A stretch of DNA of 64,000 bases from the NCBI GenBank assembly GCA_965203485.1, contig OZ241892.1, positions 256,001 to 320,000 on the forward strand. Direction: 5' to 3'. Shown in pieces: positions 1-64,000 of this stretch. Below the pieces are notes generated by a model. The model ran no database searches, was not told where the DNA came from, and saw nothing but the letters and a program-made list of their open reading frames with translations. The translations under genes and the position numbers were made by a program. The stretch's first letter is position 1. Each line of letters opens with the position of its first letter. Source of the stretch: Longimicrobiales bacterium (lineage in GTDB: Bacteria; Gemmatimonadota; Gemmatimonadetes; Longimicrobiales; Gaopeijiaceae).

Positions 1-249
1 GGCGCCAAGGCCATCGCCGCGGGCGGCCAGATCATCCACGAAGTCGGCGGCGCGCGCATGGGCGAGACGTCGAACGATTCGGTGCTCAACCAGTATTGCC
101 AGTCTTGGGACGTGTCCAACCTGTTCGTGACCGACGGGGCCTGCTTCGTCTCGAACGCCGACAAGAACCCGACCCTTTCGATCCTGGCCATCGCGTGGCG
201 GGCGGCCGACTACATCGTGGACCAGCTGACGACCCGGAGCATCGGATGA
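1..249 (+). CDS. GMC-family oxidoreductase, C-terminal part (5' end outside window)
   Basis: Open frame from base 1: IIHEVGGARMG...VLNQYCQSWDVSNLFVTDGACFVSNADKNPTLSILAIAWRAADYI, typical GMC C-terminus. Confidence 0.9.
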   Translation, partial: GAKAIAAGGQIIHEVGGARMGETSNDSVLNQYCQSWDVSNLFVTDGACFVSNADKNPTLSILAIAWRAADYIVDQLTTRSIG

Positions 250-998
250 GCGCCGGCGGGCGAGGGTCGGCGCCGGCGGTGGGGTCGGGCGACGCGCCGG
301 AGCGGGCATTGGGCGACAGCTCCGCAGGAGGCATGACGCGGCGCACCGCGCTCAAGGTGATGGCGACCACCACGGCGCTGGGCGGAGCTGGCGGTGTTGC
401 CTGCGCGCCCGAGGCCGAGCCGTCGGCCCACGAGTCGCTATCTGGTTTCCAGCCGCTCCCGCCGCGCAACCCCTTGGCGGCGGGAACCCCCACGGATCCC
501 GACTTGCTGGCCCCGTCCGTCCCTTGGGAGTTCGTGCTGACCGCCGAAGAGCGCCGCCTCGCCTCGGTCCTGGCCGACGTGATCCTGCCCGGCGACGACC
601 GTTCCCCGTCGGCCAGCGCCGTCGGCGTGGTGGACTACGTGGACGAGTTCGTCTCCGCGCCCGGCCACGAGGAACTGCTCGCGATGGTGCGTGGCGGCTT
701 GGTCTGGCTCAACCGGACGGCCCAGGAGCGCTTCGGCGCAGGCTTCGCCGAGATATTGGCCGGCCAGCAACGCGAGATCTGCGACGAAATCTGCTTCGAG
801 CCCGCCGCTCCGCCGCTTCTGAAGCCCCAGGCGCGTTTCTTCGACCTCTTCCGCGACGTCGTCTCAACCGGCTTCTGGACCACCGACGAGGGCATGCGCG
901 ACCTCGGCTACGTCGGCAACGTGCCGTTGCCCAGCTTCGACGGCCCGCCCCCCGAAGTGCTGGAGCCGCTGGGACTGTCGGGGGAGGACTTGGAGTAG
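246..998 (+). CDS. Gluconate 2-dehydrogenase subunit 3-like protein with Tat signal
   Basis: ATGA overlap with GMC stop; MTRRTALK twin-arginine motif; LADVILP..PSASAVGVVDYVDE and GFWTTDEGMRDLGYVGN. Confidence 0.8.
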   Translation: MSAGGRGSAPAVGSGDAPERALGDSSAGGMTRRTALKVMATTTALGGAGGVACAPEAEPSAHESLSGFQPLPPRNPLAAGTPTDPDLLAPSVPWEFVLTAEERRLASVLADVILPGDDRSPSASAVGVVDYVDEFVSAPGHEELLAMVRGGLVWLNRTAQERFGAGFAEILAGQQREICDEICFEPAAPPLLKPQARFFDLFRDVVSTGFWTTDEGMRDLGYVGNVPLPSFDGPPPEVLEPLGLSGEDLE

Positions 999-1112
999 GC
1001 CCAGGTGGCACGCCGTTGCCGGCTTGCGAAAGACTTGTTTTAGCTTGGGGCCTTAAAGTTTAATAGCGCGATTCGCCATTCAAGCCGCCTTTACTAAAGG
1101 AGGCTCGGGGCC

Positions 1113-2285
1113 ATGAGCCGAAGGAAGACTGGTCGGTACGAGACCACGGCGGCCGGGGGCGAGCGAGTCCGCGCCTTCGTCCCGGCGCCGTTGCCGCCGA
1201 AGCCCCGTCTGCTCCTCGACGGGCCGCTCCTGAGACGGCTGGAATCGGCAACTCTTGCGCTAGGCCGGTTGGACAGCGTCTCGGCCCTTCTCCCCGACGA
1301 GGCCCTCTTCATCTACTCGTACGTCCGCAAGGAAGCCGTCCTCTCCTCCCAGATCGAAGGCACCCAGTCCTCCCTCTCCGACCTCTTGCTCTTCGAGTCG
1401 GGAGAGACGCCGGGAATCCCACGCGACGACGTCCTTGAAGTTTCCAACTACGTTGCCGCCCTCGACCACGGCCTGCGTCGCCTGAAAGAGGGCTTCCCCT
1501 TGTCCAACCGCTTGATCCGGGAGGCTCACGGCGTCCTTCTGTCCACGGGCGGGCAAGCCCGGGCGACTCCCGGCGAGTTCCGGCGCTCGCAAAACTGGGT
1601 CGGGGGTTCCAGACCGGGAAACGCCGTGTTCGTGCCCCCGCCTCACACCGCGGTGCAGGACTGCATGGCGGACCTGGAGCGCTTCCTTCACGCCGAAGAC
1701 GACGGCCTCCCCACACTGGTCCGGGCGGGGCTTGCCCATGTCCAGTTCGAGACGATCCACCCCTTCCTCGACGGCAACGGGCGCGTGGGGCGCCTCCTCG
1801 TCACCCTCCTGCTGAGCCACGCCGGCGTGCTGCGCCAACCGCTTCTCTACCTGAGCCTCTTCCTGAAGCGGCATCGCCAAGAGTACTACAGACTGCTCGA
1901 CCACGTGCGGCAAACGGGCGACTGGGAGGCGTGGCTCGCGTTCTTCCTGGAAGGAGTCGAGACCACGGCGGAGGGCGCCGTCGAGACGGCCCGGCAACTT
2001 CACGGAATCTTCCGGCGCGACTACGACCGCATCAGCGCCGTCGCGGGGCGTCGAACCGGATCGACCCTGCAAGTGCACGAAGTCCTCAAGGCCAAGTTGG
2101 TCGTGTCGATCAGGGGTGCTGCGAACATCACCGGCCTGACGTTTCCCACGGTCTCTCGGGCGATGCAGCTTCTGGTCGAGCGCGGCATCGCCCGAGAGGT
2201 GACCGGAGCGCCGCGCAATCGTCTGTACGTCTACGGGGAGTACATGGAGGCGCTGAACGAGGGGGTGGACGAGCCGCCGGCGTGA
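1113..2285 (+). CDS. Fic family protein (Fic_N + Fic + C-terminal HTH)
   Basis: HPFLDGNGRVGR motif; EAVLSSQIEGTQS; AAAGGAGG RBS upstream. Confidence 0.93.
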   Translation: MSRRKTGRYETTAAGGERVRAFVPAPLPPKPRLLLDGPLLRRLESATLALGRLDSVSALLPDEALFIYSYVRKEAVLSSQIEGTQSSLSDLLLFESGETPGIPRDDVLEVSNYVAALDHGLRRLKEGFPLSNRLIREAHGVLLSTGGQARATPGEFRRSQNWVGGSRPGNAVFVPPPHTAVQDCMADLERFLHAEDDGLPTLVRAGLAHVQFETIHPFLDGNGRVGRLLVTLLLSHAGVLRQPLLYLSLFLKRHRQEYYRLLDHVRQTGDWEAWLAFFLEGVETTAEGAVETARQLHGIFRRDYDRISAVAGRRTGSTLQVHEVLKAKLVVSIRGAANITGLTFPTVSRAMQLLVERGIAREVTGAPRNRLYVYGEYMEALNEGVDEPPA

Positions 2286-2417
2286 GCTGGGTTGCGACTG
2301 TTTGCGGGACGCGGCTGGCGGAGCCGCCCGAAATGGTTGACGGAGTCCCACCATCCCATTAAGTTGAATGCCTTGATCATCGGACACACGGCCCGCCCAA
2401 GGGCACCCGACGCAAGC

Positions 2418-2890
2418 ATGAAGAAAGACATCGAGAGCTACGCGCACCGCGACAAGGAGCGCGCCAACAAACCGCCGGTCGGCCTGGTGACGCCCGCCAC
2501 GGACAAGGACGCCGGCAAGAAGACCTACGCCCACGACCCCCACATCGATCCCGAACTCTCGTGGGCGGGCAAGGCCGAGCACATGTCGTTCGAGGTCCCG
2601 ACCGTCTCGCTCCATGTCCACGAGCGGATCGACCCGCGCACCATCGTGGAAGCGGTCCGCAAGCGCAACGGCGACACGGCTCGCAGAACTCCCTGTTCGA
2701 GGACCCCGCCAAGAACCCCCCGATCCGGCAGGCCATCGACTTCTACCGCCACCGACACAACTGGACCAACCGCCTCGTCGCCGGCGACAGCCTGCTGGTC
2801 ATGAACAGCCTGCTGGAGAAGGAAGGCCTGGGCGGCAAGGTGCAGATGGTGTACATGGACTCGCCCTACGGGATTCGGTACGGGTCCTTC
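2418..2890 (+). pseudogene. Type III RM Mod DNA methyltransferase, N-terminal fragment
   Basis: MKKDIESYAHRDKERANKPPVGLV...HVHERIDPRTIVEAVRKRNG, frameshift near 2680, then NWTNRLVAGDSLLVMNSLLEKEGLGGKVQMVYMDSPYGIRYGS (DPPY reads DSPY); similarity ends about 2890. Confidence 0.82.
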
Positions 2891-3197
2891 TGGTGGATCG
2901 GTTTCGCGACAGTAGCCCGGACGCCCGAGAATCTCGATCTTTCGGCTCCCCGAGCTCCTTTCCCTCGATTGCCGGGCGTTGACGGACGAGCAGATCGACC
3001 GGGCGAACGCCATGTTCGACGAGTTCGTGCAGATCGACCTGCTCCCCGCAAGCCTACCGAGACGACAGGAACTCCACGTCGCCATCCTCTGCGACCTGCT
3101 CGGCATGCTTGAGAGCATCTTGGAGCCGCTTGCGACCGTGCGCCTCGCATGGTGCTCGGAGCCGACAGTGCACGGCGGTGAGAGTACGAGACCATGA
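2890..3197 (+). pseudogene. C-terminal remnant of another gene, probably a large RM methyltransferase/type IIG protein
   Basis: LTDEQIDRANAMFDEF...LLGMLESILEPLATVRLAWCSEPTVHGGESTRP resembles such C-termini; no intact 5' part. Confidence 0.45.
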
Positions 3198-4297
3198 GTG
3201 CAGAATCTACCACCGCGGAACAACACATCGAAACGTTGATGAACATGCTGTTGGGCCTGCGCCAGCCGGGGGAGCCACCCGATCACAGAGATGCCAAATT
3301 TTGGATTTGCCTTTCCCTTACCAACTACGCATGGGTTGTTTTTCCCGAAGAATCACACTTCATGTGTGCTTTACATATTCCACAATCCGATGATTTTTCG
3401 ATTTTCTGCTCTGATGAAACTGCCGATGATGCCAAGCAAAGAATCAACAACTTGGTCCCCACCGAAATGCAGAAATGGTACCCATGCAGTAGTCGAGATC
3501 ACGCGGTTGCACTATTGCATTTTTTCGAGCTGACACGATATCACTTGAGATGGGGCGGAGTTCATCGTGGATTATGGAAAAATGCTCCATTTACAGGAAA
3601 GACTACCCCGCCCGGCACCTCTAATAAACTTGGCCTCCGATATGGTCATCCCACCGAAAAGTGGCCAGCAAGTGAAACTATATCGATTTGGGCCGGTGCT
3701 ACGCATGTTTTAGATACAGCAATCAACGATCCAACACTCGCCAACAACACTAATCTTCTAGACAACCCACACGTCAAAGAAAGCATCAGCATGTTTTGTC
3801 GACCACTGATCGGACGGGATCGACCTCAAGGTCTACTGACATATCTGAACACCAGCTTTAGGGAACATCAGCCTCTGCTCGAACTGTGGATGAAAATCAT
3901 CCGCAAAATACGAAACAACTGCATAGCTCATCTCCCAAACAAGAGTTTCGTACTCGACCGATTTGGCATTCAGGAATGTATAGCCACCCGCACCTTGATC
4001 TCACAGGCAAAGGTTGCATGGGAACAAGCGAATGTACCCATCCCGGAACAAGTATATGATATATCCCCGGACGATGTGGTAAATCTGGGTTTTGCTGTAG
4101 CGATAAACACGAAAAGACCGGATCTAACAACAACCCTTGGAGACACATTCCAGGATGCTATTAGCATTCTTAATGTGCGCAAGTGCTTTGAGAATGGAAA
4201 CCACACAGAAATGTACAAGGAGTTGGCGAGACTTGGCGCACGATATGTCTTGAAATACAACCGTCGTGTGGAACATTCTCAAGATGCGGTACGCTAA
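3194..4297 (+). CDS. Low-GC hypothetical protein with HEPN-like motif
   Basis: 367 aa ORF, visibly AT-richer than flanks; KIRNNCIAH fits R-x4-6-H. Confidence 0.6.
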   Translation: MSAESTTAEQHIETLMNMLLGLRQPGEPPDHRDAKFWICLSLTNYAWVVFPEESHFMCALHIPQSDDFSIFCSDETADDAKQRINNLVPTEMQKWYPCSSRDHAVALLHFFELTRYHLRWGGVHRGLWKNAPFTGKTTPPGTSNKLGLRYGHPTEKWPASETISIWAGATHVLDTAINDPTLANNTNLLDNPHVKESISMFCRPLIGRDRPQGLLTYLNTSFREHQPLLELWMKIIRKIRNNCIAHLPNKSFVLDRFGIQECIATRTLISQAKVAWEQANVPIPEQVYDISPDDVVNLGFAVAINTKRPDLTTTLGDTFQDAISILNVRKCFENGNHTEMYKELARLGARYVLKYNRRVEHSQDAVR

Positions 4298-4523
4298 ATA
4301 TTGCATGGTGAGAAGCAAGATGCATTCATACGAGCATACCAGCATTACAAACAGGCCGGAGATTCAAATCCAATCCAAAGTGCATTAAAGACGACTACCC
4401 CAGCCCCACGGAGAAGCGGTACATCGGGGTCGAGTCGCGCAGGCGCATGAACATCCGGCCGTAGAGGCTACGCGAGAAGAAGACCTTCGATCCGCACCGT
4501 CGGTGCCGATCCCCATGCTCGTA

Positions 4524-5380
4524 GAACCTATCTCAAAAAGCCGAGATGGTTGAAGAAGATGCAGATGGCGGACAGTTGAACGAACGCCAGGAAGTTCTCG
4601 GGATGATATTCCCAACGGACCAACAGCCGGCGCTTCCACTGCATCCACCCGAAGAACCGCTCGACAATCCATCGTCGCTTCGCCCGCCGACGCCGACGAC
4701 CGTCCTGCGTCCGCGGCCGCGTTCGATTGCGCCGGTGCGGCGCGACCATCTCGATGCCTCGCGCACGCAAGGCCGCGTCCAGCGGGTCGCTGTCGTACGC
4801 CTTGTCGCCGATCAAGTTTGCCGGCGTGTCGTCCGTGAACGCCAAGTCCAGCGACAACTGGACGAGCGTCGCCTCGTGAGGATTCGCAGGATGCGTGCTC
4901 AACGACAGCGGAAGACCGCAACGGTCCACGACCGCCATGATCTTCACGCCCTTGCCCGCCTTGGTGTTTCCCACGCCCGCCCCGCCTCCCTTCGCCCGCG
5001 CGAACGACGCGTCCACGCATGCCTCCGTGCCGTCGAAGAGACCCCGTTGCCTCGCTTCCCCCGCCAAGTCCCTCAGCACCCGTTCGAGCACTCCCGTCCG
5101 GACCCAAGTCTGGACCCTCCGGTGCACGGTCTTGTAGTTCGGATAGTGTTGCGGCAGAAAGCTCCACTGGGCGCCCGTGTGCAGAATCCACAGCACAGCC
5201 TCGAACACGCGCCGGGCGGGCACCGGCGGCCGCCCCAGCCGCTTCCCCTTTTGCGCTTCCTCGGGAAAGTGGTGGCGAATCCGCTCCCACTGCTCGTCGC
5301 TCAGCTTCACCGTCGTCATGCCTCGAAGATGAACAACTCCCCGGCCCATCGCAACCCATCATGCTTTTTGAGATAGGCTC
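4524..5380 (-). mobile_element. IS5-family insertion sequence, apparently complete (857 bp)
   Basis: TIRs GAACCTATCTCAAAAAG / CTTTTTGAGATAGGCTC (1 mismatch) with TA on both flanks (4522-4523, 5381-5382). Confidence 0.9.
4528..5349 (-). CDS. IS5-family DDE transposase
   Basis: [48 protein letters not shown]; start codon uncertain. Confidence 0.92.
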   Translation of the reverse strand: MGRGVVHLRGMTTVKLSDEQWERIRHHFPEEAQKGKRLGRPPVPARRVFEAVLWILHTGAQWSFLPQHYPNYKTVHRRVQTWVRTGVLERVLRDLAGEARQRGLFDGTEACVDASFARAKGGGAGVGNTKAGKGVKIMAVVDRCGLPLSLSTHPANPHEATLVQLSLDLAFTDDTPANLIGDKAYDSDPLDAALRARGIEMVAPHRRNRTRPRTQDGRRRRRAKRRWIVERFFGWMQWKRRLLVRWEYHPENFLAFVQLSAICIFFNHLGFLR

Positions 5381-5527
5381 TAGGCATAGTCCTCGGCGAG
5401 GCCAAGCCACCGGTTCACTGCCGCATCATTCCAGTCCGACATCGCAAACTCCGGGAAGTCGGACCGAAATGACGCTAGCAGCTCATGGTCCTCCATGTGC
5501 TACTTCTTCGGAGGTGGCGTTGGCTCC

Positions 5528-5800
5528 GGCGTCGACCGTCTTCGCCGCGCTGGAGTCCGGCGGTCACGACAAGATCGCCACTTGGATGCTCGACCCAGAC
5601 TACGACGGACGAAGCCTCTTGCCCCGCCAAGTGTTCTTCCCGGCCGGCAACGCCCGCCACGACTGGAATCGCCTGGCGAAGAACCTCAAGGCCAAGATTG
5701 ACCCGAGCCTGATCGAAACCTACCGCGGCACCGTTTCCCTGTCGTTCAAGGACGGCAAGTACGGCCACTGCGCCGTCAAGATTGTGGCCGATCGTGGCAT
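5528..5800 (+). pseudogene. Type III RM Mod methyltransferase, C-terminal fragment
   Basis: DKIATWMLDPDYDGRSLLPRQVFFP...LAKNLKAKID..IETYRGTVSLSF...AVKIVADRG, the C-terminus expected for the family seen at 2418. Confidence 0.75.
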
Positions 5801-5894
5801 GCCCACCGAGGGTCCTTCTGGACAGCAAGACGCTGGAGGACATGGCAAGATCACATCCGAGAGCACCCTGCTGACGGCTGGAGGGCGAATTGAG

Positions 5895-6465
5895 CGCTGC
5901 GCATCGTGAGGAAGTCCTCCAACGAAGCCACGGCGCGCCTCGGGTCCGACATGTCGGGCTGGTAGGCCTGCAAGTGCGGCCACGCAGGGGAATCGACACC
6001 GGGCAACAACTCCTCGTCCACGGCGATGCCGAACGCCACGGACATCACGCTCTTGGTGACGGACTGTAGCGTGTGAAGGCCGGTGTCGCGGTAGAAGGGG
6101 TGCCAAGCGGGGTGGTCGTAGTTGTACCGGTGGTTGGCCGTGTCCTCTTGCGCGGTCAGGAGCGCAAACGTACCGGGCGGCGTGGTCCCAGTTGCGGTCG
6201 ACGATGACGCGGCCGTGGCGGACGAGGAGGAAGTGATCGATCAGGCCGTAGCACCCAGCGTTGATGTCGACCAAGAGCGAATCGACGGCGGCCGGGTCTA
6301 CGCCCTCGGCTTCGGGGGTAGCGCCGGGCCACTGGCTCGCTGGTTGCTGGTCCGCGTCGGAGGGATGGCATGCGAGTGCCACTGCCGCGAGGCGAGAGCG
6401 AGAGCATAGGCGGGGACGAAGGACGGCGGGCCGGGCCGGACGGGACTCGGGTTTGGCTTGCTCAT
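5895..6465 (-). pseudogene. Serine hydrolase (beta-lactamase-like) fragment
   Basis: Frameshifted pieces WPGATPEAEGVD..HFLLVRHG and LHTLQSVTKSVMS (SxxK)...LEDFLTMR; 3' half missing. Confidence 0.75.
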
Positions 6466-6672
6466 GGCGAATCCCTTTGGATGTGGAGGGGTTCCGGCCG
6501 ACGTGACCGCCGGCCAAGTGCGTGAAGTCTGAGACGAAATCTGTTGCGAGCCGACCGCCTCGCCGTAGCTTGGAGGCAACAGGTGCGGAGGCTACCTTCG
6601 CACGTCGCCGTCCATGCGGGTAGCGTCCCTCGGTCAACCCCCTTGCCCCTGGAGATTACGGAGCGAGAGCTG

Positions 6673-6900
6673 ATGTTGACCAGACTCACGTCCGACAACC
6701 AACTTACGTTGCCCGAGGCCGTAGCCGACAGACTTTGAGGGTACGGAGCACCTTGAGGTAGCCCTGGAGGCCGACCGCCTCGTCTTGACGCCTGTGCAGG
6801 TTGTTCGCGCCGTTGCGGTTCGTGCCAATCTGGCCGAGATGGGCATCACCGAAGAGGATGTTGCCGACGCCGTGAAGTGGGCGCGCAGTTCCGTTGCTGA
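6673..6900 (+). pseudogene. AbrB/MazE/SpoVT-type antitoxin, frameshifted; no toxin partner
   Basis: MLTRLTSDNQLTLPEAV, shift near 6730, then FEGTEHLEVALEADRLVLTPV..VRANLAEMGITEEDVADAVKWAR. Confidence 0.65.
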
Positions 6901-6922
6901 ACCGACTCTAGACGTCGCTCCA

Positions 6923-7774
6923 TCAGGTCGCCGCCCGTAGCATCACCACCTCCGTGTCCAGCCCATGGTGCGCCACGTCCAGCTGGGGCGACTCGGCGGC
7001 AAGGCCCCGGGCCGTCACGTAGGACACCCGGAAGGGGAAAAGGCCGGGTTGCCCGAGCAGCTCCCGGACGGGCCCGGCAGGCTCGCCGTCTCGGATGTGA
7101 AGAGCGGCCTCCGCCAGCCAAGCGACCAACGCTGGGGCGTGGACCCAGCATGGCTCGCCGGCAACGTATCGACCCTGCGTCTCGGTGTCGGCCAGGATTC
7201 CCCAGTCCACGAACGACCGCACGACGCGTTGCGTGGCCCGGACGACGGTGGGGCGCTCGCCGTACTGCTCCTGGACGCGGCGGTGGACCTGGGCGGCGGT
7301 GGCGACGCCCTGCAGACGGAGGAGCCGGCCGACCTGGGTTGCAACGGCGTTCCAGAAGGGGTAGGCCGCCATCGTCATGCCCCAGTGCACGGCCAAGCGC
7401 CCGGTGGACTCCGTGGTGCCCGCCGGTTCGGTGGTCACCGCCGGTTCCGTGAGCCCGGCTGACTCCATGACCTCCGCTGGCTTGGTGGCCCTCGCCAGCC
7501 TCATGCCGTCCAGAAGGCGTAGGCCGGCGTCGCGCAACGGGAGGAGTCGCGGGGGCGGTCCGCACCAGATTCGCATCAGGATGGTGATCGTCTTTTCGCG
7601 GTTGCCGCGAGGGCTGGTTCCACCCACCGACACCTTCTCTTCAAGCATCTCCGCCAGGGCCGACCAAGCCTGCGCGCGGTCGCGTCCGGCGCGCGCCAAC
7701 CCCGCCGCCTCGTCCAGCCACTCCAGTCGGAGGCGCTGGCTGAGCCCGACCGCTTGCGACGCCGGGCCGCTCAC
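6923..7774 (-). CDS. brxA: BREX type 3 BrxA
   Basis: GTGA overlap with pglZ stop; GLSQRLRLEWLD, REKTITILMRIW, HWGMTMAAYPFW, RSFVDWG, LFPF; last gene of the locus. Confidence 0.8.
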   Translation of the reverse strand: MSGPASQAVGLSQRLRLEWLDEAAGLARAGRDRAQAWSALAEMLEEKVSVGGTSPRGNREKTITILMRIWCGPPPRLLPLRDAGLRLLDGMRLARATKPAEVMESAGLTEPAVTTEPAGTTESTGRLAVHWGMTMAAYPFWNAVATQVGRLLRLQGVATAAQVHRRVQEQYGERPTVVRATQRVVRSFVDWGILADTETQGRYVAGEPCWVHAPALVAWLAEAALHIRDGEPAGPVRELLGQPGLFPFRVSYVTARGLAAESPQLDVAHHGLDTEVVMLRAAT

Positions 7775-9771
7775 GGCTCCGCCCGCTCGATGCCGACCAG
7801 CGGCACGACGACCTCCTCCAACGACGCGCCGCCGTGGGCGACCACTCGCTTCCCCTTGCGAACGAACGCGGAGCGCCCGGGAGCCAGCAGGGGCAGGTAG
7901 TCCTGGGGCAGGCCCGCCGTCGGCCACGGCCGGGCGTCCGGGAACTCGGCGGCGGCCCGCGTGCGCAACGTCGCGCTGGGATAGACGTGGACACGCTTGC
8001 CCCGAAGGTCGGCGACTCCTCCGGTGGCTGGAAGGCCGCAACCCGTCGCTTCGACGTTGCCGTGGTCGGAGGCGAGCCAGACTCGGAAGCCGTTGTCCAG
8101 GAGCAGGTCGAGGAGCGTGGCCAAGTAGGGCTCCCGCGCCCACTGACGGACTTGGCCGTGCATTCCGCGGGCGCCGAGCTCCATGCCGTGCATGATCTTG
8201 TCCACCGTGTCCACGACCAGTCCTGCGGCCCGCACTCGCGGACGAGAGATCAGGTCGGCGACGGCCTCCGGCGAACCGGCGCCCAGGTTCTTCCGGTAGA
8301 CGGCGGCGTCGGCGGCCAGGCCGCGCCCGGTCCAGTACTGACGCCACAGCGCCGGCTCTCGATCCGTGGAGTCGATGCTGCCCGGCGGGAAGTAGAAGGG
8401 CGGCTTCCCGGCGAACGCGGCTTGGCGCGACACGGACGTGATCGTGGGAATCCAGGCGAAGACGGCCCCTTCCCGGAAGCGGTAGGCGGGCCGACGGCGG
8501 GCCAGCTCCTCGCGCACCACGACCCATTGGTCCATTGACAGGCCGTCCACGACCAGCAGGGCGGCCTTGTGCTCCGGCGCGTCGTCCAAGTGTCGCGCAA
8601 GTACGCGCGGCACGTGGTGCAGCATGACGGGCGGAGAAGGCGGCAGGTTGGCCAAGCCCGCATAGCGACGCCCCAGCCACTCGGCGAAGGCGGCGTCGAC
8701 GCGGTCGTGGAGCGCGGCAAGGTTCGGCTCGGTCGTGTCGGCGGCTTCGCGTTCCGGGGACAGGGCGAGTGCCCGAGCTTCCGCCCATGTGCGGGCGAAG
8801 CGTAGCCAATCGCCGTAGCGCGCGTCCGGGTCGGGCAGGGCGTCGGCCGCCGCGTCGAGCAGGCGTTCCAGGTGCTGCGCGTCGGCGTCGTCGCCCGAGG
8901 TCCGCACTCCGGACGCAACCCAACTATCGGCGAAGGTGTCGGCGGCCGCGTGATCGACCGGTCGCAGAAACCCCTCCCGGAACAGGTTGTCGATGTAGAC
9001 GCGAACGTCGTCGTGGTCGAAGGGCAGATTCGCCGGCCCTGGGTAGGCGAAGTTGTGGTCGTGCTCCTCCGGCGTTGTCTGGGACTCGGCGGCACGGCCG
9101 AGGAAGCGAAGCCAGCGTTCTTGAAGGAACGCGAAAAAAGCGTCCGGGTCCGGCACGATCTGCTCCAGGGGCCAGTCCTCGAAGTGGCCGTCCCGGCGGA
9201 GAATCCAAACCAGGCGCTCGCCCAGCGGTGGCGGAATCGACTGGCCGCCGTGATGGATGCGGAGCAGAGCGCGAAGCAGACTCGGAGGTTCGCGCACGAG
9301 TTCGGAGGCGATCCCGAAGACATGGCGAAGAATGAAGTCCTTGGTCGCATTGTCGCCCAGAACGCCCGGCGGCTTGCCTTCCACGGCGTCGTAGAGTGCA
9401 TCGAGTTGCGTGGGATCGAGTGTCGCCACGACCGTCCGGCTCAGGGCGGGGAACAGCGCGTCGAGTCCGAGGGTCAGCGATCTCCCGGCTTGGACTACGT
9501 CGTAGGGCAGATTGGCGGCATCAAGAACGTCCATCCTCGCCACGACGACGGCCTCGATCGGCTTGCCGTCGTCCCAGTAGCGTCGGCATCTCGACTCGTA
9601 GGCGTATCGAAACGCCACGGGTTCATCGAAGACCAGCACCTCGAAGCCCCGGTGCCGAAGCTCGGCAAGGACGGCCTCGTCCAGCACCAAGCCGTCGGGG
9701 TCGGATACGACGGTCAGCCGGGAAGCTCCCGGTGGGAACTCCTTGAGGACACGGTCGCGCCAGTTGTTCAC
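7771..9771 (-). CDS. pglZ: BREX type 3 PglZ phosphatase-fold protein
   Basis: LLVVDGLSMDQW, FAWIPTITSVSRQAAFAG, ASDHGN, HGGASLEEVVVP. Confidence 0.93.
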   Translation of the reverse strand: MNNWRDRVLKEFPPGASRLTVVSDPDGLVLDEAVLAELRHRGFEVLVFDEPVAFRYAYESRCRRYWDDGKPIEAVVVARMDVLDAANLPYDVVQAGRSLTLGLDALFPALSRTVVATLDPTQLDALYDAVEGKPPGVLGDNATKDFILRHVFGIASELVREPPSLLRALLRIHHGGQSIPPPLGERLVWILRRDGHFEDWPLEQIVPDPDAFFAFLQERWLRFLGRAAESQTTPEEHDHNFAYPGPANLPFDHDDVRVYIDNLFREGFLRPVDHAAADTFADSWVASGVRTSGDDADAQHLERLLDAAADALPDPDARYGDWLRFARTWAEARALALSPEREAADTTEPNLAALHDRVDAAFAEWLGRRYAGLANLPPSPPVMLHHVPRVLARHLDDAPEHKAALLVVDGLSMDQWVVVREELARRRPAYRFREGAVFAWIPTITSVSRQAAFAGKPPFYFPPGSIDSTDREPALWRQYWTGRGLAADAAVYRKNLGAGSPEAVADLISRPRVRAAGLVVDTVDKIMHGMELGARGMHGQVRQWAREPYLATLLDLLLDNGFRVWLASDHGNVEATGCGLPATGGVADLRGKRVHVYPSATLRTRAAAEFPDARPWPTAGLPQDYLPLLAPGRSAFVRKGKRVVAHGGASLEEVVVPLVGIERAEP

Positions 9772-9928
9772 AACCCTCGAGTGCTACCAGTCACGAAGTT
9801 TCCAGAATCCGACGAGGATGATCCATCAGACTATTCGCGCCATGGGCAAGATCTGCAGTCGAAATCCCGCCTACGCCTATCCGGGGCGGTCAGTGCTTTG
9901 GTGTTCTGCACGGAAGTTCCTTGACGTG

Positions 9929-10843
9929 CTACCGTAGCCTGGGCAACGCCGTCAACCGCTTGCGCGCCCAATCCTCCACCTCTGCCCTTCGGCCGCCTTC
10001 CAGGTAGCCGTCCGGCCCGCCTTTGAGCAATCGTGCTCGATCGAGCACGATGGCGTGATCCATGCGTCGAAAATACCGGATGTACTCTCCGTCCCTCGCC
10101 CACCACCAGGGAACCGCAAATGCCGGCACAGGTCTGGCGTTCCACTGAACGAGTTCGTTCCATCTATCGACCGGCACTCTGTCCTTTGCCATCCAGTTCC
10201 TCCCGGTTGCGCACTGGATCAGGAATACGACGGACCCTGCGGCACTCCCGCCCACTGCATGGCGCGCGGCGACGTCTAATCCGATGTCCTTGTCGTACGG
10301 TTCCACCCTTTTGCCGAGATTATGAGGTTTCAGTCCCAACTCTTGCGCAAAATGCTCAATTCTGTCGCGAACGCTAGACGGCGTGCCTTCGTCAGGCGGC
10401 CAGCCGAACCGTGCTGCCCTCCCTCCCAGAAGCCCCGTAGCCGACGCGGCGACAACATGCTCAAACAACTTCGCCAACTCTTCTCCCTCGCCGCGCCCGT
10501 AATGGCCTGCCGTCGCCGCAAGCAAGAGAAAGGCGAAACTCGGACACGACTTCAAGTCGCTGATCGTTTCCAAGGTGCTGTTGTGGACGGCTAACGGATA
10601 CTGATCGCCAAGAAACGTCTTGCGGCTCCTCAGTTCGGCCCATGTGTCTTCTTCGAGTCGATTCAGGTCGTTGGCGTCACCCGAGTCGGTGTAGTCGTAC
10701 AACCCGGCATCACGATACGCCGTTGCAACATGCTCGCGAGAGAGGACCTCGCCGTCTGCCAACGCGCACAACTCGACCCAGTCCGCAATGACATTGACGG
10801 AGTTCGTGTCTCTGCCCGGAAGGTTGGATGGAAGTTCAATCAT
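9929..10843 (-). CDS. Putative restriction-endonuclease-fold protein (PD-(D/E)XK variant)
   Basis: KLFEHVV...DKDIGLDVAA...FLIQCATGRNWMAK; overlaps upstream stop; start could be TTG 10882. Confidence 0.55.
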   Translation of the reverse strand: MIELPSNLPGRDTNSVNVIADWVELCALADGEVLSREHVATAYRDAGLYDYTDSGDANDLNRLEEDTWAELRSRKTFLGDQYPLAVHNSTLETISDLKSCPSFAFLLLAATAGHYGRGEGEELAKLFEHVVAASATGLLGGRAARFGWPPDEGTPSSVRDRIEHFAQELGLKPHNLGKRVEPYDKDIGLDVAARHAVGGSAAGSVVFLIQCATGRNWMAKDRVPVDRWNELVQWNARPVPAFAVPWWWARDGEYIRYFRRMDHAIVLDRARLLKGGPDGYLEGGRRAEVEDWARKRLTALPRLR

Positions 10844-11942
10844 CTCCGAAATACTTGTTTCTGACGTTGGGAAAATGCTCAAGTATCTGACTCATGAAGC
10901 GTGCACACCGCCGAGCACCTTCCACAACATCCTCGTTGGTCTTGTGTTCGGAAACAAGTGCCACAATCTCTTCGAGCTTGTAGGCGGCAGTGTGCATAGA
11001 ATCACCCACGGACTGCGCTTCTCCACCGGATTTTTGCCATGCTCGGTCAAAGCTCGGTTTCTCAGCATTGCGCAAGTAACGGACTGCAGTAGGTGATTCA
11101 AGGATCTGGCCCCACTTGCTCAGCTGTCTGGAATCACTGACAACCGGTTTGAGTTCGTCGGTCCCGAAAGTCCATTCAACGAACTCACGAAAACGATCTT
11201 CATCGGCTTGCACTGGATTGCGTTGTGGTGCGCCTGTATATTCGACAGCGAGAAATCGGTTGATTCCAGGCGAATTGAGCGCACGAAGCAGAACCCCAAA
11301 TCTGCTGTCCATCCGAGTGCTTCCAGGCACGCCCCGAGCGTGGGCTTGGCGCACTATCGTGTAGGCAACGTGATGTCGCTCCACGTGCTTCGCATAGGAG
11401 CCCAATCGATCTGCCACTCTCTTGAAGTCCCAATCATGATCCTCGACTAAAGCGGATATGAATCCAGCTTTTTCGTAAGCCGGCCACTTCAAGACGCCTG
11501 TAACGTGACGAAAGCCAATGAACGCGGAGAGTTTGTGATCGTCCCTGGCATCGAACACCTCAACAGGCACCTGGCTGATCTGCCGTCTCTGGTCACGGGA
11601 GAGACGATTCGCGAAGTTCTTCCACTTGGCGTATTGCTTATGATCCTTCGCCAAGTCGGGGTCGAGCAGCAACTTCAGAGTTGCGACCCGGCGATTGCCC
11701 TCTGCGATCACGACTTTCGCCGCGTCGGCGTCGGACGGAAACCCGACCAACGGATCAAACGTCAAGTATCCGCTCGACAGAATGGACTCGGCCAGTTCCT
11801 CGAGCTTGAATCGGTCGATCAGCAATCGGAGCGTCTCCGCCTGGGGCTTGCCTCGTTCCGACGTTGCGAACCGGGGGTTTTGGGGGTCGAGTTGGAGGTC
11901 GACGGGAGAATGGTCTTGGAGCCTTGGAGTATTTGGAGTCAT
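10836..11942 (-). CDS. ParB/Srx-like N-terminal domain protein
   Basis: LQLDPQNPRF...LAESILSSGY...VIAEGNRRVATLKLL; ATGA overlap with dcm stop. Confidence 0.78.
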   Translation of the reverse strand: MTPNTPRLQDHSPVDLQLDPQNPRFATSERGKPQAETLRLLIDRFKLEELAESILSSGYLTFDPLVGFPSDADAAKVVIAEGNRRVATLKLLLDPDLAKDHKQYAKWKNFANRLSRDQRRQISQVPVEVFDARDDHKLSAFIGFRHVTGVLKWPAYEKAGFISALVEDHDWDFKRVADRLGSYAKHVERHHVAYTIVRQAHARGVPGSTRMDSRFGVLLRALNSPGINRFLAVEYTGAPQRNPVQADEDRFREFVEWTFGTDELKPVVSDSRQLSKWGQILESPTAVRYLRNAEKPSFDRAWQKSGGEAQSVGDSMHTAAYKLEEIVALVSEHKTNEDVVEGARRCARFMSQILEHFPNVRNKYFGDD

Positions 11943-13195
11943 GCGGATGCGAGCCTGGGAGAAAGGGGCCGGGGGCCCCGGCCGGGTCCGGGGTGAGCAC
12001 GATGGTCCATCTCGAGGCGAAGGTAGCCGCGAGGCACGGGATGTGTCGGCTCCGGCAAGGGCACGGTTGGTTTGCGGGGAATGGCTAGGGCGGGGGTGCC
12101 CGAGTAGGTCATGGCCCAGAGCTGGCGTCCGAGGGCGCGACCAAGGACTTCGGCCAGGAGCGGAGGCGTGGCGTTTCCGATCTGCTGGACTTGCTGGCGA
12201 TAGCCGCCTGTCAGTCGCCAGTTCCCCGGAAAGCTCTGGAGCCGCAACAACTCTGACGGCGCGAGACGACGGCTGGTCCAGTGAAATGGGCCCGTGCCGG
12301 GTCCCGGAGTAGCGGGCAATGTCCACGAAGGAGAGTTCTTCGCGAGCTTCAGGAGAAACGACCAGTACCGAGTCCGATATCCGAAGAGATTTCGGCCGTC
12401 GCCCCTAGAGGTGTGCCATAGGTAGTTCTGGCCTTCCGGTATGGAGGGCAACAGATCCGCCCAACAGCCCGTCGCGGCCGGCCGTGCGCGAGGACGAAGG
12501 TGTCCGATGGCGTCCCAAGCACGGACGGGCAAATCGGCGTGGGTCTTGTCGGGCCACGCGAACGACTTCGGGCCTCGAACCGCAAGCAGGAAACCTCGCC
12601 GACGAGCTTGCGGCACGCCGTAGTCGGCGGCATTGAGGATCGTGGAGTGAACGTGGTACGAGTCCCTACGGTTGCCGACGGCCTCCAGCGCATGTTGCAG
12701 AACGGGCAACATGGACGTGCGTCCCTTGATCAAGCCGGGCACGTTTTCCAGCAGAACCGCCCGGGGACGGAATGCATCCACGATTCGCAACAAGGCTTGC
12801 AGAGAACCTGCACGTGGATCCTCGCGGCCCCTGCGTCCGTTCTTCGTCCACTGCGCCGCCATCGAGAACGGTTGGCACGGTGGGCCAGCAGCAATCAGGT
12901 CGAGTTCTCCGCAAGCCATTTCGAGCGCAGCGGGCTTCAGTTCCCTGGCGGCGTCCTCGACCCTCCTGCAACCCGACAGAGTCCAGTTCGGCCGATTCCG
13001 GCGCAAGGTGGCACGGACCACAGGGTCCTGCTCCACACAGTGCACGGTGCGGAAGCCAGCGTTTTCCAACCCGAGATCCAGCCCGCCCATCCCCGTAAAT
13101 AGAGACAGGACTCGTGGCCCACCTGCGTTCCTCCCGGTACGTCGGCTCTCCCTGCCAGGGAAAGCTACGGTACGCCTCGGGTCGCTCTGGGCCAC
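11939..13195 (-). CDS. dcm: DNA (cytosine-5) methyltransferase
   Basis: Motifs I LFTGMGG, IV GPPCQPFS, VI ENV, VIII QARRR, IX/X RLQSFP..QIGNATPP; start uncertain (GTG 13195 chosen). Confidence 0.93.
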   Translation of the reverse strand: MAQSDPRRTVAFPGRESRRTGRNAGGPRVLSLFTGMGGLDLGLENAGFRTVHCVEQDPVVRATLRRNRPNWTLSGCRRVEDAARELKPAALEMACGELDLIAAGPPCQPFSMAAQWTKNGRRGREDPRAGSLQALLRIVDAFRPRAVLLENVPGLIKGRTSMLPVLQHALEAVGNRRDSYHVHSTILNAADYGVPQARRRGFLLAVRGPKSFAWPDKTHADLPVRAWDAIGHLRPRARPAATGCWADLLPSIPEGQNYLWHTSRGDGRNLFGYRTRYWSFLLKLAKNSPSWTLPATPGPGTGPFHWTSRRLAPSELLRLQSFPGNWRLTGGYRQQVQQIGNATPPLLAEVLGRALGRQLWAMTYSGTPALAIPRKPTVPLPEPTHPVPRGYLRLEMDHRAHPGPGRGPRPLSPRLASA

Positions 13196-13537
13196 GGTCT
13201 GCTTCAGGTCCGCCCGGAGGTCGGACTGGCAGGGGCGCAGGCGGCCAACGCGACGGCGGAACTCATGGCTGGCCTCCTCTTGTGGGGCTTTGGCGACTGA
13301 ACGGAACATCGCCCGTGACGGTATCGTGGTCCGACGGAGCCTGGCCCCGCGTCCTCGGGCCGCGCCGTCTTCTCCACAAGATGAGCATGGCGAGGCAGAC
13401 TGGGCAACCCTCCCTATTGGGCCGAGTCGGGCCTGCGGAGAGCATTCGGGCGGCACTACGGCCTGGAGTCGTCAGGAGATGCGCGTCCATGACGCCCTCC
13501 ATCATGCTCCACGAAGGCATCGTCCCCTGCAGGCTAG

Positions 13538-13776
13538 TAGCCCCGTGGCAAAAGTCCCTTTGCCGGCGCTCCAGTTTGGGTAGGTTCGAGGGAGACGAGG
13601 AACCTCTCGAAGGAGGACGGCGATGGCGATGGGCAGGTAGCGTCGCGGGCCGGAGCAAGCGCTGTTCTTGGCGACCAGCGCGGCGGAGAATCCGTTCTAT
13701 CGGGCCCTGAACGAGTTGCTGGACGAGAACGGCGTCGGCCCGTTCGCCGAGGACCTGTGCGAGGAGTTCTACGCGC
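13538..13776 (+). mobile_element. IS1182-like element, left-end fragment truncated by IS21
   Basis: TAGCCCCGTGGCAAAAGTCCC end after CTAG; MAMGR*..NPFYRALNELLDENG..EDLCEEFYA; paralogous to 24510-24753. Confidence 0.75.
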
Positions 13777-13904
13777 TGTCGAGCGACAACCAAGATGAGA
13801 CGGTAGCGGCAACCAAGATGAGACTGCCGGAGGCGGCCGTGATCTGAGGTCGAGGGATTCGGACGCGGGTTCGGTCCTGTCGTTCGGAGGCCGGCCGTCG
13901 GTGA

Positions 13905-16327
<2,423 letters not shown>

Positions 16328-17064
16328 CCGCCCGGCTGCCCGGCCCAACGCCCGCGCCGACGACCGACCACCTGATCGGCGCCCGGGCTCGCTTCCACAA
16401 CCGCCTCCGACTCGCAACCCCGGCGCCGGCGCTCGTGCGGAAGTCCCATGAAACAACCCGAATTCAGGGGTATCCCAGGTCGGGTCCGTGCGAGACCTCG
16501 CGTTAGACGGCCAGCAGCGGCCTCGAATTCCGGCAAGACCAGCCAACTCTCCGCGATCAAGCGCTTTGGGTCGGACGGGTGCCTGCTCCAGGGCCTCACT
16601 TGCCCCATGCCCAACCCCCTCGTCTTGACCCGTTCCACCTCCGTTGCCATCGTTCCTGTCACGATCCTGGACGTCTCATCCTGATTGTCGCCGGGGTCTT
16701 ATCCTGATTGTCGCTCTACAACTGGGGAAATCGTGCGAAGATCAGAGCTGGTAACGGAATGGCCCGTAGCTTTCCCCCGTCTGGAAAAGAGGAGCGGCAC
16801 GATCCGTTCAATAGGACCGGCCCATGTTCGGCTGAAGCCGTTCGCGGGGCCGGGGTCCGATCTCCGTTGCCGTAGCCGGTCGGCCTCGGCCAAGACCATC
16901 TCCAGCATGATCTGGCCATGTGCTCCCGTTGAGGCCTCGTTCTCGAACCCGTGGGACAGTTCGGTGCATCCGTGGCTTGAGGACCGCGGCCCGGCTTGCC
17001 CTGATGCTGATCGCGTCGCCACGATGCGACCAACGAGCTCATGTGCGTACGTGGGGCCGGGGCG

Positions 17065-17270
17065 GGCACTTCGGCCAGTGCTTCGGCCCGGAGGGCAAGC
17101 CGACTCGGACGATCATCGGCATCGCGCTGGACAAGCTGGGCGTCAAGGTGATCCTGGCGCACTCGCCGCAGGCAAAAAGACGGGTCGACCGAACGTTCGG
17201 TCCGGCACAGGACCGGCTGGTCAAGGAGATGCGCCTAGCGCGGACCACACGCTCGAGGCGGTGCTCCGCT
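17065..17270 (+). pseudogene. ISNCY/IS481-like transposase fragment
   Basis: GIALDKLGVKVILAHSPQAKRRVDRTFGPAQDRLVKEMRLA. Confidence 0.7.
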
Positions 17271-17635
17271 ACCTGGTGGAGCGGTGCATGCCGTTCTGGA
17301 CGAGTGCTTCGCGGTGGCGTCGAGTTCATCGGCACCAACCCGACCCCGCCAGAATCTGAGCCAGCCACATGAAATACTAACCCACGCTATCCACGCCCAT
17401 ACGATTTCGTTCGGAACCGTCAATTCGAATGGAATCGTCATTGCTTCTCTTCCTGTCCATCCACCACCTACAGACAAACTCTCGTTTGCTCTTCTGTAGG
17501 CCTCATCCAAGGCCCTCCCCTTGACGACCAGCATCGAATGTTTAGGATGAACCCATGAACTACCCGGCCTCTACGAGAATGACGCCAAGCTCTCTTCCGC
17601 CTTCCCACAATCCATGATCGAAAGGACCACCAACC

Positions 17636-18394
17636 GTGCTTGAGCTTTTCTTCCAGCACCTTCTTGCCCCGCTTTCCGTCTTGGCCGTCGCCACGGCCTT
17701 TCCGTGGTTGAGGAAGAAGGCGCGAGATGGGGCGACGGTCGCATGGCGATCCGCTGGCAGTCTGTTGCACCGCTTTGCTCACTTGGCGACTGCCGGAACC
17801 AAAGAGCGACGCGATCAGCGATTCGTTGCGCGCGTGAAGGCTGCCCACCAGGCCGACACCGAGATGCTCGGCGAGATTATCGACGCGCACGGCCTGGCAC
17901 TGTCTGCCCTGCATACGGTCGTCGCCACCATGCTCTTGCCCGAAGAGGCAAGCAACGGCAAGAAGCATCTTCCGAACAGCGCAAAGATGCTGTGCTGGTT
18001 CATGCTCTATCGGTACCTGTATCCCGGTGCTCTCGACCTTGGCGACACGAAGACGATAGCCGCATACCGAAAACAACATGCCGAAGAAGGCCCTGGCAGG
18101 TGGACGACGTCCCTGCAAGGCCACTGCACCGACAAGAGCAAACTTCTAGACGAGTTCATTGACGTCATGGACGGAGGTCCGCGCCTGTTCAGCCGCGACA
18201 TGAACAACGGCATACTCAACATAAGGATCGTTCACGCGTTCTACGGATTCCCTGGTCTTGTCATCAAGTGTTACGTCTGGGTCGGCGACTCGTGGTCCGG
18301 CGACAAAGGACCAAAGCTCGACCACAAGCAAGCATATTCGGCCGCCAAGGATAAGTTGGCCGCAGGTGGTGGATGGAAGGAAGAACAGGAATGA
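17636..18394 (+). CDS. Hypothetical protein with hydrophobic N-terminus
   Basis: 252 aa; AAGGA upstream of GTG; ATGA overlap with next ORF. Confidence 0.6.
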   Translation: MLELFFQHLLAPLSVLAVATAFPWLRKKARDGATVAWRSAGSLLHRFAHLATAGTKERRDQRFVARVKAAHQADTEMLGEIIDAHGLALSALHTVVATMLLPEEASNGKKHLPNSAKMLCWFMLYRYLYPGALDLGDTKTIAAYRKQHAEEGPGRWTTSLQGHCTDKSKLLDEFIDVMDGGPRLFSRDMNNGILNIRIVHAFYGFPGLVIKCYVWVGDSWSGDKGPKLDHKQAYSAAKDKLAAGGGWKEEQE

Positions 18395-18714
18395 CCGCAT
18401 TTTTGCAAGGTGCCCTGGGCACGCTCTTTGGTGGTGCCGTACTTGCGTGGGCCATCTGGGTTACCAAGGTGTGCGTAGCCAACAGCAGTCTGCCCAAAAA
18501 TAGGGCGATAATCAACAAGGAGCCCAGTGCTAGCGAGACCACAACCCCGTCACCAGATGGTCTTGCTGCCAACCCGCAACGACCAAAGAAGTTGGCCGAG
18601 TCCGGTAGTAGCAAGCCTGAAAACGAGGGGCCGGGAACGACGGCCCCGACGAGAACGGCGACAGTGACGCCACGGATGAAAAGAAGAGCACCTGATGTAT
18701 CCGAAGAGATCTGA
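18391..18714 (+). CDS. Small membrane-anchored hypothetical protein
   Basis: MTAFLQGALGTLFGGAVLAWAIWV then polar low-complexity tail. Confidence 0.5.
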   Translation: MTAFLQGALGTLFGGAVLAWAIWVTKVCVANSSLPKNRAIINKEPSASETTTPSPDGLAANPQRPKKLAESGSSKPENEGPGTTAPTRTATVTPRMKRRAPDVSEEI

Positions 18715-19709
18715 TCGGGGAAGTGATCAATGTGCAGATGTATTCTCCGAAAATCGTGACCGGCTACGTAGTGGTGTTCAACGTAGCCGACCGTGCACCG
18801 GAGATTTCAGGCCTGGGCATGCACGGGCGTGCTCGAAGCGGTGCTCGAGGACTTGGCGGGCGAAGCGAAGCAGCGGGGTCTGTTCGACGGCTCGGAGGCG
18901 TACGTCGACACGTCGTTCGCGCGGGCGTGGGAAACACCAAGGCGGGCAAGGGCGTGAAGATCATGGCGATCGTGGACCGTTGCGGGCTTCCGCTGTCGTT
19001 GAGCACGCACTCCTGCGAACCCGCACGAGGCGACGCTGGTGCAGCTGTCGCTGGACTTGGCGTTCGGGAAGGCCGAGCCTGCGAATTTGATCGGCGACGA
19101 GGCGTACGACAGCGATCCGCTGGACGCGGCACTGCGGGTAGCGGGGCGTGGAGATGATCGCGCCGCACCGCCGCAACCGCCGTCGGCCGCGGACGCAGGA
19201 CGGGCGTCGCCTGCGCCGCGCGAAGCGCCGGTGGATCGTCGAGCGGTTCTTCGGCTGGATGCAATGGAAACGCCGGCTTCTGGTCCGCTGGGAGTATCAT
19301 CCGGAGAGCTTTCTGGTGTAGAGCGACAATCAGGATAAGACCCCGGCGACAATCAGGATGAGACGTCCAGGATCGTGACAGGAACGATGGCAACGGAGGT
19401 GGAACGGGTCAAGACGAGGGGGTTGGGCATGGGGCAAGTGAGGCCCTGGAGCAGGCACCCGTCCGACCCAAAGCGCTTGATCGCGGAGAGTTGGCTGGTC
19501 TTGCCGGAATTCGAGGCCGCTGCTGGCCGTCTAACGCGAGGTCTCGCACGGACCCGACCTGGGATACCCCTGAATTCGGGTTGTTTCATGGGACTTCCGC
19601 ACGAGCGCCGGCGCCGGGGTTGCGAGTCGGAGGCGGTTGTGGAAGCGAGCCCGGGCGCCGATCAGGTGGTCGGTCGTCGGCGCGGGCGTTGGGCCGGGCA
19701 GCCGGGCGG

Positions 19710-22132
<2,423 letters not shown>

Positions 22133-22455
22133 TCACCGACGGCCGGCCTCCGAACGACAGGACCGAACCCGCGTCCGAATCCCTCGACCTCAGATCACGG
22201 CCGCCTCCGGCAGTCTCATCTTGGTTGCCGCTACCGTCTCATCTTGGTTGTCGCTCGACATTCTGGCGTTCGTCCAACTGTCCGCGATCTGCATCTTCTT
22301 CAGGAACCTCGGTTTTTGAGACAGGTTCTAGTCAATCGTGGCAAAACTGGAGAAGTTGACCATTAGCGGGTCGCTTTCGGCGGAGATTCTTGGAGGACGC
22401 AATCGCGCCAGTTGCGCACTGTCCCCACCTGTAGTCTCCCAGCGTTACCAGCATC

Positions 22456-23433
22456 TCAACCATTATCACCAAGCCAGGGAGGTGCTGCCGAGAAAGGCGG
22501 CAGGGATCGTTGGACCTTGACAAGTTGCTTCGACAAGTAGTGCACATACTCTGCCATGCATCCATCAAACCACCATAGGTCTTGCATCTTTTTTAGTTCT
22601 GCCAAAGCGGCAGTGGGCAAAACCAATCCGGCCTTCCATATCCTAAACAATAGTAAATCTAATCGTGCTTCCATGTCAATAAATTCATCAAATGTTTCAC
22701 GATTTATTGACCAAACCTCTTGAACTAATTGTGGTAGTTGTTCTCCCCAAGATGCGTCAATATCTACCAATACATCAGTGGTGACTGTGGCTGGAAACTT
22801 ATGGAAATCGTATTGATGGCTAATAAACGGAACCAATCCGTCTCCATCAATCCATACGATTCTTTCAACTAAATAAACCACATGGTTTTCAGACCAGTAT
22901 TGAACCTCTGGCTCTGCTTCACTGCTAGTATATAGCCAATGAATCTTCGGAGGAATATGATGCAAGGTTTGCTGGCCAAGAGACAAACCCGATGCTTGCC
23001 ACCGGTCACCAAGCCATACCGGTAAACATCCAAAAGATTCAATCACTACAAGAGATCGTCCAACGATCCAGTTAGACATACCTAGATGGTGATCGTCATT
23101 CATCATCTTGTCTGCTATAGTGGCCTCATGAGCTTCCTTCATCGCAAACAATCTATCAGTAGTATAGGAGAGCGGTTTTTGATCGATCAATCTATGGTGA
23201 GTGGGGCACAAGAGGATAATATTTTTGTGTGAGTTAACGCTATCCCATCGCTGTACGTTCTTGCCGCGTGGACCATCCGGTCGTCTTGCTACAATGTGAG
23301 CTTCTTGTCCAATAACCACATTGCCATCACGACAAGTATCCTTTTCAACTAGGGCTTGACCACATCCCGGAAAAGCACACTGATTTCCCGACCTAACCCA
23401 CAGAATCTTTCTGTCTCGATCTCTAATCGCCAT
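22456..23433 (-). CDS. HNH endonuclease domain protein with unknown C-terminal domain
   Basis: RSGNQCAFPGC...EAHIVARRPDGPRG...NIILLCPTHHRLID; low GC. Confidence 0.85.
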   Translation of the reverse strand: MAIRDRDRKILWVRSGNQCAFPGCGQALVEKDTCRDGNVVIGQEAHIVARRPDGPRGKNVQRWDSVNSHKNIILLCPTHHRLIDQKPLSYTTDRLFAMKEAHEATIADKMMNDDHHLGMSNWIVGRSLVVIESFGCLPVWLGDRWQASGLSLGQQTLHHIPPKIHWLYTSSEAEPEVQYWSENHVVYLVERIVWIDGDGLVPFISHQYDFHKFPATVTTDVLVDIDASWGEQLPQLVQEVWSINRETFDEFIDMEARLDLLLFRIWKAGLVLPTAALAELKKMQDLWWFDGCMAEYVHYLSKQLVKVQRSLPPFSAAPPWLGDNG

Positions 23434-23437
23434 CTAG

Positions 23438-24753
23438 CAGTCCGTGGCAAAAAGGCTTTGCGTGGAGCGCGGGAATACAAGGTTGAGACGGGCGTTCAGA
23501 GGTCCCGACAGCGTGAATGCGGGGAAATTGGGTCCGGAAAAGGTCCCCGAGGCCGCAGAACGCCCTGAGAGCGGCAAAACGACTGCGAATTCGGCGCAAG
23601 ACAGCGGATGCAACCCCTGCCCAGCAGGAGTCGAGCACAACTTGCGCGGCGGCGGGGCGGCCCTGCAGGCTCCGAGGCGTGCCGACTCCGAAGCGTTGTC
23701 GCATCAGCAACCCCAGATTGAAGGCGGCGACGTGAATCAGCATCCGCTTTCGGACTTCCTCCTGGCCTCGAACGTGCACACGCCGCATCCCACCCGTCAC
23801 CAGCAAGTGCGCGAACGTCCGCTCCAGCTTCTCGCCCCGCAACCGCAACAACCACTTGCCGCGCTCCCCTCGAATCCGCCTCCGGTTCGCGTAGACCGGC
23901 TTCTGAGCGTCCTTCGCCTGCTTCCAGTTCCGGCGACCCCGGGCGGGCTCGCTCACGTAGCTGCGCAACCCCCGACCCGCGACCTCCTTCATCGTCTCGT
24001 TCGAGTGGTACCCCTTGTCGCACACCACTTCCGCCGCCGCCCCGCCGCTTCGTCCAGCGTCTCCCCCAGCGACGCCACGTCGCCCCCGTCCATCGTCTGC
24101 ACCGTCACGCCCACCACGGCGCCCGACTCCAGGTCCACCGCCTGCTCCAGCTTGTGCGCCAAGTGCGTGCGGCCGTCCTTCATCTTTGCGATCAGTGCTT
24201 CCGGGTCGCCCGGATGCACCCACTGCGCGTTCGATCCCTTCTTCGACCGCTTCCGGTCCAGCTTCGCCAACTCCTCGCGCGTCGGCGTCTCGATCCCCGA
24301 CGCCCGCGCCAACTCCCGCAACCACTCCTCGTAGCCCCTGCCCCCGTCGCGCCGCACGATCGAGCGCATCGCCGCGTTCGCCTCCAGCGTCGTCGAGCCC
24401 ACCCCCAGCGTGCCGCCGCCCAGCAACCCCGAGTCGTCCAACAGGAACCCCACCATCATCATGCGAAAGTACACCTCGGGGGGGATGCCGAGCCTGCCCA
24501 CGTTGCCTGCGTAGAACTCCTCGCACAGGTCCTCGGCGAACCGGTCGAAGCCGTTCTCGTCCAGCAACTCGTTCAAGGCCCGATAGAACGGATTCTCCGC
24601 CGCGCTGATCTCGCTGATCGCCACGAACAGCACTTGCTCCGCCGCGCCGCTGCCTGCCCATCGCCATCGCCGTCCTCCTTCGAGAGGTTCGTCGTCTCCC
24701 TCTAATCTACTACCCAACTGGAACGCCGACACAGGGACTTTTGCCACGGACTG
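23438..24753 (-). mobile_element. IS1182-like element with frameshifted, internally deleted transposase
   Basis: TIRs CAGTCCGTGGCAAAA / TTTTGCCACGGACTG; STTLEANAAMRSIVRRD, KMKDGRTHLAHK, VVCDKGYHS, LERTFAHL; flanks CTAG / ATAG. Confidence 0.82.
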
Positions 24754-24756
24754 ATA

Positions 24757-25104
24757 GCGGCCCCCGGAACTCGCTTCCGCAATCGACTTCGACTCGCAAC
24801 CCCGCCTCCGGTGCCGGTGCGACAGTCCCCTGAACAATCCGAATTCGGGGGGTATCCTAGGCCGGGTCCACTCGAGATATCGCGTCAGACGGCCACCAGC
24901 GGCCTCGAACTCCGGCAAGACTGGCCAACTCTCCGCGATCAAGCACCTCGGCCGGCTGGGCGCCTGCTCCGCGGGCCCCCGCTTCGCTCCATGCCCAAGC
25001 CCTCGCCCTTGACCGGCTCCACCTCCGCTGACATCGTTCCCGTCGCGATCCCGGACGTCTCATCTTGATTGTCGCCGGGGTCTCATACTGATTGTCACTC
25101 TACA
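24757..25104 (+). mobile_element. Diverged IS21 right-end remnant
   Basis: Colinear with 16380-16720; ends GTCTCATCTTGATTGTCGCCGGGGTCTCATACTGATTGTCACTCTACA. Confidence 0.85.
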
Positions 25105-25377
25105 GCCCGAGTCGCCAGCCGACAGGTTCCCTCCAAGCCGCCTCGGCCAGCAAGTGGCGAACCCTACGCATGCTCTCCTCATCGTCGATCCGCCTGCTCA
25201 TCCAACGGCACCCCCCCGGGTGCGTAGCACCTGGCCGCGCGGCCACCCATCCGTGTCGCCTTTCGACCCGTTGGACCAAATTTCAACCCGCATCTACCCA
25301 TTGCACCAATACGAAGCACACATTATCTTCCCGTTTCTGTTGCGTGCGGCAGGTCGCTACCCTTTAGCCCGGTCACC

Positions 25378-26589
25378 ATGAGCTTCATCGAACGCCTTTC
25401 TTCCAAGTGGTTTTTCGATAGCACTAGAAATAGATGGTGTCGAACCAATGATCTGTTGGTTTTCGAGAAACAGGTTGATGTGGAGTATGACAGTAGCGAC
25501 TTGCCGAAACGACGTAATCTTGTATCGATGCCGAACGGTGATTTCCAAATTGACATTCGGCTGTCCAATGCTCATCGCATTGTGGCTACGCTATTCGTCG
25601 ACAGATTCGATCTCGGAAGCGAAGAATACCATTATAAATTCCCGAATGGAGAACAATTTCGATGGGGTGCGAAATGGGGTTTCGGAGACGACAGACCGTG
25701 TCATGGGTTCGGGGGCCACAATCCATCGTATCGCATTATGTTTCCAGATCGTCTTAAAATTGACGAATGGCAATCGAAATATGATATCCTGGTATTGGGG
25801 AGAATCGGAGATATTGAACTTGCTCAAGGTGATTGGACGTGTCAAATAGTCACCACGCCTGGCGGTATGGTCCATGGTACCGTTTTGGGTCCAGCAGAAG
25901 ATCCTGAAGATTTCGTGTCATTGGTTGAGTTGTACCTTACTGCAGTGCAATCGACGCCAGTAGTTATACCATGGATGGGAATGCACAGAGGTGGTCGCAT
26001 GGTACGTAAAGGCTATGATACCAGCGACACGGTGTACATACGAACCGTTATAGACAGTAAATCGCACTTACACCGCGTCAAGGTTCACGAGCACGGATTC
26101 AGAAAATACATGGACAATTCCAAAAACCCCGAAGAATACTTCCCAGTGTTCTGCCGTGCTCTGGAAAGACATGATCGACTGAAAAGTCTCATAGTGGAAT
26201 GGATGCGATTGAGAACAATTTCGCATTCTATTCCAACTATTATTGAGGGGTTCACGATCCTTCGATCGATCGTGGTGGCCCTCAAGAAATGGCCGCATGG
26301 AAGGAGTCGTACGAAGAAGAAAGAACAGTATGACCTCATGAACAATACGACTTCCCAGTGGAGTATTCCAAGTGAGGTGAGCAACTGGATTGAGAAAAAC
26401 AAACCGAGAGCGCAAGTTGATGGTTGGTATGATGCACTTAAAATTCTACGAAACACTGCCGCGCATCGAGAAGCCATAGATGTCAATTGGGACACATTGC
26501 GGGTCATGCAAATAATGTCTCGAGATGTCATCAACCACGTGTGCGAACTCTTGTGGCGACAGATCGAGAAAGTCGGCAAGGAGAACTAA
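25378..26589 (+). CDS. Low-GC hypothetical protein with C-terminal HEPN-like motif (ApeA-like layout)
   Basis: 403 aa; beta-rich N-terminus, helical C-terminus with ILRNTAAHRE (R-x4-H). Confidence 0.62.
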   Translation: MSFIERLSSKWFFDSTRNRWCRTNDLLVFEKQVDVEYDSSDLPKRRNLVSMPNGDFQIDIRLSNAHRIVATLFVDRFDLGSEEYHYKFPNGEQFRWGAKWGFGDDRPCHGFGGHNPSYRIMFPDRLKIDEWQSKYDILVLGRIGDIELAQGDWTCQIVTTPGGMVHGTVLGPAEDPEDFVSLVELYLTAVQSTPVVIPWMGMHRGGRMVRKGYDTSDTVYIRTVIDSKSHLHRVKVHEHGFRKYMDNSKNPEEYFPVFCRALERHDRLKSLIVEWMRLRTISHSIPTIIEGFTILRSIVVALKKWPHGRSRTKKKEQYDLMNNTTSQWSIPSEVSNWIEKNKPRAQVDGWYDALKILRNTAAHREAIDVNWDTLRVMQIMSRDVINHVCELLWRQIEKVGKEN

Positions 26590-26647
26590 CGAGCACCATT
26601 TTAATGCAATAACGCTATCGATATTTCGTAGCTTAACATCATTGACC

Positions 26648-29449
26648 TCACCTCTCCGCCTCCTTCCGCCTCTTCGCCTGGTCGTACCACATCAGCAGCT
26701 GGAGGTCCTCCCGCAGCACCTTGTCGGGGACCTTCCGGGCGATATCGAGGATCGTGTCGTAGTCGCCCTTTCCCCAGGCGTGGCGGAAGCCGGCGCGAAC
26801 GGCCTCCAGGCGGAACTTTGTCAGGCGTCGTAGCGACGGCTCCCGGTAGGTCTGGAACTCCCGGAGCAGCGTGCGCTCCCGGAGCCGTTCCAGGTCGGTG
26901 GCCTTGTTGACGTCCGGCACGTACCAGCGGTCGCAGGCGCGCTTCCGCAAGGTGGAGTCGTCCTTGGGCAGGTTCCGGGCGTCCTTGTAGTTGCTGGACA
27001 AGTAGCCGTGAATCTGGCAGGGGACCTCGCCCTCGCCGTCGTAGCAGAGGAAGTTCTGCTCAAGGAGGGCGGACAGCTCCAGAAGCTGCTCGTGCCTCTG
27101 CCAGCCGCCGAGTTCGCGGATGAAGTCGGGATGGATCGCCGAGAAGGTCCGGGGGCGGGCCTTCAGCTGGAAGCGTAGCCACTCGATGGCGGACTTTTCG
27201 TCGATCACAAGCAGGGCCAGCTGTTCGATGCGCTGGACCGTGAGGCGCTTTCGGTCGTGCTCGGCGGCTTGCTCCGGGAGGAAGTACATGCCGTTGCGGG
27301 CCGCGAACCGCTGCTTCAGGCCTTCGTAGAACTCGGCGGCCGAGAGGGGGATGATGACGCCTCGCTGGACATGGAACGCCACCATTCGGTCGAAGAGGAG
27401 GTAGTCGAGGCGCTCGGCCACGATCTCCGCCACATCCCCCTTGGCCACGAACACCGGCAGGTTCCTGAGGTGATTGTGGACGAAATCCCAGACGCCGTCC
27501 TCGCTTCCGGCCGTTAGCTTGAAGCGCGCCTCCAGGTCGCGGGATGGCTTGTAGCACGAAATGACCAGGTCTTGCTTCACGGCGCCGCTGGCAACGGCTT
27601 GGTTGTAGGAGCCCACCTTCTTGTCCAGCGTACGCACGTCGGCCACGACCAAGCCGGCGGCGGACAGGCTCTCCTGAATGGTGTTCCAGACTGAGTTCTG
27701 GGAGTTGTGGAACACGACGGTCATCCACCGTCCCGGCTTGAGAACACTGGCGTACTCGCCGAAGCAACGTCCCATGAGCACTTGGTATTCGTCCAGTTGC
27801 TTGCGTTGAGTCGGGCTGACGATCGCTTCCGGGGCTTGGTTCGTGAAGACGCCGTGGAACGCCTCGACGACGAAGTTGAGTTCGCCGTAGGCCAAGTTGT
27901 CGCCGAAGGGCGGGTCAGTGAAGATGTAGTCAACGGAATCCGCCGGAATCGGGATGCGTCCGCAGTCCACGGCCGATACGACAGCATGGCCACGACGCGA
28001 AGGCATGGGCGTGAACGCCTTGGGCAATCGGCCAGTGCGTCCCGTTAGGTTGTAGCGCAGGGAGCATTCCGAGATCTGGGAACTGACGTAGTACACGCCG
28101 GACATCGCACGGTTCACCTGGGAGCCGCCGGGGCGTCCGTGCTGGATCGGCTGGTACCGATTCAAGATGGACATGCCGAGGATCGCCTGCTCCGCCAAGA
28201 ACATGAGCATGTTGCGCAACCGCAGGTCGTCCTGTTGGCGAACCAAGCCCCACAAGCAAGCCAGAGTACGCGCGGCTCGAGGCAAGAACAAGTGGTGCAC
28301 ATGCTGAAACGAGGCCGACCCGGCCCGCCACTTGTCGCCCCACTTCGTCACGCCGTCGGAGACGTGCATCATGCGGTCCAGCGGCACGCCTTGGAGGGGC
28401 TCGATGGTTGCGATTCGCTCGAGAAGTTGAAGATCCGCGCTGTCCGGCTCCTTGTCGTGCCTGTCGTTGCCGATCTGATAGTTGATCAGGACGGGCACTC
28501 GCTTGGGTTCGTCGACGCTCCGTTCAAGGGCTTGATCCCAGCGGGCGGAAGAACTCCGCACGAGCCGTATCTTCGTCAGCACCACCCCGCACTCCGGGCA
28601 CGGAAATTCCTTCTTCACTTTCTTGGTCTGGACGTCCACGGCCTCCCTCCCGAACACCACCTCCCCGCCGCAGTCCGGGCACGAGAACACCTCGCTCCAT
28701 ACCGTGTAGTTGATGCGGCCCTTGGTCTTGCCGTCGGTGTGGAGCGTCTCGTACATCCAGCCGATGTCCTTCTCCACGTCGTCCAGCAGTTGCTTGGCCG
28801 CTTCGGCGAACTCGTCCACGTCGAAGGGGATGTTGTAGTTGGCGGCGATGAACGTGGCCGCGGGGGACAGGTCGCCCAGGACGGTCTGCCTCGCACCCCA
28901 CTTGGGCGGCTCCCGGCCTTGGTCCTTCCATTCCTTCTCGAGCTTGCGGCGGTACTCTTCCGGCGCCGCGCCGCACCACTGGGCGGCCACGCCGGTCATT
29001 CCCGAGCCGCAGAAGCCGTCCAGCACGATGTCGCCGGGTTCGGTGTAGTGCAGGATCGACGGGACGATTGCCAGGTGGGGCACCTTGGTGTGATAGCCGT
29101 GCGCCCGGTAGAGGGGATCGGTCTTGCCCACGCTCACGTCCACGGCGAACGGCTCGCGGTGGTACTCCTCGGCGGGGTCGTGGGGCGTGCCGCAACGCTC
29201 GACGAACTCGGCCAGGAACGGGTTCGGGCAGGCGGTGTAGTACGGCGGGTCCGACATGCGCAGGATGTTCTCGTCTTCCCCCTTGGGAAAGTCGGGACGC
29301 TTGCGCAGCTCGGGGAGCTTCTCGCGCAGCCGTTGCAGGAAGTGCTTGCGCCGGGCGTCGTCGGACTCGAAGGTCATGCCCAGGCACTCGACCTTGTTGG
29401 TCTTCGGGGCGGCCTTCCGCTCGAAGAGCCTGCTCGGCGAGTCGGTCAT
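26648..29449 (-). CDS. pglX: BREX type 3 DNA methyltransferase PglXI
   Basis: SDPPYYTACPNPF, AHGYHTKVPH, LDGFCGSGMTG, CPDC/CPEC zinc ribbon, IFTDPPFG; follows brxC. Confidence 0.9.
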   Translation of the reverse strand: MTDSPSRLFERKAAPKTNKVECLGMTFESDDARRKHFLQRLREKLPELRKRPDFPKGEDENILRMSDPPYYTACPNPFLAEFVERCGTPHDPAEEYHREPFAVDVSVGKTDPLYRAHGYHTKVPHLAIVPSILHYTEPGDIVLDGFCGSGMTGVAAQWCGAAPEEYRRKLEKEWKDQGREPPKWGARQTVLGDLSPAATFIAANYNIPFDVDEFAEAAKQLLDDVEKDIGWMYETLHTDGKTKGRINYTVWSEVFSCPDCGGEVVFGREAVDVQTKKVKKEFPCPECGVVLTKIRLVRSSSARWDQALERSVDEPKRVPVLINYQIGNDRHDKEPDSADLQLLERIATIEPLQGVPLDRMMHVSDGVTKWGDKWRAGSASFQHVHHLFLPRAARTLACLWGLVRQQDDLRLRNMLMFLAEQAILGMSILNRYQPIQHGRPGGSQVNRAMSGVYYVSSQISECSLRYNLTGRTGRLPKAFTPMPSRRGHAVVSAVDCGRIPIPADSVDYIFTDPPFGDNLAYGELNFVVEAFHGVFTNQAPEAIVSPTQRKQLDEYQVLMGRCFGEYASVLKPGRWMTVVFHNSQNSVWNTIQESLSAAGLVVADVRTLDKKVGSYNQAVASGAVKQDLVISCYKPSRDLEARFKLTAGSEDGVWDFVHNHLRNLPVFVAKGDVAEIVAERLDYLLFDRMVAFHVQRGVIIPLSAAEFYEGLKQRFAARNGMYFLPEQAAEHDRKRLTVQRIEQLALLVIDEKSAIEWLRFQLKARPRTFSAIHPDFIRELGGWQRHEQLLELSALLEQNFLCYDGEGEVPCQIHGYLSSNYKDARNLPKDDSTLRKRACDRWYVPDVNKATDLERLRERTLLREFQTYREPSLRRLTKFRLEAVRAGFRHAWGKGDYDTILDIARKVPDKVLREDLQLLMWYDQAKRRKEAER

Positions 29450-29574
29450 GAGGTGAGTGCCGTCAAGTTGGTCACTCCGACAGTGACCAACCCCCCTTTA
29501 GGCACGGCAACTTGGTCAGTGACCAACCCCGTTCTGCGGCGGTACGTTCCTCTGTCCACCCTGTCCCGCGTCAT
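29446..29574 (-). CDS. 42-aa mini-ORF coupled to both brxC and pglX
   Basis: ATGA overlaps at 29571-29574 and 29446-29449; [42 protein letters not shown]. Confidence 0.5.
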
Positions 29575-32500
29575 TCGTCTTCCAGCACGATCCTGACCTT
29601 GCCCGGATCCCTCCCCCCAACCTGTTCCTCCAACCAGCCGGCCAGCCGCTTCACCATGTCGGACGGCGTCGAGGGCGCACCGTCGGGAGCCAGGGCGGCG
29701 CACAGCTCGGCCGGCCTCACCGACACCTTCTCGAGCCTCGCCAGCGCCTCGGCCAGGGCGTCGATCAGCTCCTGCTTCGGGTCCTGCGCCAGCCGGCCGC
29801 TGGCCACGAACCGATCCACGAGCGCCTTGGCCGCCGGCTCCAGCAGCTTCAAGCTCTCCTGGGCGGTGGGGTCGGCCAGGTTCTCCAACAGCGTGTCGGC
29901 CCAACGCGCCAGCATTCGGTCCGCCTCCTGGTCGAGAGCGTCCAGCACGGATTGCGCCGACGGCCCTGTCGAGTCCTCGACGCCCAGGCGGAAGCCGCAG
30001 TGGCCGCACGCCGGCGCGGCGCGCAGTTCGGACTCCATGAGAGCCGTGCACGAGGCCAGCCCCTCCAGCCGCTCCCGGTAGTCGTCCAGTTGCCGCTTGG
30101 GCAGGATGTCGATTGCGCACAACTTGGCCAGCCCCTTGAGCCGGGCGCTCGCCAGCAGACGCCGCCTCTGCTCCTCGCCGGCCGCTCCCAGGCGGTGCTT
30201 CGCATGGGCCGCCAAGTAGATGCGCGTGTACTCGCCCTTGAGGTCGCGCAGGTCTCGGTCGGCTTTGCGACGGAACTCGGCGGAACGACGCATCTTGGGA
30301 TCGGCGAAGCGGGCCAACACGTCCCGCCGGACCTTCCCCGCCCGAACAGCCCATCCGTGCTCCGACGGCAGTCCCGCCAGCGCGGCCGTCAAGTAGGACG
30401 CCAGCGGGTCCAAGCTGGTCCGCAGCTTGTTCAGCGCGTCGACCTCCTCCAAGCACGCGATGCCCGCACCGTGGGACTCCACCTCGTCGGCGGAGTGGCG
30501 GAAGTTCTTCAGCTTGCCGGGCGTCGTGTACGCCTGAAGGGACTCCAGGAACGCCTTCGTCCCCTTCATGCCTTCGCGGAGCCGCTGGGCTTCGTCGTCC
30601 GCCAGCAGGGGCGCGCCCCAGAACGGAAGCCCCTCTTGAACCAAGTGCGCGCCCTTGGCCAGCCGCTGCACCACCTCCGTCAGCTTCTCCTGCAGTTGCT
30701 GGACCGCCGCCTGCTGGCCCTGCGTCGCCAACCGAGCCGTACCGGGCTGCAAGCCGACCAGCTCGCACAAGGCGGTCAACGCCGGCAGGTTCCACTCCTT
30801 CGGCGCCTTGTAGTGCTTGAAGTCGACCAGCTCCTTGATCGGGCGCTTCGCCATCTCGGGAAGGCCGACCGCGTCGAACACCGCTCCCGGCACCGCCACC
30901 ACGACATGGCCAGAGTGCACAAGGGCCGCCAGCACGACCACCACCCACTCGGGCTCCAACCGCTGGTCGTTCTTGTCCATGTACTCCACGCCGCGATCCA
31001 CTTCGACGATCTCGCTCCGGTTCACGACCTGCCCGTGCCCCTTCCGCTCCAGCAGATCCAGCACGTGTCCGGCGTAGGGCGAGCCGGAGGGCTCGATGCG
31101 GTCGCCGTCCAGCAGCCCCAGCGCGTCCAGCACGGCGGTGGCCTGGGCGGTCGGGCGCTTGCCGGCCACGACCTGCAGGGCGTCTCGGGCCGCCTGCTCC
31201 CGGCTCTGGTCCGTCACCACCACCGAGAAGCGGGGGTACCCAGGCGCTTGGTCCGCAAAGCGAGGCGAAAGGCAGAGGCCCGCCACCGCGTTGACGAACC
31301 CGCGGAAGTCGACCACTTCGTCGGGGCGAAGGCCCGCGACCTCGCGCACCGACTTCTCCTTGCTCCACTCGACCAGCCTTCGAGCGCGGCCCCGGTACGT
31401 GCCCTGGAAGGCGTCGATCATGTTCTCGCGAAGCCACTTCACGATCTCGCGCAGGAAGCCGTCCGCCTTCTCCTGGTAGGTCTTCTTGGCGTGCCCCGAC
31501 GATGTCAGCGCCAAGTCCGCCGCTGCGGCGTAGCTTGTCAACGCCTCGTCGAACGTCTTGTCGCGGCGGTTCAGTCGCACGAACACCTCGTCGGGCTTCT
31601 GCTCGTCCTTGAACCGGGGCGGCTCGTAGGGCTGGATGAAGTACAGGTAGAAGTCCCTCGGAGGCACGGCGGTGGAACGCTCGTTGGGCGCCCCGAAGAA
31701 CAAGTAGCCCCGCCTCGACGCCTTCCGGTCCGGCCAGACCAGCTCGTGTTCCCAAATCTGGTAGCCGGTGACGTAGGTTTGGTCGGTGCACTCCATGATC
31801 CGGCGGAGCGCGTCGTAGTAGTAGCGGTCCAGCTTGGAGGCGTCCAACGTCTCGGCGCGCGCCTCGATCAAGGCGTCGTAGTCGTCGGTCTTCTTCAGGT
31901 CCAGGTAGTACTGGCCGTTGTCGGGGTTCGACGAGACGAACTGGCCGCTCACCGTCTTGTATATCTCGTGCAGGACGGCTTCGACCTGGGTCAGGAGGTC
32001 GTCGGCCGGGTCGCCCCCCAGGTTCTCGACGCCGGGCTGGTGCAGGCACAAGGAGTCCCGCAGCTCCTTCCCCGTGGCACCCAGCTTCGAGTGTATGTCG
32101 CCGGTCGTGAGCCTGTGGACCGAGAGCGCGTGTATGATCCGCAGCGCCATCGCCATGTACTGGGGCCGCGTGTACGCCTGCCGGATCCGCGCCTCCAGCA
32201 CTTCGCTGCACTGAACGACGGCGCGGATGTCTGGCACGGCGCGGAATGCGGGGTTGTCGCGCAACGTGTTCCAGTAGCTGTCGTAGGTGACGAGTCCCGG
32301 GTGATCCGCGGGAAGCTCTTGTTCGAGCATCTTGTGCATCGCTCGGGAGAGCGTCTTGAGGATCTCCCGCTTCTCGGCCTGGGCCACTTGGTCGAAGGTG
32401 TCGATATAGGCGGGGTGCACGGGGAATAGATGCACGTACTCGTCCATGCCCTCGTTCATGCGCTCGTAGAACTTGGCAAAGGGCGCCAAGTGCTCGCGTA

Positions 32501-33308
32501 TCTTGGCCTTCTGGTCCGCCGTCTTCTTCAGCAGGCGCTCGGCCACCACGAACTTCACGTCGCTCTTGGCGATGAGCACTTGCTCGAAGCGGTCCTTGAC
32601 CCGCCGAAGCGCCTGGGCCGCGAACGCCAGCGAGGGAGCGCCGAAGATCGTTTCCTGCACGCCGGCCATGAAGCGGAAGCGCAAGTCGCGGCACACTTCG
32701 CCCACTTCGCGCATGAAGTTCAGGTCGTACACCAGCTCCTGGTCCTTCCGCGACCGCAAGTAGTCCAGGAGCTCGTCCACCACCAGCAAGAGGCCGTGGT
32801 CGGGGAAGACGCCGTGGAACGCCGTCATCATCTCCTCGAAGCAGTGCTTGTTGCTGCGCACTTCGTCGGCGGGCGGGAAGGCGTAGCGGACGCCCATGGC
32901 GGCCGTTTCTTCCTCCAGCTCGTTCGCCACGATGTCCCGCAAGGGCATCTGCGACGCCCCGATCTCCACCCGGATCACCTTGAAGCGGCCCGCCACGGCC
33001 CTGGCTGCCTCGGCCAGCTTCGGATGCGTGAGGCGCTCGGCCAACTCCGCGTGCTCGGCGACCCCGGCCAGCACCGCCATCAGGTGCGACTTGCCCGTGC
33101 CGTAGTTGCCCACTACCAGAAGGCCCCGGTTGTCGGCCGCAGCGTCGTACTGAAGCTGGGGAATCACGACCGCCGACAGCTTCTCCGCCATCTCGTCGGA
33201 CACTACGTAGGACTCCACCAGCTTCCGAGCCTCGTCCGCCTTCGCCGCGTTGCGAAGCTGCACGACGGACTCGATGGGATCGAAGCGGATCAGGTCGCGG
33301 TACTTCAT
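29571..33308 (-). CDS. brxC: BREX type 3 BrxC/PglY ATPase (DUF6079-like)
   Basis: [28 protein letters not shown]alker [12 protein letters not shown]alker B; ATGA overlap with brxF. Confidence 0.92.
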
Positions 33309-33907
33309 CGGCGGGGCTCCATGGCGTCGCGTCCTTGGGCGTCCACTACGATCGCATCGTCGGCCAAGTCCGCCATCGGGTAGCTTCGGTGCTCCGGGTG
33401 ACCGGGAGCCGCGTACGTCAGCCGCCCCTCGGCCACCGCCCCGGGCCACGCCGCGACGACCACCTGGTGGCGCGCCAGCCCTTGGAGCAGCTTGAGTGGG
33501 TTCTGCCGGAACGCCGGGTCGAAGGCGATCTCGATGTTGTCCAGCAGGACCATGCGGCCGGGCGACGGTTCGGCGGCCGGCTCCTGGCGCTGGGCGTGGG
33601 CGGCTTCCAGTATCATGCGGTCGGATGCCGACGCCGACGCCGCTTCAACGCGCTTCGCGTGGGCTTCGTCCACGATCTCGCCCAGCAGCCCGGCCAAGCG
33701 GAGCGCGCGCTGTCGTTCCGTGAGCTCCAGCATTCGGCTGGACAGCTCCAGGCCGACGTTCACGAGGGGCGCGCCGGTGCGGTCGCGGAGCGTCCGCAGG
33801 GCCGTCGTCTTGCCCGAGCCGGGCGGACCCGCGACGAGCACGAGTCGATGGCGGAGCGACGCGGCTTTCTGGGCGCAACGCTCGATCCGGTCGGCAAGGG
33901 ATTCCAT
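33305..33907 (-). CDS. brxF: BREX type 3 P-loop protein BrxF
   Basis: [39 protein letters not shown]. Confidence 0.9.
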
Positions 33908-33914
33908 TCCGTAC

Positions 33915-33923
33915 AGTATATCA
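33915..33923 (-). promoter_or_regulatory. Putative extended -10 promoter of the BREX operon (probably leaderless mRNA)
   Basis: TG-A-TATACT ends 7 nt before the brxF ATG; no clear Shine-Dalgarno. Confidence 0.5.
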
Positions 33924-34024
33924 CGCCCGGGGGACGGAGACGCCGGCGGCGCGGAGCCTGCCGGCGCTTCCGCCGCCGAGCTTGCCGCCGCCGATGCCGC
34001 GTCTGCCGGTTGCCGGGCCCGCCC

Positions 34025-35257
34025 CTACGAACCCCGTCGCAGCCGATGAACGCGCGGATGCTCGACTCCGAGCGTGTCCGTCCAGACGCCGGCCAGCGCC
34101 TCCCTCCCCACGCTCATGATCCGAAAGTTCTTCATCACGTCTACGCTTCCAAGCCATGTCCCGGCGGAGTCCACCACCTGCCAAGCCTCCGGTCTTCCCT
34201 GCTCGCTCTGGCCCAGGAACGGACGCAACCAAATCGCGCCCTCCGCATCCACCAGAATCTGCGAATATGCGGGACGGCTTTCCGGGTCCGGCAATCGATC
34301 CTCTATCTGGCGAACGATGGGGTGTGGATCGACGCCCAAACGTGCGGCGCGCTCGGCAGCGATTATGTCGGCCGTCAGATCCAAGGGATAGTCGACCAAA
34401 CGGAACACTTGCAACAGTTGGCCCGATGGAGACAACATTTCGATCTGCATCGAATTCGCGTTGCCGCGAAAAATCGTGTTGCCGCGGGTAGCTATGCGCG
34501 CAAACTTGCCGAACAGGGGCGCGGCTGACGCGAGATTGCCCTCCACGGCGAGCATGTATGCCTGGTGGCCGGCGGTTTGGCCGATGCTGTCGAGCCGCTC
34601 GCCAGCGATGTTGTAGCGCCAGAGCGCGTTGGGTTGCCGAATCATTCCCCCAGAGCCTTGATAACTGCTCATCGACGGATAGCCCACCGCCACGACGACC
34701 TCGGAGGCTCCCAGCGCGTGAATGGAGGTCACGTATTCCGCAAAGCGGACGACTCGCACCAAGGTTCCGTCGGCGTCGAGGACCGTCATGCGACGGTTGT
34801 AGTCAAACACGAGCAGAGTGTCCGACGTGGTCAGCGAAACGCTCCGAATGACCATGAACTCGCCAGGTCCTTCGCCTTCTCGGCCCGTGGCCGTGCGAAA
34901 CTCGCCCTCTGGAGAATAAAAGCGGATCTCGTGCGATCCGCCGTTCGCAATTGCGTAGGAGCCGTCCGCGAAACGAACCATTCCGCTCACCCGGTAGAAC
35001 AGGTGTTCGTCGCCCGTGCCAGACGCGAAATCGACAAGAGGAGCAGGATCGATGCGCCACCTGCTGGAATCTTCCCATGCAGGGCGATTCGCCTCCACGA
35101 TGCGAACGCCGACGCTGTCCCGCCGCTCGACCGCGGGCGCGGCGTCTTCCATGCGGCTGGAGCAGGACGAAAGGACCAAGCCGAACGGCAACGCCCAGAA
35201 AATCCGTAGAGCAGAGCACCGGGTCTGCTTCGTTGTCATGGATTCCTCCGTTGTCAT
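34025..35257 (-). CDS. Secreted/lipoprotein 6-bladed beta-propeller protein
   Basis: Signal ..LVLSSC; RDSVGVRIVE, GREGEGPGEF, LVDAEGAIW, GVWTDTLGVEH. Confidence 0.75.
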   Translation of the reverse strand: MTTEESMTTKQTRCSALRIFWALPFGLVLSSCSSRMEDAAPAVERRDSVGVRIVEANRPAWEDSSRWRIDPAPLVDFASGTGDEHLFYRVSGMVRFADGSYAIANGGSHEIRFYSPEGEFRTATGREGEGPGEFMVIRSVSLTTSDTLLVFDYNRRMTVLDADGTLVRVVRFAEYVTSIHALGASEVVVAVGYPSMSSYQGSGGMIRQPNALWRYNIAGERLDSIGQTAGHQAYMLAVEGNLASAAPLFGKFARIATRGNTIFRGNANSMQIEMLSPSGQLLQVFRLVDYPLDLTADIIAAERAARLGVDPHPIVRQIEDRLPDPESRPAYSQILVDAEGAIWLRPFLGQSEQGRPEAWQVVDSAGTWLGSVDVMKNFRIMSVGREALAGVWTDTLGVEHPRVHRLRRGS

Positions 35258-35266
35258 GGATTCCTC
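35231..35266. repeat. Perfect 18-bp tandem duplication of RBS + start codon
   Basis: CGTTGTCATGGATTCCTC x2 (minus strand GAGGAATCCATGACAACG). Confidence 0.9.
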
Positions 35267-35361
35267 GCGGACATGCCCGCGAAACCGGGGCATCCAAGCG
35301 TGTCCACGAATGAGGCAACCCCGCTGTCGAAGCTGCGTCAGCAAGAAGCTGCGTCAACAAA

Positions 35362-35378
35362 GGGGGGGGGGGGGGGGG
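35362..35378. repeat. Intergenic G17 tract
   Basis: Direct count; preceded by GAAGCTGCGTCA(G/A)CAA x2. Confidence 0.9.
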
Positions 35379-35738
35379 CGCAAGATGATGGGCGCAAGGT
35401 CGCGCCCATGGTCAGGCTGGTCCAGCGTCGGCCGGGGATCATCGACCACTGTCGGGCGCGAGCGGGGTGGGCCGTCGTCCGTCGCCAGGGTGGCCGCTTG
35501 GTAGTCCGTCCGTCCGTCGGACGGTTCCCGTGGCGGCCATGCGCGGACGGCTGCAGTACATGCTGGCGCGACCCGGTTGCGCCGACTTGCGGCTGTAGCC
35601 GTTGGGGCCTTGGAGCACTGCGGGGCCGGTGCGTGCATGGGTCGTGTACAGCGGCGCAGCAAGGAGAACGGCTTCTTGCGATTCGGCGGTCGCGATGCGA
35701 ACTTGCCATGACGCCTGCAACCCGAAGGGAAATCGCTC

Positions 35739-36000
35739 GTGTTCGCTCGCCCAGCGCCGATCCTCGTTTCCTGGTCGTCCGGCAAGGACTCGGCATGGGC
35801 GCTCCATGTGTTGCGCCGGCAACGGGAACGATGGAGCGTGCGGGGCGTCTTCACCTTCCTGCACGCCAGCGAGCAACGCGCTTGGCCTTCGGCGACCTCT
35901 TCCTGGAAGACGTCCGCGACTACCGTTGCAATCTGCTGGCCGACACGGGCTTCGCGGCGGTCTTTCCCCTCTGGGGTCTCCAGACCCGCGAGCTTGCGGA
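35739..36000 (+). pseudogene. Dph6-like adenine nucleotide alpha-hydrolase (PP-loop) remnant
   Basis: ILVSWSSGKDSAWALHVL in one frame, LAFGDLFLEDVRDYR..VFPLWG..TRELAE in another; middle and 3' parts deleted. Confidence 0.75.
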
Positions 36001-37457
36001 GACGCCGCATCGCCGCTTTGGGGGCGCTCGCCTTTGCGGGCGCCTTCTTGTGCGCACCTGTCCCGTCCGCCGCATCGCCCGTCGGCGGCGCCGCCACGCC
36101 GAGCGTCGCGCAGGGACCGCCGCCGTCTGCTCGTTGCGTCGTGCCCCCGGGCCAACGGGGGGCCCCGTTCGACGAAGCCGGCCGAGCCGAGACGTACGCC
36201 ACCCACGGCGACGAACGCTTGGCGGCCCTGATCGAAGAGGGACTGGCGAACAACCCGCAGGTGCAAGCGGCGCGGTCGGCGTGGCACGCGTCGCGCCATC
36301 GCGTTCGGCAAGCGACCGCCCGACCCGATCCGGCATTCATGCTCACGCAACACGTCCGGCCGCCGGAGACGCGAGTGGGTCCCCAGATCGCCGTGCTGTC
36401 GGTGAGCCAGCGCTTGCCGGGCTTCGGCAAGTTGCGTCTGCGGGGGCAGGTGGCGACGGCGTCGTCGGTCGAGCAGGCGGAACTTCTTCAAGGCCGCCGC
36501 GCCGAGGTCGTCCGTTCGATCAAGCGGGCGTGGCACGACATGGCGTTCGTCGACCGGGCGCTGGCGATCAACCAGGAAAGCCAAGAGCTGCTCGAACGCT
36601 ACGAGGCTCTGACCCGCGCCCGATACGCGCAAGGATTCGGGCTGCAGGCCGACGTGGTGCGGATGCAGGCCGAGTACACCCGCGCCCTGGGCCGCCGGGA
36701 CGACCTGGAGCGCCGGCGCATCGACGCCGAAGCGACGCTCAATGCGTTGCTGGCTCGCCCCGTCGACGCAGCCCACGCGACCGTCGAGTCCGCAACCCTG
36801 CCCCCGGCGCCCGCCGACGCCGAAGTCCTTGCCGAGACCGGACGGCGCGCCCGTCCCGAAATCCGAGCGGCGGCACGACGCGTCGAGAGCCGGGAACACG
36901 CCGTGGCGCTGGCCCGACGGTCGCGCTGGCCCGACTTCAGCGTGGGCGTCGCGTGGGGAGCGCTGCTGGGCCGGGGCGACCCTGCCGGACGAGCCATGCC
37001 GCCGCCCGACAACGGCCGGGACGTCCTCAGTCTCACCGCGGGCTTCAATCTGCCGATCTTCGGACAGCGCCACGACGCAGGCGTCCGCGAAGCCGCCGAA
37101 TCGGTGGTGCAAGCGTGCGCCCTGTACGAGGGTGCGGTGCACGACATGGAGCGGGCGTTGCGTTCCATCCTGTCCAGCATACGCTCCACGCAACGCCAGC
37201 TCGCTCTCTTCGAGGACGCATTGCTGCCGCAGACCGAGCAGGCGATGTACTCCACGGAGGCCGCCTACGCCACGGGCACGGTCGGCGTTCTCGACCTTCT
37301 CGACGGAGAGCGCCGGCTTCTGGACGTCCGGCTGGGGCTCGCCGGCCTCCGCACCGACTACATGAAGGCGCTGGCCGACCTGGAGCGCGCCGTCGGATCG
37401 CCCGTCGAGTTTGCTGCCGCCCAAGGGGATCCGCCGCCAGGAGGCGACACGCCATGA
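35994..37457 (+). CDS. TolC/CusC-like outer-membrane efflux protein
   Basis: Signal peptide RRRRIAALGALAFAG; LIEEGLANNPQVQA, SQRLPGFGKL; first gene of the RND cluster; start uncertain. Confidence 0.85.
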   Translation: MRRRRIAALGALAFAGAFLCAPVPSAASPVGGAATPSVAQGPPPSARCVVPPGQRGAPFDEAGRAETYATHGDERLAALIEEGLANNPQVQAARSAWHASRHRVRQATARPDPAFMLTQHVRPPETRVGPQIAVLSVSQRLPGFGKLRLRGQVATASSVEQAELLQGRRAEVVRSIKRAWHDMAFVDRALAINQESQELLERYEALTRARYAQGFGLQADVVRMQAEYTRALGRRDDLERRRIDAEATLNALLARPVDAAHATVESATLPPAPADAEVLAETGRRARPEIRAAARRVESREHAVALARRSRWPDFSVGVAWGALLGRGDPAGRAMPPPDNGRDVLSLTAGFNLPIFGQRHDAGVREAAESVVQACALYEGAVHDMERALRSILSSIRSTQRQLALFEDALLPQTEQAMYSTEAAYATGTVGVLDLLDGERRLLDVRLGLAGLRTDYMKALADLERAVGSPVEFAAAQGDPPPGGDTP

Positions 37458-38800
37458 AGAACACGCGCCCGCGTTGGATCGCTGGGCTTCTGATCGTCGC
37501 GGTCCTCGTTGCCGCCGCGACCGTCTGGGACCCCATGGGCTGGACGGCCGACCCCGCCGACGAGGCGGAAGGCCACCTGCACACGTGCCCCATGCATCCC
37601 CATGTCCTGCAGCACGGTCCCGGCGTCTGCCCCATTTGCGGGATGGACTTGGTGCCGGTCGAGCAGGATCCGCCCGCCCACGAAGCGGGCATGGACTCCG
37701 GCGAAGACGCGGGGGCGGCCCACCACGGAGCCGGCCCGCCGGGCGAATCGGCGAGCGCCCCGGCGTCCGTGCGCGTCGACCCGGCGTTCCTCCAGAACTT
37801 CGGAGTGCGCACGGCGCGCGTCGAGGAAGGCTCGCTGGACCTCGAAATCCGCACGGTGGGCTACCTCGCCCACGACGACGAGGCCGTCTTCTCGGTCAAC
37901 ACCAAGTTCGGCGGCTGGATCGAAGAGGCCCACGTGGCCACGGTCGGCGAACGGGTGTCGAAGGGCGACGTGCTCTTCGAGATATACAGCCCCGAGCTCG
38001 TCGCGTCCCAGTGGGAGTACATCTCCGCGATCGAGTACGCGGAGCGGCTTCGGGAGGGAGGCGCCCACGAGGACGCCGTGCGCCAAGCCGAGTCGCTCAC
38101 GTCCGCGGCGCGGGAGCGACTGCGTTCCTGGGACATGACGCCTCGCCAGATCGCGGCGTTGGAGACGACGCGGGAGCCGACCCGAACCGTCGAGTTCGTG
38201 TCGCCGGTCTCGGGCTTCCTGGTCGCCAAGACGGGCGACTCGCTGGAAGGGTTGCGGCTTTCGCCGGGCATGACCGTGCTCAAGTTCGCGGACCACCGAA
38301 CCCTCTGGGTCGAAGTCGAGTTTCACGAGCACGACGTTCGCCATCTTCGGGAAGGCCAGAGCGTGCTCGTCACCATCGACGCCTTCCCGGAGCGGCGCTG
38401 GGACGGGACGATCCTCTTCTTCCGGCCTGCCCTGAACCCGGCCACTCGCACGCTGACGGCGTTCGTCAAGGTGGACAACCCGGACTTGCAGCTTCGCCCC
38501 AAGATGTTCGCCACCGTGGTCGCGCGGGCCCCGGGCGCCGCCGGCGCCGTGCTGGTTCCGTCCGACGCCGTGTTGCGCACGGGCGGACGCTCCGTGGTGA
38601 TCGTGGCCGAGGGCGGCGGGCGCTTCGCTCCCCGTGCGGTTCGCCTGGGCCTGTCGGCCGGAGGACGGCAGCAGGTTCTGGAGGGCTTGGCCGCAGGCGA
38701 AACGATCGTCACCACGTCCCAGTTCCTCTTCGATTCGGAAAGCAACCTGCGGGCCGCGATCGCCCGACTCGCCGCCGAAGCTCGCAACGGCGAATCGTGA
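37454..38800 (+). CDS. cusB: CusB-like efflux adaptor with heavy-metal-binding domain
   Basis: TCPMHPHVLQHGPGVCPICGMDLVP; GWIEE..YSPEL; LRPKMF. Confidence 0.9.
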   Translation: MKNTRPRWIAGLLIVAVLVAAATVWDPMGWTADPADEAEGHLHTCPMHPHVLQHGPGVCPICGMDLVPVEQDPPAHEAGMDSGEDAGAAHHGAGPPGESASAPASVRVDPAFLQNFGVRTARVEEGSLDLEIRTVGYLAHDDEAVFSVNTKFGGWIEEAHVATVGERVSKGDVLFEIYSPELVASQWEYISAIEYAERLREGGAHEDAVRQAESLTSAARERLRSWDMTPRQIAALETTREPTRTVEFVSPVSGFLVAKTGDSLEGLRLSPGMTVLKFADHRTLWVEVEFHEHDVRHLREGQSVLVTIDAFPERRWDGTILFFRPALNPATRTLTAFVKVDNPDLQLRPKMFATVVARAPGAAGAVLVPSDAVLRTGGRSVVIVAEGGGRFAPRAVRLGLSAGGRQQVLEGLAAGETIVTTSQFLFDSESNLRAAIARLAAEARNGES

Positions 38801-38804
38801 AGTC

Positions 38805-41800
38805 TTGAGCCGGCTCGTCGACTGGTCGCTCGCCAACAGGTCCGTCGTCCTGCTGGGAGCGCTGGCGCTGGCCGTCTCCGGCGGCGTCTCGCTCTCGCGG
38901 CACTCGATGGACGCCATCCCCGACATGTCGGACGTGCAGGTCGTGGTCCTCACCGAGTACCCGGGCCAAGCGCCGCGGATCGTCGAGGACCAAGTCACCT
39001 ATCCCCTGACCACGCAGCTGCTCTCCGTCCCGGGAGCCCGCGACGTGCGTGGCTACTCCTTCTTCGGGCGCTCGCTGGTTTACATAGTCTTCGAAGACGG
39101 CGTAGACCTGTACTGGGCGCGAAGCCGGGTCCTGGAGTTGCTCAGCACGGCGGCGGCCGGCCTGCCGCCCGGGCTCTCGCCCGCCTTGGGTCCCGACGCG
39201 ACCGGCGTGGGGTGGGCCTTCATGTACGGGCTCAAGTCGGACCGCCACGACTTGGGCGAACTCCGCTCCCTCCAGGACTGGTTCCTCAAGTACGAGCTGG
39301 GCTCCGTGCCTGGAGTCGCGGAGGTGGCCAGCGTGGGCGGCTTCGTGCGCCAGTACCAGATCACCATGGACCCGAACCGGTTGCGAGCCTACGACGTGAC
39401 GCCGCAGCGGATAGCAGACGCCGTGCGCCGGAGCAACGCCGACGCGGGCGGACGCCTGCTGGAGATCGCCGGCAAGGAATTCATGATTCGGGGCCGCGGC
39501 TACCTGCGCGGGCCGGAGGAGATCGGCAAGATCGTGCTGGGCGTGAACCCGAACGGCACGCCCTTGCTGCTGGAGAACGTGGCCCGCGTCGGCGTCGGCC
39601 CCGACATCCGGCGGGGCGTGGCCGAGTGGGACGGAGAGGGGGAGATCGTCGGCGGCATCGTGGTGGTGCGCTTCGGCGCCGACACCCGTCAAGTCGTGCA
39701 GGCGGTCAAGGCGCGCCTCCGGGAACTCGAGCCGCAGCTGCCCGAAGGCGTGGAAGTCGTGGTGGGGTACGACCGCACCCATCTGATCGACGACGCCGTG
39801 GGGAATCTGCGCAACGCGTTGCTCCAGCAGTTCCTGATCATCGGCGTGGTGTGCTTGGCGTTCCTTCTTCACGCGGGCAGCGGGCTGGTGGCGGTGGCGT
39901 CCCTGCCCGCCGGCTTCTTCGTCGCCTGCATCTTCACCAACTGGATCGGCGTGCAGCTCAACATCATGTCGCTCGGCGGCGTGGCCGTCGCCATCGGCAC
40001 CATGGTGGACGCCGCCATCGTCATGGTGGAGAACGCTCACCGGCATTTGGCCCGCAAGCGCGACGGACAGACCCACTGGGAGGTCGTCGGCGCGGCCTGC
40101 CGAGAAGTGGGGCCTGCGCTCTTTGCGTCGTTGCTGGTGATCACGGTGTCGTTTCTGCCCGTCTTCATGCTGGACGAACAGCAGGGCCGCCTCTTTCGGC
40201 CGCTGGCGATCACGAAGACCACGTCGATGGCGGCCGCGGCGCTGTTGTCCGTCACGCTGGTTCCCGTGCTGGTGGGATGCTTCGTGCGGGGCCGGATTCG
40301 GTCCGAGCGCCGAAATCCCGCCCGCAGACTGCTGGCTCGCCTGTACCTTCCGGTGCTCCGGCGCGCGTTGCGCAGTCCTCTGCTGGCGCTCGGCGTCATG
40401 GCGGCGCTGCTGTCCGCGGCGGCGGCGGCGTACGACCGCCTCGGCTCCGAATTCATGCCGCCTCTCTGGGAAGGCGACCTGCTGTACATGCCCACGACGT
40501 TGCCCGGCATCTCCGTCACCGAGGCCCGGGACCTGTTGCAGCGCACCGACCGGATCATCAAGACCTTTCCCGAAGTGGACCACGTCTTCGGCAAGGTGGG
40601 ACGAGCGGAGACCGCCACGGACCCTGCGCCGCTCTCAATGATCGAGACCACGATCCAGCTCAAGCCGAGGGATCGATGGCGGGAAGGCATGACGCGGGAG
40701 CGCCTGGTGGCCGAACTGGAGCGCGCCGTGCAGGTTCCCGGCCTCACCAACGCCTGGACGATGCCCATCAAGACCCGCATCGACATGCTGTCCACGGGCA
40801 TCAAGACGCCGGTGGGCGTGAAGCTGGCGGGGCCGGACTTGGCGGTGCTCGAGCGACTGGGCCAAGAGGTCGAGCGGGCGGTGCGCGACCTGCCCGGCAC
40901 GTCCAGCGTCTACGCCGAGCGCGTCATGGGCGGCAACTACCTGGACATCGCGATCGACCGGGACGCCATCGCGCGCTACGGCCTGACGGTGGAGGACGTG
41001 CAGTGGACGATCGGCACGGCGATCGGCGGCATGCAGGTCACCACGACGGTGGAGGGTCTGCAGCGCTACCCCGTGAACCTGCGCTACGAAAGGGACTTCC
41101 GGGACGACCTGCAGGCGTTGCAGGGCGTGCTCGTGCCGACGCCGACCGGCGTGCAGGTTCCCTTGGCTCAGCTGGCGGCGATGGACTTCGTCGTCGGCCC
41201 GCCCGTCATCAAGAGCGAGAATGCGCGCCCCAACGCCTGGGTGTACATCGACATCGACACGTCGGACCTGGGAGGCTACGTGGAAGCGGCGCGCGAGGCC
41301 GTGGAGGCCGGCGTCGTCGTGCCGCCCGGCTATTCCATCGCCTGGAGCGGCCAGTACGAGTCGATGCAACGGGCCGAGCGGCGCCTGCGCTTCGTCGTCC
41401 CGCTGACGGTGATGGTGATCTTCGTCGTGATCAGCTTCAGCACCAAGTCCTTCGCCAAGGCGGGCGCGATCCTGCTGGGCGTCCCCTTCGCCCTGAGCGG
41501 CTCGTTCCTGCTGCTCCACTTGCTGGACTACAACTTGAGCGTCGCGGTGTGGGTGGGGCTGATCGCCGTGGCCGGGCTGTACGCCGAGACTGCCATCGTG
41601 TTCATGCTCTACCTGGACATCGCCTATTCCGAAGCGGTGGCCGAAGGCGGCATGAACGACCGAAGGGACTTGATGCAGGCCATCTGCAACGGCGCCGTCA
41701 ACCGCGTGCGCCCCATCGTCATGACCGTGGCCACCGACGTGATCGGGCTTGCCCCCATCATGCTCAGCGCCGGCACCGGCGCCGACATGATGAAGCGCAT

Positions 41801-41927
41801 CGCAACGCCCCTTTTCGGCGGCGTGGCCACCTCCGCGCTGGTGGTTCTGGTCGTTTTCCCCACATTGTTCTTCCTGTACAGAGGCCGCAATCTTCCCGGC
41901 GGCCCCGCAGACCTGCGGCGAAGTTGA
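38805..41927 (+). CDS. cusA: CusA/SilA-type heavy-metal RND transporter
   Basis: DAIPDMSDVQV, VEDQVTYPLT, LGPDATGVGW, GSEFMPPL, WTMPIKTRIDML; TTG start inferred. Confidence 0.95.
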   Translation: MSRLVDWSLANRSVVLLGALALAVSGGVSLSRHSMDAIPDMSDVQVVVLTEYPGQAPRIVEDQVTYPLTTQLLSVPGARDVRGYSFFGRSLVYIVFEDGVDLYWARSRVLELLSTAAAGLPPGLSPALGPDATGVGWAFMYGLKSDRHDLGELRSLQDWFLKYELGSVPGVAEVASVGGFVRQYQITMDPNRLRAYDVTPQRIADAVRRSNADAGGRLLEIAGKEFMIRGRGYLRGPEEIGKIVLGVNPNGTPLLLENVARVGVGPDIRRGVAEWDGEGEIVGGIVVVRFGADTRQVVQAVKARLRELEPQLPEGVEVVVGYDRTHLIDDAVGNLRNALLQQFLIIGVVCLAFLLHAGSGLVAVASLPAGFFVACIFTNWIGVQLNIMSLGGVAVAIGTMVDAAIVMVENAHRHLARKRDGQTHWEVVGAACREVGPALFASLLVITVSFLPVFMLDEQQGRLFRPLAITKTTSMAAAALLSVTLVPVLVGCFVRGRIRSERRNPARRLLARLYLPVLRRALRSPLLALGVMAALLSAAAAAYDRLGSEFMPPLWEGDLLYMPTTLPGISVTEARDLLQRTDRIIKTFPEVDHVFGKVGRAETATDPAPLSMIETTIQLKPRDRWREGMTRERLVAELERAVQVPGLTNAWTMPIKTRIDMLSTGIKTPVGVKLAGPDLAVLERLGQEVERAVRDLPGTSSVYAERVMGGNYLDIAIDRDAIARYGLTVEDVQWTIGTAIGGMQVTTTVEGLQRYPVNLRYERDFRDDLQALQGVLVPTPTGVQVPLAQLAAMDFVVGPPVIKSENARPNAWVYIDIDTSDLGGYVEAAREAVEAGVVVPPGYSIAWSGQYESMQRAERRLRFVVPLTVMVIFVVISFSTKSFAKAGAILLGVPFALSGSFLLLHLLDYNLSVAVWVGLIAVAGLYAETAIVFMLYLDIAYSEAVAEGGMNDRRDLMQAICNGAVNRVRPIVMTVATDVIGLAPIMLSAGTGADMMKRIATPLFGGVATSALVVLVVFPTLFFLYRGRNLPGGPADLRRS

Positions 41928-41931
41928 CGCG

Positions 41932-43542
41932 ATGCGCTTCTTCAACACGACGGGACCCGTGAAGCCGGCGCGCCACTACCACATTCCGCCGCTGGACCGC
42001 CTCGACCTTGCCGAGTTCCGGCGGCTCGTGGACGAAGAGCGATACTTCGTGCTCCACGCGCCCCGTCAGACGGGAAAGACGTCGGTGCTGCTGGCGCTCC
42101 AGGAACTGTTGCACGGCGAAGGCCGCTACCGCTGCGTCTACGCGAACGTGGAGGCCGCCCAGGCGATGCGCGAAGACGTCGGGGCGGCGACCAAGGCGAT
42201 CCTGAGCCAGATGGCTCGCCAGGCGAGACGGGCGGGCGACCATTATCTGGCCAAGACGTGGTCCGGGATATTCGCCGAGCATGGCCCCGGCGCATTGGGC
42301 GAGGCGTTGTCGTCCTGGGCGGAGGCGGACGAGAAGCCGCTCGTGCTGCTGATCGACGAGATCGACGCGCTTGTGGGCGACACGCTCGTGTCCGTGTTGC
42401 GCCAGCTCCGGGCGGACCATCCCCACCGGCCGAAGAGGTTCCCCCAGAGCGTCGTCTTGTGCGGGGTGCGGGACGTGCGGGACTACCGCATCCACTCCAG
42501 TTCGGCCAACATGCTGGTGGCGGGCGGCAGCGCGTTCAACGTCAAGGCGGAATCGTTGCGCTTGGGCGACTTTTCGCGAGCGGACGTATGCGCCCTGCTG
42601 GGCCAGCATGCCGAGGAGACCGGCCAAGCGTTCGCCGCCGAAGCATTGGAGGCGGTCTGGACCCAGACGCGCGGCCAGCCGTGGCTGGTCAACGCGCTGG
42701 CCTACCAGACCTGCTTCAAGGGGGACAAGGCGGCGGATCGGACGCGGCGGATCGAGGAAGCCGACGTCATGGACGCCAGAGAGGCGCTGATCCTGCGCCG
42801 CGACACGCACCTGGACCAGCTGGCGGACAAGCTCCAGGAAGAGCGGGTGCGACGAGTGGTCGAGCCGTTGCTGGCGGGCGCGGACGAGACGGAGTTCTCG
42901 GGGCGCGATCTGGAGTACGCGCGGGACCTGGGTCTGGTCGCCCACGACAAGCCGCTCCGCATCGCCAACCCGATCTACGCCGAAGTGGTGCCCCGGGAGC
43001 TGACGTGGACGACGCAGGAGGGCCTTCCGCAGGACGTTGCTTGGTACGCGAGTCCGTCGGGCGGCCTGGAGATGGACAAGCTCTTCGGCGCGTTCCAAGA
43101 ATTCTTCCGAGAACATTCGGAGCACTGGGTGGAACGATTCCAATACAAGGAAGCGGGGCCGCAGTTGCTGCTGCAGGCCTTCCTGCAACGGATCGTGAAC
43201 AGCGGGGGCCGCATCGAGCGGGAGTACGGACTGGGACGCGGGCGAACGGACCTTCTGGTGCTCTGGCCGGAAAGCGAAGGCGCCGAGCGGAAAGGCGGAG
43301 CGGCTGGGCAAGGCGCTTCGACGCGCAAGTACGTGGTGGAGTGCAAGGTGTTGCACAAGGGCCTGGACCGCACGGTTGCCGAAGGCGTCGAGCAGACGGC
43401 CGGCTACATGGACCGATGCGGCGCCGAAGAGGGTCACTTGGTCGTGTTCGACCTGCGAAAGGGGCGAAGCTGGGAGGAGAAGCTGTTTCGCGAGGTCCGA
43501 ACGGCGCGGAGCGGGGCCGAGGTTCGCGTCTGGGGAAGTTGA
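41932..43542 (+). CDS. AAA-like ATPase with C-terminal PD-(D/E)XK nuclease domain
   Basis: MRFFNTTGP, HAPRQTGKT, LLIDEID, GRGRTDL..VVECK. Confidence 0.88.
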   Translation: MRFFNTTGPVKPARHYHIPPLDRLDLAEFRRLVDEERYFVLHAPRQTGKTSVLLALQELLHGEGRYRCVYANVEAAQAMREDVGAATKAILSQMARQARRAGDHYLAKTWSGIFAEHGPGALGEALSSWAEADEKPLVLLIDEIDALVGDTLVSVLRQLRADHPHRPKRFPQSVVLCGVRDVRDYRIHSSSANMLVAGGSAFNVKAESLRLGDFSRADVCALLGQHAEETGQAFAAEALEAVWTQTRGQPWLVNALAYQTCFKGDKAADRTRRIEEADVMDAREALILRRDTHLDQLADKLQEERVRRVVEPLLAGADETEFSGRDLEYARDLGLVAHDKPLRIANPIYAEVVPRELTWTTQEGLPQDVAWYASPSGGLEMDKLFGAFQEFFREHSEHWVERFQYKEAGPQLLLQAFLQRIVNSGGRIEREYGLGRGRTDLLVLWPESEGAERKGGAAGQGASTRKYVVECKVLHKGLDRTVAEGVEQTAGYMDRCGAEEGHLVVFDLRKGRSWEEKLFREVRTARSGAEVRVWGS

Positions 43543-44027
43543 GTCCGTCTTTCTGGGTTCTGTGCCAAAAAGCGGGACATTTCTCTGGACATTTTGGCGA
43601 ATCGAAATCCGTAGAAGCTGAAAATCTAGCAGTCTTTGATCTGCGCCAGCTCCAGCCGACCGCGACCGCCGACTGCCAACTTGTCGGCGAGGGCTCCTCA
43701 ATGGCCTGGGTTGACGAGGTCGGCGGCGTGGAGGAGTCCTGCTGGTAAAGGTACGGGCGGCTTGCCGCGGATTGGGGAGGGCGGACGGTGGCGTGTGGGT
43801 CGTTTGGCGGGCCAAGACCAGTGGCCGCGAGGATGGAGCCCTGCCCGAAACGCCTCGCGTCGCAACGGAAATTGACGAATTGCCTCCCCTTGGCAGAGCG
43901 GTTCGGCCCGGTCTGGATTTGCCATTCCCTGGCGCATCGTAATACCTTGCTCGACGAGTTCTCCGCGTTTGGCGAGTGCTGGAGAGCTCAGCCTGGGGGT
44001 TGGCGGTATGGAGACAAGGACTAGCCG

Positions 44028-45446
44028 TTGCTAAGGTTCGATGCCACCGTTCTGCTGTCGTTGGCGGCCGTCTGTCTGTCTTCGTTCTACGGCAGTGGCC
44101 CGCTCGAAGCGCAAGTCGTGGACAGCGCGGGAGTGGAGATCATATGGGCAGCCCCAGCGTCGGACGGGCCAGGAGCGGTGGGGCAGTGCGTGCTTGGAGA
44201 GGAGCCGTCGGCCGTCATTGGAGGGCCCGCAGGCGAAGAAGGCGCGTTGCACGAGGTCGAGAGCGTCGTTCAGTTGCCGGACGGAAGGATTGCGGTCGCG
44301 AACGCGGGTTCGGGGCAGATCAAGGTGTTTAGCGAGACGGGTGAGCATCTTTACTTGGTCGGCCAGCTCGGCGACGGGCCGGGCGATTTTCGGAGCTTGG
44401 CGATGTTGGGCGTCCACGGGAATCGCATCCTCGCATACGACTCGATGCCGTCGAGGATCACGATGCTGGATTTTGAGGGAAAGCTCGTGGATACGACGCA
44501 AGTGGAGTTTGGTTCTCGCTTGTACGACGAGACGGGCGGATGGGTTTCCGGCATTGAGGTGGCAAGGGGGATGCCCGCTGTCGGCTGGTTGGGCTCGGGC
44601 ATCTTGGTCCTGAAGGAAACGGAAAGCGCATGTCGCAACTGCGACGGGCTCGTATATGGCAAATCGGTTCAACAAATGGAATCCGTTGCCGACTTGATGT
44701 TGGTTGGTTTGGACGGGAGCTTGGTCGCGCGACTGGAGGACTTTCCGGGCGACGACTGGGCCGTGCTTAAGGAAGTCAGTGAGTTGAGCTCCGCCGAGCT
44801 TCCACAACGACTCCGCGATTCTTTCCCCGTTGCCGAGGGATTCTCCATCGTATGGGGGGACGGCGGGTTCCGCACTGAAAGCGAGTCCGTGACGACGCCG
44901 TACTCGAGGAGTTTCCAGGCGGCTGTCGGGAGAACCTTGGTCGTGGCGGGGCACACGGCCACGGCCGAAGTCCGCTACTTCGACGCGGACGGACGGCTGG
45001 TGCGGATTCTTCGTCGTTCGACTCCGCCGCGGAGGGTGGGCGGCACAACGAAGGAAGCGTGGATTCTGGAGCAGACGGAAGGACTTGATCCGCCGCAGCG
45101 CGAGCGCCGCAGAGCGGAGCTGGCATCCGTCGAGTTTCCCGAGTTCGCGCCGGCCTTCAAGTCGTTGGCGCTCGACGGCCGCGAGAGGCTGTGGGTGGAG
45201 GAATTCTCCGGTTCGGGCACGAGCGCTGCCGGTCGTTGGACGGTGTACGGCGAGGACGGGGCATCCTTCGGCGTGGTTGCGACGCCGCCGGGATTCCGTC
45301 CGGCCAGCTTCGGGGCCGACTATGTCCTGGGCGTGTGGGAGGACGATCTGGGCGTGGAATACGTGCAGAAGTACGATTTTGCTTGTACGACGCCGCCGGC
45401 GAACGGGGCAACGGTCGCAAGGTCCGACGGGGGACTGGAGCCATGA
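44028..45446 (+). CDS. Secreted 6-bladed beta-propeller protein
   Basis: Signal peptide, VDSAGVEI, GQLGDGPGDF, GVWEDDLGVEYV. Confidence 0.75.
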   Translation: MLRFDATVLLSLAAVCLSSFYGSGPLEAQVVDSAGVEIIWAAPASDGPGAVGQCVLGEEPSAVIGGPAGEEGALHEVESVVQLPDGRIAVANAGSGQIKVFSETGEHLYLVGQLGDGPGDFRSLAMLGVHGNRILAYDSMPSRITMLDFEGKLVDTTQVEFGSRLYDETGGWVSGIEVARGMPAVGWLGSGILVLKETESACRNCDGLVYGKSVQQMESVADLMLVGLDGSLVARLEDFPGDDWAVLKEVSELSSAELPQRLRDSFPVAEGFSIVWGDGGFRTESESVTTPYSRSFQAAVGRTLVVAGHTATAEVRYFDADGRLVRILRRSTPPRRVGGTTKEAWILEQTEGLDPPQRERRRAELASVEFPEFAPAFKSLALDGRERLWVEEFSGSGTSAAGRWTVYGEDGASFGVVATPPGFRPASFGADYVLGVWEDDLGVEYVQKYDFACTTPPANGATVARSDGGLEP

Positions 45447-46768
45447 AGAGCAAGTGGAGAGTGGCGTGTCGGGACGGCCGGGTCGTTCTGGCGCTGGCGG
45501 GGGCCGGCCCGTTGGTCCTGCCGTGCGTCGGGTTCGGTGCTCTGCTCAATGCCCAAGCGGTGGACAGCGCCGGCGTGGAGATTGTTCAGGTGGGTCCGGC
45601 GGACGACGGCTGGGCGGTGTCGGGGCCGTGCGTGCTGGGAGACGAGCCGTCGGTGCAGATCGGGTCGCTGGCAGGCGAAGAGAGCGCATTGTTCCGGGTG
45701 GAGGCTGCCGTGCAGTTGCCGGACGGAAGGATTGCGGTCGCGAACGCCGGCTCGGGCGAGATCAAGGTGTTTGGCGAGGCCGGCGAGCACGTTTGGTCGG
45801 TCGGTCGGCTCGGGGACGGACCGGGCGATTTTCGCGATTTGGCGGCGCTGGGCGTCCACGACGATCGCATTCTCGCGTACGATTCGGAGCCGTCGCGGAT
45901 CACGGCGATCGATTTCGGCGGACAGATCATGGGGGCGACGCAGGTGGAGTTCGCTTCTCGACAGTACGAAAGGACGGGCGGCGTGGCCGGCGGCCTTGCA
46001 ATGGCAAGGGGAATGCCCGCGGTCGGCTGGTTGGGTCGGGGCGTTCTGATCTTGCACGAGGAGCGAAGCCAAAGTCGCGGACGGGTAGTGTTGGGAGAAA
46101 CCGTCGAGTTGCTGGAATCCACGGAAGACTTGGTGTTTGTCGGTTCGGACGGCAGTCTGGTCGCACGGATCGAGGGCTTGCCGGGCGACGAATCGGTGAG
46201 GCGCCGGAACATCACGCCGAGTTCTCAAGGGATGGCCATAACGCTCACGCGGATGACGACGCCGTACTCCAAGACGTTCCAGGCGGCGGTTGGGCAAAGC
46301 CGCATCGTGGCGGGACACACGGCCACCGACGAGGTCCGCTTCTTTGACGCGAATGGCCAGCTGGTGCGCATTCTTCGCCGTCTGAACCGGCCGCGCCGGG
46401 TGGGCGACGGGGCGAAGGACGCGTGGATTCGGGCGCAAACCGAGAGATTTGATCCGCCACAGCGCCGCAGTTTCAGGGAACGACTGTCGGCCGTGGAGTT
46501 TCCAGAGTACATGCCGGCCTTCGAATCGCTGGCCCTTGACGCTCGCGACCGGTTGTGGGTGCAGGAGTTCGTCGGTCCGGAAGCCGTCGGCGGCAGTCGT
46601 TGGACGGTGTACGACGCAGGGGGCGCGCCCGCCGGCATGGTTGCCATGCCGCCTCGGTTCCGTCCGGCCAGTTTCGGGCCGGACCACGTCCTGGGCGTGT
46701 GGGAGGACGACCTGGACGTGGAGTACGTGCAGAGATACGATCTCTCCGAGGGATGCAAGACGCTCTGA
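45443..46768 (+). CDS. Secreted 6-bladed beta-propeller protein, tandem paralogue
   Basis: ATGA overlap; colinear with previous gene. Confidence 0.75.
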   Translation: MKSKWRVACRDGRVVLALAGAGPLVLPCVGFGALLNAQAVDSAGVEIVQVGPADDGWAVSGPCVLGDEPSVQIGSLAGEESALFRVEAAVQLPDGRIAVANAGSGEIKVFGEAGEHVWSVGRLGDGPGDFRDLAALGVHDDRILAYDSEPSRITAIDFGGQIMGATQVEFASRQYERTGGVAGGLAMARGMPAVGWLGRGVLILHEERSQSRGRVVLGETVELLESTEDLVFVGSDGSLVARIEGLPGDESVRRRNITPSSQGMAITLTRMTTPYSKTFQAAVGQSRIVAGHTATDEVRFFDANGQLVRILRRLNRPRRVGDGAKDAWIRAQTERFDPPQRRSFRERLSAVEFPEYMPAFESLALDARDRLWVQEFVGPEAVGGSRWTVYDAGGAPAGMVAMPPRFRPASFGPDHVLGVWEDDLDVEYVQRYDLSEGCKTL

Positions 46769-47006
46769 CCTGCCAGAACGGCGAGGCCGCGACCGGCGAG
46801 ACGGCGGCGGGTGCACCGACTGCCGCCCAACAGATTATGGAGGTGGACACGAACGCCGGCCCGCGGACGTTGTTGAACGCGCCGATCCGGTCCCTTTTCC
46901 GAGGTGTCCAGGCCGCTCGGCCGACGTCAGCCGGGGTTGAGGCCCCGGCCTTCGTTGAGCGCTGATGCATGTCTACACGGGCTCCGTGCCGATCGAGCAC
47001 TGACGA

Positions 47007-48047
47007 TCACGCCACCGTGTATTGACGGAGCCTGGTGTGCGTCGATAACTGTTCAATCTGGGACAACGTGAAAACCAATCCGCGCGTAGCCAGCAACAAC
47101 GACTTCATGTCGCTCTTTCGCACGCCGAAGCCTCGGCCTGCAATGCACGCAATGACGTCGAATCCGGGTTGTCCTTGTCGTTCGCGGCTGTTCCTCATTT
47201 CGGTCAAGCGCAGGACCCGAGCTGCTTTGTCCCTGGCGGTACCGTCGTCCTGAGTCATCTTCGCTTCGATCACAGCGATGGGCGCCGTCGGACTCGGGCA
47301 GAAGAAATCTGGATTCTGTTCCCATCCCGCCAGCGCTTCTGCTCGCTTCGTCCGAAAGAACGGAATCCCTGATGCAACCAACTGCCGCTCGATCCTGTCT
47401 TCAAGTGCACCACCCACAATTTCACTGACGGAATCGCGATGCGAAGCGAAAGGCCGTCCGAGAAACCGTTCGTACAGTAGTGCAGGGTACTCCACGCCTC
47501 TTGATGCTACCGCCACGAGGCTTTCCTGGCCTTGAACGGAATCTATCTTGTCCAAGCGATGGATGCGGCCCGCGCCCGCCTTCGGAGCCGGTTTCTCCAG
47601 CATTCCACAAGCGGCCTGCACGAGGGCGCGAACCCGTTCTTCTTGAAGAGGCGTATGGCCAATTTCAGCTTCGGGATTCTTTCTGATCGCACGATCCAAG
47701 GTTCGTGCAAAGCCTTGGCCAATTCTGACGCCGGTTGTCAAGGTCGCGACATCGGACCACTCGGGGGGAGACAAGCCAAGGACGGCTCGGAGAACTACAA
47801 GGCCCATGGGGACGCGGCGAATGGCCTGGAATAGGCGATCGGCGTCCATTCGCTTGAACCCCTCGGTTGCGTTGTGGATCGCCCGATATCCCTCGGCAAA
47901 GGAATCGAACGCGACAAAGCCCACGCCAAGAGGCATGACGAGGAAGTCGCTTTCCAAGGCCGTGAACACTCGCTCGACGTACTCGTCGATTCCAGTTTCC
48001 AAGCAATCGAACGAGACTTCAAACGGAAGCGGGCCGTCAGACGCCAC
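47007..48047 (-). CDS. Putative restriction endonuclease (PD-(D/E)XK)
   Basis: LEDRIE...NPDFFCP...AVIEAKMTQDDGTARDK; overlaps methylase stop. Confidence 0.75.
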   Translation of the reverse strand: MASDGPLPFEVSFDCLETGIDEYVERVFTALESDFLVMPLGVGFVAFDSFAEGYRAIHNATEGFKRMDADRLFQAIRRVPMGLVVLRAVLGLSPPEWSDVATLTTGVRIGQGFARTLDRAIRKNPEAEIGHTPLQEERVRALVQAACGMLEKPAPKAGAGRIHRLDKIDSVQGQESLVAVASRGVEYPALLYERFLGRPFASHRDSVSEIVGGALEDRIERQLVASGIPFFRTKRAEALAGWEQNPDFFCPSPTAPIAVIEAKMTQDDGTARDKAARVLRLTEMRNSRERQGQPGFDVIACIAGRGFGVRKSDMKSLLLATRGLVFTLSQIEQLSTHTRLRQYTVA

Positions 48048-50226
48048 TGATGTCTTCCAAGAAATCGCCCTGCACCTCCGTGCCCGGAGTGACGCTGGTG
48101 GACTGCAGGACTTCCATGATTCCCTCGACGCTGGCCAAGTCGTCCGTCGCGTTGCGCACTTCGTGGAGTTTGGTTGTCGTTGCCCATTTCCGGTTCCATG
48201 CGGGCCGGAGCGTCCATGCCGTCATGCGGACGAGATGACCAAGGGCGATGCAACGAGTGTCGCCTGCGCTGGGTCGGACACCACCGGCTCGAAGCTGAGC
48301 CAAGTCGAATGCCACCAAACGAGCGAAGTCCTCGGGGCCGAACGCTAGGTCGTCGTCGGGGACGGCGGCGTCCTTCCGACAAACGAACACCGTGTCCACG
48401 ATCGACGAGCGGGTGCCGTTGATGTGAATCGACCCACTCATCTCGGCGGGGCAGGGCAATGTCGCGGTGGCCACCAGTCCAGCGTCTAGGATCGCCACGG
48501 CCACGGGGTGGTACGCGCTTTGTTGGTTGTGGTGATAGGTAAACACGAAGGGCGCCCCGGGCCTCAAGGCATCTGCCATGCGCACGTAAACCTGCGCCAG
48601 GCCTTCGGTAAAGTGCTCGATGCCTCGCCGTTCGGTTCGATTGCCCGTCAGTTCGCCCGGAGTTCGTGTCGAGGGTGGATTGAAGACGCCGTTGGTCCGC
48701 GCCAAGCGTCGAAGCCATACGTAGCAAAAATCCATAAGCTCGGCATACTGAACGCTGTCGTAGTACGGCGGATCTGTAAGGACAGCGTCAAGAGAATTGG
48801 GCGCAAGGGATGCCGTCGTAGCGCTGCCGCAGATGAGCATCACGTTGCGACCGTTGGCACGGACCGGAACGCCGTCGTGGGTCGCATCTCCGCGATTGGC
48901 GCCGATTCGTTCTCCTGTCGTGTACACGCGAGTTCGCACTCCGGGCGGCACTTCGAAGGGCCGATCGCAGTAGTCCTTGGCGACTTTGTACTTGTGAAGG
49001 ATGTTGACCCAGCCTCCGCTACCGACGGGCTTGCCGCGGTCCCGTATGCCAAGCAAGTTGACTTCGCATCGCACGAGCCCCGTGGGAAAGCCGTGCACAG
49101 AGAAGAGGTCGAGCGCCTTCAGCGTGCTTGTGTCGTAGCGAACGAGCAAGTTGTTGTAGCGCAGCAAGTCCGACAGGTTCGTGGCGAGCGCGCGGTTGAC
49201 GACCGGATCGGACTGTGTGGCCACTAGATGGCAACTCAGTTCCAATCCCAGAAGTTGCCGGTCGTTGAACATTTGCCGGTAGCGGCTGTATCCCCAACGG
49301 TGAAGCCGGGTCGATTCGTCACCGGGCGGGATGGGATCGTCGGGAACGTACCGTGTAGGGGCGAGTTCCCCTAATCGGCGCGCGGCGGCGGCGTACTTGG
49401 CAAGATCTTCGTCGGTCGGGCTCTTGAAGAACCGGCCTCGGTGGGTTCGTCGACATCTGCGGCAGTGGTACTCGATAGCGAACATTCGGTGGGGTAGTGG
49501 CCCATCTGCGGTCGCCGGGTACCGGTTCGGAGTCGTGCAATGGGGGCATGGAACCAGGCCGCGCCGGGCTGGCCCTTCGCTACGCAAGGCCGCGGCACAC
49601 TGGGAACAAGCTCCGGGCGACTTTCGGTCGGACACTTCGGCAAGATTGCCGCACGCGGCGCACACCAGGACGTTCTTTGCGTGTCTGGCATTCGTCGCTA
49701 CCAAATAGCCGGGAAAGAGGTCGATCCGCCGCCGACATGCCGTGCACGCCTGCGTCTTCACCCACAGAAAGCATTTGACGGGGGCCGACTCGCCGCACCG
49801 TGTGCACGAAGTCTCGTATAGAACGCCGATCTGGCGTCGCAATTCCCGAATCAGAGTTTTCCCGGCTTCCTCGTAGACCGCGACGTCCAAGTCTTCCAGT
49901 TCGCGCCCGACGATCCACCAAGCCATCGGGTTGACGTCCCATCCCGCAATCCCTGCGCCCAGCCGGTTTGCCTCGATAAGCGGCGTGCCCCCTCCCATGA
50001 AGGGATCGGCAACCCTCTTGCCTTGAAGCGTGTTGGACCGGAAGTAGCTGTCCTGCAACGCAGCATCGACGAATTCGGAAAGAAGAAGGCCGCGAAACAG
50101 CGCCCCGGGGCGTCGGGCGAACCACTTGTGCACGGCAATTACGGGTCGATAGTTCTGCTGAATCGACTTTTCGCGCAAAGCCAGGGCCGAAATGAACGGC
50201 ACGTCGAAGCGACGCTCGATGCTCAT
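48037..50226 (-). CDS. DUF1156-type amino DNA methyltransferase with zinc ribbons
   Basis: HKWFARRP, DPFMGGGT, several CxxC pairs, VLTDPPYYD. Confidence 0.9.
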   Translation of the reverse strand: MSIERRFDVPFISALALREKSIQQNYRPVIAVHKWFARRPGALFRGLLLSEFVDAALQDSYFRSNTLQGKRVADPFMGGGTPLIEANRLGAGIAGWDVNPMAWWIVGRELEDLDVAVYEEAGKTLIRELRRQIGVLYETSCTRCGESAPVKCFLWVKTQACTACRRRIDLFPGYLVATNARHAKNVLVCAACGNLAEVSDRKSPGACSQCAAALRSEGPARRGLVPCPHCTTPNRYPATADGPLPHRMFAIEYHCRRCRRTHRGRFFKSPTDEDLAKYAAAARRLGELAPTRYVPDDPIPPGDESTRLHRWGYSRYRQMFNDRQLLGLELSCHLVATQSDPVVNRALATNLSDLLRYNNLLVRYDTSTLKALDLFSVHGFPTGLVRCEVNLLGIRDRGKPVGSGGWVNILHKYKVAKDYCDRPFEVPPGVRTRVYTTGERIGANRGDATHDGVPVRANGRNVMLICGSATTASLAPNSLDAVLTDPPYYDSVQYAELMDFCYVWLRRLARTNGVFNPPSTRTPGELTGNRTERRGIEHFTEGLAQVYVRMADALRPGAPFVFTYHHNQQSAYHPVAVAILDAGLVATATLPCPAEMSGSIHINGTRSSIVDTVFVCRKDAAVPDDDLAFGPEDFARLVAFDLAQLRAGGVRPSAGDTRCIALGHLVRMTAWTLRPAWNRKWATTTKLHEVRNATDDLASVEGIMEVLQSTSVTPGTEVQGDFLEDISGV

Positions 50227-50996
50227 GACGTGGCGCACCGCTTCGGCGCCGCCACCAACACCTCTTCGTCGCAAACCAGCGAGGCGCAACCTGCCGCCGA
50301 CATGCGATCGACCGTGTTCGGCGACGGCTTGACCGCGACGACTCGCCCCCCCGGCGCGAGGACTCGAACCGACTCGCGCCACCGATCCGCATCGTCGGCA
50401 TCCGCAATGACGGTGCCGCGTGCGGCCCGGTCGGCAAACGGCAACGCAGGCCCCACCGCCATCGCGCTAACGCCCTGCCAAGCAAAGTCGCGCGCTCCCC
50501 AGCCCGTCGCCACGACCTCGACGCTGGGCGCCATCTTGGACAGGCCGATCACGACCTCCGCTCGCCCGTCCCAGACGATCACGATCCCGGGCCCGTCGGC
50601 CACGCCTAGGGCGGCGGCCAGTCGCAACGCGGCGCTCGGCTCACCGCGCAGCCCATGTCCAGCCTCCTGCGCGCTCGAGACGGCAAGCTCGCTCGCGCGA
50701 CCGTGCGGACCCGGAGACCGTTGTCGCCCGGGCGTCTCCCCGGAACCCGCGAAGTCGGAGTCGCGCCCCGCCGCCGATCCCGCATCCGGCCGGCGCTCCC
50801 GCGGCGGCGCTGGGCTTCTCGGTTGCGGCCGCATGTCGGCGAATCCGTCCTCCACGGGGAAGCTGTCGCGGCAGTTGGCGCAACCGAACTCGCCTTGCCG
50901 GACGCGGCGGTCGACGACTTCGCGCGCCACGAGGACCAGCCCGAACGGCGGGCCGCAGCGCGGGCAGACCATGTGGTCCGTCAGGAGGACGTTCAC
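50223..50996 (-). CDS. Trm112-like zinc ribbon + degenerate methyltransferase-fold protein
   Basis: LLTDHMVCPRC...FGCANCRDSFPVEDGFADM; LPFADRA..VRVLAPGGRVV; GTGA and ATGA overlaps. Confidence 0.7.
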   Translation of the reverse strand: MNVLLTDHMVCPRCGPPFGLVLVAREVVDRRVRQGEFGCANCRDSFPVEDGFADMRPQPRSPAPPRERRPDAGSAAGRDSDFAGSGETPGRQRSPGPHGRASELAVSSAQEAGHGLRGEPSAALRLAAALGVADGPGIVIVWDGRAEVVIGLSKMAPSVEVVATGWGARDFAWQGVSAMAVGPALPFADRAARGTVIADADDADRWRESVRVLAPGGRVVAVKPSPNTVDRMSAAGCASLVCDEEVLVAAPKRCATS

Positions 50997-51415
50997 CGGT
51001 CCGGTCCGGCGTACTCCACCCAGTGACGCGGGGTCTCCCAAAGCACCAGCTTGTCGAGGACGGCGGGGGGCGGGACATGCGGGGCAAGCCGGTCCCAGAT
51101 GCGCATCACCAGGTTCTCGGTGGACGGCAGGACGCCGTCGAGCCAGGGAACGTCCAAGTTCAGGTTGCGGTGATCGAGGTCGGCGACGACTTCGCGCTGG
51201 ACGAGCTCCTTGAGGTCCTTCAGGTCCATCACGTAGCCCGAGGCGGGGTCGGGCGGGCCGGCCACGGTGACGTCGAGCTCGTAGTTGTGGCCGTGCCAGT
51301 TGGGGTTGGCGCATGCGCCGAACGCGCGCTCGTTGCGCTCGTCGCTCCACTCGGGACGGGCGAGGCGGTGCGCGGCGGAGAAGTGCAGCCGGCGCGTGAT
51401 CTTCACGATGGGCAT
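50993..51415 (-). CDS. queD: 6-carboxytetrahydropterin / 6-pyruvoyl-tetrahydropterin synthase
   Basis: FSAAHRL, CANPNWHGHNY, DHRNLN, STENL, LWETP. Confidence 0.9.
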   Translation of the reverse strand: MPIVKITRRLHFSAAHRLARPEWSDERNERAFGACANPNWHGHNYELDVTVAGPPDPASGYVMDLKDLKELVQREVVADLDHRNLNLDVPWLDGVLPSTENLVMRIWDRLAPHVPPPAVLDKLVLWETPRHWVEYAGPDR

Positions 51416-51421
51416 GGCCCC

Positions 51422-51460
51422 AAAAGGTAAGAGCCGACACCCCCGAGGGGGCGCCGACTC
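51422..51460 (-). terminator. GC-rich hairpin after the 6S-like RNA (terminator or processing stem)
   Basis: GAGTCGGCGCCCCC-TC-GGGGGTGTCGGCTC pairs via G-U on the minus strand; followed by TTACCTTTT. Confidence 0.55.
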
Positions 51461-51461
51461 T

Positions 51462-51615
51462 TGTTGTGCCGAGAGGCGTGTTTGAAGCCCGGGTTCAACT
51501 TCTGGTGACGCCACCGCGGTCTTCGCCGTCCCCCCGGAAGGGGCATGACGTCCGCCGCGATAGACGATCCCGGCTCTTCCAGTGTTGGCTCAAATAGCGA
51601 TCCTCCCGACACTCC
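51462..51615 (-). ncRNA. ssrS: Probable 6S RNA
   Basis: GUGUCGGGAGG pairs with CCUCUCGGCAC (two G-U pairs, valid only on minus strand); UUUGAGCC pairs with GGGCUUCAAA; UUGAACC motif; own promoter and downstream hairpin. Confidence 0.7.
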
Positions 51616-51619
51616 GTTC

Positions 51620-51648
51620 AATATGGGGACCGGACCGGCGCATGGCAA
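51620..51648 (-). promoter_or_regulatory. Sigma70-like promoter for the 6S-like RNA
   Basis: TTGCCA (51648-51643) - 17 nt - CATATT (51625-51620). Confidence 0.6.
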
Positions 51649-51787
51649 GCAAGCCGTCGCGGGGAGGCCGACGGAGCGCGGGCGCGGACGGCCGCGAGAG
51701 CGCCGACTGCCCGGCACCGCTGCAGCGCTGTCGCTGGAGGCGTCCGAAGCGCGGGCGCAGACGGCCGCTTGGAGGTACCTTGGCCGG

Positions 51788-52711
51788 ATGGCCCGTCCGT
51801 CCGCCGCCGCCGTGGTCCGCCAAGCGCTCAAGCGCGCCCTCCTGCCTCGCCACGTGGCCCGCTGGATGCGCCGTCGTCGCGAGCCCGGCCTGCCCACCGC
51901 CGCCGCCAACGCGCAGTTGCGGCTCTACAGCCGGATGTTGCCGGGCGACTTCCTCCACTACGGCTACTTCGACGATCCCGAGACGCCGGCCGAGGCCGTG
52001 AGCTTCGCCGACCTCCACGAGGCGCAGCTCCGCTACGCGCGCCTGCTCGTCGGCATGGTCGGACGCCCGCGCGGTCCCGTGCTGGACGCGGGCTCCGGCA
52101 TGGGCGGAATGCTGGCCCTTCTGCGCGAGGCGGGGCACGATCCGACCGGACTCACGCCCGACCGCTTTCAGGTGGACCACATCCGGCGGGCCTATCCGGG
52201 CGTTCCCGTGCTCCATTGCCGCTTCGAGGACTTGCCGGCTCGCGAGCGCCGGGGCCGCTTCGGCGCTGTCGTGCACTCCGAGTCCCTTCAGTACATGGAC
52301 CCGTCCCGGGCCCTCGCCGTAGTCGAGGAGGCGCTGGCTCCCGGCGGCAAGTGGATCGTCGCCGACTACTTCCGCGTGGCGGACGGCGGAGAGCGCTCCG
52401 GCTGGCCCGCGGAGGCGTTTCGGGAGCGGGTCGCCGGGGCGGGATTTCGGATCGCGAGCGAACGGGACGTGACCCCCAACGTCGTGCCGACGTTGCGGTT
52501 CGCGCAGATGCTGGGCGAGCGGCTGGGCCTGCCGTTGCTGGACTTTGCGCGCGACAAGCTTCGGGCGAAGAATCCCGTCGTCCATTACGTTCTCGAGGAC
52601 GCCGCGGGGCAGGTTCGGAACGCGGCGGCCGACGCGCTGGCCGCGCTGGACCCGGAGGACTTCGCGGCGCGGAAGCGATACTTGCTCCTGGAGATGCGCC
52701 GAAGGGACTAG
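51788..52711 (+). CDS. Class I SAM-dependent methyltransferase
   Basis: GGAGGT RBS; FLHYGYF, VLDAGSGMGG, ESLQYM, LAPGG. Confidence 0.88.
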   Translation: MARPSAAAVVRQALKRALLPRHVARWMRRRREPGLPTAAANAQLRLYSRMLPGDFLHYGYFDDPETPAEAVSFADLHEAQLRYARLLVGMVGRPRGPVLDAGSGMGGMLALLREAGHDPTGLTPDRFQVDHIRRAYPGVPVLHCRFEDLPARERRGRFGAVVHSESLQYMDPSRALAVVEEALAPGGKWIVADYFRVADGGERSGWPAEAFRERVAGAGFRIASERDVTPNVVPTLRFAQMLGERLGLPLLDFARDKLRAKNPVVHYVLEDAAGQVRNAAADALAALDPEDFAARKRYLLLEMRRRD

Positions 52712-52802
52712 GAGTTGGGAGATGGGCGGGCGGTGCCAGCAGATGCCGACGGGGCTGGCCGGTCTCGTCCAGGGCGTGGCCTGGTGAACGACCGAAAGGA
52801 CG

Positions 52803-53975
52803 GTGGCAACGATGTTGCAGGCACGGAAGGGTGCAGCGGGCGTGGCCATGGCGTGCGTGGTGGACGCGGCGATCGGCCTCCTGGTCGGTTGGCCGGCGGG
52901 ACCCGCCGATTGCGGTTGGGGTGCGTTGGGCGCCGCGCCGGCGCGGGCCCAGGAGATGACCGTCGAGGAGTACGAGCCGAGAACGACGCTGGTCGTGCCG
53001 GGAAACCCGCTGACGCGGGCGCGCTTTCCGTTCGTGGACGTCCACGGGCATCAGCGCGCGGCCCGGATGTCCGCCGCCGACGTGGACCGCTTGGTGGCGG
53101 ACATGGACGAACTCAACATGGCGGTCATGGTGAACTTGTCGGGCGGCAACGGCGCGGCGCTGGCCGACGGCTTGGCCAAGATGGCCGGACGCCACCCCGG
53201 CCGGTTCGTCTTCTTCGCCAATACGGACTTTCGCGGCGTGGGCGACCCCGGATGGGGCGAACGAGCGGCGGCTCAGCTGGCGGACGACGTGGCCCGCGGC
53301 GCCGTCGGCCTCAAGATCTTCAAGGGCCTTGGAATGTCCTACCGGGACACCGACGGCCAGCGCATCGCCGTCGACGACCCCCGGCTGGCGCCGCTCTGGG
53401 ACAAGGCCGGCGAGCTGGGCGTCCCCGTGCTCATCCACACGGCGGACCCGGCCGAGTTCTGGCAGGCCCACGACCGCTTCAACGAACGCTGGCTGGAACT
53501 CAAGCTGCGCCCGCGCCGCATCCGCCCGCCCGGCGAGCATCCGTCCTTCGAAGAGCTCATCGCCGAGCAGCACGACCTCTTCCGCGCCCATCCGGGCACC
53601 AACTTCATCTCGGCGCACCTGGGCTGGCTGGGCCACGACCTCGCCCGCCTGGGCCGCCTGCTCGACGAGCTGCCCAACATGTACGTCGGCCTGGGCGCCG
53701 TCCTCTACGAAATCGGGCGGCAGCCCCGCTTCGCCCGCGATTGGCTGATCGAATACCAGGACCGCGTCCTCATGGGCAAGGACTCCTACAACAAGGAGGA
53801 GTTCCACACCTACTTCCGCGTCTTCGAGACCACGGACGACTACTTCGACTACTACCGGCGCTATCACGCCTTCTGGAAGATGTACGGCCTGGGCCTGCCC
53901 GACGAAGTCCTGCGCAAGATCTACTACGAGAACGCGCTGAAGATCGTCCCTGGCATCGACCGGTCGCTGTTCTAG
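52803..53975 (+). CDS. Amidohydrolase-2 family protein
   Basis: FVDVHGH, GLKIFK, VLIHTADP, AHLGW, DRVLMGKD; start uncertain. Confidence 0.88.
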   Translation: MATMLQARKGAAGVAMACVVDAAIGLLVGWPAGPADCGWGALGAAPARAQEMTVEEYEPRTTLVVPGNPLTRARFPFVDVHGHQRAARMSAADVDRLVADMDELNMAVMVNLSGGNGAALADGLAKMAGRHPGRFVFFANTDFRGVGDPGWGERAAAQLADDVARGAVGLKIFKGLGMSYRDTDGQRIAVDDPRLAPLWDKAGELGVPVLIHTADPAEFWQAHDRFNERWLELKLRPRRIRPPGEHPSFEELIAEQHDLFRAHPGTNFISAHLGWLGHDLARLGRLLDELPNMYVGLGAVLYEIGRQPRFARDWLIEYQDRVLMGKDSYNKEEFHTYFRVFETTDDYFDYYRRYHAFWKMYGLGLPDEVLRKIYYENALKIVPGIDRSLF

Positions 53976-54040
53976 GGAGCGGGGACAACGCTTCGTCCCG
54001 CCATGGCGCGGTCCGTCCAAGGTCCACGAAAGGGAGAGCC

Positions 54041-55102
54041 ATGAAGATTCTTGCCACGGCGGCGTTGTCTTGCGTGGCGGGTCTGGCGGCGGCCGGGAGA
54101 CCGGCCGCCGCCGTCCAGCACGCGTCGTCGCATCCGTTGGAGGTCGAGGTCCGCGAGGTGTGGAGCACGTACGGAGACCCGGGCTTCGGATATCCGCAGG
54201 GCATGTTCCAGTGGCCTGACGGCACGGTCTGGATTGGCGACGACCAGGCGTCGGAGGTATGGGAACTCTCGGCTGACGGAACGGAGTCGAAACGGGTTCT
54301 CCGCGAGGGCGAGGGCCCGGGCGAACTCGCTCGCGTGTTTCGAATCGTGCCGTACCGGGACGGCGGAGTTGTCGTGCAAGACAATCGGGGCTTCCTGTTC
54401 TTCGGCGCGGACAAACGGTTCGTTCGACAGATGAAGTGGGGCGGCCCGATTTGGTCGGACGACGTGATGGCGGCTCCGAACGGCGACTTGATCGTCATCG
54501 GCGGCTTCGCTTACGAAGATCACGAGCTGGCGCGCTACGCCGTTCACCGAATCGACAGGAGGCGCGGATGGCCCGTGAAGAGCTGGCACCCGGCCGCCGC
54601 CCACCGGCGGTGGCAGACCGTTCGCGAGACCACGGGCGGATCGGTTGCCCTCCCCAGGGACGGAGGGCTCCTGGTGTCCGACGCGGCGCCGTTCAGGATC
54701 ACCCGCTATGCCGACCTGATGGGCAGCGGCGCGCAACTCGTGATCGAAGACGAGGACGTGGTGTCCGCGTCGGAGCTGGACCGTGCGGTGACGTACCTGC
54801 CCGACGGCGGCTTCCGAACCACGACGGCCTGGACGCGGTCGGTCTTCGTCCACGAGCTGGAGGACGGCAACATTCTGAACGTCGTGATGGTGAACCCCCC
54901 GGAACCCGCGGACGCCAAGACGAGCACCGAATGGCTGGTCGTTTCGCCGGACGGACGCATCTTGGCCCGGGTGCCCGTCGCGAAGGGATACAAGGTCTGG
55001 AGCGCGACGCCCGACGGCCACTATTTGGCGACGTGCTGGGACTACGACTCCTTGCAGTTCGCGGTGGTGAAGCTGGAAGCGGTGGTGTCGCCAAGCCCGT
55101 GA
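54041..55102 (+). CDS. Secreted beta-propeller (NHL-like) protein
   Basis: RBS + signal MKILATAALSCVAGLAA; REGEGPGEL. Confidence 0.7.
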   Translation: MKILATAALSCVAGLAAAGRPAAAVQHASSHPLEVEVREVWSTYGDPGFGYPQGMFQWPDGTVWIGDDQASEVWELSADGTESKRVLREGEGPGELARVFRIVPYRDGGVVVQDNRGFLFFGADKRFVRQMKWGGPIWSDDVMAAPNGDLIVIGGFAYEDHELARYAVHRIDRRRGWPVKSWHPAAAHRRWQTVRETTGGSVALPRDGGLLVSDAAPFRITRYADLMGSGAQLVIEDEDVVSASELDRAVTYLPDGGFRTTTAWTRSVFVHELEDGNILNVVMVNPPEPADAKTSTEWLVVSPDGRILARVPVAKGYKVWSATPDGHYLATCWDYDSLQFAVVKLEAVVSPSP

Positions 55103-55174
55103 GCCGAAACGCGCGCCTTTCGTCGCGAGACCGAACGGGACTGCGTTGTTCTGGCCAAGGGACGGAGGCGGGCC

Positions 55175-56350
55175 CTACCGGCCGCCCGGCCGCGTGATTC
55201 GGTACACGTCCACATAGTCGAGGTCGAGGCTGTCGCGCCGGATCGTCACGACGTGCTCCGCGCCGAACGCCGGAACGCCGATCCTGGCGGGGGCCTGGAC
55301 ACGGGCCAGCGGCCGTCCGTCCGGGTCGAAGACGTCCCAGCGGTCTCCGCCGGCCGCCGCAACTTCGATCCACACGCGACCGTCCGGAGCGACGAACAGC
55401 GCCTTGAGGATGGGCTTCGCCGACGGCTTGCCCGGCAGGTCCGGCTCGCACGCGCCTGGATTCTCCGCCTTCGCGGACCGGATCGGCTCGGTTCTCCTCT
55501 CCCACTCGGCGTCGGTCACGGGGGCCGCGTCCGCTTGGCCTTCGATGACGCGCACGGTGTCTGCGCCTTGGGTCGCGACGATTCTGTAGGCGCCGGTCAT
55601 GGCCGAGTACAACAGGCCGCCGGGCCCCGGATGCTGAATCAGCCTGGGCGCGAACGGAATCTGGTAGAACGCCATGACTTCGCCCCGGTCGCACACGATG
55701 TGGGAGCTCGGTCCCTCCGGTTGAGGCGACACAGGGATCGCAACGCCCGTCGGGCCGACGGGACCGTGGCCGGCGTAGACGTGACGCCAGTCGTCTTCGG
55801 CGTCGAAGTCGTCCACGTAAGCTTCGGTCGCCCCGACGCTGTACAGCCGCAGTCCCGACCCCGAGATGCCGCTGGCCGTCTCGCGCTGGCCCAGGTGATC
55901 GCCCGCCGCGGAGAACTCGCTGATGCGCCTGTTGCCGTAGTCGAGCGCAAACAGCCGGTCCCCGACCCACGCGATCGAATAGAGGGACTCGAACTCGCCC
56001 GGTCCTTCGCCCCGGCGCCCGAAGCTGCGGCGATGCGAGCCGTCCAGTCCGAAGACGCGCACTTCGAAGTTCAGGCCGTCGGCGACGAACACTTCGCCGT
56101 CCGGTCCTAGAGCGACGCCCGACACCCGGCCGAATTCCTCCGGGCCCGGCTCGTCCGAGAGAGCCCCCGCGCCAATGCTTGCAACGAGCGTCAAGTCCCA
56201 TTCGGCCGGGGCCGCGAACTCACCGGCATCGCCGCCGCCGGTTTCACAAGCCGTTGCGAGCAGGGCGGCGACCAACCAACCGGCGGTCTTGGGGATCGGT
56301 CGCCCGGTTGCGGTCCGTGCTGTCGAGTTCTTGCGGCTGGGCTTGGTCAT
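55175..56350 (-). CDS. Lipoprotein 6-bladed beta-propeller protein
   Basis: LLATAC lipobox-like; FGRRGEGPGEF; RDSLDLDYV. Confidence 0.75.
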   Translation of the reverse strand: MTKPSRKNSTARTATGRPIPKTAGWLVAALLATACETGGGDAGEFAAPAEWDLTLVASIGAGALSDEPGPEEFGRVSGVALGPDGEVFVADGLNFEVRVFGLDGSHRRSFGRRGEGPGEFESLYSIAWVGDRLFALDYGNRRISEFSAAGDHLGQRETASGISGSGLRLYSVGATEAYVDDFDAEDDWRHVYAGHGPVGPTGVAIPVSPQPEGPSSHIVCDRGEVMAFYQIPFAPRLIQHPGPGGLLYSAMTGAYRIVATQGADTVRVIEGQADAAPVTDAEWERRTEPIRSAKAENPGACEPDLPGKPSAKPILKALFVAPDGRVWIEVAAAGGDRWDVFDPDGRPLARVQAPARIGVPAFGAEHVVTIRRDSLDLDYVDVYRITRPGGR

Positions 56351-56417
56351 TTGCAGGGGTCCCGTCGTTGTGGGCTACGCAGTGGCGGGTCGAAGATCCA
56401 ATCAATCAATCAGGAAT

Positions 56418-57599
56418 CTAATGACGTTCGATGGCGCCGAAGTCGATTGCGACGACCAGCGTGTCGGCCGCCGGGTCGTGCTCGAAGCGGATGAATCCGA
56501 ACTTGTCCAAGCGTTCGAGTTCCCGCACGAAGGTGCGGCGCGTGACGTGGCGGTAGACCTCCATCACGAACGGCGACTGCAAGAGTTCCGCCAGCCGGAC
56601 CTGCCGCGAGGGTTCGGCCGCGAAGGGGTCCTCCGGCTCCGTCTCTTCCAGCAGATAAAGGAGCAGGCTGTATTCCCGGCGGTTGAGGAGCTTGCGGCGC
56701 TTCCCGACTCTCTCGCTGGTCGCTCTCGTCATCATGTCGCGGTAGACCACGCGGTTCAGCTTCGTCTGGATGAAGTTGTTGATGCCGTGAAGTTCGTGGG
56801 CGAAGCCTTCGAGGCCGAACTCCACGAACGGCCCGAGGTCGAACGGTTGCCGGCAACGGCATTCCTGCAGCAGCATCTTGTACTTGTCGCCGTGGACGTA
56901 GAAGAAGTTGGAGAGGCCGTAGAAGCCGTGCACGTTGTAGCCGCCCTGGTAGAGCACGGCGGCCTCCACGAGGCGCGACACGCGGCCGTTTCCGTCGCCG
57001 AACGGATGGATGGTGACCAGAAAGAAGTGCGCGAGCAACGCGCGGACGACCGGATGTTCGGAGCGCATCCGGGGCGACCTGAGGAATTCCACGAACTCGG
57101 CCGTCAGCCGCTCGATCCGGGGATGAGGGGCGCCGCGATGGACCCCGCCCAAGGCCGTGGTTCCCACCTGCACGTCGTGGGTCCGAAGCCGGCCCGGGAG
57201 GTTGTTGATTTCGTCGGACTCGATCGTCATGCGCCGGTGCATGTGGAGGATGTCGTTCGTGGACAGCGGCGGGGCGCCGTGGCCGAACCGCGACCGCACC
57301 CACTCCTGGGCGTCCGCGGCGTTGCGCACCTGCTGCCGCTCCACCGTGCGAGCGGCCTCCCGGGCCTCGCCGTCCAGGACCCGGGCGACCTGCTGTTCGG
57401 AGAGCGGGTTGCCTTCGAGTCCGGTCGTGCCGCGGATCGCCCGGATGCGGTTGAGCCGGTCGAGCCGCTCCTTCCAAGCCGGCGGAAGGACGAGAACGCG
57501 CGCCGCCTCCCGGTACGCCTCGATCTGCACCAGCAAGCGTCGGAGCTTGGGGGCCGCCGTGTCGAGGCGGTAGTCGAACCGAAAGCAGTCCCAGTCCAT
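56418..57599 (-). CDS. Fic family protein
   Basis: HPFGDGNGRVSR; GTTGLEGN; AGGAG before ATG 57599 (GTG 57620 is an alternative). Confidence 0.9.
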   Translation of the reverse strand: MDWDCFRFDYRLDTAAPKLRRLLVQIEAYREAARVLVLPPAWKERLDRLNRIRAIRGTTGLEGNPLSEQQVARVLDGEAREAARTVERQQVRNAADAQEWVRSRFGHGAPPLSTNDILHMHRRMTIESDEINNLPGRLRTHDVQVGTTALGGVHRGAPHPRIERLTAEFVEFLRSPRMRSEHPVVRALLAHFFLVTIHPFGDGNGRVSRLVEAAVLYQGGYNVHGFYGLSNFFYVHGDKYKMLLQECRCRQPFDLGPFVEFGLEGFAHELHGINNFIQTKLNRVVYRDMMTRATSERVGKRRKLLNRREYSLLLYLLEETEPEDPFAAEPSRQVRLAELLQSPFVMEVYRHVTRRTFVRELERLDKFGFIRFEHDPAADTLVVAIDFGAIERH

Positions 57600-57656
57600 C
57601 GAGTGCTCCTTCTTTGACACGTTCTTTGGGATCGTAAGTCCTTATTGTAGCGCAAG

Positions 57657-60600
57657 TTACGATTCTACACCATCGATACGCGGCGTGTTTCTTGACCAGC
57701 TTCTTGCCCGCCGACCATCGGCCTCGGGCTCGATTCCCAGCCAGCAGATCAGCTCTACTTCGCTCGGCTCGATGACAGGCAGCAGCGGGGGCGGCCGCAG
57801 GGGCTCCAGTCCCGTGCTCAGGACTTGGTTGATCAAGCGCTGCGACAGTGCGGGCCCGCGAAGGTCCCTGCGTGAGCCGGATGCGGACGGGTCACCGTCT
57901 TCCGGCGGCTGATCGGCCGAGCCGAACCACTTTCGCAGCATCATCTCTTCCCGCCGTGGCCAGGGCGACTCCAGCACTTCGACGGCATGGCGCACGCGGT
58001 CGTCCGGCGCGTCGGGCGGCGGATTGTCCCGGATGAAGGCCGCGACCCGCCGGTTCAGAGGCCGAAGCCTGGGCTGGAGGTTGGCGGGGTCGGTCTCGCG
58101 CATCCACCGTTCCCAGATGTCCTGGCGGGCCAACTCCCAGAAGTCGAAGGCGCGTTCCTGGACTACCGGGGGGAACCAAGTCGGCGTGTCCTCTTCGCAC
58201 TCGACGAGACGAAGGCAGGCGCCAACCTCGGCTTCGACGGGAGCGGAGCGGTCGGGCGACCAGTCGGCGGTGGCCGGAACAAAGCGCAGATAGGTTCGCT
58301 CCAGCTTGGCGCCATGGCCGACGACGGCACAGAAGAAGATGCCCCGGCGCGCTCCCCTCGTCATCCCGGAGCCGGTCTTCCAAGGCATCTCCACGATGCG
58401 ACGGCGGTTGGTGTGGAGCGCCTTGCGCAACGTCTGGCGGTACTCTTCGCCAGTCTGGGCCGCCCCTGCCGTCCCGCCGCGCTCGAACAGCGAGGCGTCC
58501 TCTCGCAATAGCTTCTCGATTTCTTCCCGAGTCTCCGTGAAGACTTGGCCGCCGTGGGCCGCTCCTTCAATGGGAGCCGCCACGCCCACGCTGGCCGCCG
58601 CCATCGCAAGCTTCGCGAGGATGCGTTGCTCGAGGTTGAGCAACCGGTCGAGCCGATCCACGGGAAAGATCGTGCGGAGGAAGACGCGACGATGCGGGCT
58701 GCCGATCCGGTCGATGCGGCCGTGCCGCTGGACGAGACGCATCGGGTTCCACGGCATGTCGAAGTTGACTACGTGACGGCACTGCTGAAGGTTGACGCCC
58801 TCGGCCAGCACGTCGGTGGAGACCAGGATGTCGAAGCGGTCTGCATCGCTCCCGGCCGGGGCACCCATGGACAGAGGAGCGAACCCCTGGACCGCTTGCA
58901 GGCGGGACTCGGCTTCGTGGCTGGAGCCCGTTGCCGTCGCGACGCGGCCGCGGTAGGGCTCCAATCCGGGGTGCTCTTCTACGGCGTCCGCCAAGTAGCG
59001 GCGTATCCAGTCCACCGTGTCTGCGAAGGACGAGAACACCAGGACCTTGCGCTTCTGGCGCTCGTCGCCGGAGTGACTGGCCTCGGCCTCCGCCTGCGCG
59101 GCGATATCCGCCAAGGCGCCTGCCAGGGCCCTCAGCTTCGGGTCTTGCTCGATCGTGATCTTGGCCGCGTCGGCGACTAGCGCCCGGAGAAGACTGCGAT
59201 CCCGCTCCACTTGGCGCCGAAGTCGTGCAGCATCGTATAGGGCTGCGTCAGCGTAGAGTCGTTCGTCGGGGTCGCCGTCCGCCAACGCCAGCAACTCCTT
59301 GATGCCGGTCTCGTCGTCGGCCGAGAGTTCGCTGAGGAAGGTGGTGGTCACCACGTATCCGGCGTCCAACGCATCCAAGAACCTGTCGTGGGTGGCGGCC
59401 ATGCGCTCAGCGGTCGTTCTGAAGGCGTGCGCCGAGGACTCGAAGCGCTTCAGCAGGCCCGATCGCAGCAGTCCCACCACGGCGCGAGCGCGGGCGTTCT
59501 CTTCCGGGTCGCCGGTGTCCCGCAAGTATGCGGCAGGCGTGTAGCGTGCAAAGGCGATCGCTTTCCCGCCGTCGGGGTCCAGCGCCGCCTCCAAACGGTC
59601 GAAGAAGCCGGGCAGGCGCTTGTCCAGCGCATAGCGAACCGTGACCGCTCGGGGCGATGGAAACTCGATGTGGCGGGGCTGGCCGTCGGGTCCCGGTATC
59701 GTGTCGCCTGCGTAATGCTTGCGCACGAACTGGCGGGTGCGCTTGACGGTCGTGGCGTCGATGATCGGGTACAGGAGATCCGGACTCAAGTTGGACGGAT
59801 CCTCGCGCATGGCCGCCTCGAACCGGCCGCGAATCGAGAGAATCCCCCGATCCGCCAGATGCGCGTCTTGGCGAAGGAAGAAGCGGACCAGGTGGTACAG
59901 GTCCCAAAGTGAGTTGTTGACCGGCGTTGCCGTGAGCAACAGCAAGTCGCGTCGGCGTCCGAAGAGAAGACGCCTCAGCGTGGCGGCCCGCGTCGGCGCG
60001 TCCGGATTGCGGTAGTTGTGAGCTTCGTCCACGACGACGAGCTGGTACTCGTCCAACGGGCGCTGCAGATGTTGGCGGCCGGGGCGGTCGGCGTCCGGCG
60101 TCAACAGTTGCGCGTCGTTGGCCAGCTGCTCGTACGACAGGGACTCGGCGAAGAGCTGGTATTGGGACAGGAACTTCTTCCAGGTCGTGTCGCGCAACGC
60201 GGCAGGGCAGATCAAGAGCACGCGTTGCCGCCGGTCGCGGTAGAGCTGAAGGACCTCGCCTGCGATGAAGGTCTTGCCCAGCCCTACTTCGTCGGCGACG
60301 ATCGCCCCGCCCGTTGCATTGATCAAACGTAGCGCCCGCGCCACGCCGTGCTTCTGGAAGCTCGTCAGCGGCAGATTGTCGTCGGCCTCCGCGTCCTTGT
60401 CGACTTCGTCGCCGTACAGTTGCCAGAGCACGCGAAGGAACACGTCCCAAGGCGTGCGCGGCAACAAGAGTTCCTCGAAGAGGTCGACCAGGTCGTAGGG
60501 GTCGGCGTCGTCCCAGAGGTCGTCGAACCAGTGCTTGGCCTTTTCTACGGTGGCGGTGTCGTCGCGACCCAGGCTCAGTTCGCGGTTGGCGGTCAGGCCG

Positions 60601-61136
60601 GCGGCGGTCAGGTTGGAAGAACCGGCAAGGACGCCTCCCGTCAGGATGTACGCCTTGGCGTGAAGGAACGCCTTCTCGTACCGGCGAACCTCGACGTTGC
60701 CGGACTTCAGCGCCCCGACCAGCGTGGCCAAGCTGGCCCGTCCGGCGTAGGTGAACGGCAACCGGTCCCGCTCTCGCCGAAGTTCCGTCGTCATACGGGC
60801 AAGGCACTCGCCGACGCAACGCCGGTCGAAGACGGCCTTTGGTTCGCCTAGTTGTCGTCGGCAAGGGGGGCGGCCTTGCGCCGCCAAGTCGGCGCCGAGC
60901 AAGAGGCGTACCATAGGGACTGCGGCCAGCCCGTCCGCGATCTGCGCGAAGCCCGCCGGGCTGAAGTAGGCGGTGGCGATCCGCGCCTCGCTGGGCGCCG
61001 CGGTCTCCGGCGCGCTGGAGGACTCGGGAACAGGGGTTGCCACGCCCAACAACGCTCCGAGAGCGTGCGCGAGGGTGTTGCCGTCAAGGTTGTCGACGAA
61101 GGTCGGAAACTGTTCCGCCGACGCCGATGCCGTCAT
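57657..61136 (-). CDS. PLD-domain + SNF2-like helicase
   Basis: FLHAKAY..GSSNLT (HxK), ADEVGLGKT, VVDEAHNYRN, TATP, EGVNLQ, QRHGRIDRIG; ATGA overlap. Confidence 0.92.
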   Translation of the reverse strand: MTASASAEQFPTFVDNLDGNTLAHALGALLGVATPVPESSSAPETAAPSEARIATAYFSPAGFAQIADGLAAVPMVRLLLGADLAAQGRPPCRRQLGEPKAVFDRRCVGECLARMTTELRRERDRLPFTYAGRASLATLVGALKSGNVEVRRYEKAFLHAKAYILTGGVLAGSSNLTAAGLTANRELSLGRDDTATVEKAKHWFDDLWDDADPYDLVDLFEELLLPRTPWDVFLRVLWQLYGDEVDKDAEADDNLPLTSFQKHGVARALRLINATGGAIVADEVGLGKTFIAGEVLQLYRDRRQRVLLICPAALRDTTWKKFLSQYQLFAESLSYEQLANDAQLLTPDADRPGRQHLQRPLDEYQLVVVDEAHNYRNPDAPTRAATLRRLLFGRRRDLLLLTATPVNNSLWDLYHLVRFFLRQDAHLADRGILSIRGRFEAAMREDPSNLSPDLLYPIIDATTVKRTRQFVRKHYAGDTIPGPDGQPRHIEFPSPRAVTVRYALDKRLPGFFDRLEAALDPDGGKAIAFARYTPAAYLRDTGDPEENARARAVVGLLRSGLLKRFESSAHAFRTTAERMAATHDRFLDALDAGYVVTTTFLSELSADDETGIKELLALADGDPDERLYADAALYDAARLRRQVERDRSLLRALVADAAKITIEQDPKLRALAGALADIAAQAEAEASHSGDERQKRKVLVFSSFADTVDWIRRYLADAVEEHPGLEPYRGRVATATGSSHEAESRLQAVQGFAPLSMGAPAGSDADRFDILVSTDVLAEGVNLQQCRHVVNFDMPWNPMRLVQRHGRIDRIGSPHRRVFLRTIFPVDRLDRLLNLEQRILAKLAMAAASVGVAAPIEGAAHGGQVFTETREEIEKLLREDASLFERGGTAGAAQTGEEYRQTLRKALHTNRRRIVEMPWKTGSGMTRGARRGIFFCAVVGHGAKLERTYLRFVPATADWSPDRSAPVEAEVGACLRLVECEEDTPTWFPPVVQERAFDFWELARQDIWERWMRETDPANLQPRLRPLNRRVAAFIRDNPPPDAPDDRVRHAVEVLESPWPRREEMMLRKWFGSADQPPEDGDPSASGSRRDLRGPALSQRLINQVLSTGLEPLRPPPLLPVIEPSEVELICWLGIEPEADGRRARSWSRNTPRIDGVES

Positions 61137-61627
61137 GATCCAGCCAGGACGAACCGGGCACCGGCGCGTTCCAACATGTCGAAGGGTCTGTACCACTCGA
61201 CGTTAAAGGCTTCGCACGCGTTGGGGATGGGGACGCGCCTCTTGGCCATCTTGGCAGGCTTCTCCATCGTGACGACGGCATGTCCGTGAGCCATTGCGTG
61301 AGCCACCAGGAGCGAGTCGGCCCCCGCCAGGAACGTACCTACCGCTTTGTCGAGGTACTGCTGACCTCCAGCCCATGCTCGGACTCGCGAGTGAGTTCGC
61401 TCAACCAACGGATCGGCATCCAAGAACATCTTCCTGCCCAATCGCTTGGCCCATTGCGCCAGCTGATCGTCCCCGATCGTGAGCTCCCCGAGCACGGCGC
61501 CGACGCTGTACACGAGTCCCTCGGCGTTGCCGTGCTCCAACCACTCCCAGAACCCCGGGCAGACGTTTGGTCGATAATAGTCGTTTGTAGCCGAAATGAA
61601 GACGCTTGTGTCAAGCAGATAACGCAT
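61133..61627 (-). CDS. DUF4411 (PIN-like) protein
   Basis: YLLDTSVFI..YY...CPGFWEWL, ADSLLVAHA, VVTME, IPNAC. Confidence 0.88.
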   Translation of the reverse strand: MRYLLDTSVFISATNDYYRPNVCPGFWEWLEHGNAEGLVYSVGAVLGELTIGDDQLAQWAKRLGRKMFLDADPLVERTHSRVRAWAGGQQYLDKAVGTFLAGADSLLVAHAMAHGHAVVTMEKPAKMAKRRVPIPNACEAFNVEWYRPFDMLERAGARFVLAGS

Positions 61628-62805
61628 CAACGCAGCCCAAGCTCGGTCTTGATCTTGTCGAACGTCTGCTGCTTCTTGATGGCCAGCAGTCGAAACGCCT
61701 CCGTATACAGCGTCCGCCCCGAAAGGGTGTCCGCAATCAGGTCGTACGCGAAACGCTCTCCAATCCGCGTCATCTGTGTTCGAAAGAAATTGCCTCCCGA
61801 ACTGGACCGTGCCTGGGCGTGCCTTCTCAATTCTCCAACGTAGGCTTCTCTAAAGATGTTGGCCGACAAGTATCCGGCATCGCGGAGACGCCGCAGAACG
61901 ACCAGCGAACTGACTTTGAAGTGGGTTGCGAGGCGTTGCAATTTTCGTTGCATCTCTTCGCTCTTCTCGTATTGCTGGCGCAAGGCGTCCAAGGGAACTA
62001 GCAGTTCCGCCGCTACCTGGTTGCACCATTTCTCGGTTCGATGGCTTGTAGCAGACTTTAGCGTAGTGTTCGATAGACCCGTGTTGCCCAGCCAGATGTG
62101 AGCCAGTTCGTGAGCGAGGGTGAACATCTGGGCCGCCTTGGCGTCGGCGCCGTTGACGAAGACGAGGGGCGCCAGTTCGTCGGATAGCGCGAAGCCCCGG
62201 AACTCGTCCACGTCCAGTGGCCGCGACGTGTTGTTTCCCACGACGCCGCTGATCATGACCAGCACGCCCTTGGCGTCGGCGCGGTCGGCGAAGCGACGGA
62301 CGGCCAAGGTCCAGTTGGCGACGTCGCGCCGGTCCTCTACGCGGAAGTCCAGCGTGGACGACATCTGCCGGGCGACCTCGGCGGGGTCGTCGTCCAAGCT
62401 GGCCGAGCCCACAAAATCGACGGGATCGTGTTCCTCTTCCAGGGCGTACTCGTGGTACCAGTCTTGCCTGTCTTGGCACAGGTGGATCGTGTCCAGCAGG
62501 TGCAGACTAGGCTTCCTGGGCTGCTTGCTGCCGACCGTGCGGAAGTCGGCGATGTCCAGCTCGTCCTTCAGGGGACCGCCGGAGAAGAGCGCTCCGAACG
62601 GCGTGTAGGTCGCCCTGGCGAAGCGCTCGAGCTGCCGGTACGTGGGCTTGAGCGTGCCGGCCTCCCACTCCCGGTACTTGGGAAAGCGCCGCTCGATCGT
62701 CTCCACGTCCTTCCCCGAGCGTTCCTGCGCCCATCGGAGCGTCGCCGGTTCTACCGAGACTCGGTAGGGACCGCGTTGCGGCGATTCGTTGATGGGCGTA
62801 GTCAT
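61627..62805 (-). CDS. XRE-HTH + ImmA/IrrE metallopeptidase
   Basis: LRWAQERSG..WEAGTLKPT, FRGFALSD, FTLAHELAH (HExxH), EKWCNQVAAELLVP. Confidence 0.92.
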   Translation of the reverse strand: MTTPINESPQRGPYRVSVEPATLRWAQERSGKDVETIERRFPKYREWEAGTLKPTYRQLERFARATYTPFGALFSGGPLKDELDIADFRTVGSKQPRKPSLHLLDTIHLCQDRQDWYHEYALEEEHDPVDFVGSASLDDDPAEVARQMSSTLDFRVEDRRDVANWTLAVRRFADRADAKGVLVMISGVVGNNTSRPLDVDEFRGFALSDELAPLVFVNGADAKAAQMFTLAHELAHIWLGNTGLSNTTLKSATSHRTEKWCNQVAAELLVPLDALRQQYEKSEEMQRKLQRLATHFKVSSLVVLRRLRDAGYLSANIFREAYVGELRRHAQARSSSGGNFFRTQMTRIGERFAYDLIADTLSGRTLYTEAFRLLAIKKQQTFDKIKTELGLR

Positions 62806-62845
62806 CTTGGGCAGACTCTGGTGGACGGTTGGTTTGGGCGAGCCT

Positions 62846-64000
62846 TCAAGGTAACCGGCCGGGAGGGCGGAGAAAGTGCTTCAGGACGGCCTCCAGCCGG
62901 TCGTGGTAGTCCCAGCCCTCGTGGAAGGTCTCGAAGATGTGGACCAGCTGGCGCTCGGTCAGGCTGTAGCAGTGGGCGACGACAGCGTCGAGTTGGTGGA
63001 TCAGGTCCTGCTTCTCGTCCTCTGCGAGCGGTCCCCAGTCCACGCCGACCGCCTTGGCCCATTCGGCGAAGCGGTCGTCCGGGCAGGCGAGGCGGCCGGC
63101 GAGTTCGACAGTGCGCTTCCAAAGGGGGTCGTTCCGACCTGGACGGGGGATAGGGAAGGGGTTGATGACGAAGTAGGTGACGCCTGTCTCGACGAACCGG
63201 CGGGCGTACCAGTCGAGGGGGATGGAGCATAAGACGCCCAGCAGAAACGCTTGGTCCTTCTCGTCGCCGCGAGGCCAAAGGAAGTAGGGTGCCTTGTGCG
63301 CGACGAACACCTTGGGCGGAAGGAGGCAGGCGATGATGGTGCGTGGGTCCGTTGCACGCGCCACGTCTCGGAAGGCGATTCTCGGCCGGTAAACGGGCAG
63401 TGTTGATTGATCCCGAAGGTGGCCTATTGAAAATTCCTTATGCGCGCTGTCGCGTCGGTTCTTCGCGGCCCTAATCCGCTTCTTCTGCAACCAATCCAGA
63501 ACGGGAGTTGGCTTGGCCCAGGCGTAGGGCGCACCCTTGTCCGGGTCCCACAAGTCGAAGGACGCGCCCTTGTACACGGGCCAGTATTCCAACTCCAACT
63601 CGAAGCTCGTCATGTGCTTCTGTGCCGTCGCGTGGAGTTCCGTGATCGGTCGGGCACGCCATCGGACGGTTTCTCGAACACCATGAATGCCTTCTGGTTC
63701 GTGGCGTCCATCTCGCGGTCGGGACGAGCGCGCCAGCCTCTTGTGTCTGTCCCCCCTCCCCCCCCCCCCCCCCCCCCCCGCCTATAATCATGTCCTCGCG
63801 TGTGTCAAGACGCGGCGCTGCGGACATTTGGGCGAACACGCTCGCCGATTCGTCGGTCGGTAGCAGGGGCAGCGATGCAACATCGTTCCATTGCTCGATG
63901 TCGTGTCGATAGAACACTAGAGGCTCCCTGGCCACACCGGCTCTGAACGCGTGTAGGTCCGGATAAGGCCCGCTCATGCGCAACCGAGATTCTCCTTCAT
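62846..64000 (-). CDS. Type IIG (Eco57I-like) RM enzyme, 3' part; frameshifted at a poly-G tract; 5' end outside window
   Basis: Upstream frame ..SLPLLPTDESASVFAQMSAAPRLD; downstream frame WPVYKGASFDLWDP, RPRIAFRDVARATDPRTIIACL, LCSIPLDWYARR, LDAVVAHCY. Confidence 0.82.
63599..63735 (-). repeat. Two tandem diverged 21-codon cassettes, 74-nt period
   Basis: 63735-63673 WRARPDREMDATNQKAFMVFE; 63661-63599 WRARPITELHATAQKHMTSFE. Confidence 0.88.
63751..63779 (-). repeat. Intragenic G22-A-G6 tract
   Basis: C6 63751-63756, T, C22 63758-63779 on the plus strand. Confidence 0.92.

Follow-up and report, generated by a model that had tools for sequence, protein, structure and literature searches.

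Specificity switching driven by DNA repeats is already known. In the H. pylori type IIG genes JHP1272 (Hpy99XIV) and HP1353-1354, a homopolymer shifts the motif from GGWTAA to GGWCNA, and there are an OFF state and two ON states (PMC3936762). Two tracts act in that case, a C-terminal domain gained by read-through displaces part of the target recognition domain (TRD), and both forms are single chains. In NgoAV and in the extended hsdS genes of Mannheimia and Fusobacterium, repeat length likewise gives two specificities, and the truncated product is active by assembly. In these genes the repeat separates complete TRDs and does no more than shorten or lengthen the product; there is neither read-through of an off-frame cassette nor a restart (PMC7383803). 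The hsdS shufflons and invertons make a mutually exclusive choice of stored specificity modules and need recombination to do so. MmeI (PMC4833311) and CamA (PMC8187626) carry an i/i+3 residue pair early in the TRD, and each has a single cassette and no switch. Type-2 BREX-related systems combine an N6-MTase with an HKD/PLD-SNF2 helicase and also carry DUF499 and DUF3780; the string "phase vari" has zero occurrences in the text of that source (PMC12839542).

The window, a stretch of 64,000 nucleotides of Longimicrobiales DNA (genome G000), contains the 3' part of a gene that resembles each of these systems in some respects and differs in others. As in JHP1272, a homopolymer lies in a type IIG gene and is proposed to change the motif, with one OFF and two ON states. 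Unlike JHP1272, the gene has one tract and tandem internal alleles that do not share a frame, and in the frame of the upstream allele a stop precedes most of the TRD. Rather than adding a C-terminal domain to a complete enzyme, the tract sits at the TRD start, and the short product lacks ~255 aa. The repeat of the NgoAV type separates two TRDs of a type I S subunit, whereas here there is one MTase-fused TRD and the unit is 25 codons. In contrast to the shufflons and invertons, the order of the DNA does not change, and each module spans only ~25 codons. The TRD is of the same fold family as those of MmeI and CamA. An N6-MTase occurs together with a PLD-SNF2 helicase, as in the BREX-related systems, but neither DUF499 nor DUF3780 was found at this locus. 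Matches to DUF499 in G000 lie at ~1.11 and 2.93 Mb, with none near 0.32 Mb; DUF3780 gave no match in G000, and the control genomes gave no match either. The two DUF499 genes (G000:C1 1113078-1114271 and 2925691-2927595) mark possible BREX-related loci. Our literature search, which covered main texts and subscription papers incompletely, found no description of frame-selected internal cassettes; tables compiled from REBASE (PMC7383803; 10.1101/2020.06.18.137471) could affect how novel such cassettes are.

The features of the switch, given with the evidence for each, are as follows.

63780..64000, minus strand: 3' end of the N-terminal methyltransferase part (PADLOC REase_MTase_IIG PDLC03620, E 6e-231; Pfam Eco57I).
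63758..63779, minus strand: G22 tract, the frame selector (3n = cassette 2, 3n+2 = cassette 1, 3n+1 = neither; tract-length script and relatives).
63736..63757, minus strand: 22-nt linker carrying a second short run, G6 (sequence).
63662..63735, minus strand: cassette 1 (c1), R-E-M-D allele (R at 63717-63715, D at 63708-63706).
63587..63661, minus strand: cassette 2 (c2), T-E-L-H allele (T at 63643-63641, H at 63634-63632; pN/pS 0.16).
63610..63613, minus strand: ATGA overlap of the c1-frame stop and the proposed start of a separate C-terminal chain (restart inferred).
62846..63613, minus strand: 255-aa C-terminal ORF, the remainder of the TRD plus a helical tail (PDLC03620, E 5e-64).
63471..63473, minus strand: third-frame stop, ending the state as assembled, presumed OFF (tract-length script).

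The N-terminal part comprises 1131 codons up to the tract; its open frame continues ~3.2 kb past the window end, where most of the 5' part of the gene lies. It is a gamma-class N6-adenine MTase with NPPW, and it terminates in PRLD and a linker. Cassette 1 is a complete 25-codon module minus one base and is free of stops when read in the frame of c2, which itself is in frame with the C-terminus. The two cassettes start 74 nt apart (63735 and 63661) and share 12/21 residues and 37/63 bases. When tract length was varied by script, G18, G21 and G24 traversed c1 off-frame and then gave c2 and the C-terminus; G17, G20, G23 and G26 placed c1 in frame up to a TGA stop at 63612-63610; and G19, G22 and G25 gave the third frame, ending at the stop 63473-63471. 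The c1 frame ends 16 residues past the module and ahead of the rest of the recognition domain. As assembled, G000 sits in the third, presumed OFF, frame, and its 22-base homopolymer call may err by one base.

The initial annotation had described the G22 tract, the 74-nt spacing, the 12/21 residue identity and the frame outcomes of different tract lengths, all of which agree with the sequence and with the script. Its observation that the R-A-R-P codons of c1 and c2 differ at each third position is likewise correct. Its coordinates hold for the switch region but omit both the 255-aa C-terminal ORF (63613-62846) and the gene's 5' part. It also missed the overlap of the c1-frame stop with the ATG of this ORF.

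The reading that we consider probable is a phase-variable specificity selector, in which the tract picks c2 in one chain, c1 in two chains, or OFF. A 25-codon module would be held twice, as two alleles one base out of step, directly behind a slippage-prone repeat that would change length in living cells. With a tract of 3n, c1 would be translated as a junk loop and one full-length chain would carry c2 (T...H). With 3n+2, translation of an N-terminal chain, with c1 (R...D) and a tail of 16 residues, would halt at the ATGA. A 255-aa C-terminal chain would then be made by translational coupling, and the two chains would assemble with c1 in the slot. A tract of 3n+1 would be OFF. The two active states would recognize motifs differing at about one base pair, which would be methylated and, with the PLD-SNF2 partner, restricted.

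Both cassettes correspond to natural alleles. After P0071 was dropped, 108 single-cassette homologues remained, among which 28 carry R...D, 74 a small residue...H, 5 Q-G-D-x-N and 1 another combination, with none mixed. The alleles are R-x-x-D versus T/A/S-x-x-H, and the key positions, three residues apart, co-vary. In a quick tree, the two allele types alternate between sister proteins. These findings agree with the earlier suggestion of two separately evolved alleles, since both occur singly in full-length homologues. At the level of exact strings this suggestion fared unevenly: DREMDATNQK is present in P0026 and P0075 and TELHAT in many proteins, but exact ITELH occurs only in double-cassette genes.

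Fold matches place the cassettes at the TRD start, as a placement by range. An AlphaFold model of a natural read-through protein (pLDDT 70.6), in which the inserted c1 loop is disordered (pLDDT <50), matches M.BseCI, CamA, PglX, BpuSI and MmeI. The match to CamA has Z 14.7 and rmsd 5.3 over 364 aligned residues, and that to MmeI has Z 10.2 and rmsd 6.0 over 335; identity to both is 12-14%, and no residue-level equivalence was obtained. The TRD match starts near model residue 450-453, just ahead of the tract. The C-chain by itself, modeled from an orthologous chain, aligns from CamA 369 and MmeI 670 and also matches the M.BseCI TRD. The stretch bracketed by these two boundaries contains MmeI Y642/K645 and CamA Q346/I349. 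Each of these i/i+3 pairs reads one base pair, and altering the MmeI pair alters its motif (PMC4833311; PMC8187626). Placement of the cassettes is by range only, and straight extrapolation puts their pair 8-12 residues off the CamA and MmeI pairs. At the TRD start, the module can be described as a beta-strand together with a loop that bears an i/i+3 residue pair. The cassettes are alleles of a probable base-reading loop, in which the pair would contact a base, and it is very likely that they confer different motifs.

The enzyme class can be assigned with some qualification. Successive parts of one PADLOC type IIG profile match the 1131 codons that precede the tract and the 271 that begin with c2, and a gamma-class N6-adenine MTase and a C-terminal TRD lie within one gene (profile, Eco57I and fold). 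The earlier label "type IIG" is supported to this extent; an active nuclease domain is not, as family searches gave no nuclease match in the methylase and no E-x-K motif is evident by eye in its consensus. An Atlas lead (score 0.90) points to a cluster in which 22% of the proteins carry MmeI_N. Searches for sequence relatives among solved structures returned one unrelated weak match each. Downstream of the methylase lie three genes.

61627..62805, minus strand: Peptidase_M78 (IrrE/ImmA-like) gene, probably cargo (Pfam).
61133..61630, minus strand: DUF4411 gene, probably cargo (Pfam).
57657..61196, minus strand: PLD-SNF2 helicase, likely restriction partner (Pfam, PADLOC; role inferred).

Since its own chain gave no nuclease match, the methylase may be the methylation and specificity partner of the PLD-SNF2 helicase, encoded three genes downstream. 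Other assignments fell below cut-off, both for DISARM class I DrmMI/DrmD (DrmD 169 bits vs 610) and for BREX PglX (~22 bits vs 400-900). The surroundings, at L001 11047-17223 beyond the window and at 56418-57620 within it, have the character of a defence island. They include two genes of the WYL type, one Schlafen/AlbA_2 gene, an AAA ATPase that has a PD-(D/E)xK tail, a 290-aa ORF with a PDC-M33A match and, downstream, a Fic gene.

The layout is not an assembly artefact. In three of the four runs (X5 and X7, which are one sample, and X8), one contig spans 62700-63741, including both cassettes, with 0 differences; run X1 yielded small pieces only and carries no evidential weight. The concern that the assembly is a chimera of two strains is answered by these contigs from three runs and two samples. 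Homologues exclude a chance origin: each cassette fits the motif of the family, and further genomes show the layout again. Contigs break only within the tract, which is compatible with mixed lengths and equally with sequencing stutter. No 74-nt deletion joint is listed among the contigs of the four runs, a partial answer to the earlier deletion check, since contigs lose rare variants, so that rare deletions or a spread of tract lengths cannot be read from them.

Related genomes indicate that the tract acts as a frame switch. This gene and four relatives have tract lengths of G8, G16, G22, G22 and G26 at the same position. The 11 DNA loci with a readable state comprise five in the c1 frame, four in the c2 frame and two in the third frame, in assemblies whose homopolymer calls may be one base off; L015, at a contig end, has no readable state. 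L012, L013, L086 and L089 are assembled in the c1 state, and L016, L083 and L087 in the c2 state. A long coding-region repeat thus sets the frame, and both length and frame differ among related genomes, as expected from the earlier proposal of phase switching by poly-G. The tract is a probable member of a larger set of contingency loci in G000. Runs of G or C with 14-30 bases number 42 there, and there are nearly none of 10-13. By eye, some lie in other methylase genes (near 624966, 2029191, 2166441 and 3323431) and others near the starts of secreted proteins, and a tandem repeat of 925 bp at 2.328-2.333 Mb holds a cluster of eight. Off-frame pairs with 12/21 identity, sought across the whole genome, numbered 139, at least 80 of which passed a filter. 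Among the matches listed, none was a second cassette pair behind a tract, and most were arrays of period 71-77 and dispersed repeats, so that the scan gives a poor chance control. Arrays of period 71-77 nt at G000:C1 about 3365700-3370300 and 103850-104320 are probably CRISPR.

In family 1, a repeat followed by off-frame c1 and in-frame c2 is found in six genomes and in about two dozen database proteins, some overlapping. The closest loci with the double layout, L012 (G16), L013 (G26), L014 (G8) and L016 (G22), are Longimicrobiales records with the same 74-nt offset; L015, which is an Acidobacteriota record, combines an AGCC repeat with an 83-nt offset. Read-through proteins with the junk insertion account for 11/120 longer homologues, and in two of the 11 the insertion follows poly-Pro instead of poly-Gly. 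Among 30 matches to a c1-state query, which partly duplicate the DNA loci, 12 are c1-state chains, three are in the third frame (one is this gene) and four end at the G run. Decay is also seen: L014 (4927-4990) has the G8 tract and a TAG within c1, and c1 of P0133 is frame-shifted internally. The TAG of L014 was considered as a recoding signal and rejected, as it is a single transition from the CAG of L016. A quick, poorly resolved tree needs three label changes for the family-1 doubles, and is compatible with a single origin of the double layout within this family.

Wider searches added little. When 45 residues of P0051 served as the query of a region search, P0051 alone came back (1/43 candidates), and a viral scan with the stand-alone C-chain confirmed none of four stretches. 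A phylum search with P0157 at E 1e-70, run without a positive control, gave 0/201 genomes. A class search around G458 gave zero loci beyond those already found, and a plasmid search gave distant matches only, all <60% identical.

A paralogous family 2, ~40% identical, has the double cassette at six loci in six genomes, with the allele order reversed. The repeat is followed by an off-frame A-E-L-H cassette and, 49 nt on, by an R-E-[LM]-D cassette, so that the sign of the offset is reversed relative to the 74/83 nt of family 1. The repeats are CCCA, CCAG, G or C, and in L108 (about 1400-1510) the repeat is degenerate: short runs of C and of A stand where a long repeat would be, and both alleles are intact. 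Among family-2 singles, L122 carries a mixed R...H allele. The family-2 paralog L009 (G000:C1 near 2029191), with an in-frame G20 ~190 nt before a single cassette, is a plain ON/OFF version of the switch. Repeats likewise precede single cassettes in L070, L097, L162 and L071.

The most elaborate case is L102 (536-2377), in which (GA)25 precedes three cassettes at 599, 667 and 762, one in each frame. After the cassettes come C-domain 1 and a stand-alone C-chain gene that starts 19 residues before WPV and whose C-terminal domain is 52% identical to C-domain 1. The stand-alone protein is present on seven contigs, and this contig may be misbinned, because an identical protein is recorded from an Acidimicrobiaceae MAG. 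P0312 represents the third-cassette state with a short repeat. Since repeats, offsets and allele orders differ, these layouts point to several independent origins.

Cassette 1 appears to be maintained as protein. Across five loci, its pN/pS is 0.13 in its own frame versus 1.44 in the read-through frame, compared with 0.16 for c2 and, as a control, 0.33 for 60 downstream codons. Third codon positions take 11 of the 17 changes in c1 (p 0.008; same loci). A hidden R-E-[MLI]-D-A-[TS] is present in the shifted frame, in one register, in all 11 read-through proteins and in P0314, which has a CT-type repeat; the control rate is 38/3000 windows. In family 2, selection on c1 is weaker (pN/pS 0.42, p 0.056). 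These comparisons indicate that purifying selection acts on c1 of family 1 in the cassette's own frame. Because this holds although that frame stops early, c1 is probably expressed rather than a silent spare awaiting deletion. The double layout is almost certainly real and selected.

Ordinary ON/OFF phase variation beside a relic duplication, or an assembly chimera, is one alternative account. The abundance of G/C runs of at least 14 bases in G000, several in other methylase genes, and the broken c1 of L014 would fit it. We judge it very improbable in view of the selection on c1 in its own frame, the recurrences with other repeats and the other allele order, and the single contigs that span both cassettes.

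The initial annotation regarded the c1 frame as OFF and c1 as a stored spare, to be installed by a 74-nt deletion; gene conversion could serve the same end. Cassette 1 is complete, and its end, K-P-S-D-G, would join YWPVYKG cleanly. In addition, the long-linker R...D singles P0008 and P0026, which lie among doubles in the poorly resolved tree, could be products of such events. A deletion, however, destroys the double layout and so cannot maintain selection on c1 where the layout is retained. A silent spare would decay, and deletion would erase the layout that is conserved; instead, c1 is conserved at the protein level and the double layout persists across genera. No deletion joint is found in the contigs, and only the 37/63 bases noted above are common to the cassettes. 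Cassette 2 is always the H allele in family 1 (6/6 DNA loci and 11 proteins), with no conversion product seen, and the three cassettes of L102 in three frames fit frame selection only. A stored spare is therefore unlikely.

Ribosomal frameshifting, or a hop past the key codons of c2, could bring c1 into a single chain and would likewise explain why c1 is under selection. For a fragment of an RM gene, suppression of frameshifts at repeats has been reported (10.64898/2026.04.01.715767). By eye, the aligned loci have no conserved slippery heptamer and no matched take-off and landing codons, and the sign of the offset differs between the families. Recoding of this kind seems to us more doubtful than a stored spare.

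A second chain would be the simplest route to the use of c1. Translational coupling occurs at ATGA overlaps, and the c1-frame stop falls at the c2 Met in 6/6 DNA loci and 12/12 c1-state tails. The same overlap is present by default in 28/42 single-cassette genes, a count that left out duplicate loci and family-2 loci, and by codon arithmetic a +1-frame TGA usually overlaps a start. Fisher values (0.003 and 0.004) overstate the difference because the loci are kin. Upstream of the family-1 restart there is no real Shine-Dalgarno site (-0.5 to -3.5 kcal/mol). An anti-SD comparison for family 1 was set aside on account of weak energies, differing windows and kin loci. In family 2, GTG-CG-TGA is found in 6/6 doubles versus 1/7 singles, with GGAG upstream in 4/6 doubles. 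The ATG overlapped by the c1-frame stop of L102 is in the wrong frame, so coupling there cannot yield C-domain 1.

Stand-alone C-chains starting near the c2 Met exist among homologues, and the C-chain is predicted to fold by itself (pLDDT 78.6). A model of the L012 split pair reached an ipSAE of 0.92, versus 0.00 for the best control, with c1 residues 259-283 in the interface. Its runs share at least 73% of contacts, and partner pLDDT is at least 89. The ipSAE mark is reached by 116/157 solved pairs and 2/215 mismatched pairs; a pass here may reflect likeness only, because the chains are halves of one gene and the alignments are of intact homologues. Taken with the selection on c1, these observations suggest that the c1 state is likely to be active as a split enzyme.

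The c1 chain might instead act in trans, with a full-length c2 chain made by transcriptional slippage or with the C-chain of another gene, giving a mixed or relaxed specificity. It is established that RNA polymerase slips on long homopolymers, and L102 has a separate C-chain gene. A restart in family 2 would place c2's own key residues on the C-chain, where they would compete with c1. Against this, the C-chain query found no second copy in G000, its two matches being this gene and a 38% identical paralog, and tetranucleotide repeats serve the same layout. We rate action in trans as marginally less plausible even than recoding.

If the frame-selection reading is correct, then these genes may be viewed as a recombination-free analogue of mutually exclusive exons that evolved several times in one enzyme family. 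Each repeat length would pick one of two or three tandem recognition loops, leave the others to be translated as junk and yield a different motif for methylation and restriction, with non-terminal choices completed by a separate C-chain. We hold this generalization with a little less confidence than the selector model for the single gene. It would join domain extension and recombination as a third way to switch specificity, and the switch would mark a split-tolerant site in a gamma-class TRD. The enzyme family is unstudied, and no solved structure is related to it by sequence; its recognition code would become directly testable through paired natural alleles of a base-reading loop carried by an otherwise identical enzyme. 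Methylase genes with a frameshift are commonly taken to be OFF or to be pseudogenes. An active c1 state would mean that many of the family's split genes represent alternative ON states, and that one clonal population holds two or three self/non-self codes interchanged by a one-base switch.
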